DNA of 64,000 nucleotides, taken from positions 15,376,001-15,440,000 of the forward strand of contig CP075494.1 in NCBI GenBank assembly GCA_021613535.1, given 5' to 3'. A program made the translations under genes and the position numbers. Shown piece by piece: positions 1 through 64,000 of the stretch (position 1 is the first letter of the stretch; every line of letters starts with the position of its first letter). Source of the stretch: Adineta vaga. Lineage: Eukaryota > Animalia > Rotifera. The notes under the pieces were generated by a model. The model saw only the letters and a list, made by a program, of their open reading frames with translations. It was not told where the DNA came from and searched no databases.

Positions 1-112
1 AAGATGTATGTTATTGGTGAATAGGGTAATTGTTGAAGCACATGACTCCCAACAATTTATGGAGATCGTTGATGGTATTATCGAGCAAAGTGAACGAAAA
101 CTTTATGTTTAG
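1..112 (+). CDS. 3' end of an upstream nuclear receptor paralog (partial, runs off window)
   Basis: Near-identical to 2101-2212 (offset 2100). Reads RCMLLVNRVIVEAHDSQQFMEIVDGIIEQSERKLYV*, stop TAG at 110-112. Confidence 0.85.
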   Translation, partial: RCMLLVNRVIVEAHDSQQFMEIVDGIIEQSERKLYV

Positions 113-984
113 TTAGAAAAATAAAAGAGCAGATGTTCTTTATTCTATTTTGAATACGTTGTTTTAACGTAGATTTTGTTCTTTATTAGAGAATGAGTTT
201 ATTGAAGTTGACTATATTGATCGATGTTCATCACAAATTCATACTTGTAAACACTTGTCAGTTTTTAGGAAAGCGTATTCAATACTGAAGTCTTCTTTGA
301 AAAGATCAGTATAGCGCAGACAGATGTAAAGTCAATTCTCTAGTTTTCATTATATCAAAGAAAATGTACCTTCGTTTTATATCGACATTCATCTATCTTT
401 CTTATCAAGTAATAAATGACATATACAAATCGACATGAAATCATCTTTTTTTCGTTCATTCTTGTCTATTTAGGAGACATTATTTGGAATGATTCATCTT
501 CAAACCGATAAGACTTTGTCATACTATAGAATAAGTCGAATTTCGATATAATTTCACATCGATTAATCAGTAAAAATACAAACTAATAACTGATGTGATA
601 CAATACTTCGAAAAAACACTCTGTTAAATAAACTTTCCCAATATGACCCACTTGAATTTTCTAAACTAAATATTTACTTATCCAATATAAAATATTCTTC
701 TTACAAGCAAAGGATTTTCTCTGATCATCGTAAGATAAAAAATTCAATAATTTAACCTATTCCTTCGTATCATTGAGCAATATAATCTTTTCTCTCGGTA
801 GATAACTTTTCTGCTACAATAAAGGTCAAAAACATTTTCTTTTCCTATCCTGCATGTTCTTTCTTATTTATTTGTGCACTCAAACTAGAAGTATGTGCGT
901 CGTTTGCTTGAAGTGTTTTTCCTTCATAAATGGCGATTCTTTCCATTTTCTTAAATCCAAAATTTAGATTTGAATCTTTAATCA

Positions 985-2215
985 ATGTCATCGAATATTA
1001 TTCAACGGCAGAGAAGAACGTATCCATCTCAGTGTAGAATCTGTGGAGCATCTGCTCAATATTCATATTACGGCGCCATTGTTTGTCATTCATGTAAAGT
1101 ATTCTTTCGACGAAATATTCTTAATATCATAGTTAAGTTCGAACGAATAATCTTGGAATATTTTTGATTATTTATATTTATTTAGACAAAAAAGACATGT
1201 GATTTTGGAAATATATGTGAAATTAATCTGAATAATCGACATATTTGTTCACCATGTCGATTGGCTAAATGTTTAGCGATAGGAATGAAAAAAGAACTTA
1301 TTCGTGGTCCACAGTTATCATGTCATGAAAAACGTCAGAAGAAATATTCAACTAGTGATACAACTGTGGCAGCTCTTGTTACATTCACAAATAAATATCG
1401 ACAGAAACAGGTACGGATATTTGTTAATTAAATTCAATGGTTCCTATTTTAATATCTTGTGATTTTAGATTCCAACGTTAAATCTTCTTCAATCCGATCA
1501 ATCAATCTTATCCATCGAGCAATGGAATCTGCTTTCTAATTTAATTCATTCCTTTGATCAATATAGTGGATATTCATATGTACTTAGCTTTATTCAAGAA
1601 CAAAATACTTTACCTCTCAAACTAAGATACAGATATTCAGCAGTTAGCGAGTTTTTCACATCCATGATGAATCAAATTCAATGTGTTTTTGAAAAGAATC
1701 GTGATTTTTTATCTTTATCGACGAACGATCGAACGATACTACTTCGAATAACAGCTGAATATACATCAAGTATAGGTGGAATCTTTCTATTGTATCAAAG
1801 TCATTTATTCGATTATTCATTGTTCTATCAATCAACTCAGACTATCTTCTCATCAAATTCAACAGCTACAATAAAACGTGTCATTGGTCATCTTGATTCT
1901 GACGATACATTTATCAAACTAGTTCTTGCGATTCTAGCTTTTTCAACAACGAATTATACAATTTATTCAGGATCTATGTCTCACCTGATCGATAGTAATG
2001 CAATTCTTCCAACTCAAAATTTGTATACGGAAATCACATGGCGATATCTTTTACATAAATACAATCAAAATGAAGCTGTTATACGATTTATGAATGTTAT
2101 AAGATGTATGTTATTGGTGAATAAGGTAATTGTTGAAGCACATGACTCCCAACAATTCATGGAGATCGTTGATGATATTATCGAACAAAGTGAACAGAAA
2201 CTGCATATTTACTGA
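985..2215 (+). CDS. Nuclear receptor (C4 zinc-finger DBD plus divergent LBD), 3 exons
   Basis: CRICGASAQYSYYGAIVCHSCKVFFRR in exon 1. Second finger (CDFGNICEINLNNRHICSPCRLAKCLAIGM) in exon 2 (~1187-1410). GT-AG intron 1411-1468, then a helical LBD-like exon to TGA 2215. Confidence 0.9.
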
Positions 2216-3723
2216 TAGATTCGTTGAATTAAATGTAAAAAAGAAAGAAAACCAGTTGTTTTATGATTTGTATAGAAAATGCAAATGATTATATTGTAAG
2301 AAAACAGAATTGTCGTATGTAGATCATGTCTTTACGAGAAAGATTGACTGGACCGAATAGTATTTTGTCAAAACTAGTTATCTACTTTCCATATTTATTT
2401 TTCAGGTGAAGAAATCTCTCGCATATCAAATTTATTAATTATCCAAGCAATCAGTTATCTTTTTAATAAATTTTTGTGCAAAATCTCTCTTCAGTTCTAT
2501 TATGAAGATCAAATAAGAACTTTGTTATAATAATCATTTTAGTTCTTCCTTTTGAAAATAACGATTAAATACTTCCTCTGTGTTTATTTATATTCAAAGT
2601 CAAAATCAATGTTTTCTCTTTTACATAAAAAAATGATCGTATTTAGAATAAATTGGATATTCAATCAGCACCCTTCATTCATCATAACATTTGAATGAAG
2701 AAAAACTGGAAATAATGAATAGAATATATTCATCAATGAAAAAAAAATAACATTTTTCTTTTCTTTAGAGTACACTTATATACGTTCGATCGATCCTCGA
2801 GTCTTTCTATGGATGTGAAATGTTTTCTTAACTTTGCCTCTTCCTCACATGTGAAAAGGATGTCTTACTGTTCTGTCGATTCAGTCCTTTTCTATATATA
2901 TACATTTACTATACTTTGTTCTTTAAGCTTCTCCTTCCAGGTCAAAAATCTATTTTTTTTCCTAGAGCATTTAATGTTCTTGAAATTTTTACTGAATATG
3001 TATTTGATCTTAGAGAGGTTTTAATAAAAATACTCAGCTCATAATATTGAGTTTTGACAGAGTTATCGTAATATTAAGGAACAAAAAGTAGGTGTTCGTG
3101 TGTCAAAGATTTTTTTACAATTATAATGATATGGATCTTGGAATAGCGTCAAAATGTACAGAAAACGTGTTGCCACAACCTAACAAAGCCGGTTTTTCCA
3201 TAAACAATTGAATTGAAAGAAATTCTGGCTCCATTAGACTATGTTGAGCTTGAACTTCATCTAAAAACCTTCCTGAGCGTTCTGGTATTTAAAAAGACGG
3301 AGAAATCTGTCACACTGTAGTTTTCAAAAACATTTTGTCTTTGGTATCTGCAAATGCAGCTGAAAAACTTTTGTAAAACCGATAAATCGTAGCGCAATGA
3401 AAAGTAAAGATTATAAGCTATCTAACCATGTGTCGATCTTAAAATTGATTTTCTTTTACCCCGGGGCAAGGAGGAGGCTTAATAGGTCGATTCGTATCTA
3501 GTTGTGAAAACTTCGAATGAAAACCTGACGATTTCCTATTAGATTAATGAAATGTTTTACAAGTGAAATGTGTGTTGAAATGATTCGAAAAGATCAGGAG
3601 AATAAATCGAACAATGCATATTTCAATAAATGAGAACAGGTAAAAATCTTATTCAGGACGAACGAATCAAAGGTTTCGTTGTCTCGTTGAAATAAGTTCG
3701 ATAACATATATTTCTTCTTTTAG

Positions 3724-4053
3724 ATTCTTATAACGAAATCAATCTTAACCTTCGAACAACTTGTGAATATATATCAACCATTAGTGTGACATTTCTTCTA
3801 AATAAATTGTTGAAGAATATGAAATCTGCAATGAATGTATCAATTAATCCTCGCCATGCGCTCATCTTTCCAACGACGAGTTACAAAATGTCATTTGGAT
3901 ATTGTGAATGCGAGAAGAATTCTTCTAGTACAAGAGATGTATATGGAAATCATATGGAGACATCCTTTACATAAATATAATCAAGCGGTGAGATGTTCTA
4001 AAAATGTAATAAGATGTCTACTATTGATGCACATGAATCAAAATGATTTATAA
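3724..4053 (+). pseudogene. Decayed nuclear receptor LBD fragment
   Basis: MYMEIIWRHPLHKYNQAVRCSKNVIRCLLL aligns with LYTEITWRYLLHKYNQNEAVIRFMNVIRCMLL of the 985-2215 gene. Frameshifts and deletions; no DBD exons seen. Confidence 0.75.
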
Positions 4054-4185
4054 AGATTACTGATCGTGTTAGGAATAAAATCGAGACAAAACAGAGATAC
4101 AAATGAATTGAATTAGTTATATCTATTGATGTTAAATATTGTATGTATAAAAAAAAGTGACAAATAGTTCATAAACAGGATTATA

Positions 4186-6823
4186 CTATGCTTCGGAAAC
4201 AGTATTCAATTCAATACTACCGGAAGATTCTCCACCATGACTCAAATCCGTAAATGGATCTAAAATACCACCGAGTACACCAGTGGATCTTCTTATCCAA
4301 ACAACAGTGACAATGAATGCAATCCAGACAATAGGAATAACCGTTGCCATTACGATAATATGACTTTTTTCACGTGGAAGAACGGTCTCGTACGAAGAAA
4401 TAACGATATTTTCGATAACAGAGGTGGTACTAATTGATGAAGTTGATGATGATGATGAAGTTGAAGTAGATGTAATGATCGGGGTTGTTGAGGTCTATTC
4501 GAGAGAAATTCAATAACAATTGAATATTCTTTGATTAAGCATATTTTTCATCGATACAAAGTTACAGTTTGAAAGAAGTTACTTACGATAATGGTTGATG
4601 TTTGAACGGTTTGTGTCGTTATTGTTGTAGTTGTACTAAACAATAAAATGGTAAAAGATTGATAGAAAATCGTTTTTGTATAGTTTCAACACTTACGTAG
4701 TTGTAGTAGAACTTGAAGAGGATAATGTTGTTACCGTTGAAGTGATCTATGAAAGAAAATTAATTCAAGATCAAAATGATTTTGATCAAATGAAAATGTG
4801 ATGCTATCAGGTCTTTTAGAATTTACAAGACTGGTTTTGAATTGTAGATCTTTAAAACAGACACGAACTAAGCTCGAATGACAGCTGAGGAAAAATTGTG
4901 ATATGAAAATCAAATGATAATTCTGCTGAGCAAAATAATATATAGATTTATCCTACCGATGTTGTTGTAGTTGTTATCGTTGGTGATTGAGTAGTTACTA
5001 TTGGTTCAACGGATGTAATAAGCATAGTAGTTTGATCTGTTTTTTGAGTTGTCTGGACTGTACTTGACATTGTCGTCGTCGTTGTCGTTAATTCAGTTGT
5101 AGTAGTAGTACTTGTTGTTGTCTGCTCCGTAGTCTCTTCAGTTGTTGTTGTGGTGGTAGTAGTAGTTGTTGTTGTCGTCGGTTCTGTGGTCACTTCAGTT
5201 GTTGTTGTGGTGGTGGTGGTTGTTGTTGTTGTTGTCGGTTCTGTGGTCTCTTCAGTTGTTGTTGTGGTGGTGGTAGTAGTAGTTGTTGTTGTCGTCGGTT
5301 CTGTGGTCTCTTCAGTTGTTGTTGTGGTGGTGGTAGTAGTAGTTGTTGTTGTCGTCGATTCTGTGGTCTCTTCAGTTGTTGTTGTGGTGGTGGTGGTAGT
5401 AGTAGTTGTTGTTGTCGGTTCTGTGGTCTCTTCAGTTGTTGTTGTGGTGGTGGTAGTAGTAGTTGTTGTTGTCGTCGATTCTGTGGTCTCTTCAGTTGTT
5501 GTTGTTGTGGTGGTGGTGGTGGTTGTTGTTGCCTGCTCCGTAGTCTCTTCAGTTGTTGTTGTGGTGGTAGTAGTAGTTGTTGTTGTTGTCGGTTCTGTGG
5601 TCTCTTCAGTTGTTGTTGTGGTGGTGGTGGTTGTTGTTGTTGTTGTCGGTTCTGTGGTCTCTTCAGCTGTTGTTGTAGTGGTGGTGGTGGTGGTTGTTGT
5701 TGTTGTCGGTTCTGTGGTCTCTTCAGTTGTTGTTGTGGTGGTGGTAGTAGTAGTTGTTGTCGTCGGTTCTGTAGTCTCTTCAGTTGTTGTTGTTGTGGTG
5801 GTGGTAGTAGTAGTGGTTGTAGTTGACGATGAACTAGTCGTAACAGGTGTGCTTCCTATATAGTATTAGCTCACAATTCTATGTCTCATTCTATTTCATT
5901 ATCATACCGCAATTTCCTTGTACAATTGATATTTCATCAAAACCAATATTAGGAAATTGACTTCCAGACGTTCTCTGCACTTCAAAAAAGATCTTGACGA
6001 AAAACAAGAGAACGATATGAAAATACATCTATCTCAAAGATTTCAATACTTTATAATTTGTCGCTTGAGCATTGAATTGAACTGTTCGCAGTATCCATCC
6101 ATTAAATGGACTACTTGTCACCGAATCAATAATTTCACTTGCACCATCTGTTTCTTCTTTTCGTACATTGACAACTTTCTCCGTTAGATTAGCCATATAA
6201 TAATAATAATATAAACATTGTTCATTCATACCATTGATTCCACCAGTATCAGTCTTTAGTTGATAGATCTTTTTATCATTATTCAATAATAAAACATTAC
6301 CATATTTACCTTGAAAACATATTCGATATGAAGAAAATGATCTGATTAAAAAGGAGAAAAGGTTTTACCATCTCTACATCGACTATTTGAATCACTTGGT
6401 GTTGGACAGTAATTTCTATTGCAAAAGTACATATCCCAAGTATAAGCATTTACTTTATAGGGTAATGTACAGTTCTCTCCATTCTGTGTTGATTTTACTA
6501 TGTGAAAAGAAAAGAATATGATGAAATAATCTTGTGAATGAAAAGAAGGAAGATTGATCAATCTTACAACTTGATGAAACATCTGATAAAGCTCCATTAG
6601 GTGGTGTAGTGCCTATAAATCCTGCACTTGCAACAAGAGAAATGGTTGTTGTAAAACAATTCTCATTAAGTGCATCAAAATTGCATTGATATAGGATTTG
6701 TGAATGAACTGATGATATTAGAATGAAAACTGAAAGGAATATTATTGATTGATTTGATTTGATTTGAGAGGATCGATGAATAAAGATCTTACCAAAAAAA
6801 AGAAGAGTGAAACATTGCCACAT
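4186..6823 (-). CDS. Type I membrane mucin-like protein: signal peptide, MAM-like domain, Thr-rich repeat stalk, TM helix, short tail (multi-exon)
   Basis: MWQCFTLLFF start. YQCNFD ... CLYYYYYM ... GW ... IGFDEISIVQGNC is MAM-like. T/E/P repeats follow, then TM IIVMATVIPIVWIAFIVTVVWI and tail ending ELNTVSEA* (TAG 4188-4186). Confidence 0.75.
5125..5825 (-). repeat. Coding tandem repeat, ~60-63 nt unit, about 11 copies, encoding T(n)EETTEP
   Basis: Recurring GGTTCTGTGGTCTCTTCAGTTGTTGTTGTGGTGG on the + strand with variable Thr-codon run lengths. Confidence 0.95.
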
Positions 6824-7156
6824 CTCTTTGTATCGTAATGTAAAAGAGAACTTTCATCATATTTTGTTTTTTTGTTTTACCTGAGATAATATTTTATCTT
6901 CATTTCAAATAAACGAATGTCGTTTATTCATTCTATTTACTTATTATTTTCAAATAAAATGTAAATATTCATTTAATTAAAATACATCATAATGAATTTT
7001 TATCTTCTTATTTTATTCATTAATTTTCTTTCCCTCTCTCTCTCTCTTTCTCGTATTCGAAAACAAATCAAGATAGAAAAAACAAAAGAAGAAAAACATG
7101 AGAGAGTAATACAAGAAAAAAACAATCCATCGATGATCTGATGAATATTCTTCATT

Positions 7157-7438
7157 TTATTTGCTATCTTTAAGATAAAAACCTTTGCCAATAAATCCAT
7201 CTCGTGTAGCCAATCGTACAATTGAATCATCACTTTCACCCATCATACGAATTGAACCACAAAGTGCATAAGTACGATTTTTGCCTGTCATACGACCTGT
7301 ATGTTCATCGACTTCAGCAATATCCAATTGAACAGCAGCATGATCTTTTGCTGCGATGATTTTATTACTTGCAGCACATTTACGTGGAACGTATAATTCG
7401 ATTTGCTCAGCTGTTGGAACAACGTCGGTACCTTGCAT
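7157..7438 (-). CDS. RPS21: 40S ribosomal protein S21 (eS21)
   Basis: [30 protein letters not shown]...[22 protein letters not shown] is the eS21 signature. Confidence 0.97.
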
Positions 7439-7766
7439 TCTGATGTTTGAACAAATTCACAAGAGATCTGAAAAGATACGAATTTCGTTTTCGATGTCAA
7501 ACATTCGAAATGACACTCGTGAATCAAAACATTCTTATTTTCGATAATTTAGAGGAAAATGATTGAGAAACAAAACGATTCTTTTATCTTTTCCATTGAG
7601 AATATTATAAATAAACAGAATCCATAGTTTACCGATGAATACGATCCTCCAATTAAACTATGGAATTTTTTCAAATAAAAAAAGAATCGTTTTTTTTTGT
7701 CAAAATTATCGAAAATATTTTTCATAGATTTAAATTTCATTAGATAAAAAAATCAAAATCAATCAT

Positions 7767-9183
7767 TCATTCATTCATCCATCCACGATATTGTTTATAA
7801 TCAAAATGTTGAATATAGAACTTCCATTCTGTATAAATATCTGCACTCGTTAAATACATATTCAAATAAAGATAATATGCATGACGAGGATAATCAGCAG
7901 TTATTTCATATTGAAGAAATGATTCAATTGTTCCACGAGTTCTACGAACAATCTTTCCAGATTCTAAACGAAAGGAAAATAAATTGATTTAATGATTTAG
8001 TATTACCTCGATGAATCATTTGTTTGCCGTTTTGATCGAAATATTCGAAATAAATTTGGCAATTTTGAATTTTCCCTTGAAAATACAACTGAAATAATGC
8101 TTCTTGTTTCAGAATTAAACTTTGATAAAGAAATAAAGGAATTCTATATTTCATTGTTGAATTATTTTTTAGAACAATAAAATGACATTTATCATTTAAT
8201 TGAATCGAATCTTCAGGATTGATATTCCATTTGAATAATTGACATTGATCTTGATGATAAATAAAACTTGTATTCTTTCCTTCACTTCCATCTGGCATTT
8301 TTGCCATGTTAAATGAAATACTATCTTGAATTTGTTCGTTCGTAATCATCGATTCAGTTAAATCTGCTAAAGATAAATCAATTAATGATAAATAGGAATT
8401 TGGAAATTGTGTACGAATTAAACGTGTTCGATAGAAATTCGCTTCACTTAAATCAACATTTCGAAATGAAGAATCAGTTAAATCGGCACCTTGAAAATCT
8501 GCCATCGTTAAATCAATTGAAACGAACGAAGCATTGATCATCAATGCGCCAGATAAGGAAAGATTTCTCATTGAAATGTAACTTAAATGAATTCCGATTA
8601 AATCTCCATCGGTTAAATCAAGACGTTGATTTTCATAATCTGTTCTGAGCATTTTCGATTCGTAAAGAAATTTGATTAAAAGAACTTTTCGTGAAGGATC
8701 AAGTTGACGTAAAACAGTGAGTGTCATCGGTCGAAGAATTGAATATAGCAGTGCTCGATTGAAAACATAATTTTTTTGTATTAAAAGTTTTGTTAAATCA
8801 CGAATATAATTTGTCAAAATTGTATCACGTTGTTTATTATCTGCAATGGATAAATCTTGATGACGACGTGCTTCGTTTAATTTGAATTCTTGGATTCGTC
8901 GTTGTTCATCTAGGTGACGTTGTTGTTGACGAAGTTGATCGGCTATCTCTAAATCTTTTTGTCGATTTTCTTTATTTAAACTGTATTGTTGAAGAGTAAT
9001 AACAATGGTAAATATACCGATCATAAAAGGAAGAAGAATTTTTGCAATGATTTTTAGTACTTTTCGAATCGATATGGAAAAACATTGAGAGTTTATTTGA
9101 GTATCGATTGAAGAATTTGATGGACGAACTGTATTGAATGAGAAAGGCTTAAAAAGAAGATTTATAGAACTCTCTTTTCTCAT
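7767..9183 (-). CDS. Pentapeptide-repeat protein with N-terminal TM helix and coiled coil (2 exons)
   Basis: TM ILLPFMIGIFTIVITL, then a Q/R-rich coil, TLTVLRQLDPSRKVLLIKFLYES and A(D/N)LXX repeats (ADFQG ADLTD, VDLSE ANFYR). A short intron near 7966-8006 restores the frame to ...GWMNE* at 7767. Confidence 0.8.
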
Positions 9184-10365
9184 AGTTTTTATTAAAATTG
9201 CATAGACAATGTTAAATGTTTTACAGATGGTTTTTTTATCCGTTGATAAGAGTGTTTGTTTCAATCTGTGAAATTAAATGGAAAATGTGTTGAAATATTG
9301 ATGATTTGCGTCATACAAATTAGCCGAAGATAGAATCATTTTCGGCAAGTATTATATTTGATTACAAAATGTAATAGAGGACTCGCTCAGATAGACGAAT
9401 ACAGAGTTCGTATTACGAGTATGTTATTTTGACTTGAACATATGGAAAAAGGAAAACATCTTCGGATAATACAAAACAACATGAAGTCTTTCTATACACA
9501 GATCACCTAAATACGTTCATAGAATACTTCCTCTTCTTCTTTTTTTTTCTATTCAATTATAAAAAATATCGTTCTTACCTAAGAATTACATATAGAAGGA
9601 TTTTTCTATCTACTATTTCAAGTGTTACTAATGCGATATAGATAGAATTCTCGATTACATAATCATTGATTTAATATTGATAGAAACTGTTTTTCAAGGA
9701 TAAGAATGTTATTTATAGGTAGAATTGTCTCATAATGAATAAGAACTTTTTGAACTGATTTCGATTTGCATCATTTACGTCGTTTTTCTTTTCAAATTCA
9801 ATTATCAATCGAATCCAAGTGCTCTTTTTCTTTATATATAAGGAAAAAAAGATGTATGTCGACTGTCTGTTGTTTTGTTCACACGATTGTCGATGGAGTA
9901 AACCATTGATCTAATCGAATGAATGTCTGGAAAAATTCGATTTTTCTTTTCTTTTCTTATTTCGCAAGTTCTATATAGACCGAAAGATTGGAATGAATGA
10001 ACAACGTTGTTACACCAGATGGTACTCGATAATGATCATCGTTCGTCAATGCTTTGAGAAGAGGAAAGAAAAACGACAAGAAAATCGGAGTAAGAAAAGA
10101 ATGAAAGAATTTCCCTGTAGTCGTCGTCATCTCAATCAAAGTGCAGATTTGACACTCTCCTCCCCCTTCGTTCATTTCTGTTAACATACAAAAAGAGGAA
10201 ATCATTTTCTTTTCTTTAGTAGAAACTAAATGGCAAATGAATGAATGAGTAGTGGAATATATCAGTAAATCAAGGTTACTGAGATGATCATTAGAAAACG
10301 TCTTTTCATTTCACATAGAGATTCTATTCGTTAATCTTTCTCAAAATAAAATAATTTAAAGCAAT

Positions 10366-10912
10366 ATGATTATTCATCGAACAGGTAAACTATCCAATGT
10401 GTATGGTAAACATCCGTTCATTCCGGGCATTTGTTTTATCTAATAACGTACATTAATCATCATTTTTAGATATGTTCAATTCCACTCATAACCATCATCA
10501 TGATGAAATTTATTACAATGAAGAGAACTTTTCATTTTCCTATGATGATGAACCATCGATTTCATTAAATCGTTCGTATTATGATGATTTATTTCTTAAC
10601 CTTAATCCTAAACTAACCAAAACATCATTTTTTTCTTTCTCAAGTCCATTTACTTATATATTTCTCATTATAATTTGTTATTTAATTTTAACAATTGTCT
10701 TATTAACATTCACTTTATACAAACAACGACAAACTGAAATGGAAAATTTCTATTTCGGAGATTCAGATGAAGATATCGAACAAGGAAAACGGCATTTTGC
10801 ATGGAAACAATTTCTTATTGGAAAAATTCGCAAAGGTGATATGCAACCTTTATTAAGCAATGATTTTGATCAACAAAGAAAAACAGACGCATTTCCAATT
10901 TATATTGTGTAA
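10366..10912 (+). CDS. Small single-pass membrane protein, uncharacterised
   Basis: 146-aa ORF with TM YIFLIIICYLILTIVLLTFTLY. Probable first exon 10366-10384 (ATG...ACAG/GTAAAC) splices in frame to 10470. Confidence 0.65.
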
Positions 10913-11466
10913 ATAGAAACAATCGAACGGAGAGACAAAAAGAACAGAATGTCTTTACTTTACTTGTTATTTAAATATTTTTAATAGAAAGTTTCTTCGG
11001 GTCAAACTTAATGTTTAAAAGAATATTGACATGCACTAGTTAGTCATTCTCCCTTCAGGCATGTCTAGAACGTACTCTTGTCTTGTTAAATGGAATAATT
11101 GAATCTAAAAGCTTTCAGTCAACTTCATTGTTGCATAGTCTAATCATTTAGATATGGTAATAGAACTTTCAAAAGTCTTTTTTGGGACACAACAATAGTC
11201 CTCGGATGGTCTGTTTGTGTAGAAACAAAGTTTAAATAATTATATCAAGGAATATTTGATAATCTGTTATTTTCAATATGAATGATTTATATAAATTGAT
11301 AAGGTGATTATGATTTTTCTTTTGAAAGTCTCTAGTGAACATAGATTATGTTCATATTCTCTTGTGAATCAAGTAAATCAAATATTTCGATTATATTCTT
11401 TTCTCTAAAGATTTCTTATTTCATGTTGAGTTTTGATTGAAGAACAGTTTAAACTTTACGTCAAAC

Positions 11467-11507
11467 GAGGGTGAGAGTGTGGATGTCTCTTTTTTATCCA
11501 CACCCTC
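11467..11507. repeat. Short hairpin of GAGGGTG/CACCCTC family
   Basis: GAGGGTGAGAGTGTGGAT...ATCCACACCCTC; related to 60060-60147 and 63441-63480. Confidence 0.55.
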
Positions 11508-11840
11508 AGGTTCCATAATTTTTCTACCAGTTCCCTCCGGAAAACGAAGCAGTAGTCCGGCCAAAATCAATCGGATCCGGATCCATTCGCAATCCGCCTA
11601 AATACCGTCCTGCGGAGCCTGGCATATACCAACGGCAGATCCGAAAATCAATACGGATCCCGCGGCAGAAATTTTCTTAGGAAAAAGTCGTTTCCTATAT
11701 AACAGAACTGTCTTTGCGAGAATAACTCATTTGAGAAACGATGAGAAAAGAAATTTTTCGTTAATAAAAGATCATATTTTGGAAGTTTTTCGAATCTGCA
11801 GGTTCCCATCCGTTTCCAGCGCATACGGGTCGACCCGGGA
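11508..11840. mobile_element. GC-rich degenerate non-autonomous repeat (CCGG/CGGATCC-rich)
   Basis: Abrupt GC rise, repeated AAAATCAAT(A)CGGATCC, and an end TCGACCCGGG resembling TCGACCTGGG at 32596-32605. No ORF. Confidence 0.5.
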
Positions 11841-13119
11841 AGTTATTCGATTTTCTAAATAGTTATGTGAGATACAAAGGAACTTTTGAAAACTGTGTAT
11901 TATATTTAAATAATGTGATTATAAAGAATTTCGTACTTTGTTAACAACAACAAATAGATTGTTCATCAGAATTTGCAACCATAGCGATATTTTGTTTTCT
12001 TGGTCACAATTTTTTATTCATCTTCTTGTGAAAAAACTTTCTCTGTAGAGAGAAAAGGCATTAAAAATTTTCCATTCTATCTGTTTGAAGAAAGTCATTA
12101 AAGTATTAGACTGGGTAGATTAACATCAATGAAGATAAGTTCAACATTCAAACAAACTGTCTATTTACATATTTTTAGATGTTATTTAATAAGTTCAATT
12201 AATATACTAAGTTGCATTCGCTCTTATTTTCTATCACTCTCTTGTACATATTGCTCATACAGATGAATCTATAAAAGCAAGATTTGTCTTGGCTGCTAGA
12301 TAGAATGTCGTCGACTATCTTTACTCCTCAAAGACTTCTCACAGCTAATTCATCAAAACGCGTAATGCTGAATGAATAACCTTAAGGTAAAGAGGTTAAT
12401 CATGCTTCTCAGCGTTCTCTGTTGTTTGATGGAGATCATGAGGTCTCTTTTCGGGTCTGCGACAATTGGTCGTAAGCTTATTACAAACTATGAGAGAGAA
12501 TACCCGTTACACCTGATATGATCTAACTAAGTCGACTATATAGAGTAGTATATGGTCTAAGATTGATTACTTTAATAATGAATTAAACAGATGGAAGAAT
12601 CATGGAAAGCCGGATTTGATGAAATAAATACTAGATATATAGTACATAACTAATGTAGTAGAATAAATTTTCCAAAATATAAGTAAAATAGGGAAAAATC
12701 ATTTTATAGTTGCGAACATTTACCTGAAGATCTAAATCTGTAGGCGACTTTACTAGAAGTTTTTTGTGTTTCTTAGCAGAAATAGTCAAGATTTTCGAAA
12801 AGTTTGACATACTATAGAATAAAGCTGGAGTCTTGAATTAGGAGGGCTATAGTAACATTTTTCGAATTGCATTAAATTGCTGTCCTCCAATTTCCTTTTT
12901 TTTAGAGTTGTTGCTTTCTTATAATTTTCTTCCGGCAAAAACACGTTGACGCGTACTTCTAGATATTTTATTATAGTAAGTGATGTTGAAATAGATAACG
13001 CTGGTACAATCAATGTGCACATACAACTGTCGTTAGTGCATATCAAGGAGATGAGGAACTGAGCTATTATTATTATTCGAGAAAAAAGATGCATAAAACT
13101 ATATCTCGTAAAATGAGGG

Positions 13120-14403
13120 TTAAGTAAGTTCGATTGAAATGAGAATAAAATGAAATCGTTTTTGTTCATCATCTTCATCATTGGCTGATTCAAATGTAAC
13201 TAAATCAATATTATTCCAGTCCAATTGTACTAAAGTTGATTTTTCTCGAAATAATTTCACTTTTTTCTTAAATAATTTCACATTTGACTTAAAACCAGTA
13301 ATCATTATATTCATTCCATCTTCTCCTGCCGACTGTACTTCGATCATATGTACTGAAAATGTGGTATTTTCTTCCATTAATGTTCCGAATAACATCGTTT
13401 TTCCACATGAATTCAATGCAATATAATCTGAACGATGTTGTTGATTTTCACTGTGAAATACATAATAATAACCTGTTCCTTTACATTTCATATGTTGAAG
13501 TGCATGATTTCGATGCATATAGGATGCATTGTGCCATCGAAGATTTTCATATCCACTTGAAATATCTCCTAGATCTTGTGTAGCAGAAATTTGTTTATCT
13601 AAATCCGCAAATGTTATTCGACGACGAATTGATTTAAGAGAATGATCTTTACGAAGTTTTTCTCGATTTTTTCCACGTTGTTCAGCACCGTGAAATGGTG
13701 GATGAAGAAATGGAAAAGGTGATTGTTGTTCTTTCAAATGTATGATATGAAGATTATCAGCTGGTGATAAGTGTGAGAGAATTTGAAAGAATGTTCCAGG
13801 TAGTAAAAGAATTTCTTCTTCATGTTTGAAATAGGAATGCGAACGAATTCGTCGACCAGATTGTGTTTCAATTGAGAATAGTGTTCGAACACCTCCTTTA
13901 CCCAAATAAAGTGGTGATTCAAGAATATTTAATGATAATGTACAAGAACTTAATGCCCACCAAACTTGTTCATTTGTATGTAAATATTGCGAAGATAAAT
14001 CTCCTCGAACACCACGCCAAACGACACCTTCTACAGCTGGTAGTTTAAATAGTGCTGTTAGAAATAATTTTAAATAACGAAACCATGGTTTCAATTCTTG
14101 ACGATTAACACTACGTAATGCTCGATTTAATTTTGCATAAAGACTTTCTTCACTATCCGACCATTCCATTGTATAAAGATGAATTGAAGCTGATTCATCG
14201 ATTGTTAAATCATCATCGGGATTTTGACTATTACGTTTCGATATCCAAATATATTGTTGAAGGTCATTTATAAATGAGTAAAGTGGATCACAAGCTTCTT
14301 CAAGAGAAAGCAATGGTTCTCGATCATAACCAGCAATGGGTTGTAAAATATTACTCGGTTCATCTTTAACATTTGCTAAAAAACGTGGATTCGGATTTTC
14401 CAT
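13120..14403 (-). CDS. R-S-E clade mono-ADP-ribosyltransferase with an additional C-terminal domain, intronless
   Basis: IHLYTMEW...LYAKLNRALR...VWRGV...WWALSSCT...SYFKHEEEILLLPG gives the catalytic R, S-x-S/T and ExE motifs. Confidence 0.88.
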   Translation of the reverse strand: MENPNPRFLANVKDEPSNILQPIAGYDREPLLSLEEACDPLYSFINDLQQYIWISKRNSQNPDDDLTIDESASIHLYTMEWSDSEESLYAKLNRALRSVNRQELKPWFRYLKLFLTALFKLPAVEGVVWRGVRGDLSSQYLHTNEQVWWALSSCTLSLNILESPLYLGKGGVRTLFSIETQSGRRIRSHSYFKHEEEILLLPGTFFQILSHLSPADNLHIIHLKEQQSPFPFLHPPFHGAEQRGKNREKLRKDHSLKSIRRRITFADLDKQISATQDLGDISSGYENLRWHNASYMHRNHALQHMKCKGTGYYYVFHSENQQHRSDYIALNSCGKTMLFGTLMEENTTFSVHMIEVQSAGEDGMNIMITGFKSNVKLFKKKVKLFREKSTLVQLDWNNIDLVTFESANDEDDEQKRFHFILISIELT

Positions 14404-14731
14404 ATTTCCCTTTCAATGTTTATTTCACTGAGGAAATAATAGACCGACGATATGAGTGAAGAAAATAAAATGAGTTATCACTATGACGACAAGGGAAAAG
14501 AACACCATTTGTCTTGTTCTTAATTTTCTTTTTTTGACGAATATCGTCGGAGTTTTCCTCTTTCTTTTTCTGATAAAATTCTTATCAGTAGTAAAAGAGA
14601 AATGTGAAGTTTTCGTATTGATATAGAAGAAGAAAAAATGTTTAAACACAACGATTGTTGTTATTAAACCAGAGATTAATTCTACGATCAATTACTAAAT
14701 AAAACAAACATTCACATTTGCTTAAAGACAA

Positions 14732-16585
14732 ATGTCAAATCTAAACATTCATTTACTCAATGTATTGCTCTTTGATTTATCTTTTTCTTCTTTTTATACA
14801 TTCGAATCTTTCAGGTAATCAAATTCAATAAATTCTATTAGGAAAATTCACGTTTGCTCTTTGTTTTTCAAGTAAAATATAGTCGCGTATGTTATTTTAC
14901 CAATTGGGCAGTTCATCGAACGATGAAAGAAGCTCGTCTTCTTCCCGAAGATATTCCAGCGGATTTATGTACACATATATTCTATGCATTTGCAAGTCTG
15001 GGAAGTTTAACATTACAAGCAAAACATCCGAATGATTTGAATGAATACCAAGGAGAAAAGGTTGAGAAATGGAAGAAGACAATCAGATCATTTCCATGAA
15101 TTGATTTTCTAGGCACTTTATCCACGAATAATGAAATTAAAAGAAAAAAATCCAGATTTAAAAATTGTGATTTCATGTGGCGGATGGGGAAATTCTGGAG
15201 AATTTGATTCGATTGCGTCGTCTGAATCATCGCGGTAAGTTTTTCTTATTGAATATTTTTCGTGTTATTCTTTAGAATTTGATTTAGAGAAACATTTAGT
15301 AAAAATGCACTTGCATTTTGTCGACAACATGGCTTTGATGGCGTGGATTTAGATTGGGAATTTCCTTCATCGAATCATCGTGAAAATTTTGGATTATTAG
15401 TGAAAGTAATTTTGAAAACTATTCAACGGATGTCTTTCCTTTACAGAATGTTCGATTTCTTTAGACTATGCATAAAGTTTTCAAAAAAGAAGCAAAAAAA
15501 TCGAAAAAAGATCGATTAATAATTGCGTTAGCAGTCGCTGCTGGCAAACTTCAAATAAAAGAAGGTTATGATGTACCTGTTCTTTGCCAGTAAATCATTT
15601 TGAAGCAATTATCATTCATTCATATCTCTTTCATTTGTTTTAGTTATGTCGATATGATCAATGTCATGACTTATGATTTATATGGTTCATGGACGAATAA
15701 AATCGGTCATCATAGTGCTTTATTTCATCGACGAGGAGAAAAAGGATTAGAACGAGAATTGAATACTGTTTGTTTGTAATAAAATGATTTCGTTTTTGAA
15801 GATATTTTCATTTAGAATTTTTCGATGCATGCATGGATTAAAGCTGGTTGTCCACGTGATCGACTTCTGATTGGAATACCTGGCTATGGCCGAGCTTTTA
15901 CTGCAACTGGTAATGATCCAATAAAAGCCTATGGTCAACCTGGTGGTGTCAGTTCAATTTCATCACCATATCTTGGTGAAAGTGGTTTATTAGCTTTTTA
16001 TGAAGTTATTTTATTTGATTCGAATTTATTTCTCATTGAAAATAGGACTTCGATTTTAGATATGTAAAAATGAATTGAAAGAAGGATTTAAACGTTATTG
16101 GGATGATGATCATCAGATTTCGATTAGTTATAAAGATGGAACATGGATTGGATACGATGATGCTGAAAGTGTAAAGAATAAAGTCAGCATCGAGGAAATT
16201 TTGTTTTTTTCAGTTGAAAGAAAAGTTTTCTTTTTGGCTATTTTAGTGTGAATATGTTAAACAAGAAGAATTAGGTGGTGCGATGATATGGACATTAGAT
16301 ATGGATGATCCTACTGGAAAATTTTGTCGAAAAAATCGCAAAAAACGTGTACGTCGTTTTCCCTTAATCAATGCAATGAAGGAAGTATTTGAAAAGGATG
16401 AAGAAACAACACATATGAGTACGATTGCTCTTACAACAACATTATCGAATGAAACAATCTTATTAAATGAAGAATTTCATAATCTTCTTGATCAAATGTT
16501 TGACGAAGCTTCATCGTCATCGAAATTATTTCATTCTTATACTATTCAATTTTGTATCATTCTAATTACGATCTCTTTGATCTAA
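14732..16585 (+). CDS. GH18 chitinase with hydrophobic C-terminus (possible GPI anchor), multi-exon
   Basis: [24 protein letters not shown], catalytic [12 protein letters not shown] (15331-15366), [31 protein letters not shown]. Confidence 0.93.
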
Positions 16586-16732
16586 ACATAATATTTTATT
16601 GAATCTTCTTAGAATAAATCTAACCGGTCTTGTTTTTTCAAATGCAAGAATTGCTTTTGTTATTTATTCAGTTTTTTTTTCAAAATGCAGATACGATCCT
16701 TAGGAATTATAATCAATTCTCATCTAACTGAA

Positions 16733-18191
16733 TTAATTATTGTTATTCTTTGCTCCATCACTTTTTTTGACAAGATTGATACTTCGTTTTTGGATTGAAT
16801 TTCTGGTTCCACTACTTTTTTTGAGAAGTTTGATGCTTCGTTTTTGAATTAAATTTCCGGCTCCACCACTTGGTGCAGCAGCCTTGAAATCACCGTCATT
16901 GGCTGATCGTTTTTGGATTAAATTTCCAGCTCCACCACTTGGTGCAGCAGCCTTGAAATCTCCATCATTGACTGATCGTTTTGTTTTCTCGACTTTGCAT
17001 GTGCATGTGCTTGGTTCGAGATATTCACCTGCATTATATGAGCAAACTTTATCACCACAATCACATAAACCATCTGAATTTTTTGAGGGACAAGCTGATG
17101 CAGCTGTTGAGCCTAAAAGAAAGAATTATTTTTTGAAAACAAATCAAAATTAGGACTAAAATCTTACTTTGAACATATGGTGTCATATATTTGCTTGCAT
17201 ATTGTGATTGAATATAGTTACATGTAAGATAACGATCGATACGATCACGATAGACACATTGTGTATGTGCACAACCCATACGTGTTAAGTTACTAAGCAT
17301 TGCTTGTGTATAATGGAGACATGTACCAGCTGGGTTACATCCCACACCATAGAAAAAGGTCTCTTTTTCTGCTCCTAACATCAAATCAATTAAGCCAGCG
17401 AGTGAATTACGAATTTCATCTGACCAAACCATATTTTGTCCATTTTTCCAATTATATTCAGTACTAATACGATTTTCAGCAAGATCATGATCGAAAGCAC
17501 ACATATCTCCTCGTGATTGTGCCATTTTTGCTAATTCATCATCCCAATAAAGTTTGAACATGTATGCTGATTTGACAGCAGAACGATATTGATTATGTAT
17601 ATCGAGAAGTTCTTGTTTTTCGTTTTCAGTTATGGCAACTTGAACTGCAAAAGGACTTGGTGAAAAACTAAAAGTAAAGTAAAAGTCAACAAAATATCCA
17701 TGATCAATCGTTTTTGCTTACCACATCGTGTGATCTTTGGATATATCTTTATATTTCTTTTCACACTCACGTCGACGTTTTTTAAATTTTTTTTTCGCAT
17801 CTTGCTGCACATCTGGACAATAGATGGTCGGAAAATCAGGATTATCCGTTTTACATTGTTTGTATTTCGCTGATTTTGATAAAAGATTACAACCACTATA
17901 GTCTTTTCCATTGACTTTATATGATGAACGACAATCCAATGTTGTATTGGTAAAATCATAACAGTATGTAAACATGCCGATGTAGTTTGTTGTTAATGAA
18001 CACCATGCTATATTTCCATTATCTCCATCAGTTGTACAATTTGTGTACGTTTTGCCTTTGTAGTTAAATGGAAATTCGCAATCACTGTAATCTGTTGGAT
18101 AGACTGAATTTAAATCTGCTGCAATAGTTTTTGGATAGATTGATAAACAGATGATAACAACTGAAATACTAACGATAAGTTGACGAATCAT
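16733..18191 (-). CDS. Secreted FN2 plus CAP/SCP domain protein with repeated C-terminal peptides (3 exons)
   Basis: Signal peptide. FN2 CEFPFNYKGKTYTNCTTDG..AWCSLT. CAP LLDIHNQYRSAV..MFKLYWDDELAKMAQ..GQNM..HYTQ..MGCA..LTCNY. Cys-rich hinge; stop TAA 16735-16733. Confidence 0.87.
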
Positions 18192-18705
18192 CTTGCGAAG
18201 GAATGAGAAAATTACACGAAAATATATCGAAATTTATAGGTATTGTCATAGATTATTAAACATACAGTTGGTGCTTTGAATTTAATGATCTAAAACATGT
18301 TGTTGTTGTTGTTGTTGTTCTTTTCTATACAAGAAAACAACTATTATATAAAATTTCTCATGCATATGTTATAACAACATCTGGTCACTATTATAATTCA
18401 ATTTCATATCATTACATCGTTAATCGATTGTGAAATCAACTAATAGTACATTTTTATTGAACCGAATTATTCATATTATGTGTAGGTGTCTTTAAGTATA
18501 ATATTAAATATTACATTTGAGTGATTATTTGATAAGATTTTATTCTATTTTCAAGAACAAATTGAAAGAGAAGTATTTTTTATAGAATAAAAAGTCGTTT
18601 ACATTATGTTCATTGCTAATCATCGTCTCTCGTCTTCTTATTGAAAATTATATTAATATTATTTTCAATTATACAGTTTATTCTTCTTCATCATAAAAAT
18701 AATAA

Positions 18706-20660
18706 TTAATGAAGAAGAATTTTTTGTTGTGGGGTTTGATGATGAGCAATTGGTTGTAAAATAAAATGTGAAGAAGAAGAAGAAGAAGAAGGATTACTAA
18801 TCTTCTTCTTTTGTGTTGTATACCGCTCATCGATATATATAATTTCAATTGAATCATTACTCCAACCATCATCACTATCGTAATTCATTGATAGATCATC
18901 TTCTTCTCCTTTTGAAATAATCATTTTACTTGAACATTTCTTAGACGAAGAAGCTATCGAATATTCATGATCAATTCTTTTCAAAACAGTCAATTCATGT
19001 GATGATAAATTTTTCGAATCTTTTCTATATGTCTGAGAAGGAGAATTACTAAAAGAGAGAAAACGAATAATCGATTTTATCGTAGAAATCGTATGATATA
19101 TATATATACTTATCAATAGGAATTAGTTGTTTGAATAGAAATGATTGTGGATTATTTTCGATATTTAAACGATAGGTGAGATTTCCTTGGTGATTATTGG
19201 ATTCTTCATGTTGTGTTTTCGTACGTTCGATTGGGTTTAATTTCGATAGTCGATTGATTTCTCCGTCAGGTGTAAAACGTAATAAATTAGTCAAAATAAT
19301 ATCTGATGATTGAATCTTTGGTAAAGGATTCAATTTACCAGGAGTTAGAATAGTTCGTTGAACGTGTTTGTGACCTTGACTTTTTTGTATAAGATCAATC
19401 ATAGATGGCTTTTGTCGTTTGTTATTCTGTTTAAGTTTATCATTTGTAGATGATCGAGAGAGATTATCCGAAATCTGTCGGAGTTGATTAGGTGGAGGTT
19501 TTATTTCATTTAATCGTCTTTTTAACTTTGGATTTCTTTTATCTTGACACAAAACTGGTAATGCTTGACGTGAATTGACATTTGTTGATTTACCGAGTGT
19601 ATTATTTCGAACATTTGTTTCTAGAATAAAGAAATTCGAATTTTAAACTCAATCCAAATGTATTTACTTGGATGAATAATGACTGTTGATTGATGTTGTT
19701 GTTTAGTTAGAAGAATATCTACTTTTGACGATGGAATATCTAAGGGAATTATTTTCTGTTGTGTACGTCGTCGTGGTGGTGCTGGATGTTGTCTATCGAT
19801 AACGGATCGATTGATATGAGCTCGGATTTGTTCAGGATTGCGATAATGACTAAATGGTGTTAAAGATTTTGGTTTAATTGTTTGATTACTTGAACTACTT
19901 GTTGTTCGTGTTAATGATGGAATTGCTTCGTCATGATTGACAAGACGTGTTGATGGTTGAACAATAATATTTAATTTCGTTGGTTTACGTAACGAAGGAT
20001 TTGCTTTTTGAAGAGGTGTTTGTGTTGTTGGAAGAATTCTAGTTGTTAAATCATTTAATGTTCGATGTTGTTGAGTAAATGGATAAGGAAGTTCAGTTTT
20101 ATGATTTCTTATTTTTTTAAAATAGATTCCATTGGTAATTTGTTCTTGATCATCTGATGATGAACTTGAATTTTGAGAGAGAAGATTTGAATTATTTACA
20201 TCACATTCATTCAATGCACTTAATGGTCGATGAAGAGACAAATGTTGTTGTTGAGGATATTGAACTGAAGAATTTGTAGATGAAGAAAGATCAATACCGG
20301 AATCAGTTGATTCATGTTGAGATTTCTCAATCTAAACGAAAACCAATATTTTCTTATCATTTTGTACAGAAATAAAACGGGAATTTTACTTGATGAATCG
20401 GTAAGATTAATGATGGTGAATCATTGTATGAAGTACGACGAGTATTAGTAATCGATTGAATTTGATTTGTTCGTTTTCTTGATTTTTCAGCTAAGACTGG
20501 TTTTGTAATTAATTTAAAATGATGATTGGATGTGAATAAATGACCGGTACCATTGTTGTGTGGGGATGATAACATGAATTGCTCGTCGTCGGATATGGAT
20601 TCAATAATACTGATCGATCCAGTAAAATTATTAAGAGAAATATTAGTTATTCGAGAATCT
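18706..20660 (-). CDS. Uncharacterised Ser/Thr/Pro/Gln-rich low-complexity protein (multi-exon, 5' end uncertain)
   Basis: Consecutive long minus-strand ORFs separated by short GT-AG introns; no recognised domain. Confidence 0.65.
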
Positions 20661-21656
20661 AAATGAATGAATAAGATTTTACTGACAAATGAGATTCTCT
20701 TCGCAGTTCTAAGAAATCATCCACTTTTGTTAAAATCGATGTTTACATTTCATGGAATTTATTTGTCATCATCAAATTTACTTTTTATTAACTATTAGGA
20801 TAAAAAAAATTTATACATTTTCTATTCAATGCTTGACAAAAGGCGAAAAAATATCGATTTTACAATCAGTCTGTTCTTCCTACATTGCACTAATGTATAT
20901 TTGATCATATCTGACTAATGATTACATATTCGTAAAAGAACGTACCTTTATGTCGTTGATTTGGCTTCATTAACAACGTGATTAGAATGTTATGCTTTTA
21001 TTTGAGACCTCAAAAGTCAATGATGCTTTTTCTTGTTATTATTTTTTTTATAACAACGTTCAATTCATCTAAACGGAATTAAAAGATATGAATATAAATG
21101 AATAATGACAAGAGGAATTGCTTTACTTCTCATATCAACGTAGATACATTGTGTTCAATTTCATTTCTTTTTTATTCTTCGGAAGCAATTTAAGTTCTTC
21201 TTCTTCTCTCTTGCGTTCTTTTTTCATTGCGTTGTTATATCACATTTCTTCGTTCTTATATCGATAACGCTCATTGACAATCGACTTTTTTTTTGTCAAA
21301 TAAATGATAAGAAGATTGTAATAGAGACAGAAAGGAGAATCAAGTGATTTTGTTCATAGTAACCGATTGCTCATATTGTATTACCAGATAGAACGAACGA
21401 ATCAAATATAAAAAGAAAATCTTGATTCATAGATTGGATTTTCATTTGAACAGTGGAAATATTTCAAGGAAAAAAAAAGTTATCGAATTCTTAGTGAACA
21501 AATAATGAAAATAGATCTCGTATAGCAAAATTTTTTAATTTCAACGGTTTATTTATCGTATTTTATTATTGGATCCTCTGTTCATAATTTAGTCTTGATA
21601 ATGAAATTGAATACTTCAGTGATACAAAACATAATAAAAAACAAGAAATGGAAAGT

Positions 21657-23781
21657 TTAATTCGATGATATTAACTGCATGATGAATATAAAGAGAACAA
21701 GAAATAGATTTGGTATCGTTGTTGTTGTCTCTGATACAGTTGTTGTTGTCTCTGATACAGTTGTTGTTGTCTCTGATACAGTTGTTGTTGTCTCTGATAC
21801 GGTTGTTGTCGTTTGTGGTACAGTTGGTGTCGTTTGTGGTACAGTTGTTGTTAAATTCATCCCTTTCATGGTTGCATCAATCCAATCATAATAGAATGAT
21901 AATCGAGTATAGATTCCTGGATAAACCGCTTCAGCACAACCTCTTCCAAAACTAACAAGACCAACTTGTTCCCAATGATCATCTAACCATTGATGAATCG
22001 GACCACCACTATCACCTATAGAAGAACAAATGTCAAAGATTACGATACAAAATATGATTAGGAGTAGGTTTGTGTAACTAACCTTGACAAGAATCTTTTC
22101 CTCCACCATCGACCAATGCGCAAAATTGTCGTTCTGGATTAATTATTGAATTTAAACATCGACGATCATCATTAGCAATTGTATTTACACGAACTTGACG
22201 TAATACTTGTGGTCGTCCACCACCATAAACGAATCGACCCCATCCGATGACAGCTAAACGTGTACCGACTTTTGGATAATCAATTCCAGCTATTCTTGAT
22301 GGTATACAAGTCATACCAGCATGATTTTTCAGGGCAGTGAAATTAACTGGATTGGCGAGACGAATAAGTGCAATATCATTGACATATTGTGGTGGTGGAA
22401 TATAGTCTGGATGTATAATATATGTAGCAATGGCACTTATGTGTGGTGAGGGATGTGTTTCATTATGAACACCAACATGAATGGTAACTCCAGAAGGACT
22501 TGGTAAACAATGAGCTGCTGTTAATACCCATTGATCATCTAATAAAGTACCACCACAGAAATGTGTTTTGAACACACTTCGGAGCGATACTACCCATGGC
22601 CAACTATGTGCTTGAGCATTTTCACCACCGACAATTCTTCCTTGAACTCGACGATGAGTTTCCGATGGAAATGGAGGTTCATCATGAAAGATAACTGGTG
22701 TTGAAGAACAACCACATGTCGAACTTGTATTACATTGAAATGGTATAGGAGGACCTAGAAAACATTAATTTCTGTTTAGAACAACGAAGATTTAGGCCAG
22801 ATCAGATTAACCTTACCAAGTACATCTGGCTTTGGTGTTGGAAGTGTGGGAGTTGTAAAAGCCAAAAATGGTGGTGTTGTGGGTATTGGTGGTGGATTTT
22901 CTAATGTTTCTGAAATCCATTCAATGAACGATGCTATTCGAGTATATAAACCTCTTGGATTACATGAATTACGAAAACTTGTAACTCCCACAAGTTCATA
23001 TTGTTCAATAGTTGCATTAAAGATCATCAATGGACCTCCAGCATCACCTACAAAAACGAAACGATTACTCCGTAATCAGAAAAGAAACACATCTCTCTTA
23101 ATCATTTACCTTGACAAGAACCTATGAAAATAGAATACAAAAATTTATTAGAAATAATTACGGTCAAAAAAACTTCTCACCAGCAGCACACAGTTGCGTC
23201 GCTGGATTCGCAGCTATTTCTTCAGTACATGAAACATTTTCCTGTGTGATTACTTCTTGCAATCCATAAGGTGGTTTCGTTGTATTCGTTACAGTTTGCG
23301 TATAACCCCATCCGATCGTTGTCAAATTAAAATTTTCCAATGATGTTATATTCGATAATGTAATTGTTGATACACTCAATCCTTTGATATTAAATGGTTG
23401 ATCAACACGAAGAATTGCAATATCATTGGTAAAATTGTTAGCTGTATAATTTGGATGAACAATTGTATGTATGACTTTTCGAACTTGGGCGTTTTCGTCG
23501 GTGTCATTAAGAAGACTATGTATACCTGCTTTCGCTGATAGAGCATTGCCAAAAATTAATGAAGATTGAAGGCAACTAACAGCAGTAAGTATAAAAGTGT
23601 CAGAAATGAGTGCTCCACCACAAAGATGTGTTAAAAAACCAAGTGCATCGAATCGAATTGATACCATCCAAGGGAACTTATCGATAGCCGTTTCGGAGCC
23701 ATCAGAAATTCTTGCGTGAGCTTCCTGACATACACCATCGTCTATGAATATCAAAAGAAATACGAGGAAAAGTAATTTCAT
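21657..23781 (-). CDS. Tandem S1A serine protease: inactive domain 1, active trypsin-like domain 2, Thr-rich stalk, hydrophobic GPI-like tail
   Basis: Domain 1: RISDG...LTAVSC...DIAIL...GDAGGP. Domain 2: RIVGG...LTAAHC...DIALI...KDSCQGDSGGP. Followed by (TTTVSET)n and LFLVLFIFIMQLISSN*. Confidence 0.9.
21718..21850 (-). repeat. 21-nt coding tandem repeat (TTTVSET/TTTVPQT)
   Basis: GTTGTTGTTGTCTCTGATACA x4 plus two variant units. Confidence 0.9.
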
Positions 23782-24210
23782 GTTAGTAATTCGTTTCGAA
23801 TATCGTAAATGAAAGAGATTCTATAACTCAACGAAATATATAACTTGATCTGTCAAGTAAATAGAAAAATCTTGAATTATTTTATCTGATTCTTATCAAA
23901 AACATTTAAGATCAATAATAGAGATTTTTATTTGTGATAACGAACTTAAGTTATATTTTAATAGCATGAAGTAGGAGATAAAACTTATTCTTATCAAAAT
24001 GTTTTTTTCAGTATACATTAGAAACGATGACAACGAGAAAATTTCTAAAATCATGTTTCATCAACGGTTCGATGCATTGCATTCCTACTTCCTTCATATT
24101 TGAGTGAGAGAAAAAGAATTGTTAAACAATCTTCGTAGGTGGAAAACAAAGGAAAGTGAATAAAGAAGAATAATTAAAATCTATTTTTCATTTGTTACTA
24201 ACGAGCTTTG

Positions 24211-25095
24211 ATGTATAATAAAAACGATTCATTCTTTTCTCAAAATGAAAGTTTATATATTAATTACTCAAAAAATTCAATATCAAATATCATTCAATTA
24301 TCGATTTTATCATTGACAATCCTATTTGCTATTGTTTACACAGTTTTAATTATTGTTCGACCAACATTTCGAAAAAATAAACACAATTGGTTTACAATCA
24401 ATGTATGTATAGCAACAATTCTTCTTGGTATAAATATGATAATAACAGTTGTCGCTGACCCATTTCATCCATCAGCTATTTTACCTTGTCGTGTTCAAGG
24501 ATTTTTCTTGATTTTATCTGCAAATCAGTTAATGTATTCACATTGTGTAGCTGCGATTAGTCGAGTACTAACGATTGTTTATGCACATAAACATTTCTTT
24601 CGTTCACGTATATGTATATGGACTTCAATTGGTTCCGGGTGGTTAGTTGCACTATTTATTTCCCTATACGACTTGTTTATAGATAATTTTGGTTGCTTAA
24701 ATGTTCAAGGAGCAAGTTTTTTGACATGCTATACTCTTGTCACTACTTTTGGCATACCTATTGTCATCATTACGATATGTAATGGTCGAATTCTACGTTA
24801 TGTTCGACAATCGACTCGTCAAATACATGCAACAGGTAGTCGAGCACTAATGTCACATGCACGTGATGTACATTTATTTAAAGTAATGATCATTACATTT
24901 GTTGTTTTTCTCGTTGGATGGGCACCTGTCTTTATCATACGAATATTCGGTATGAATGAAAATCTTCCGAGATTTTTAGACAATATCCTTCAAATTTTAC
25001 CATCTTTAACAATGCTACATGATGTTCTCTTTCTAATGTTAACCAATCAACCTATTCGTCTTTTTCTCAAACAGCTTCTTGTTCGACGAGTATAG
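24211..25095 (+). CDS. Divergent rhodopsin-like 7TM GPCR, intronless
   Basis: Seven hydrophobic segments, TM3 Cys (PCRVQG), AISRVLTIVY (DRY-like), FLVGWAP in TM6, TNQPIR after TM7. Confidence 0.82.
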   Translation: MYNKNDSFFSQNESLYINYSKNSISNIIQLSILSLTILFAIVYTVLIIVRPTFRKNKHNWFTINVCIATILLGINMIITVVADPFHPSAILPCRVQGFFLILSANQLMYSHCVAAISRVLTIVYAHKHFFRSRICIWTSIGSGWLVALFISLYDLFIDNFGCLNVQGASFLTCYTLVTTFGIPIVIITICNGRILRYVRQSTRQIHATGSRALMSHARDVHLFKVMIITFVVFLVGWAPVFIIRIFGMNENLPRFLDNILQILPSLTMLHDVLFLMLTNQPIRLFLKQLLVRRV

Positions 25096-25656
25096 AACAA
25101 TAAAATTCGAATAGGAGCGACTAGATTTCATCCTAATAGAAATTCTTGAATGAAATCAAATAAGATTCTTTTAATAATAAATAAATCTATTCGAATGAAA
25201 AAATGAACAAAAGTCATATTTTTTTTCACATGCTTAGAAACATAATCAGCAATAGCAAATTTTAAAAAAGTGTTCATTAGTTATGCATCGTCTACATCAC
25301 TTGAGGAAAAAAATAGGACAGTACGAGAAAAGCATGTGCGTTTTAATTGATATGTAAAGAAATGAACAGTAATATCATTTACATTTCTTATGACTATAAT
25401 ATTCTGAATAGAATGATCATGATATAAAGCTGATTATTCAGTACAAAAAGTTTAATTTCAGATGTTTTCAAAGTACATTTCTAATGTTACATTACTTTGT
25501 TAAGCTCTGATTCATCATTATAAGCATATGTAGTTTTTAAGGACATAAGAAAAAAAGTAATGATTCATTCTATAGCATAGTGATCGTAAATAATAATTAT
25601 GTACTTTTTCCTCGTGAACCCTGATTTTTGATTCATGCATTGCTCGATTTCTGTCG

Positions 25657-25664
25657 TATAAATA
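25657..25664 (+). promoter_or_regulatory. Possible TATA box
   Basis: TATAAATA about 65 nt upstream of ATG 25724; weak evidence in AT-rich DNA. Confidence 0.35.
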
Positions 25665-25723
25665 TCACCATTCAACAAAAACACACCTCAGTATTTAAAA
25701 CTACATCAACGACTTTACTCCAC

Positions 25724-26236
25724 ATGGCATCGACAACGGAATCAAAAAAAGAAGGCTGTTGCGGTGGCGGTCGTCGACACGGACCACCAACAGAAGAAGA
25801 ACGTCGTCAACATGAAGCCGAATTTAAACAAGAATTTGTCGATGAATATCGTAAACGATATGGTGATGGGTTGATCTCAGCTGAACAAACATGGGAATTA
25901 TTTCAAGCAGTCGAAGATCGATGGCATGCTAAAATGAAGGAACGACGTCCTCCACCACCACATCATGGTGGACCACCGCCACCACATCATGGTGGACCTC
26001 CTCCACATTTTGAAGAAAAGCGTAAAGAGATCTTAGCAGAATTACAGCAAGACTTTCAAAAAGACTTTGCATCTGCTCACGGTACGAACAAGGTTAATGC
26101 TGATCAGGCTTGGTTACTTATTCAACAAGTACAAACGAAGAAACATGAGAAATGGGAAGCTGATCGACGAAAACATGGACATGGACCAGGACCAGGAGGA
26201 CATCATGGACGACGTTCCCCACCATCTAATCATTAG
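25724..26236 (+). CDS. Hydrophilic His/Gly/Pro-rich protein with a duplicated helical module, intronless
   Basis: First ATG at 25724 (MASTTESKKEGCC). Clean coding bias; two homologous ~45-aa helical units separated by PPPHHGG repeats. Confidence 0.8.
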   Translation: MASTTESKKEGCCGGGRRHGPPTEEERRQHEAEFKQEFVDEYRKRYGDGLISAEQTWELFQAVEDRWHAKMKERRPPPPHHGGPPPPHHGGPPPHFEEKRKEILAELQQDFQKDFASAHGTNKVNADQAWLLIQQVQTKKHEKWEADRRKHGHGPGPGGHHGRRSPPSNH

Positions 26237-26431
26237 AACTTCGCAAGCACTTTTAATCCGAACAATAGATAATAAAATGGCATTTTTCTGTTTCTTTTTG
26301 TATATGAATAAAATTTAACCAAGAATACGATTTCATTACTTTTACATAACTTCTCTTGAATCAAATAATTTAATAGTAAAATTTACATCTGAAACAGACG
26401 AGATTTATTTGATAGGAAACAAAAATCTATT

Positions 26432-27674
26432 TTACAAATAACTAATATATCTATCCTTCTTTGGACATGGTTCGATATTCAGAACTAATTGTCGAAAGCG
26501 TTCTTGTATTTGTCTATTCTTTATACAAGCAAATCCACCATGTCGTACTTTTTGTTCCGCTTGTCGATTCATATCACCAATACATGTCCATGGATCATCA
26601 TTGCTTACGAGCCATTTAGAATGATCATGATGAACAGTGAAATTAAATGCAAGTTTTTCAATATTCTCTGTATGATACTGTCCAGTACAATTCGAAGGTA
26701 GATTCTTTTGTCGACCATTTGACCATGTTTCACTTAACATCGATGTTGACAAAGTTGGCACGATTAATTCACTTAACATATCAATATTTGCTGAACCATA
26801 TTTGGAAAATGTATGAATTTCAAGTGATGAACCATTCAATGGAAAATATTGAGTAAACGGAGGTCCAGTTATATGACCCTTATTCGTTATGATACTAGTC
26901 GAAAGAATCTTATAGCGACTACTAGCAGATGAAGTTAAATTGGACTGAAACACTAATGGTCGAGTATAGAGAAAATGATTCGAAAGTAAATCAATCGAAT
27001 TTGTCGACACAGATGATGAAGAATTCAGTGTGATACATAACATTGTTTGACCATATACACGACCTAATTTACATTAGAAACAGATCAAATATTTGCAAAT
27101 AGGAATATATATCTACCTGAATTTGGATATCCATAACCTTGTTCAATAATTTGTGGAAAACGTGGTACACTATGAACTAACCAAAATGCTGTTTGTGTTG
27201 TATCTTCAAATGCAAGAACACCTTTGGAATGACCATAGATTAATGACACAGGTCTATTTGGTGGTTGATCATTATAAAACAAATATGAATATTGATTTGG
27301 ATATTTATACAAAGGATCTAACGTTAAACCTGTTAATGATGCTGATGAATCGATACTTTGTGAAGAAAATTGCCATTTGTCTAATGATGATGAACTATCT
27401 AAATAGATATAACCAGTTCCATTTGATACAAATGGATCAACGGATTTTGAAAGACGTGGAAGTTTATAAATAATAAACCAATCAACAGGTTGATTTAAAT
27501 GATTTCGACAGACACATGGTGGTAAGGGTTCCGATCGTTGAAAGAACCAAAATAAACACGAACAAAATAGAAATACCAAAACAAACGAAACTATTTTACA
27601 AATAGTCGCGACCTATAGAATATAAATTCAAATAAAAATATAGAATTGAACAATGGATATGATTCACCTACCAT
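26432..27674 (-). CDS. Deoxyribonuclease II (plancitoxin-like), copy 1
   Basis: VDWFIIYKLP, GHSKGV, FWLVHSVPRFP, YGQTMLC, DHSKW, CIGDMNR. ATG-only first exon at 27674-27672 followed by a GTAGGT intron; second intron ~27064-27115. Confidence 0.93.
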
Positions 27675-29014
27675 TTTCCTTTTCTATTTCACGTCAGAAA
27701 TGAATGTTAACATCTCAGTATTCGTATTGATATATACATATTAGAAGAAGGGAAAAAAGAAAAGTGAGCAAAATAGCCGTCCGTTTCATAATAAACAAAA
27801 AAAAGGACATATTCTGTTGTTCGGCACGGATATATCATACAATCAGTTGTTTAGTTATCGACGAAAATAAGATCATCTGCCGAAATACTCAGAAAGGTTT
27901 TAAATACAAGATATTTCTGAGATATGTTTGAAGAAATCAGTAGTTCAAATTTCTTAATCATTGTTCTAAACTTCATCCATATTGTTATCGATCTATATGG
28001 AATTTCGTTTGATAAAAAGCATTAATAAAAATATAATATTAGAAACATTGATGCTTTTTAGATCATATATGAATACAAGTCCATAAGGTCTGTATTGATA
28101 CTATCAAGACTTATTACATTGAAAGTATTGTTTGGAATAAATAACACGATATGTTTAGGATCTACCAAGGTTTAGAAAAGCTTTTAGTAATAAATATGAG
28201 ATAAGAGCTCGAATGAGAAATTTGTTTTCAATAATAAAAATATAGGTCTTTTTGCACTATGTATAATAAATTTTACGTATGTACAGCAACTTAAGGTCTC
28301 AAAGCAAAAGTTAACAAAGAAATCTCGCATATTGAATATGTCAAATATACCATTATTGGTCATGCACATAAGAGGTCATTGTGTTTCGAAACTCTAAAAG
28401 TAATGATTCTTTTACATTGCTGGTGATTGGAAGCCATAATCAGAAGCTCCGGAAAAAGTGTTTATCAATTATTTAATACTCAAAATACTGAGGATATTGT
28501 CGTGTAGATAATGCTGAATGATTCTTAGAAAACTAATAAATACTAATTACTGTAGATCGTTTTTAACATGTTTCATTTTGTAATAAAAATCCTGGTGAGA
28601 AAGATCCACCGGTGGATTTCTTTTAAGAGATTGAATACGTGATATGTATGAAAGAAAATATGTATGGATTGACAACAAAAGTAATAAAGAAAAGTAAGAA
28701 TAAGTGGATATAAACCTTGTCAATATAACGAGAAAAAATCCAAACTGTTACGATCGTATCTGAAGATTTAGATCATAGAGCGAGACAGAAAGGAAAGTCT
28801 AATAGTAATCATCAGCATGATGTTATGTTGGTTGATATTTAGGTAGAAGAATTCTTCAAAAGTGGCGAATCATCAAGACTTCTTTTGAATATAATGTTCT
28901 GAAACAGAAAAAGATAATATAGAATGAAAGTACGAGAGGTAAATGTATTCTAACTATTTTCTTTTGCATGATGAAATCATGAGAAGTTTTGTAATCTTCT
29001 TTGTTTTCATTGAG

Positions 29015-29120
29015 TAGTGTAGAAATCGTTAACTCGGTTCGAGTATTAAACTTCTTCTTCGACTATTAAAATTAAATATTTAGAAGTCGAAGCTTCGAGT
29101 TTTAAACTATTCAACTTCTA
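29015..29120. mobile_element. MITE-like dispersed repeat (partial copy)
   Basis: TAGTGTAGAAATCGTT...TTCGAGTATTAAACTTCTTCTTC shared with 56717-56834. Confidence 0.7.
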
Positions 29121-29953
29121 ATCTTATAAATTTGTGAAAAGTTAAGTAGCGGAGATCGCGCGAAAACTATTCGTTTCTTTGGTCACCCCCAACACCCCCC
29201 ACACCCACACTTCCGTGTTGCCCTAACTTATTACATCCAAATGAAATCATATACTTACGATTAATTTTACATGTCGAAAATACGCATTCACTCTAGGGAT
29301 ACGCATTCGAAAAACTACTCGAAAAAAAATCGTTTTTCTTTTGACTAAACCAGGCCGACGACTTATTCGAGCAACTTAGACTTTTATACATAATAAAATA
29401 GATCTTCAGAAGGCTGCACTCGAATTGACACAGCATAAAGCATACAGTCAAAACAAATCTCATGATTGATCGTATTCTGAAATATAGGGTTTGTTTTTTC
29501 AAATACTGATAGTCATTTTGACATCAAATATTAAAACTAAGTATCGAAATAGGACGAATATATATACAAAGATAAAAGGAAAGATAGAAGCAATACGAAA
29601 TAACTAGTTCAGATCACAAGTAACTCTTTTGAACTATAGTTTTCTTTTACTGTAGTGAAAACCGATTATTCACCGTAAAAGATGGTCGTGAACCACTTGA
29701 TACACATCAAATAAATAACAGTGATATTGCACTAATACATTGGAAACAGAAGAACGTAGTGTTTAGCTGAAAATCTACTTAAATGAAGTCCACGTTTGGA
29801 TTAGTTTAATGTTGAATTTCGTAAGCAAGTCAGTTATTCTTATATTAATACGAATGTTTTTGCGTATCAAAATAATGTCAATATGTTCAACGAAAAATTA
29901 CACTTACATAATGTGCTGCAGATGAAGATATCATTTTAAGAGAATTTGTGTGA

Positions 29954-30370
29954 ATGAAAAGTTTGTTTGACTCTGAAATAAACGACGAAACCATTGGTGC
30001 TCATCTTTCATTTAATACAAAATATCCACTTCAATATGAACAATTACCATCAAAAAATGAATTATATATGAAACAAGTTATTTATACACATGGTCCTATT
30101 TATTTTTCTTTTAATTGTGGAAAACGTGAAGTTTCAACTAAATTTGATCATTATTCATCTGGAATATTTGATGTACTTGATTGTCCAACTCATAGAAATA
30201 TGAATTATGTTTTAATTATTGTTGGTTATGGTACTGAAAATGATATTGATTATTGAAAAGTTAAAAATTAATGGGGATCAACTTGGAATAATAATGGTTA
30301 TATGAAAATTAGAAGAAATAAAAATATGTGTGGCATTGCTTCTTATCCTTATTATGCTGGATTATTTTGA
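29954..30370 (+). pseudogene. Papain-family (cathepsin L-like, C1A) pseudogene, C-terminal part only
   Basis: GPIYFSF...YSSGIFD...[46 protein letters not shown]. Two in-frame stops, catalytic His replaced by Tyr, catalytic-Cys half absent. Confidence 0.9.
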
Positions 30371-30723
30371 TCTTTTTCTTTTCATCAAAATAAAATAAGA
30401 ATAAATTTAATAAAAAATGAAATTATATTTCATTCTATTTTTAGAAGAAAAATCTTTATCATATACATGTATCTAGTTTTCTTTTGCAATAAATTAAATC
30501 AATAAATACAATTGTTTGCCTTATATAGAACTAAGTAATTTATTAAATTCTTCCTACACTTGCTTTGTAGCGTCCGAACAAATACATAATCTATTGACAA
30601 CATCGACCAGACTTGAAATCGGTCTGAACCATTTATTGAAATGATACGTAGTTTCATAGTCATCGACATATATTTGTTCAAACAGTGTTGAAAAAAATAA
30701 ATAAAAAAAAACAAAGAAAAGTC

Positions 30724-32169
30724 TCACGATATTGCGATGCCAATCATATATACTCCCAAGATTGAACATTCAAATCTAGATGCCATATTAGTACTTTTAA
30801 TACACAATTGTGTTGGTGTTCTATTTTCGATGATTTTTACTTGTGGTCGTTCATTTTCTATTTGACGAACCTTTTCGGCATTATTACAAATAGCACCATG
30901 AAATGCATCACGTCGTAATACATGTGGATATTCAACAAATCGACGACGACATAATTTTACGAAATTACTCCATTTGAGAGGATTCATGGAGTATTCAACT
31001 GTTTCACTTAATTCCTGAATGTTGAACTGATTTAATTCTGTTTCACGTAACTGAAAGCATATAACACCACCGAGTGTTTTATTACGTGCTCCTTTGCTGA
31101 CTGCAATGTATAAAGCATCTGAAAAAATAAAAACAATTCAACCATAAATATTTAAAAATATTCAAGACACATACCATCAAAGCTGTCCGTAACGTAAAAA
31201 CCAGGGCCAAAATCGGATCCAAGACGATGTGATGCATATAAATTAATACCATACTGACAAATAGTTTCAACGGATGTCATATCTGTACCGTGATAAAAAC
31301 GAACATGTCGATCATTCTCTGTCTGATTTGATAATAATAAATCGAATACATTCAGATTTCCATGTGTACGTCGTTTGAAATTATATCGATTAGGATAAAC
31401 ATTCAAATTGCGATTAACAACTTCCATTGTTGACGAATCGAATTTAGGAGAAGATATTTCAGACCATTGATTATCAGGTGGTGAATCGAAGTTTGGTAAA
31501 TGAATTGATTTTAAAACTTGTGCTTCAATATAATCATAAACATAATGTTCAAATGGTTCATCATTGCTGTAGATTTGTCCAACATCATTCAGATGCTTTA
31601 AACATTCTTCATGTAAACCCATATCTAATCCTTGTTTTAAACGACATTGAATAAAATTGTTGATTAGATCCATTGGACTATCGAACATGAATTTCATTTG
31701 GTGCATTTGGCAATAATTTATAAATTCATTTGGTTTTAATCCGATTTCATAAAGATAATCTTTTTCTAAACGTAATGGATATGGCAATATTATTTCTAAA
31801 TAAAAATATGAAATACCATTCAAAGCATGAAAGTAAACATTAAGAGAGCAACGCTTACCATCAAATTCATTTTCAGTTCGACGTGATGTTGATAATTGTG
31901 AAGTCGTGATAATGGGACTTGTTATCATGACTGAACATGTATATTGTGGACGTGGAAATGGTACTTCTTCTTCAGACTATGCAATCATTAGAATAGAAAT
32001 TCATGTTAAAAGAAAAAAGTTAATCGTTGAAAAAAAAATACCATGGTACTTGAATTGGACAAAGACAAAGATTTCATATCACTTGTGATTACTTCTTCTT
32101 CCATATTGGCATTTATATCTGACATTGGTACAGGTACAGAATTGACGGTTAGTTTATTGAATTCAAATC
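30724..32169 (-). CDS. Protein with a C-terminal DUF3990-like (H-Y type ADP-ribosyltransferase fold) domain; multi-exon, start uncertain
   Basis: RFYHGT...SDFGPGFYVT, intron ~31118-31175, then DALYIA...WSNFVKLCRR...DAFHGAI...TQLCIKS. Confidence 0.72.
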
Positions 32170-32289
32170 TAAAAGAAAGAAGAGAATGCTTTCAATAGAT
32201 GAGATGAGTATCCGCATGATAAAGTTCATAGTTTATGACTGGTCGACTATAGATATATTTTTCTGTATTATTGGTTAGATGGCACCACA

Positions 32290-32543
32290 AGTGCGGAATC
32301 TGCCGTAAAAATAAAAAAATTCTCCCCACGCACAACAATTAATTAAAATCTTTCACTATTATAAAAATGGGAAGAATAGTATTTCAAAGACCAAATCTTT
32401 AACAAAACGTAACAACATTAAAGAATATCCTTGATTTGCCTCAATAACTTTTCTACATTCACCAACTTCTTTAAAAATTTTCCTCAACACAAAAAACTTC
32501 CCTCACGACCGTGGGCGCACAGGGGTAGATTCTGCACCTCTGG
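32290..32543. mobile_element. Degenerate MITE with ~20-nt imperfect terminal inverted repeats
   Basis: CCACAAGTGCGGAATCTGCC vs the reverse complement of GGTAGATTCTGCACCTCTGG. Confidence 0.5.
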
Positions 32544-32566
32544 ATGACGCTATTTTTTATATGGTT

Positions 32567-32605
32567 CCCAGGTGATTCGATCCGACAGGATGAGTTCGAC
32601 CTGGG
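32567..32605. repeat. Tiny CCCAGGT...ACCTGGG inverted-repeat element
   Basis: 7-nt perfect inverted ends around a GC-rich core; end resembles 11830-11839. Confidence 0.4.
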
Positions 32606-32843
32606 TTATAAAACATACTATGGCACAAGCTTCTGATGTAGATCAGAACAGATAAATAATTGAACATAATGCTGATGATATTAATTTTAACCACACCAAG
32701 AGCATGACTTAATCGATATATGTATTCGCGTATAATAATGTACAGTCAATTCTGCAAAAAATGGTCACTTTCGACCATGTTGCCGGCATGTTTTGAATGA
32801 ATTTTCGTTTCTAGACCCTATCCTTCCAGTCTAGAAAAGAAGG

Positions 32844-33139
32844 AAGGTTGAATGTGGTATTTCTAAAAATTCTAATCCCAGAATGAAATTTATGAAGTTC
32901 ACTACAACCAGTGATGAAGCTAAGAGGCATGACGGAGTTCAGCTATTTAGGTTATAGATGACACAGCTTTTGTCAACGATATAGCCAGTTTATACACATA
33001 TCAAAAATCTTTCATCTGTATTATGAAAAATTTCAATATATCTACATAGATCTAAGAATTTTAGTGTCTATCTCCTCGTTTAGAAATCCTGCTTCTCTTG
33101 ACAGTTGCAAAACTCTTCAGAAATACCACACTTAACCTT
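32844..33139. mobile_element. MITE with ~28-nt imperfect terminal inverted repeats
   Basis: AAGGTTGAATGTGGTATTTCTAAAAATT vs the reverse complement of AACTCTTCAGAAATACCACACTTAACCTT; noncoding interior. Confidence 0.65.
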
Positions 33140-33521
33140 TCTTGTAGTGTTTAATAGACAGATACACCTTTAAATCATTAAATAAACATGCAAATTTAAT
33201 AGTTCCTCAATTCTCAGCACTAAATTTTCTACTGATTATAAATCAATTTATAATGTTCAATATATCGAAGTGATCATTTAAAACCCTTTTATTTATTTGC
33301 ACATCAGGCTATTTTTTCAATGATAATATAGATTGCATGAAATCTTTTTCTACTTCGTATCTCACATATCTTCCAATTGTCTTTCTACCCAATAAAAAAC
33401 GAAATCGAACGATCTATCTGTTACGTTAGTCTATTTTTTCCAGAATAGTACATCAGAAAAGATGCTTTGCAGTTCAATTCAGAACAAATTTTATTTTGTA
33501 TGTAAGCATATCTAAAAAAAA

Positions 33522-34749
33522 TCACTTTTTTTCTTTCGGACATGGTTCGATATTCAGAACTAATTGTCGAAAGCGTTCTTGTATTTGTTTATTCTTTATA
33601 CAAGCAAATCCACCATGTCGTACTTTTTGTTCCGCTTGTCGATTCATATCGCCAATACATGTCCATGGATCATCATTGCTTACGAGCCATTTAGAATGAT
33701 CATGATGAACAGTGAAATTAAATGCAAGTTTTTCAATATTCTCTGTATGATACTGTCCAGTACAATTCGAAGGTAGATTCTTCTGTCGACCATTTGACCA
33801 TGTTTCACTTAACATCGATGTTGACAAAGTTGGCACGATTAATTCACTTAACATATCAATATTTGCTGAACCATATTTGGAAAATGTATGAATTTCAAGT
33901 GATGAACCATTCAATGGAAAATATTGAGTAAACGGAGGTCCAGTTATATGACCCTTATTCGTTATAATACTATTCGAAAGAATCTTATAGCGACTACTAG
34001 CAGATGAAGTCAAATTGGACTGAAACACTAATGGTCGAGTATAGAGAAAATGATTCGAAAGTAAATCAATCGAATTTGTCGACACAGATGATGAAGAATT
34101 CAGTGTGATACATAACATTGTTTGACCGTATACACGACCTAATTTACATTAGAAACAGATCAAATATTTGCAAATAGGAATGTATATCTACCTGAATTTG
34201 GATATCCATAACCTTGTTCAATAATTTGTGGAAAACGTGGTACACTATGAACTAACCAAAATGCTGTTTGTGTTGTATCTTCAAATGCAAGAACACCTTT
34301 GGAATGACCATAGATTAATGAGACAGGTCTATTTGGTGGTTGATCATTGTAGAACAAGTATGAATATTGATTCGGATATTTATACAAAGGATCTAACGTT
34401 AAACCTGTTAATGATGCTGATGAATCGATACTTTGTAAAGAGAATTGCCATTTCTCTAATGATGATGAACTATCTAAATAGATATAACCAGTTCCATTTG
34501 ATACAAATGGATCGACGGATTTTGAAAGACGTGGAAGCTTATAAATAATAAACCAATCAACAGGTTGATTGAAATGATTTCGACAAACACATGGTGGTAA
34601 GGGTTCCGATCGTTGAAAGAACCAAAATACACATGAACAAAATAAAAATACCAAAACAAACGAAACTATTTTACAAATAGTCGCGACCTATTGAATATAA
34701 ATTCAAATAAAAATATAGAATTGAACAATGGATATGATTCACCTACCAT
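33522..34749 (-). CDS. Deoxyribonuclease II (plancitoxin-like), copy 2
   Basis: Near-identical to copy 1 at offset 7075, same introns and HxK motifs; C-terminus PCPKEKK*. Confidence 0.93.
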
Positions 34750-35207
34750 TTTCCTTTTCTATTTCACGTCAGAAATGAATGTTAACATCTCATAACTTCT
34801 CTTCACTTATACAGATCAAAAGAGACGAAGAAGAAAAAAACAAAATAACCGTCCGATTCATAAATAAAGAGAAAAAGACACACGATTCGTCAGACATTCA
34901 GTCGCAATGAAAATAAAACAGGTCATCTCCTTCTCATGTTCGAAGAGATCTTTATTTCTACATTACAATACATAAATATCCCAATGAGAAAAACTGAATA
35001 AATTTCATACTACTACCAGTATATTTGATAAAGAATATCATCATTGAAATGAATCCTTTCAATGTCATCGTAAGATTTCTCTAAGAGAACGAAAAAAAAT
35101 TGATTTCATTTTGAAATGTATTCATTTTATATAGAATTGAAAACAATAAAAATTACATTGAAGAGAAGATAGAATATAACTTCTCTAGTGGAAGCTAATT
35201 GATGTGT

Positions 35208-36111
35208 TTATTTATGTACAATAAAGCCATTCTTGACATAGTTTCTTCGATATGTTGGAAGATCATAGATTTGTTCTTCGTCAATTTCTCGACGAGGAAT
35301 GGGAATACGTGAACCACGTCGTGCACGATTTTGTGCTAAAACTTCTTGAAGACTTAGATGTGGTTTAGGTTTGCGATTCAGTTGTGGAAGAGATCGATTC
35401 GATGATTCACGCGGTGATGGTCGGTATGGTTTCGATTGACGTGCAGTTGGCAATTCATCAAGACGAAGCGGCTTTACAGGCTGACGAGGAGGTGGTGGAG
35501 GAGGAGGAGAATGACTTTCTTGATATACTTGACGAGGAACTGGTTTGGGTTGTTCTACATACTAAATAAAAAGAAAAGAAATTGAAATGACTAATTGATT
35601 TATAGAGTCATACTTTCTGCTTGGGAACGATATATTCTTGCTTATCTGGTGTATGATCATCTTCATACGTATATTCCACTACTTCTGGCGGTGGAGACGG
35701 AGTTGGTGAAGGTCGAAAATAAACTCTTTTGATCACTCGTGGTTGTTTTGGGGGCGGTGGAACATATTGATGAGATCGTATCATTGGTAATTCTTCATTA
35801 TAATAGGGTTGATTATTATCCAAGGATCGATAATATCTTCTTCTCACCAATACCGGTGTATTATATCTTTCCTGTTCGTCATATATTGGTTTATCATCTA
35901 GATATGATGGATCATAATTATGTTCATATTCCGCTGGAATATAATAAGAAACTTTCTGATCACCGTAATCTCTTTCAGTTACATTATAAAGTCCATGTTT
36001 CGAACGATTTGTAATCACATATGGATAATTATTTGACTGGTTTTTATTTCCATAAAATCGTTCATTTGGTTTAGTAGAATAATCAGTCATGACTCGACTT
36101 GTTTTTATCAT
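35208..36111 (-). CDS. Uncharacterised Tyr/Pro/Arg-rich protein (2 exons)
   Basis: ATG at 36111 (MIKTSRVMTDY); ORF segments joined by a short intron ~35562-35613; no domain recognised. Confidence 0.65.
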
Positions 36112-36357
36112 TAAAAAGAGAAACTGGTCGAATAAAGAAATAAAAAGTATTGTAAAGTAAAAAAAAGTGATTAGTCCTTTTTTTATGAGAAAATGAGTAA
36201 AAAAAAGAATCAATATGTCAACAATGCCAAAGGAAAGGGAGAGAGAGAAAAATTCTTTTAACAAGTAAAAATAAATCATATAGCACCAGGAAGCCTTTAT
36301 AGTTATGTGAGAAAAAAAAGGAGTTTTTCTTTCACGACAGACATGTTTGTCTTTCAT

Positions 36358-38403
36358 TTAAAGATTAGTTTCATGATTTGATAATTCTTCAGTAGAAGAT
36401 TCAATTGCCTCTTTGACCCATTGTCGTCGTTGAGCAAATTCTAGACATATAAAGAAAACAGCCATCATAGCGTAACCAACAGAAAATTTCCATCCATCAT
36501 CGTTCTCATGAATTAATAAACCAACTGTTGGCGCGTCAATCAAACCAAAAAGAGCAAAAATCGATGCGAGTAAAGACCATAGAGTCGCTCGAAGAAATTT
36601 CCGATCAATCATATATATAAATATCGCAGTTAGAAACATACATTGAAGAAGACTACCACCAGAAAAATTCGAAAGACCTCGATAAGAAAATCCGATGATT
36701 GTTGAACTTATATTTCGATTGAATTCAGTATTATTTGGAAGAAATTTTGTATAAGCATCAGTTACACCACTGATTATCGTTCCTTTAGTCCAATCGGCAA
36801 CTACTGGCATTAAACCGAATATAAATGCTGGATAATGACGAGGAGGAGTGAGAGAAAGTGTATCAGCACAAATCACAAGACCGATAAAAATCTAAAAAAA
36901 ATTAGATTTTGTTTTTAATGAAAGAATCCAAATCGATTTACAATTATTGGATTGACAGAAACAATTGCAATGATTGAAAGAAGAAGAGCATTGATGCCAA
37001 AGAAACATAGAGGTAAAAAGGCAAGACCATTGGCAAGAGAATAAGCTTGTTTCGCACCCATCTTTTCAAATGCCGATGATCGATAAATGCTAAATGAAAA
37101 CAAAGTTTTCATGAATATTTTTTCCAGAAAAATTTACTTGTCATTCCAAGAATAGACCCGAATAGACTTGCAATTAATGTCCCAATTCCATCTGCAAACA
37201 TGGCTTCTCTTGTTGGATAAAAATCTCCTGCTTGTCTTGCAGATTCAACACATTGAATTGTTCCAATAGCGATTGAAATCGCCGTTGGAATTGTTGTTGA
37301 TAAATACGGAGTTATTTCATTAAGATTTACGAAAATTTCTTTGATTGGAAATACAAGTGGATATGGTTTAACTATTAGAGCAGCATTACGAACATCAGAA
37401 GCTTGATTTAATGATGTTGCCCAAGCAAGTATTGTACCAACAATCAAAGCAACAAATGCAACTGGAATTGATCCAAATTTAACTAAAAAATGCGATATTG
37501 AATGAAGTTTTCTCTTGAATATAATTCTTTACCATCACCAAAATAACCAAGAATAACAATGGTAAATGGAAGAAACGAAACAATTGGTGATGCAGCAATT
37601 GGTAAATATTCATTCAAAGCTAGATAAGTAAACCCCAGAGCAGATATTGATGAAAGTAAAGCAATAGCAGGTGTATGTTTTCGAATAAATTCTCCGATAA
37701 GACATAGAAATAACAATATAATTGCCGTAATAAAATTACTTGCTATTGCTACATACCACGCTAATTCTTCACACGAACGTTTATCATTTCCATTATTTTT
37801 ATTAAGACAAGTAAAATATGTTGGAAAAATTATACTAAATATAAAAGCAACTGAAAATATACGAAGAGAAAATGATTTGTTTAATTAAAATTTCGGAATC
37901 TTACATGCGCCAGGTGTATTGATTCCATATGGCATTGTACATACATCACCACGATTTTCTTTGTAAGCAAGTTTTCGTGCCATATATACATAGTAAAAGT
38001 TACCCCAAAGCATCGCCAATGCAACTCTAAAAGGAAACTTTTTTTGAACGAAAATTTCATTCGAACAAAAGTTCTACCCGGGAATAATTTTTCCATAGAT
38101 AATATCTGTTTCTAAGACGAGTTTAAGATTGAGAATAACTGCAAATAACGTTGCTAAATTATTGATAAATAATCCAACAAATCCATCGATATCTCCAAGA
38201 ACAAATAAAGGATAATTTGGATTCGATCGAAATGCATTCAACCATTCTGTTGGATAAAATGTAAATAATTCTCGTATTTCATTTTTCAAATTTGTAAATA
38301 TTTGCATGACATTAGATTTGTTTTCTATGCGTTCATCAATTATAGGTAATTCATCATTTGAATGATGAAGATCATTCAATGGAATAGGTAAAGACGAAGA
38401 CAT
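36358..38403 (-). CDS. Bacterial-type NCS2/AzgA-like (xanthine/uracil) permease with several spliceosomal introns
   Basis: FVLGDIDGFVGLFINNL, DVCTMPYGINTP, IRKHTPAIALLSSISALG, IGTIQCVESARQAGDFYPTREAMFADGIGTL, FEKMGAKQAYS, IDRKF; many TM helices. Confidence 0.85.
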
Positions 38404-39033
38404 CGGTATATTCAGAAATCAATTCATCTACTGACTTGTTTCGATTTCATTAGTAGAAATAGTTATGCTTCAATGCTTTTCATATTTATGTTTTTTTTAC
38501 GTTCTTAACATAATGAAAAATAAAAATGAATCTTTATTTTAGATTGTAATCATTCTCTACTCATTATGGTATACTCCATTACCTTCGGAGATATTTAAAA
38601 TGAATCATTATACGAAATAGATCCGTTATTTGTCAAATTAACCTTAATGGGTCTTTTGATTACGAATCTCTCGATGTAAAATTTTCCTTCTTTCCTTCAT
38701 CAAAACATGAAGAAGAAGAAGAACAACAACAACATTATGACAAATTTTGTTTCAATGAAGGATTGATTATTTATTAATCTGTCAAAATTACATTCGATAG
38801 AATTGAAGAATAAATAATCTTCCTTATTTTTTCTCTTACCAGCAAAGAAACATTAATCCCTCGTTTTTTTTTCGTTCTATATACTATAAAATAAAAAACC
38901 GAGTAGAAAAATGGTCGTATCGCATGCAATTTACATACGTAAACAATGTAAAAGTGCTTGTTATTAGAAAAAAATCGTCTCGTTTCTTTTTTCTCAATGG
39001 GAAAATAGTTGTTTTTATTCTAGAAGAAACGAT

Positions 39034-39527
39034 ATGGCTCAGTTACAAGTCACAGTAGTAGAAGCAAAAAATCTAACGAAAAAAGATACATTTAGTGACA
39101 ATGATCCGTTTGTAGAAGTTTATTTGGATGATAAACAATTCAAAAAACGAACAAAAACAAAACAAAATTCAAAACATCCGGAATGGAATCAAACATTTGT
39201 TTTGTAAGTCGATTTCATTGTTATTTTCCTTGAAATTCGATCAAAGAAAATGTTTAGTAATCATTTCCATGGGCAAGATATTCTTCATGTCGATGTTTAT
39301 GATGAAGATTCAGTTAAAAATGAAAAAATTGGATCAGTAGAAATTGATTTACATCAATTATATGAAAAGGGTTTGTTCGGGAAAGAAAAGCGAAAAGTTT
39401 TTTATAACGAATATTTCGATTTTTAGGTCATACTAATCAATGGTATGAATTAATTGGACAAGCAAATTCAATTTCTTCAGAAGGACAAATTAAACTTATA
39501 CTTGATTTTGATCGATTAAAAGTGTAG
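39034..39527 (+). CDS. Stand-alone C2 domain protein (3 exons)
   Basis: MAQLQVTVVEAKNLTKKDTFSDNDPFVEV...KRTKT...HPEWNQTFVF...VDVYDEDSVKNEKIG, with the Ca-binding Asp residues present. Confidence 0.9.
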
Positions 39528-39740
39528 AAGTTTTTCTATTATGAAAATAAAAAAAGATGCGAAAAACTGTTTTTATAAATCTAATGGCGTAGAAAGTCAA
39601 AAAGAGGACAAACATTTATGGTCATGATTAATTCAGCATACAATGAGAAAAAGAAATGGTAAGCATGAATCGTTATCTATTTCATATCTTTAGTGAATCA
39701 AGTGCTCACACGTATCTTCATTTTTATTCCGGTGAAAATA

Positions 39741-40740
39741 ATGGTAAGTAGATGAATCGACTACAAGAAAGTTTAGTTTTTTGTTTTGTCGAATATATTT
39801 TCATAATTTAGACAACCTCACCAGCTAATACTATGGATCAAAAGAGAGAATATTTATTTAAAGTTCTTGTTATTGGAGAATTAGCAACAGGAAAAACTGC
39901 ATTGGTCAAACGTTATGTTCATAATTTCTTCTCTGAACATTATCGAGCAACGGTAAGATTTATTATTGAAATATAGTTCGTTTCTGTTTTGGAATTATGA
40001 ATTTCCTAGATCGGTGTTGATTTTGCATTGAAAATTGTAAAATATGATGACGATACTGTAATTCGTCTTCAACTTTGGGTATGCTGACAATATCGTGATG
40101 AAATATGAAAGAAAAATGTTGATTTTCTTTTGCAGGATATTGCTGGTCAAGAACGATTTGGTAATATGACTCGAGTTTATTACAAAGAAGCTGTGGGTTG
40201 TTTTATTGTGTTTGATGTAACACGAGGATCAACTTTCGAAGCAGTTACAAAATGGAAAGCCGATTTGGATAATAAAGTTCAATTACCTGATGGAAATCCT
40301 GTTCCATGTGTATTACTTGCTAATAAAGTAAAAATTCTTTTATAGAAGCAAAAAGAAAAAAAAGACACTTCTTTTTGTTTTGTAATTTTGTAGTGTGATT
40401 TAGTTGAACAAGGTTTAGTTAATAGTGCACAAGATATGGATGAGTTTTGTAGAGAAAAAGGTTTTGCTAAATGGTTTGAAACATCTGCAAAAGAAAATAT
40501 TAATATTGAAACATCTGCTCGATTTCTAATTAGTGAAGTAAGATTTTTCATTTAGTTTTTTTTCTTCATCTCTAATCTTCTTTCTTTTTCAAGATTATGA
40601 AACATACAGAACAAATTCAACCACGTTCACCAAGTCAAGGTACACGTAGTAATACAATAACTGTGGTTGATAAACCAACAAAGAAAGAACAAAATGGACG
40701 AAAATGTTGTGGAAGTGGCGGTAATTCAGATGATACTTAA
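39741..40740 (+). CDS. RAB32: Rab32/Rab38-family small GTPase (multi-exon)
   Basis: FKVLVIGELATGKT, FSEHYRATIGVDFALK, the family-diagnostic WDIAGQERFGNMTRVYYKEA, ANKCD, ETSAK. Confidence 0.93.
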
Positions 40741-41310
40741 ACTTGATTATTTAACAAGTACACTTTTTTTTATTTTGTATTCTATAACTTTATGAAATAA
40801 AAGGTTTTCGTTTGAAACTTTCTTTGAATATAACAAAAACGAATCCAGCTCGAAAATGATCGCTTTCATAGTATTCTAGATCGGAAATGTTTTGCTTTTT
40901 TTCTGGTGTCTTTCAAACCATCTCCATCATTTCGAATTATCGTCTTGGCGAGTGACGGTTGAAAAAAAACCAGATGGAATATAGATCGGAGATTTTCTTT
41001 TGCTCAGCAGGACGTATTCGACAATTGAATAGATCAATCATTGGAAGTAGAAAACAACGTTGTACAGGTCAATATACTCAAAAAAAGAAACGAAAAAATA
41101 TGTCCAAACTTTTTTTTGTCAAAAATATCTTCATCCAATTATTTCATGTTTAATCATCGCGTGCTGATATTTTACTTCTCATATCCTGCTGTGCTGTGAG
41201 AATGTCTTCATTATCAATAAAAATGAAAGTCGAAGACACGTGTATAGATATTCTTCTAATTAAACTAATTACTGTCAAAAAAAAACAAACATGCAATTTG
41301 ATTAGAATTT

Positions 41311-42170
41311 TTATACAATGGAAATAGAAGTTTCTGATTGGTGGAAATTGTCTGGTGATGATAAATTGATTCGATCATCTCCGGATAGAATATGACTTCG
41401 ACGATATTTTGCTCGTGCATTTTGAAACCAAACTTGAAGAACACGTTTAGGTAAATTTGTTTTATCCGATAGATTTTTCAAATCTTTTGCATCTAAATCA
41501 AACACAATGATGAAAAATTCATCAAGCAATTGAGAATATAATGTATACCTGGATTATGATTTAGATTAAAATATGATCGCATAAAACGTAATTGATGATG
41601 TTTAAAACTTGTTCGAAGACGTTTTTGTTTGCTTTGATAGGATTTATCGGATTCAATAAAATATGATGAAAATATTTCATCTGAATAGTTTTTCGATTTA
41701 TAAGTTTCATTGGGTGATGTTTGATAACCGGAATCATCATGAATTTTTGAAAGATTTTCTTCGAATAAATGTTCTCGACAATAAATTGAATTCTCTCTAA
41801 TACCAAATTCATCACCTGAATGAAGAAGTATATTACAAGTTGTACATGTAAAACATTTGACATGGAAAATTAATTGTTCAGCACGAAGAATAATTTCATC
41901 AGGTTGAATCAATTGTTCACAATGTGCACAAACATGCGAAGATGATCTTCTTTTCTCATTGAAGAAAAGTGATTGAACATACTTGATGTAATCATTTTTA
42001 CAAAGAATATAACCATGTTTAGTAAAACATGTTTGTTCATTTTCGAGTAATTGTCCACAATCTGAACATTTCAAACAAGATAAATGCCAACTTTGATCCA
42101 TAATCATTAAATAATAGAGATCATCGATGGATAAACCACAATGAAAACATATTTGATCCATTGTTGGCAT
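41311..42170 (-). CDS. LIM-homeobox transcription factor, Lhx2/9 (apterous) class
   Basis: Two LIM domains; homeodomain KRLRTSFKHHQLRFMRSYFNLNHNP/DAKDLKNLSDKTNLPKRVLQVWFQNARAKYRR. Confidence 0.92.
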
Positions 42171-43451
42171 CCTGTGCGCTAGAATAAAAGAAGAAGAAAA
42201 ATAAGAAGAACTGAAAATAAAGATATGTTTTTATCTGAAATGATGATTGTTGCTCAGACAAATGTCAGATAGAAAAAAGACACTTGATAATGATCGTTGG
42301 ACACTGGTTGCTATTTGACGTCAACTTTATTTGTATATGAACATTATGATAGATTATCTTTTCTTTAATAAGAAAAAGAAGAATTTGTCTATCGATGGAA
42401 AATAAGCGAGACAAATTTGAAGAAAAAGAAAACAGTAGGAACACTTGCTTATCTAAGCAAATAACATGATTGTGTGATTTGACATCAATACAAAGTTATG
42501 GATCGTATTTTTTATTCATTCTCGGCATGCTTTGCAGAGATCTTTCAAACATATGTTAGATATGCGTGAAATTACCTTTTTTCTCAATAGTATTTTGTCA
42601 AATGTGAATCTATTTCAACTAATTAATTAAGCATTATTTTATACTTACGATCAACGACAGATATTGGAAATGAAAGATGCCAGAGAGAGAGAGAGAGAGA
42701 AAAGAGAATGACAACGATTTATTTATAACGAATCAGAAAGCACTTCTCTTTTTCTCCTGTTTGACAATCATTCCGATTGCTGAACATAGAGAATTTTAAT
42801 GTCAGATATCAAAAGATTAACGAAATTTGGTCTTTAGTTATTGAATATAAAAGTAGAAAGAAATAGACAATGCTTTCATTACAAAGCATTCGAGAGAAAT
42901 TTGAATTTCAATCGTAGATTTATTGCTCAATCAACGTTGATCTGATGTATTTTATACGTAAACAGACGTTTGACTGTATCATCAGTTCGATTGAATTTAC
43001 TCAAAATTCTATTACTATTCGTTGCTAAACTATTTTTCGATGAAATGTTTAGAATTCTTCGCACTGAAATCTCAGAACACGATAAATCAGTTATGAAATA
43101 GATAAACAAACACTAATAAACGTATGAAAGTCAGAAGTTTTAATTGTATTCACGAATATTCTTAATCATGTGACAATAAATGAATAATAGTGTCAATACA
43201 TGTATACATAATGTACTCGCACCCCCACTGAGTTTCTTTCTAATATTACACTGACATGGTTCGTTCATACTCAGAGTACTTTCACGTACGCCGATGATCG
43301 AGACAAAAATATGCACAATGTGATTTATTCAATGAAATAACCTTTGGATACTTTCACAACAAACGTGATCTCTGAATGAAAGAAACGAATAGTAACCGGC
43401 AAAAAAACAATATGTTTATTTAATGTTAATTAAAAATAAAAAGCAAAAGAA

Positions 43452-45146
43452 TTATGTCAAATGCAGAAGTGATTTCATCAATGGATTAATATGAGTTAAA
43501 TCAACTTTACTTCGAATATATTGCTGAAAATCTCTCATAACTTTTTGAATTTTCATTAATTGTTCAGTAATTCGTGTCATTTTTACCACGACAATTTCAA
43601 ATGATGATTTTTGTAATAAATATCGAAATAATAAATCAATATATTTTGATTGTGCATTATACACACTATATTGATCATTTAAAATCGGTTCTTGTTCATC
43701 ACCGGATGATAAACCTTTGGAAAAAATTGCAATTAACATTAATAGTTGAACAATAATCGGATCTTTATTAACGATATTCACAAGAATATGAAGAATTGAC
43801 ATAATAGTTCGATTAAATTCATAACCATAACAAAGTATAAATAAGCTTTTACAATGTTGAGCAAATGCTTCATCATTTGGCGAGACAACATCCGTTGTAT
43901 CAAGATCATAACATAATTCCCGTGCTGAATCGAAATTTAATGAATGACGTATAAGAAATAGTAATGTTAAATTATATTTGACAAGTATTAAACGATCGTG
44001 TTCATCAAGTTGTTCAAATTCCGGAATGATTCGTACGAAATTAATTAACTTTACCGCAAAGAAATTTTGTATATCAAATGTATTTGTATATGCTGAGACT
44101 TTATCCGGTGCTAATTCAAGTGTAAGTACTGATGAAGCGGATGGAGTTGATTGAGTAGCAGATAGGTATGCATCTTGAATTTGGATTAAACATGACCAAT
44201 CAAATTCAGTTAAGGCTGATGAAGAACTCGTTGGGATATTTACAAGCTGGAAAAAAAAACAATCAAAAATAGAAATAATGCAACGAACATTGAAAATGAT
44301 TTTTACTTTTTCAAAAGTTGAATCTCTCTCAATTTTCGGTTGAAAACTATGAGATGGTGTATCGGAACGTAAACGACGATTTTCTTCTAGACGTTGTTGT
44401 TTTGTTAGTTTTTGTTCAGGAGTTAAGATATAATCTTTACGCATACCTGTAATTGATAAGCACTAATGATTCATTATGGATAAAAATCATAAATTTTACC
44501 TTGTTGAAAACATTTTAGTAAGCGACAACGTTGACATTTATGTTTGATATCAGATCGAATATCACATTGAATTTCATTAAAATTATTTTTATTTTTATTA
44601 CATTTCGTTTTCTCCTAGAAATGATGACATAGAAATTGATTTGAAGGAAAAGAAAATTATTTATTTACAATTGTATGTAAAGCATTACGACGAAAAAATG
44701 CTAAAGAAATAAGAATTAATCTTTCGTTTCTCTCAAATTTATTCAAACCTTTGCAAGATTCACAGGTTATTTGAGCAAAATTATAACCAATAGCGTGACC
44801 ACCACAAACAACACATGTTAAATCTGCTTTACGTCTTTTCATGGTCGCCATACTTTTTGCTATTTCTTGATCCTCCTATGGAAAAGAAAATGGATTTTGT
44901 TTGTTTGTTTTTTTCGAATAAAAGATTGCCTACCGATTGAGACAAAGTTCGTTTCTTATTTTGATACACATCCATTAAATTCTTTTCATTTAAATCAACC
45001 ACATACGTTTCGACGTTCGATGGATTGAAATATGAAAGAATTTTATCGTTATCATTGTCAACCGATGTGATAATGAGCACTTGTGTTGAAGTCTTATTAC
45101 TTTTTTGTTTCTTATCATCATCAACTAATTTCATATTATTATCCAT
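43452..45146 (-). CDS. Nuclear receptor, NR1I/NR1J (VDR/HR96/DAF-12)-like, multi-exon
   Basis: CVVCGGHAIGYNFAQITCESCK/AFFRRNAL, CQRCRLLKCF, GMRKDYIL; LBD signature FVRIIPEFEQLDEHDRLILVK. Confidence 0.9.
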
Positions 45147-45405
45147 ATGAATGTGTACGTAACCTAAAATACGGTGAGTATGCTTCAAACCTCTATATAA
45201 ATGCAAGCAAGAAAAAAAAAATACATCGTCATGGTGAGAGAAGGAAAAAAAAAGAGAAGCTTTCATCCGTAAACATCATCCATTTTACCTGTTTTTTTTC
45301 CTATTGCGATTTATATTTTTATTTTCATTTATATCTCGACAAAACATGTTATTACGCAATAATGATGTTTTAGTTATGTTTGATTGGTATTGAAAAAAGA
45401 AAATT

Positions 45406-46113
45406 TTAATAAATTAGTCTCAAGTCATTAATCCACATATAACGCGAAAAAAGTAAATATAAATAACGAAACCAAACAAGTTGAGAACGTTGTTCATACA
45501 TCGCTTTATAGGGTGTAAAACAATCTTTTGAAGGTAAAATAAATACTTTTGATTGTAGTGTATTTGGCGCAAAACGAATTCGTAAAAATTCAATTAAAGT
45601 TAAATATTTTCGATAAATTGGATATGATTGTAAAGATAAAAAATGTATTTGATTCTTTGGAGAATATTTCAACAAAGCATAATAAATCGATGAATGATTT
45701 CGATGTCCACTGATTCCATTTTCATCAAATGAGATAACTGTTGAAATATTCCATTCACGAATCGATTGTTTTACATGACCTAAAATTGCATCGGAAGACC
45801 AAGTAACATTTTGATCATCTTTGAGATAAATTTGATCATCGATTATTTTATGATCTTTGATTCGAAGTTGAAGACATGAACGATGTAATTCATCCGATCG
45901 ATGATTATTTCCATTGGAAAGACAAAGAATGTAAATATTTGACTGAAGAGATAATAAAGTCGGTGCAAAAAACATACATTCATCATCGGGATGTGCGATG
46001 ACGAGAAGACAATTTCCATAGTAGTGTTGATTATCAGTTGACGATATCAAATGAATGAGAATAAATGGAGCAAGAATTAGAAGAATCAAACAGATAAAGA
46101 AAATGAAAAACAT
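45406..46113 (-). CDS. PIGL: GlcNAc-PI de-N-acetylase (GPI biosynthesis)
   Basis: N-terminal TM; LLVIAHPDDECMFFAPT, LCLSNGN, FDENGISGHRNH, SQLVWFRYLY..FSRYMWINDL. Confidence 0.93.
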   Translation of the reverse strand: MFFIFFICLILLILAPFILIHLISSTDNQHYYGNCLLVIAHPDDECMFFAPTLLSLQSNIYILCLSNGNNHRSDELHRSCLQLRIKDHKIIDDQIYLKDDQNVTWSSDAILGHVKQSIREWNISTVISFDENGISGHRNHSSIYYALLKYSPKNQIHFLSLQSYPIYRKYLTLIEFLRIRFAPNTLQSKVFILPSKDCFTPYKAMYEQRSQLVWFRYLYLLFSRYMWINDLRLIY

Positions 46114-46214
46114 CTGCAAAAAGGAAGAAATGTCTTTTTATTTACTTTTCTAAGGAACAATTCTGTTTGGGACTTTTCGTTTTAAAAGAAAACTGAACAA
46201 GAAAATACACGAGT

Positions 46215-46619
46215 CTATTTCTTTTGTGATGTAGGATCCGTTTTGAATGGTGTATAAGGTGATGGTTGAGGAAGACGATAATTCGTCATTGTTGCTTCAA
46301 TATCATAATAACTAAATGTTGTATAATTATACATATCATCTGCTAAATATTCTGAAGAAGATTTTCCGGGATTATTTTTCTTCGCTGATTTATCTAAACG
46401 AAAAGATTTGATGAGATAAATTCAACGTGAAATTTTACCTTGATTTGAAGAAGCTTGTTTTGATAATGTTGAACCGAAACGAGTTAGAAGCGGGAGGACC
46501 TTAAATATCAAATTGGAGTTTTTTTTTCTGTACGAGATGGCTGGATGAATAATACGTACTCGATGAGAACAAATACGGTTCATCATTGATGAAGAGCGAA
46601 AAAATTGATTAGAAATCAT
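46215..46619 (-). CDS. NDUFV3: Complex I subunit NDUFV3-like (3 exons)
   Basis: Arg/Ser-rich mitochondrial transit peptide; last exon EYLADDMYNYTTFSYYDIEATMTNYRLPQPSP carries the NDUFV3 RLPQPS motif; TAG 46217-46215. Confidence 0.78.
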
Positions 46620-47300
46620 GTCTTAAATATAGAAAAGAACTCTTGGAATTCAACTGAATGATTACTGCTTTCATATTTTTCTTTCTAAAAAAATCTCATT
46701 ATTAAAACAAAATTTCAACGAACCGGAAGAATATTATTCTTCTTCATGATATCAAAATTAAACATTTGTTCGTTTCTCCATCAATTTCGAGTCAAATAAA
46801 CAATTTCACTAGCGCCATCTATATACAAAATATCATAAAATCTACTCGAAATCTTGAAATATTCTCGATTGAATAATGAATTTCTTGATGAAAACAACGG
46901 CATTGAATTGAAAAAATATTCTTTTCGAAAACAAAATTAAAATTTCAATTGAGGTCAAGAATTTTTCTTCATGGCAGTTTCAGTCAGCCGAAAAAATCAT
47001 CAAGACATCTAGACAACAAATGATTATCCGAGACAAAGAACATTAAGAAAACAAAACAAAAATATAAAAAGAACAAAATAGATTTTCTCTTTTTTAGATC
47101 ATTCATTTTTTTGTTCATTTCTATTCATTCAAGTTATGAAACTCATTCAACTAGTTCTGCCTAGGATAAACAATTCTTCAAAGAGAATGAATTAAAATAA
47201 ACAAGCTGAGAATCAATATTGAGACAAGTTTTGATTTGTTTTTTTTCAAATTATTCCTATTATTATTATTTATTATTTCAATTAACAAAATTTCAACAAC

Positions 47301-50300
47301 ATGGCAGATCTAGAAGCTGTCTTAGCCGATGTTTCATATTTAATGGCAATGGAGAAATCCAAATCTACACCAGCCGCGTCGGCGAGTAAAAAAATTATTT
47401 TACCTGATCGAACGTATGTGTTCAATTTGGAATTCATTTTCAAAATATGTTTTTTTTTTAATTTCAATCGAACAGAGTACGAAGTGTGACACATAAACAT
47501 TTACAAAAAATGTATGAAAATACGTTTGACAAAATCTTCAATCAACAAGTCGGTATGTTCATTTTTTTTTCTTTCAAACGATTTGTTGTTTTTGTTTATA
47601 CTTGATTTGATAAAATTATTTTTGTAATTCAATTGAAAAACATTGATCTCTTGTTTCCTATCTACAGACAGTATTTCGTTTCCTCTTTTCTCATGAAAGA
47701 GAACATAAGAGTGTCATCTATTGTAACCCCTCCGGTCTTCTTTCTCTCTCAGGTGGTTATAGTGTTGTTGGAAATGATTTTTTATTCTTTTCTTTTCTCT
47801 TTAAACGCATGCGCGTCAAATCCCTAAGGGGAATCACTTTGTAAGCAGTAAATGGTTAACATGCAAACGGTTTATAAGATCAATTGATAAAAACGAGAGA
47901 TTATTTTTTCCTTCTAGGATTTCTTCTTTTCAAAGAATTTTGCTCGACATTATGTGACGAACCTGTGCCTCAATTGAAATTCTATGAAGAGGTAATTCAT
48001 TTCTTGGAAGAAAACAAAAGAGAAACATAAAGCATTTTTATTTAGATTAAACGATTTGAAAAACTCGAAACCGATGAAGAACGATGGAAAGTTGGAAAAG
48101 AAATCTATGATCAATTTATAATGAAAGAATTACTTTCCAATTCTCATGTAAATTCTTTTCTTTTTGTTGAATAATCAAAGAAAAACTTTCACTTCTTTTT
48201 TGTTTTGTTTTAGACTTATACTGAACGAGCAGTTGAAAGTGTGAAAAAACATTTATCAAAATATAATCCAAATAATCCGAAAAATACTTTACCATCGAAT
48301 TTATTTGAACCATATAAAAAAGAAATATGTGATTTATTACGTGGAAGAATTTTTGATAAATTTATTGAATCAGAAAAATATACACGATTTTGTCAATGGA
48401 AAAATTTCGAATTAAATATTCAGGTTTTTTGATTTCTTGTCAATTTTAATTGATACAACAATTCGTTTCTTCGATTTAGTTAACAATGAATGATTTTAGT
48501 GTACACAGAATTATTGGTCGTGGTGGTTTTGGTGAAGTTTATGGATGTAGAAAGGCAGATACAGGAAAAATGTAAGTTATAATACGAATTCATTCGATTT
48601 TTATCTTTTAATTATAGGTATGCAATGAAATGTTTGGATAAAAAACGTATTAAAATGAAACAAGGTGAAACTTTAGCATTGAATGAACGTATTATGCTTT
48701 CTCTCGTCAGCACAGGAGTATGTTGAATTGTCTTTTTAATTAAGAGAATTTTTGAAAATCTTTTTTACATTTTCTAGGAAGAAGGTTGTCCATTTATTGT
48801 CTGTATGACATATGCATTTCATACAGCAGATAAACTTTGTTTTATTCTTGATCTTATGAATGGTAAAACAAATGAATTGTTTATCTTTTTGTTTTCTTCA
48901 TTGAATTTCTTCTCGTTGATTAGGCGGTGATCTTCATTATCATTTATCTCAACATGGAGTTTTTTCCGAAAAAGAAGTGAAATTTTATGCAGCAGAAATT
49001 ATCCTAGGATTAGAACATATGCATCTTAGATCAATTGTTTATCGAGATTTAAAAGTAGGAGAATTTCATTCAATAGAAATTTCATTTGGAAATTCTTATT
49101 TTTTAGCCTGCAAATATTCTCCTTGATGAACATGGTCATGTTCGTATATCAGATTTAGGTTTAGCTTGTGATTTTTCCAAGAAAAAACCACATGCCAGTG
49201 TTGGAACACATGGATATATGGCACCGGAAGTCTTAGCAAAAGGTGTCGCGTATGATTCAAGTGCAGATTGGTTTTCATTCGGTTGTATGTTATATAAACT
49301 ACTCAAAGGGTATTGTGAAATAAAGAAATTTCTTTGAATATGTTTATCGTCATGTCTTTGTTTAGTCATAGTCCATTTCGTCAACACAAAACGAAAGATA
49401 AACATGAAATTGACAAAATGACCATGACAATGGTAAGGAGAAGACGAATATTTGTTTAATTATTCATTTTTTTTAAACAATTTAGTCCATTGAATTACCT
49501 GAAACAATGACAAATGAAATGCGTACTTTATTAGAAGGTTTACTTCATCGTGATGTTGACAAACGTTTAGGATGTATGGGCAGAATGTAAGAACATTGAA
49601 AATTTTATGTCAATCAACACGATTCATTTTGTTTTCTTACAGAGCGGAAGAAGTGAAAGAACATCCATTTTTTAAAGATGTAGATTGGAAACAAGTTTAT
49701 TTATTAAAATTAACTCCACCACTAATTCCTCCACGAGGTGAAGTCAATGCAGCCGATGCATTTGATATCGGAAATTTTGATGAAGATGATACAAAAGGAA
49801 TTAAAGTAAAGAATTGAGAAAATTTTATTCAATAGAAAAAAAATTCCTGTTTTTTTGTTTTTAGCTCACTGAATCAGATCAAGAATTGTACAAAAACTTT
49901 CCTATTGTTATCTCCGAACGATGGCAACAAGAAATAGCAGGTAATTTCGAAATTAATTGGATTTATTCACGATCAATTGTTGTTTAGAAACGGTCTTTGA
50001 TAGTGTTAATCAGGAAACCGATAAAATCGAACAAAAACGACGAGCAAAATTTAAACAAAATAATATTTATGATGATGAAAAAACATCAGATTTAATTCTA
50101 CAAGGACAATTAAAAAAGAACACGGGAACATTTGGATTCTCCTGGCAAATCCGTTACACAAAATTATATCCCAATCGGTTAGAATTACATTATGAAAAGG
50201 GTGATAAAGATCCGGAAGTAAGTACAACATTCTTTGTCTCAAGATGAAACGACGAACATCAACAAGAACAAAACATAATTAGACATAGAAGAATAACATA

Positions 50301-51067
50301 CTTGGAAATACTTTCCATTCATCTGATTTTCTAAGTTCAAGATTACTATTTCCTTTTCTTCTATCAACATTTGATTACATAAGTCGTTTTCTGACATTAT
50401 TGAGAAATCGAAAAAGATCACATATTATCTCTTCAAGGTCTATACAATGGAACGAATTGAACATATTGATTCAAAAGAATGTAAAGGACAAAAAACCATA
50501 ACAATACATTTAAAAGGTGGAAATGAACCTCGTTTAATGCTTTCACCACAGGTAGGACAATCAGCGTCCATTTTTACTTCTTCTCAATATCTCTCTATTG
50601 TCTTTCACATTATTCTTCTTCTTCTTCTTCTTCCTCCTCCTTGTGTTGTTCTGCATGATAGTTTGCTTTTTCTTGTCGTCTGTAATTATCGTATGTATAT
50701 ATATATATATATATATAGCATGTCATGTCTTTTATCTGTCGTTGTTTTTTTTTGATTTATTCATATCTTTCTTGTTCAATTTGGAAAACGGAAAGGAAGA
50801 ATTTTTCTCAATCTTCCATAGGATGAAGTCTCGTGGATTGAATGGAAAAAAGCCTTATATGATACACTTGTTGCATCTCAACAGCATTTAACTGTAAGTG
50901 AAAAAGCATCGAAAATCTATGGAGCTGATGTAAGTAGTACAACAAATTCAAATGCCAGTGCTAGTCAACAATCATCGTCTGGGAATTATCATAATTCATC
51001 ATCATCCGGTGGTGCTCTTGGTGGAAATAAGAAAATGAATGTTACAACAGGCACACCTCAAGATTAA
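47301..51067 (+). CDS. GRK2: G protein-coupled receptor kinase 2/3 (beta-ARK, Gprk1): RH, kinase and PH domains; isoform with proximal last exon
   Basis: [78 protein letters not shown]; PH domain; last exon 50822-51067. Confidence 0.97.
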
Positions 51068-51304
51068 AATTTTTTTGACATTTCTTCTCTCTCTTTTTTT
51101 CTCATTTGAAAAAAACAGTGATTTGTTGTATTCTATCTTTCTTTTATTTGTTTCTAGTCGTACGATTGCTGCGCTATTGCTGTTGCTGCTTTTGTTGTCA
51201 TTTTGAATATTTCTTCTTCTTCTTCTTTCTTTTTAATCTTTACTTTTATTCGTTTCTCCTTCTCGCTTCTATGAAAGAAAAATCGCACAACCGAACATTT
51301 CTAG

Positions 51305-51466
51305 GATGTCGTCTCATTTCACGAATGGCGTATGGCATTGAATGATGCATTGAATAAATCGACATTAACACTTCATTCATCGAAGAAAATTGGACGATTA
51401 TTAATGCCGACTGAAAATGGACCAACTACAGCGACAACAACAGCACCCAATCCTCCTCAACAATGA
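51305..51466 (+). CDS. GRK2: Alternative distal last exon of GRK2
   Basis: TTTCTAG acceptor, phase 0, 54 codons DVVSFHEWRMALNDALNKS...PPQQ*, homologous to the proximal last exon [16 protein letters not shown]. Confidence 0.75.
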   Translation, partial: DVVSFHEWRMALNDALNKSTLTLHSSKKIGRLLMPTENGPTTATTTAPNPPQQ

Positions 51467-51974
51467 TTTTAGAAAAAACTTCAATCTCGTTCGTTCGCTC
51501 TATGTCATTTTCTAGTCATATATCTGGCCTTTCTCTTTTTCTCTTTTGTTTAATATCGGTGGTATGATCTGACAACAAAGCTATTGATTTCATGTATCTT
51601 CAATTGACCTTGAGTTCTTCTACTATGTATATATATATATATATTTCTATATCTTATTCGAATAGAGAAAAACAGTGAAAAATCGAACTCTGTCTACATT
51701 TGTCACTCGAATAAACAAATCTATCTTTCTTTCATTGTCGTACTTCTTTGTTGATGTTGTTGGTTATTCTTTTTCCTATTCTCTATCATTTTTCTCTTTT
51801 TTTTTCTATTTGGCCAGAAAATAATATTAATGAAACAATAAATTCATATGGAAATATGTTTTGCTTTTAATATTAATGCAATTTATTTCATTTTTCTTGC
51901 AGATAACGACATTGTGTCTTTTTCTTCTTCTTCTTTTTATTTCATGAATTATAATTTATAATTAACTTAACACA

Positions 51975-54655
51975 ATGCAATTGTATATCATTACCGGTAG
52001 GAGTCATTCTTTGTTTGAATATGAAAAATATTAGTTTGATTTCGACTAGGACACCACCCACTAATGTTCTTTTTTTTTGTTTCATTTAGTTTCTCTTGTG
52101 GTGCTACCATGTTTCGTAATATGTCAGATACCATTTTCTAATTTAAATCAATATAGTGCTTCCGTTGTTGGTGATCTTTCGCAACAACAGAATGGATCGA
52201 TTAGTAACCAATTTCATCAACCAAACAATGCTCAAATATCAACATCATCAGCAAGTTCATCGGAAAAATATATCGTCGGAAATTTATCTCAACCATTTAC
52301 ATTTCAAGTTGCACCACCATCGATAAAAGTGACATATTTAGGTTTAAATGGTCATTCATTGTATATTATGGGCGTTGGTTTTTCAAATAAATCGAAATTT
52401 AATTATGATGAAAAAACGAATCGATTAACAATTCTTTCACTTGATTCAACAACAGTTGGTTATTACTCAGCTGTTGATGCAAATTGGAAAACATTTACAA
52501 CGATACTTAGTGCAATTAATAGTGAGTCAATTAGTTGAATCTTCTTATTTAAAAAAAAAGCATTTTTTTCTTTTCATGTAGTTTCATCACTTCAAATTTA
52601 TAATTCTCATGTTAGTGAAGATAATAATGGTTCATCATTAGTCTCGTGCTCAGTTTCAATTATTCATTCAACATTTAAATTAGCTGAAACATCATCAAAA
52701 TCTACAGGTACTGAAAATTTACCTCGTCTAGATTTGTTCGTGTCAACTCGCGCAACAACATCAGTATTATCTAATACTAAAATTTATAATGATTCATTAA
52801 ATGAACAAAATTTTACTCGAAGAATTACTTTACAGCGTCCATTAACACGTGCAGATCATAATGGAACAATTCAATGTCAAGTTGAATCAAATAATAATAT
52901 CGATATTTATCTAATTAAAACTGTTCCTATTGATATTGAATGTGAGATAAATTCTTTCTTCTCTTCATATCTTTAGTTTTTGCTTTAGATGGACCTAATT
53001 TAGAAACAGGTGCACTACCGTCTGATTCATTGAAAAGTGAAGCTATGAAAATGATTGCTATGCAATGTCAGATTGAAGCGAATCCAACGCCATCTTATGT
53101 TTGGTATGAAACGTCAAATACTATATCATCGGATTACAATCAAATATTACCATCGGGTGGAGAAACTGTCTTTGGTACGACAAGAGAAATTCAAAGAATT
53201 TATCAATATCCAGGCAATTATACAATGCAATGTCAAGCTCAATCAAGAGGAAAAACAGTTAAACAAGATTTTATAATAACTGTTAGTTGTAAGTTATTAT
53301 TACATAGAAATCTTGATTTGATTTTTATAAAGATAATTTTCTTTTAGCACAATTAAATGCAATGAAATTAGGTTCAGATGCAGATGCAGTTCGAAAAAGT
53401 AAAAACATTTTATATTCTAGAAATTGATTATAGATTTGTTGTTTTTTGTATACTAGAATCCTATAAGATACCAATTATTATCGGAAGTATTGTTGGCAGT
53501 ATTTTACTTTTACTCGTTGCTGCAATTATTGCTGCAGCGATTATCTATTTACGACGACAAAAACTAAATCCTGATAAGAAATCATCGATGAGTAGTATGT
53601 TCTTTCGACTTTGTATATCATTTGATCGTTTATGAAATTTTCTCATTTTGTTCTAGATGAAAAATTATCGAATGAGTAAGTAGAGAATTTAATTCGTTGA
53701 AGAAAATATTTCTTTTGATAATCTTCTAGTAAACAAGGTAAAACTCGTTGGGGACCTTTACCAATCGATTATTCGAAATATAAACATGAATCATTAAAAG
53801 CTGATTCATCATCAACATCTCATCTTGTTGAATCAGCTGAAACAAATTCTCTTCAAGCTCCACCTGTTCCAGCTCGTCCATCACCAATGACAAGTACTCA
53901 TTCATCCTATCGACAAACACCATCAACAACAGTTTCATTTTCATATCGCCAAGCAAGTGCTCTGCCAGGTTTTCGTTCAACTGCTTCAACTCGAGCTTAT
54001 TCTCCAACCGAAGAAGATAATGATGAAGTTAATACAAATATTAATCCAATGCCATTAACAAACAATCGTTCACGAACAAATACACCATTCGGTTCACATA
54101 AATCTCTTTCGGAATCGATTCAATCGTTACGATCAAATCAACAACCTGCTTTTTCATTACCTGTTAAAAAGCGTCCACAAGATCCGCCCACACTTCTTCC
54201 TAAACGAGAACAACGAACATCACCAACGGATGTAACGAAAGATTATCAACATCATCATTATCATAATCCAGCACAATTACATGCTGAACAACAACAACAA
54301 AAAATTGCTGAAAGCACATCATCGGAAGAAGACTTTGAACCTCAACAGACAAATCAAACCTCCGAAGCTTCACCGGTATGTTGATTTCATAGTTTATACG
54401 AAAGACTTCTCAACTATCTTCAATTCTCGTTATTGTTTTTTCTAGGTCACTGGTTCGACCACTTCAGGATATAATCAAGTTGATTTTCATCATCAAAATG
54501 ATCGTCGAATTGTAACTCCATCACCGGCTCAAAAAATGGTTCTTCATCAACCTCAGGGAATTCATCACGATGAAGCTCCACCCTCATATCATCAAATAGC
54601 AAATAAGCCATCACCATCGCATGCCTATGCTTATCAAGAACCTACTGAAGTTTAA
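51975..54655 (+). CDS. Ig-superfamily single-pass receptor/adhesion protein with C-terminal PDZ-binding motif (multi-exon)
   Basis: Signal peptide. Ig-like LTRADHNGTIQCQVE and MQCQIEANPTPSYVW...GNYTMQCQAQ. TM IIIGSIVGSILLLLVAAIIAAAIIYL; S/P-rich tail ending EPTEV*. Confidence 0.8.
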
Positions 54656-55160
54656 GTCAAATATCTTTTGTTTTCGTAGTCGGAACGAATGAATCTCTTG
54701 TTTTAGCAAATGTTGCTCTTCATGTTTTTTCTCTCACTCATATATATATGCAGATTAATCAGATATTATGATCAATGTGTGCGTGTGCGTGTGCGTGTGT
54801 ACATTCCACTCAATTTATTCAATAATGTTTGCAATTGTTTTGCTTTTTCTTTTTCTTTTTGTTATGCTATCATTCTATACAACGAATCTTTTTTCTAATC
54901 GAATTTTTTCTGTATAACACAATGCATATTTACTTTGATTAAAAGTTCTTTACTAGCAAAAGAAGTTTGCTTATATTAAAACTGAATCTCTCAAGGACGA
55001 AAATGTTCATAATGACAGTGACATTCATTATACATACAATCAATGAGAATTGACAGTTTCTTTACATTTGAATTTGAATGAGTTGCTCTTGTGATCAATG
55101 CCGGAACACAATCGTGATTGTTTTCTTAGAAAATCAAGGAGAATTTATATTCACTTTCAG

Positions 55161-56641
55161 ATGGATCCACTTCCATTAGGTCGTTGTGGTCATAAGAATC
55201 GTTTAACGAAGCCAATTCAATGTAATCGTTGGGCGATACTTGTTTGTTCGCATTGTAATCAAGGCGTATGTTCGGAACATGAAAAACTTCATCAACAAGA
55301 AATGGAAACACGAACAGATCAACTTAATAATCAAATCAATGAACTCCGTCAGATTTTATATACGATGACATATGAACAGATGATTCGTAATTTAGAACAT
55401 GAACTCGATCAATGGTCACAAAAATGTAAAAATGAAATTGATCAAAAACAGATTTTGATGTTAAAACAGGGAAAAGATTTCATTCAACGATTGAATGTCG
55501 AAGAATTTCGATCGAGACATTTGAATCAAATTGAACAAGATATTGGACAACCATTAGTACATCTTCTTTGTTCAACAAACAATATTCATGTGAAACATAT
55601 CGAACGATTAGAACTACAACTCGCAGAACTTCGAAATAAGATGTCATTTTTTCAAATTACTGATGACGGGTAATGCGATCTCATATAAACACGAATTCAA
55701 CATGCTCTTTCTTCTCGTTTAGTCAGATACAAGTTAATCAATCGTCATCATCGTTACCATTTTCTAGACATTCATTAATTAACTGTCCAGGTGCGATGGC
55801 TGGTTCATATCCTCATCAAAATTATTTACTTATTTTTCAAGCTAAACCCTGTTTCTCTCTTGTTTTGTTTGAAAATCATCAACAACGAGGTCGAACTTCG
55901 ATCGATGATTATGTTAATGATATATGTTGGTGTCAATCGATGGAAATCTTTCTTATTGCAACCGAATGTTTTCTTTATGAATTTTGTCCAGTCAATAATC
56001 GTCTTTCACGTACTTATGAAAACTCAAAATCAAATGGAATAATATGGAGTTTAGCATGTCATTCGACAAATCTATATGTGTTGCATAAGCCTGAAATGAT
56101 TATGTATCAAAGAGATATGAAGAAATCGTATGAGATAAAAAGGAAAATAGATCTGCTACATGAATCAAGTGATCAAACCATTGGTTGTATTCGTATTGAT
56201 CAACGAAGAGAAATTTGTAATTATCAGTTGAATTATGTTCTACTAAATAAAAAAGAAATCGTCTTTTTTTTTTCGTTTAGTGGCATTATCAATCAAACAA
56301 AATGATAAACAATGGCGTGTAGATCTCTTTTCAATAAATACTCTGCAACGTTTATATTATGGATCACCGTTTCATCTATTCAATGAAAATATTTCTGAGT
56401 ATTGTAAGTCACTATTTTTCTATTAATTCGTATTGATTATTTGTAATTTTTATTAGGTATGTTAACACCATTACTGAACAAACATCATCAATGGTTAGTT
56501 CAAAACAATCAAAGTATATTGCTCGATGAACAAGGTCAAGTAATTCAACAAACGAATCGTTCTGGATATAATCTCACTCTTCTTGGTCAGGATCAGATAG
56601 TTTTTCTTGATTATACTGGTGTTGATATTTGTCAACGTTAA
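55161..56641 (+). CDS. B-box-like Zn finger, coiled coil and degenerate beta-propeller protein (multi-exon)
   Basis: C..(n)CSHCNQGVCSEHEKLH, a coiled coil, then beta-strand repeats (VNDICWC, IWSLAC, IGCIRI). Confidence 0.7.
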
Positions 56642-56716
56642 AAGTTTTATTTTCGTAGTTTTAAAACTTATTGTTTGAAAGAAAAGAAGATCTTTTAAAT
56701 TAACATCTATTTTGTG

Positions 56717-56834
56717 TAGTGTAGAAATCGTTGATTCGATTCGAGTATTAAACTTCTTCTTCAACTTTTAAACTGAAACTTTTAGAGGTTTAAAACTTGA
56801 CTTGAATAGTTGAAACGTCTTTTCGATTTCTACA
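56717..56834. mobile_element. MITE with 11-nt terminal inverted repeat TGTAGAAATCG
   Basis: TGTAGAAATCG (56720) and CGATTTCTACA (56824-56834); second copy at 29015. Confidence 0.72.
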
Positions 56835-57044
56835 TGTATGAGTTTGTTTATGATCATATTACCTGAATTCCATCGCGAATGTTCTTTTTTTTCTTTCTGT
56901 AGAAAAAGACATTCTCTTATTCATGATAAATATATCGTTATCACTGACTCATTGATGACTTGTCGTGTAGTTTGCGTCAATATATATATATATATAAAGG
57001 TGAAAAATATAAAGCTATAAACACATTCATACACTAAAATAATA

Positions 57045-59547
57045 ATGCTACGAATTCAAAGTATTTTAACAGCTACAAAGAGTCTTCCTGATCAGCCAAA
57101 ATATGTTCCATTGAAAGAAATTCATGTTGAAGGAAAGATTCATTCATTTGCTGCTGATGTAACAATCAAACAAGTGTTTCGTAATGATGAAACAAATCCA
57201 ATTGAAGCTGTCTATTGTTTTCCTATCGAAGAACAAGCTGCAGTTTATAAATTTATTGCACAAATTGATGATCGACAAATTGAAGCCGAATTGAAAGAAA
57301 AAAAAGAAGCACAAAAAGAATATAACGATGCTCTTCAACAAGGTCATGGTGCTTATTTACTTGAACAAGATGAAAAATCTCAAGATAATTTTGTTATTAA
57401 CATCGGTGCACTTCCCGCTGGAAAAGAATGTCATATAACAATATCCTATGTAACTGAACTAGCTCTAATTGATAATGGAAAAAAGATTCAATTTGTTATT
57501 CCAACGACCATTGCACCTCGTTATAATCCATCAAAAGGTGGAATATCTTCACCAGCCGGAACAAATTCTCAATATGTTCAAAATGCACCTTATACAATTG
57601 ATTTTCAATGTGAAATTGCAAAAACAAATGTTTCAAGTGTTAGTTCCTCATCTCATCCAATTCAAATTGATTTCAATCAACAAGATTATTATTTAATTAA
57701 ATTTAGTCAAAATCAAACACATTTAGATCGTGATATTCTTCTTGATATTCATTTAAATGAACAACGATCAAATACAATTTTAGCAGTTGAACAAAATGTT
57801 TTTATGATTTCTTTTACACCAACTGAACAAGATTGTCAACGAGCAATGAATAATTTAGAATTAACAAATGAATTTATATTTATTGTTGATTGTAGTGGAT
57901 CAATGCAACATGAAGATAAGATTGGTTATGCTCGTCAATCGATGATACTTTTCTTAAAAAGTCTACCATTAGATTCATATTTTAATATAATTCGTTTTGG
58001 AACGAGTTATAAATCATTATTTGATCAAGCAACAGTTGTTTATAATAAAGAAAACTCAAAAAAAGCAGAAGATTTAATTAAAAATATGCAAGCAGATTTG
58101 GGTGGAACAGAATTAGTAAGTTCAAAATAAAAGTTTTTATTCATGATCTCTTTATTATTAATTTTTTGTTTAGTTAAATCCATTAAAATGGCTTGAAGAA
58201 CATCCACCACAAGATGGTCGTTCTCGACAAATATTTCTTTTAACTGATGGTGAAATCTCGAATGTTGATGAAGTTCTTAGTTTATGTCGTTCAATGTCGA
58301 AATCATCACGAATATTTTCATTTGGTTTAGGTCAATCACCAAGTCGTTCATTAGTTAAAGGTTTAGCACGTTCAACTAATGGTCGTTTTTGTTTTATTCC
58401 ACCATCAACCAAAGTTGATACATATGTTGGTCAACAATTAGAAAAAGCTCTTCAACCATCCATAACAAATTTAGAACTCAAATGGAATTTACCAAATGAA
58501 ATAACAACTGCACCAAAAATTCTTCCACCAGTTTATGCAAATGATCGTTTAATTGTTTATGGATTAATTAACGATCCGTCCATTCAATTTGACCATAACA
58601 TTCAAATTGAATTATTTAATAATCAACAGAAATTAACTGAAGCAAAAATAACACAAATACCAAATATCATTCAAAATCAAACAATTAGTCGTTTAGCTGG
58701 AAAAGCTTTGATACTTGAACTACAACATTCTAAATTACCACCCTCACCAAGAAAAGGATCGACACAAGCAAGATTTCAAGAATTAAATCAACAAGATCAA
58801 AAATCCGTTGATGAACGAAAAGAAGAACAGAAAAAACGTATTATTGATTTATCATTAAAATATCATATTCTTAGTCCATATACTTCATTTGTTGGAATTG
58901 AAAAACGTTTGAATGGAAATAATGATCAGATGGTATTACGTGAAGTTCCTATTCAAATTTCAGCTGATGTTCAACATTTACAAACTGCACGTTTCCCGAT
59001 GTGCGCCCGTCGATCTGCTGTAGATGTGAAATGCCGTAAAACGGCTATGCCTACATCCAAGATAAAAACATTTTTTCGACCGATAGCCCCTTATTCTAGC
59101 GCAGATTCTTTGGATTATTCTATTAAGAAGTCTTGTGCAGCTCCTCGGTCTATGAACTCGTTAAGTTCAACCGCTTCAGCGCGTTCTGAAAGGCTGCAAA
59201 TAGAGATAGAGAATGCGATGGATGAAGATGACAAAGAATTTCCAACTGATGATGAAAATATTGTTCGTTATTTAATTGATAAACAAAACTTTGATGGAGT
59301 TTGGAATATCGATTCAGAAACCATTCAAAAATTAACAGGAAAACCATTAAATCAATTTCAATATTCAATTCAAAAAGAATTAATTATTTCAATAATAATT
59401 ATTATTTTATTAGAAACACGTTTTTCATCATATTCTTCAATGTGTCATGGAATAGTCCAAAAATCCAAAAAACGAATACTCGATTTACTTAACAAAGATC
59501 AAAATCGATTTCAATCGTTATTTGATGATATCCGAAAACAACTCTAA
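57045..59547 (+). CDS. VWA5A-like protein (VIT plus vWA domains), 2 exons
   Basis: VIT domain (NPIEAVYCFP...AQKEYNDALQQGHGAYLLEQ), MIDAS FIVDCSGSM, ADLGGTEL, FLLTDGEI, SPYTSFV; intron 58116-58172. Confidence 0.92.
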
Positions 59548-60059
59548 ACCATTTTCTTTGTCAAGTTAACATAGTTAGAGAATAAATTACATGTTTTATC
59601 AACCTAACATTGATTTCCATTCTCTTTAATAAGGACGAATCGCGCGATAGCGCATAACAATTTAAAATTGTATAAATTTTTTTCTATATCTGTAACCACT
59701 CTTGAAAATAAAATTTCGACTAAATTATCCAAGCCAAATGTTATTTCGAAGTGCGAAAGATGAAAGTAATTAAGTACATTTGGAAAATGCAGTGTCCTTG
59801 AGGGTGCGATGTATCAAGACAAATTCCACTTATAGTAGAAGCGAACCATATATTCATACTTATTTTGGAATAAAGATCACAAATACGATATCACGTTCTC
59901 GATTTGATATATATTTTTGTTTTAAATTAGTTCTTAAAAAATATTGAAATATTTATAAGGTGCAGCTAAAGCAAAATTTCAGCACCTCCGATTTCTCGCT
60001 GAAAGATGCATAGCTAGATGCAGTTTTTCACGGTGATCATGAATACGATATTATTTTTT

Positions 60060-60147
60060 GAGTGTGAGGGTGAGGCTGTGAATATGCTTTGAACATGATT
60101 ATCACACCCATACCCTCAGCCATAGTCATATCCTCACCCTCACCCTT
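60060..60147. repeat. Imperfect hairpin of telomere-like hexamers (TGAGGG...CCCTCA)
   Basis: GAGTGTGAGGGTGAGGCTGTGAATATG vs the reverse complement of CATAGTCATATCCTCACCCTCACCCTT. Confidence 0.7.
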
Positions 60148-60525
60148 AACATCTAATTTTAAAATTTAGTATATTTTAAAGAAAAATCTTGCGTAAAATA
60201 AGTATTTGAATTGGATGAGATTAATAATGTTTTCAAATGTCAAAATCAATATGATTTTTCTTCAGTCACTATATTGATTAAATCTTTTACTTGATTGATT
60301 AAGCGCATAATTTTTATTGAATTAATAATGATGTTAATCGAAATGAAAACTTTTTATTATTTCGAATTAAATACTTAACTTCAGAGTAATAAACAAATTA
60401 GAAGTGGGATATCAGTGAGTGAACAAATACAATATTTTATTCTCAAATTGATTGAAATTTTAGTTTTTTATTATCTTTTTTGGAGCATAAATGTGAACTA
60501 TAATAAAGACAAAAAAGAAAAGTTT

Positions 60526-61911
60526 TTATTCGAGAATTTCAACAATTTTTCCAACGGCAACAACTCGACCTTTCTCACGTAATGTAAAACGAGCAAGTTG
60601 ATAAGACCGACTAAATGGTTCCATACAAATAGCTTGTGCAGATTGTGTTAATTCAAATCTTGCTATAGCTACCTGATCTTGTTTTATAAATCTTGGATGT
60701 TCTTGAGTTCTTTCACCTGTATTACGATTGATTAATGTTATTAATTTTTTAAATCGAACTTCAACAGCAGTTGTATGGATATGAAGAATAGTGGAGTAGC
60801 TTGGGTACATGACTGATTTATGTTCAAGTACAGTAATCTATTTACAAGATGTACATATCTTTAGAATTAATTCTCTATTTATTTTTTCTTTTACTTGTGC
60901 ATCGAAGACTATTCCAACTCCGCAGGGTCCTTGTTGAGCATTACATAGTATAAATCCAGATGAAATTTCCTAAAAAAAGTTCATTAAAAATTAGCATTAA
61001 TTCAAACAAAAAAAACTAACTTCTTCAACATTTTTTAATTTAAGTCGAACAATTTGTCCACAAACACAGGAATTAGTTTCAATATCTTCATAATAACTAT
61101 TTTTAACTTCAACAGCTGTTCGATTAGGCATAATTAAACATTGATCACCAACATGACAATATCCTGATATAACTTTACCGATAATATTTGTACCCATTTC
61201 CTTAAAAAAATTCCAATTTGATATTTCAAAAATAAAGTCAAACTAACTGTATATCGTTTAGTAATGACTATTCTAAGTGGACCATTAATATTGTGTTCAA
61301 GTACTTGTAAATTATCAAAACATTCATCAAGAGGTGATTCTCTAAATGGAAAAAAAGATTTTTGTTTTCATTTTTGAGATATTGAGAATATATAAACATA
61401 ACGATTCTTTTTTTTTGCGATTCACATTATCATTTGATTTAGACGATCTTCAATGTTGATACGAACTAGTTTTATGAGTACATCTTTCTCTTTATCGGTA
61501 ATGTCAAAAGTAACATGGTTTTCATTTTCAATATAGCGAATAAGATCGTATTCTTTACAATGATCATGAATAATATCATATAAATAATTTTCAATGAAAC
61601 CATGTGATTCATAATTTATTGTACTTTTATGTAATATAAGTTCTATTAATTCATTTTTTGACAAGTCTGCTTCGTTGCAAAATGCTTGAAGAATCTTATT
61701 AATTAATAATATTGCTTCATCATTGGTTTCTTCTCCAGATTTAATCCATTCTAATGTAGATGGTCTATAATATTTTTTGACATCATAACATGGCTCTAAT
61801 GTTCTCCAGTTTTCTTTATTTTTTTGATTAAATTCATCTTTAATTCGTTCGATCAATAGCACTAATAAATCACCATAGACTTCGTTTAATACTCGACGAC
61901 CAGAGTTTTGT
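60526..61911 (-). CDS. Divergent eRF3 (GSPT/Sup35) domain II-III module lacking the G domain, preceded by an unknown helical exon; 5' end unresolved
   Basis: GPLRIVITKRYT/EMGTNIIGKVISG...LIMPNRTAVEV...VRLKLKNVEE/EISSGFILC...FDAQ/ITVLEHKS...LHIHT...PRFIKQDQVAIARFE...ARFTLREKGRVVAVGKIV. Four intact exons, 61341 to 60526. Confidence 0.8.
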
Positions 61912-62632
61912 CTATAACAAATGATTAAGAATTTGAGAGATGAGAATAAAAGACTGACTATGAGTTGTCTAATTCCGAGTACGAATATAAATGAAAGTTT
62001 AACTGTCTGTAATATCACTTTAAAAATAAATCTGTCACTTGATTTATAGCAGAAAAAAAAAGACTTCATTTATAAATTATAATTGACATTAGATTTTTCT
62101 ATAATTTTACTTTTGAGGGTAGCGGAAGAACAAGTTATAGAGGACATAAAGTCAGAATCAGGACAAAGAAAAGAAGTCTACAGAAAGCGTATGAACTAGA
62201 ATGAACATGGGTGAATTGCACTGGTATTGTACCGTTTGACGGGAAAAAACGAAAAAAATACAAATCGTTGTAAATAATATCGAAATAGTGCATTCGAAAG
62301 AGACCTAAAATATGTGTTCAAATATACTATTTTCCACACTACCAGACCGTCTGTTGAATACAAAATCGAGTTTTATAAAATTACGCATATTTTTGACGAT
62401 ATTTTAACATTATAGAAATCGATACTTTTCTAATTTTTTCACTAAAAATATTCCATATAAGCATTTATATATTGATATTATATGTCAGATGAAAGCTTTT
62501 GAAAAGAAGAATCTTATAAGGATACGAAAAAACACTATTTATAGATACGCAAACGTTGTTTTTGCAATGAGATGTTAGGTTAATATATTTAAATCATACT
62601 AATGTCATAGTAGCGTGCCAACATTATAACAG

Positions 62633-63109
62633 TGTTGATTGATCTAAGATTTATATCACAGATACATAATTGATTGCTCAACATATGCTGAAAATTTCAG
62701 CTCTAAAGGTTGAGAAATCGTGGAGAAAACTATTAATATATTTCATGTACTTATGTGTGAGTGAAATGGAAATTTGATATTTTGTTTATCACTACATCAT
62801 TTCAAATTTATTTTCGAATTTCTGATGGTAGCTACTTCCTTCTTAGACACGACTTTTCGAAGAGACATCTTAAGATGTCTCTTCGAAAAGTCGTGTCTAA
62901 GAAGGAAGTAGCTACCATCAGAAATTCGAAAATAAATTTGAAATAATGTAGTAATAAACAAAATATCAAATTTCCATTTCACTCCCACATAAGTACTTGA
63001 AATATATTAATAGTTTCTCCACGATTTCTCAACCTTTAGAGCTGAAATTTTCAGCATATGTTGAGCAATCAATTATGTATCTGTTATATAAATATTAGAC
63101 CAAACAACA
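62633..63109. repeat. ~480-bp spacerless palindrome centred between 62871 and 62872
   Basis: ...GAAGAGACATCTT|AAGATGTCTCTTC...; arms of ~238 nt, perfect over the inner ~73 nt; yields the same pseudo-ORF on both strands. Confidence 0.97.
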
Positions 63110-63817
63110 ATGGTTTAGAGAAATCATAGAAGAAATAAGGCGTTCCGTTAATTTTGATCAGGGGGATATTATATTGACGGTTGTTTTTTTCCAATTGAAC
63201 GGATGATGCAATGTTTCTTCTTTTCCTTCCAGAAAAAAGAAAAGAATTCTACGATTATTTATGTGATAAACATTTTCTCATTGTATTTTTTTGTTCATTT
63301 TTTCTTTCTCTCCTTCTTTTTTCTCTTTTTCGTCTCATCAGAGCCTCACTTGCCGTTGAAAGGTATGTGGAAGAATTAATAACATCAGTTGGAGACAAAT
63401 TGCGTACAAGAAAAATCTAACATATCTTCACAAACAACATGAGAGTGAGGGTATGAATGAGAATCTGGGCGTGGGGAGGGGTCAGTACAAGCAGCCACAA
63501 CCGATTTCGTCATTCTTTAGATGAATCATCATATGGTGTGATGTCTATAAATAATTTCAAAAGACTAGTTTTAATTAAAATTGATACTTTAAAATCAAAT
63601 ATACTTACGATATATATGCTACAAAGTAATTTAGTAAAAAAGATAAAAAAAATGACGATATGAAATAGACAATTCAAGGGATATTAAAGAAATGCAATTA
63701 ATTCAACTTGTTCATTGTAACAACTGTGTTTGTTCTCTTTTGATAAGAAATTTTATATGACAAGTTTTCCATTTTACTTCTAAATAAACGGTTATAAAAA
63801 AAACAGAGAAAAAAATC

Positions 63818-64000
63818 TTAAGCAACTTCTGCTTCATCATGTTGTTCTTTTAGTTCATCCTTTTGATCTTGTGCATTGGATAAACCTTGATTAATCCAAT
63901 CTTCAAATGATCCAATTAATTTCCATTCAGGAATGTTATGAATAGCCAAATAAATTCTTCCTGATCGAATACTTAACAAATATTGTTCAGCATAATCATC
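63818..64000 (-). CDS. 3' end of a gene entering from the right edge; possible SUKH (SMI1/KNR4)-like C-terminal part
   Basis: Open frame DDYAEQYLLSIRSGRIYLAIHNIPEWKLIGSFEDWINQGLSNAQDQKDELKEQHDEAEVA*. Confidence 0.6.
   Translation of the reverse strand, partial: DDYAEQYLLSIRSGRIYLAIHNIPEWKLIGSFEDWINQGLSNAQDQKDELKEQHDEAEVA

Follow-up and report, generated by a model that had tools for sequence, protein, structure and literature searches.

A chimeric gene of the bdelloid rotifer Adineta vaga that joins an orphan helical domain to eRF3 domains II and III

The locus and its transcripts

The stretch of DNA analysed here (the window, 64,000 nucleotides, G000:C5:15376001-15440000) lies on the chromosome-scale contig C5 of the Adineta vaga genome, whose assembly comprises 100.8 Mb in six contigs with a GC content of 31%. 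Six coding exons on the minus strand of the window, between 62410 and 60526, encode a spliced product of 390 amino acids (Table 1). When concatenated, the exons are residue-for-residue identical to the GenBank hypothetical protein I4U23_026909 (P0205), which was retrieved by a word search with the Rotaria ortholog as the query. All five introns have GT..AG ends, and their lengths are 473, 84, 47, 51 and 57 nt. The product consists of nine N-terminal residues, an all-alpha domain of about 160 residues, a flexible linker, and eRF3 domains II and III, in this order.

An initial annotation, made from the letters alone, had described five of these exons: four in-frame, canonically spliced exons of eRF3 domains II and III, and a helical, acidic exon (61911-61426) ending in AT/GTGAAT and joined in frame across an 84-nt intron to AG/A-GAA-TCA. 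Both parts stand, with the boundaries of the eRF3 exons shifted by one or two bases, but the 26-nt first coding exon at 62410-62385 had been missed. The position of the acceptor of the first intron is shared with the annotated model of the C2 paralog (P0001) and with the Rotaria proteins, in which the preceding exon ends in K. The age of the family, its second A. vaga member, the Rotaria ortholog and the GenBank hypothetical-protein model all lay beyond that annotation.

Table 1. Exons and key introns of the window gene (window coordinates) and paralogs of its helical exon elsewhere in the genome
Feature	Position	Strand	Details
Exon 1, coding	62385..62410	-	ATG at 62410; 8 codons + 2 nt (MLKYRQKY+GC); donor GT 62384-62383; GenBank model P0205 begins MLKYRQKYA
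Intron 1	61912..62384	-	473 nt, GTAATT...TTATAG, phase 2
Exon 2, acidic all-alpha domain, ~160 residues	61426..61911	-	from translation/ORF; ends in phase 2, AT/GTGAAT
Intron 2, fusion junction	61342..61425	-	84 nt, GTGAAT...ATTTAG, phase 2; joins AG/A GAA TCA
Exon 3, remnant of last G-domain helix or linker, and start of domain II	61248..61341	-	aligns to canonical exon GPTFIEYLDNL...RYK, 31 codons each
Exon 4, eRF3 domain II beta-barrel	61021..61200	-	Pfam GTP_EFTU_D2, weak match; flanking introns 47 and 51 nt
Exon 5, end of domain II	60895..60969	-	from translation; omega 0.15 vs canonical eRF3
Exon 6, eRF3 domain III with ARFTLRE	60526..60837	-	stop codon 60526-60528; Pfam GTP-eEF1A_C 1e-26, GTP_EFTU_D3 7e-18
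Helical-exon paralog	C2:12,497,992-12,498,438		directly upstream of the second G-less eRF3 domain II-III copy
Helical-exon paralog	C3:3.97 Mb		broken by one stop and one frameshift
Helical-exon paralog	C6:12.63 Mb		short ORF

The evidence from RNA consists of contigs assembled from four runs, which were compared with positions 60001-66000 in window numbering. Because only assembled contigs underlie it, the low contig depth here (about 3-5x) is not a measure of expression. Two of the runs, X1 and X2 (labelled 'RNA?'), are unspliced across the introns; they were treated as DNA-like and excluded from the expression evidence. A 662-nt contig from run X5 (2018, same species label) covers 61575-61426, 61341-61247, 61199-61020 and 60968-60902. 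It crosses the fusion intron, from 61426 to 61341, together with the next two introns, all with GT..AG ends on the minus strand, and so unites the helical exon with the first eRF3 exon in the chimeric, spliced arrangement that had been predicted. The 47-nt intron is independently confirmed by run X10. A second X5 contig matches 60638-60837 and carries a 15-nt overhang that equals the end of exon 5, giving the 60895/60837 junction without mismatches. RNA contigs cover exon 2 at 61426-61575 and 61588-61853, and exon 5 down to 60902. Exon 1 and its junction lie outside this coverage and are based on the GenBank model and the splice sites in the window.

The X5 contig that contains the fusion splice continues from 60902 into 17 telomere-like letters (GGGTGTGGGTGTGGGTC in the sense of the gene) and from there to 60138-60001, so that the last exon is skipped. 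About 2% of its positions differ from the reference. Either a deletion on the other haplotype, with the break healed by telomere-type repeats, or a chimeric assembly of the contig could account for this structure.

In A. vaga, the six exons form an intact gene that is transcribed and correctly spliced. Considering conservation as well, there is little doubt that the gene is a real and conserved chimera.

Descent from eRF3 and the domain in place of the GTPase

The beta-barrel part of P0205 contains PF03144 and PF22594/PF03143-type domains II and III, and the AF2 model has beta structure at residues 194-389. Matches in the PDB rank as eRF3 > eEF1A > HBS1L, the best being human eRF3a (residues 173-388, 2.6e-53). 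A separate canonical eRF3 is present in the same genome at C3:4.0977-4.1002 Mb, with the full set of motifs: a PAM2-like LNVNAMEFVP, GHVDAGKS, DAPGH, NKMD and GRFTLRD. The boundaries of the last four exons are alike in the canonical and the window gene, and the canonical intron in front of GPTFIEYLDNL is also of phase 2 (TATAA/GTGAGT...TAG/A) and occupies the position of the fusion intron. The shared position and phase suggest that the fusion came about by exon shuffling at a conserved intron.

The relationship between the two genes can be described as follows. Domains II-III of the window gene are homologous to those of canonical eRF3 (GSPT1), with 67% amino acid identity over 219 codons and the same intron positions and phase; the F and the R of the GRFTLRD motif are retained, and the gene falls inside the bdelloid eRF3 clade. 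In contrast to canonical eRF3, the window protein has neither the G domain nor the PAM2-bearing N-terminus and carries the orphan helical domain instead, and its gene is evolving about five times faster.

The G1-G4 motifs and the PF00009 domain of an ordinary eRF3 do not occur in the window gene. When the whole genome was scanned in six frames, PF00009 matched 71 times, and no match on C5 lies nearer than about 1.25 Mb (the closest there is at 14.19 Mb), in agreement with the earlier observation that no G-domain motifs are found upstream. PF00009 is also absent, by Pfam, from every exon of the window gene and from the members of its family. An SMI1/KNR4 gene with its own stop, on the same strand and well covered by contigs, is located 1.4 kb upstream (63818-64510). 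As this gene and a flanking 417-aa ORF belong to multi-copy or subtelomeric families, synteny is uninformative here.

The orphan domain is acidic (pI 5.0; 31 D+E vs 21 K+R), and its AF2 model, made from a 24-row alignment, contains eight helices and no other secondary structure class (all-alpha, mean pLDDT 87, pTM 0.80), as had been expected of this exon. The model of full-length P0205 has a pLDDT of 76 and a pTM of 0.46, each half being confident by itself. Linker residues 169-187 fall below a pLDDT of 50, and the mutual arrangement of the two halves is therefore undefined in the model. Pfam has no family for the window exon and gives no consistent match across 24 members. Foldseek found nothing in the PDB at E <= 0.001, and an exhaustive VIA-align search reached a best Z of 5.5, which is under the noise guide of the tool for helical proteins. 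The ESM Atlas yielded TM < 0.5 throughout when searched by shape and no usable match when searched by features. With the 215-aa ORF containing the helical exon as the query, a word search gave no match; the relatives emerged later, by profile search. The genome contains three paralogs of the helical exon, on C2, C3 and C6 (Table 1), and the domain also occurs in stand-alone ORFs. Being confidently predicted and of no known fold, the orphan domain is a target for structural study.

A profile built from the helical-domain sequences and run against 1.84 billion representative proteins matched 62 of them at E <= 0.001, 40 of these at E <= 1e-10. All named proteins among the 62 that combine the orphan domain with eRF3 domains II-III are bdelloid: they come from Rotaria sordida, R. 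magnacalcarata, R. socialis, R. sp. Silwood1, R. sp. Silwood2 and A. vaga. The remaining matches are from metagenomic or run assemblies, apart from a repetitive moth protein, which is probably a compositional match. The longer family members have a variable N-terminus with a coiled coil, followed by the orphan domain and eRF3 domains II-III, with no PF00009. A second A. vaga gene of the same architecture is found at C2:12.497-12.498 Mb.

A tree of the domain II-III part (32 rows, 220 columns, LG+C20) was calculated with vertebrates and a mite as outgroups, HBS1 and eEF1A rows being left out. The G-less proteins form one clade with a support of 100/99, with the exception of one probably truncated model. 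This clade is nested within bdelloid eRF3, above the monogonont Brachionus (96/98 and 100/99), and its evolution is several times faster than that of canonical eRF3. P0090 of Rotaria sp. Silwood1 is the sister of the window gene (100/99), and P0117 that of the C2 gene of A. vaga (100/99). This topology implies a single origin from eRF3 in the bdelloid stem, with the subfamilies formed before the split of Adinetidae and Philodinidae. The family thus arose once from a bdelloid eRF3 gene, after the bdelloid and monogonont lineages had separated; upstream of the conserved phase-2 intron, exons for a coiled coil and the orphan domain took the place of those for the G domain, while the last four exons of eRF3 remained. 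Several subfamilies already existed when the lineages of Adineta and Rotaria parted. P0090 is the ortholog of the window gene, and the identity between P0205 and P0090 is similar along the chain (orphan domain 77%, linker 73%, domain II 80%, domain III 74%).

The window gene does not have the coiled-coil or TPR-like N-terminal extension of 100-250 residues that is found in its relatives, and only nine residues precede its orphan domain. No homolog of P0090 residues 1-179, the N-terminal region of about 180 residues, was found within 10 kb of the gene, and the ORFs upstream of the C2 paralog have no counterpart near it. In the C2-type relatives (P0117, P0015 and the A. vaga C2 gene), an N-terminal segment matches residues 8-115 of EMC2, subunit 2 of the ER membrane protein complex, with an E of 5.5e-8. 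The likeness is limited to this fragment of EMC2, and the segment is absent from the window gene.

The closest functional comparison is with Ski7 and the short, SKI7-like isoform of HBS1L, which are likewise paralogs or isoforms of termination-type GTPases that have abandoned GTPase-driven delivery and serve as adaptors (PMC2613156, PMC4933942). Ski7, however, has a G-like domain, descends from Hbs1 and has lost GRFTLRD, and the short human HBS1L isoform is wholly devoid of domains II-III. The rotifer family, by contrast, has kept domains II-III and descends, by the tree, from eRF3. The tree and the PDB ranking, both of which point to eRF3, and the absence of a G-like domain speak against a Ski7/Hbs1 lineage for the window gene.

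Full-text literature searches on eRF3 (bdelloids, GRFTLRD, paralogs, loss of the GTPase domain) gave no description of such proteins. GenBank names them 'hypothetical' or 'unnamed protein product', and UniProt assigns the automatic name 'GTP-eEF1A C-terminal domain-containing protein'. The gene model is thus already public, and the architecture of the family is apparently undescribed, as far as literature searching reached.

Selection and the state of the A. vaga copy

Compared with canonical eRF3 by the Nei-Gojobori method over 219 gapless codons, the window gene has a dN of 0.204, a dS of 0.76 and an omega of 0.27, which speaks for purifying selection. The values differ between the exons, with an omega of 0.96 in exon 3, 0.31 in exon 4, 0.15 in exon 5 and 0.17 in exon 6. 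In a neutral simulation, the 161 observed substitutions were placed randomly on the canonical sequence in 20,000 trials. The frame of the eRF3 part alone stayed open in 0.025% of the trials; the observed amino acid identity to canonical eRF3 is 146/219, as against a neutral mean of 114 and a maximum of 134. The open frame and an identity beyond the neutral range exclude that the gene has been a pseudogene since the duplication, and the young pseudogene that the initial annotation had named as an alternative is rejected on the grounds of conservation. The linker encoded by exon 3 drifted freely once the G domain was gone and has been conserved since, as its 73% identity to the Rotaria ortholog demonstrates.

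A finer measure of constraint is provided by 76 positions that are unchanged in ten canonical eRF3s, 38 of them in domain III and 29 in domain II. P0090 keeps 64 of the 76 and 35 of those in domain III. The A. vaga P0205 keeps 54 of the 76, with 25 of 38 in domain III and 26 of 29 in domain II. The terminal branch of the A. vaga copy in the tree is 2.5 times longer than that of P0090 (0.24 vs 0.095). The A. vaga gene appears to be under weaker constraint than its ortholog in Rotaria. In L016, a related metagenomic contig, the helical exon stands by itself (56% amino acid identity, omega 0.58), with degraded pieces of domain II upstream; here the amino acid identity exceeds the neutral expectation by only 1.5 sd. 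Members of the G-less eRF3 family therefore do decay.

A possible role in holding eRF1

As in the eRF1-eRF3(2-3) crystal, eRF1 binds with its C domain to domain 3 of eRF3, near GRFTLRD (PMC3950680). In yeasts, the C-terminal third of eRF3 is sufficient for this binding, and in S. pombe eRF3 the F and the R of GRFTLRD are required for it (PMC2613156). Conservation of the motif extends to the EF1 family as a whole, and its role may be a structural one, not specific to eRF1 (PMC2613156). Residues 190-388 of P0205 align over the full length of the 204-residue eRF3a fragment in PDB 3E1Y. The module that P0205 has retained spans the same piece as the eRF3 domains 2-3 fragment that was crystallised with eRF1 (PDB 3E1Y, 3E20). 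The crystallised piece is a laboratory fragment that binds eRF1 in the absence of a G domain, whereas P0205 is a natural gene product with an additional domain, and a putative eRF1 binder.

In the window protein the motif reads ARFTLRE, a change that the initial annotation had read correctly from what is now exon 6: the G and the D are altered, and the F and the R are retained. P0090 has GRFTLRN, also with both F and R. The R is gone from most other subfamilies, which have GRFALFD, GQFTLQD, GRFTLHD or GRFALCD, and eRF1 binding is therefore no family-wide constraint. The A. vaga genome contains only three eRF1_3 loci of the eRF1/Pelota type, at C5:10.679 Mb, C2:7.694 Mb and C6:5.189 Mb, and no divergent extra partner is found among them. 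Binding of eRF1 by P0205 is plausible from its sequence. With the crystallised fragment and the F and R of the motif retained, the protein most likely still binds eRF1.

It is possible to outline how such a protein might act. P0205 would most likely bind eRF1, or less likely Pelota, through domains II-III. Having no G domain, it can neither dock on the GTPase centre of the ribosome nor hydrolyse GTP, which makes the GTP-dependent stimulation of peptide release impossible, and it would be a GTP-independent holder of eRF1. As a decoy, it might compete with canonical eRF3 and lower the efficiency of termination. As an adaptor, it might use the orphan domain (or, in the longer relatives, the coiled coil or the EMC2-like N-terminus) to bring eRF1 to another partner. 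The decoy or adaptor mechanism, suggested by sequence comparison, is tentative, being quite possible but short of probable. The best explanation as a whole, a chimeric gene of a bdelloid family whose product is a GTP-independent eRF1 holder, stands slightly below an even chance. Two points weaken the eRF1-holder reading: the R has been lost across most of the family, and the A. vaga copy evolves faster.

The beta-barrel module might instead have been repurposed, so that it no longer binds eRF1 and is a scaffold for Pelota, an RNA or tRNA end or a partner specific to bdelloids, the main function being carried by the orphan domain. This is rather doubtful, although it accounts for the disappearance of the R needed for eRF1 binding from most subfamilies, the high rate of the G-less clade relative to canonical eRF3, and the occurrence of the orphan domain on its own. 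The EMC2-like N-terminus of the C2-type subfamily also points away from the ribosomal A site. The subfamily of the window gene itself has nevertheless retained both F and R, P0090 is almost unchanged at the invariant positions of domain III (35 of 38), and the three eRF1/Pelota-type loci offer no divergent extra partner. Somewhat less likely still is that the family is functional while its A. vaga copy on C5 is decaying, with the N-terminal region lost, the constraint relaxed and the gene perhaps partly deleted on one haplotype; it would then be transcribed with little or no function. The missing counterpart of P0090 residues 1-179, the 13 of 38 invariant domain III positions that are changed (3 in P0090), the longer end branch, the skipping of domain III in X5 contig 14 (from 60902 across the 17 telomere-like letters to 60138) and the example of L016, with its helical exon beside a degraded domain II, would all fit such a course. 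Yet the 390-codon ORF is unbroken in spite of the high AT content of the genome, in which stops form readily, and neutral trials so rarely leave even the eRF3 part open. All five pairs of splice sites are intact as well, many of the changes are conservative (I/V/L/M, G/A/S), domain II is nearly complete at its invariant positions, and the normal junction to the last exon is present without mismatches in the second X5 contig.

An annotation artefact is hardly credible. It would require that G-domain exons lie further upstream or that the helical domain is a degenerate G domain, which would make the gene an ordinary eRF3 paralog. Exon 3 does still code for a relic of the end of the G domain. However, the nearest PF00009 match is more than a megabase away, the unrelated SMI1/KNR4 gene with its own stop is situated directly upstream, and the GenBank model begins 0.5 kb upstream of the helical exon. 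Furthermore, the N-termini of the orthologs are non-G, and the all-alpha helical domain contains no strands and no P-loop and matches no GTPase fold.

If the eRF1-holder reading is extended to the whole family, the bdelloids would possess a set of GTPase-less eRF3 derivatives that hold eRF1 or Pelota off the ribosome or hand them to new partners, in some cases by way of the EMC2-like N-terminus. With such a set, the animals might be able to restrain termination or ribosome rescue in a regulated way, for instance as they dry out and recover, and the window gene would be the minimal member of the set. This extension is speculative and, at present, improbable.

To our knowledge, the termination GTPase has eRF3, Hbs1 and Ski7 as its known descendants. 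Within the reach of the literature searches, no paralog has been described that has only the eRF1-binding barrels, with a new domain in the place of the GTPase. Such a protein would be the natural counterpart of the laboratory eRF3 domains 2-3 fragment. It would offer a testable handle on whether cells regulate termination through sequestration of eRF1, and another on exon shuffling at a conserved intron phase as a source of derivatives of translation factors. Should eRF1 not be bound, the gene would still be a clean case of module reuse, although of narrower interest. In bdelloid rotifers, the G-less eRF3 family may tune how protein synthesis stops.

RNA-like contigs and sequences flanking or related to the window gene

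Features related to or neighbouring the window gene are collected in the table. The fusion splice of the window gene, which joins its orphan helical domain to eRF3 domains II-III, is carried by contig 14 of X5, which like X10 is a public RNA-like run available as assembled contigs. This contig lacks a segment that includes the last exon of the gene, and the gap is spanned by a telomere-type repeat of 17 letters, which in the sense of the gene reads GGGTGTGGGTGTGGGTC. It differs from the reference at about 2% of positions, including two synonymous changes and one S-to-I change in exon 4. The gap may represent a deletion allele, or else the contig is an assembly chimera.

A near-perfect palindrome is situated about 200 bp upstream of the first exon. 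Complementarity is 97% between its core arms (62727-62871 and 62872-63016), which directly abut, and 93% between its outer arms, and the whole structure looks like a foldback element. Contig depth in the RNA-like runs is by far greatest at the neighbouring SMI1/KNR4 (SUKH-1) gene, which has a paralog with 46% identity at 723 kb of contig C5. The introns of the gene that follows, past the window end, are 59 and 54 nt long and of the GT..AG type in the X5 and X10 contigs.

Features in and outside the window (L008 1-6000 is window 60001-66000; L009, L010, L011, L013 and L015, other A. vaga stretches; L016, metagenome stretch; G000, A. vaga genome, with contigs C2, C3 and C6)
Feature	Position	Genome coordinates	Strand	Remarks
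Gap in X5 contig 14	window 60138-60902 (L008 138-902)			763 nt missing
Palindrome	window 62625-63117			~490 bp
SMI1/KNR4 gene	window 63818-64000, on to L008 4510		minus	single exon; Pfam 5.9e-12
Gene with two short introns	L008 4990-5783		plus	X5 and X10 contigs
Stand-alone helical domain	L013 1360-1976	G000:C3:3970233-3970849	minus	no eRF3 part
Stand-alone helical domain	L015 1492-1866	G000:C6:12634299-12634673	minus	no eRF3 part
Bdelloid-like contig	L016 3851-4115 and 6028-6504	scaffold ERZ12293615		
Degraded eRF3 domain II-III pieces	L009 8017-8618	G000:C3:4103017-4103618	plus	
Second G-less fusion, I4U23_009644	L011 4176-6253	G000:C2:12497176-12499253	minus	
eRF3-like gene, I4U23_015537	L010	G000:C3:14532734-14534426	plus	489 aa; G domain retained

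Stand-alone copies of the helical domain

The C3 copy of the helical domain contains an in-frame TAA and a frameshift, and the C6 copy is a 125-codon open reading frame (ORF). On the metagenome contig the domain stands alone as an ORF of 178 aa (P0004), and 2 kb upstream of it the same strand carries frameshifted remnants of domain II.

Other eRF3-related sequences

The degraded pieces on C3, which contain a stop, share the strand of the canonical eRF3 and are found 3 kb downstream of it; their nucleotide identity to the window gene is 85% across 86 nt. They are consistent with a tandem duplication of eRF3 in which one copy has died. The GenBank models of the C2 fusion gene, with 279 and 285 aa, appear to be truncated. 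Its domain II has about 13 residues fewer, and its motif is GRFALFD. P0117, the Rotaria ortholog of this gene, has an N-terminus that matches EMC2 residues 8-115 (E 5.5e-8) and to which ORFs upstream of the C2 gene are similar. The motif of I4U23_015537 is GRFTLRE; this protein and those of A. ricciae, A. steineri and Rotaria represent divergent G-containing eRF3-like lineages within bdelloid eRF3.
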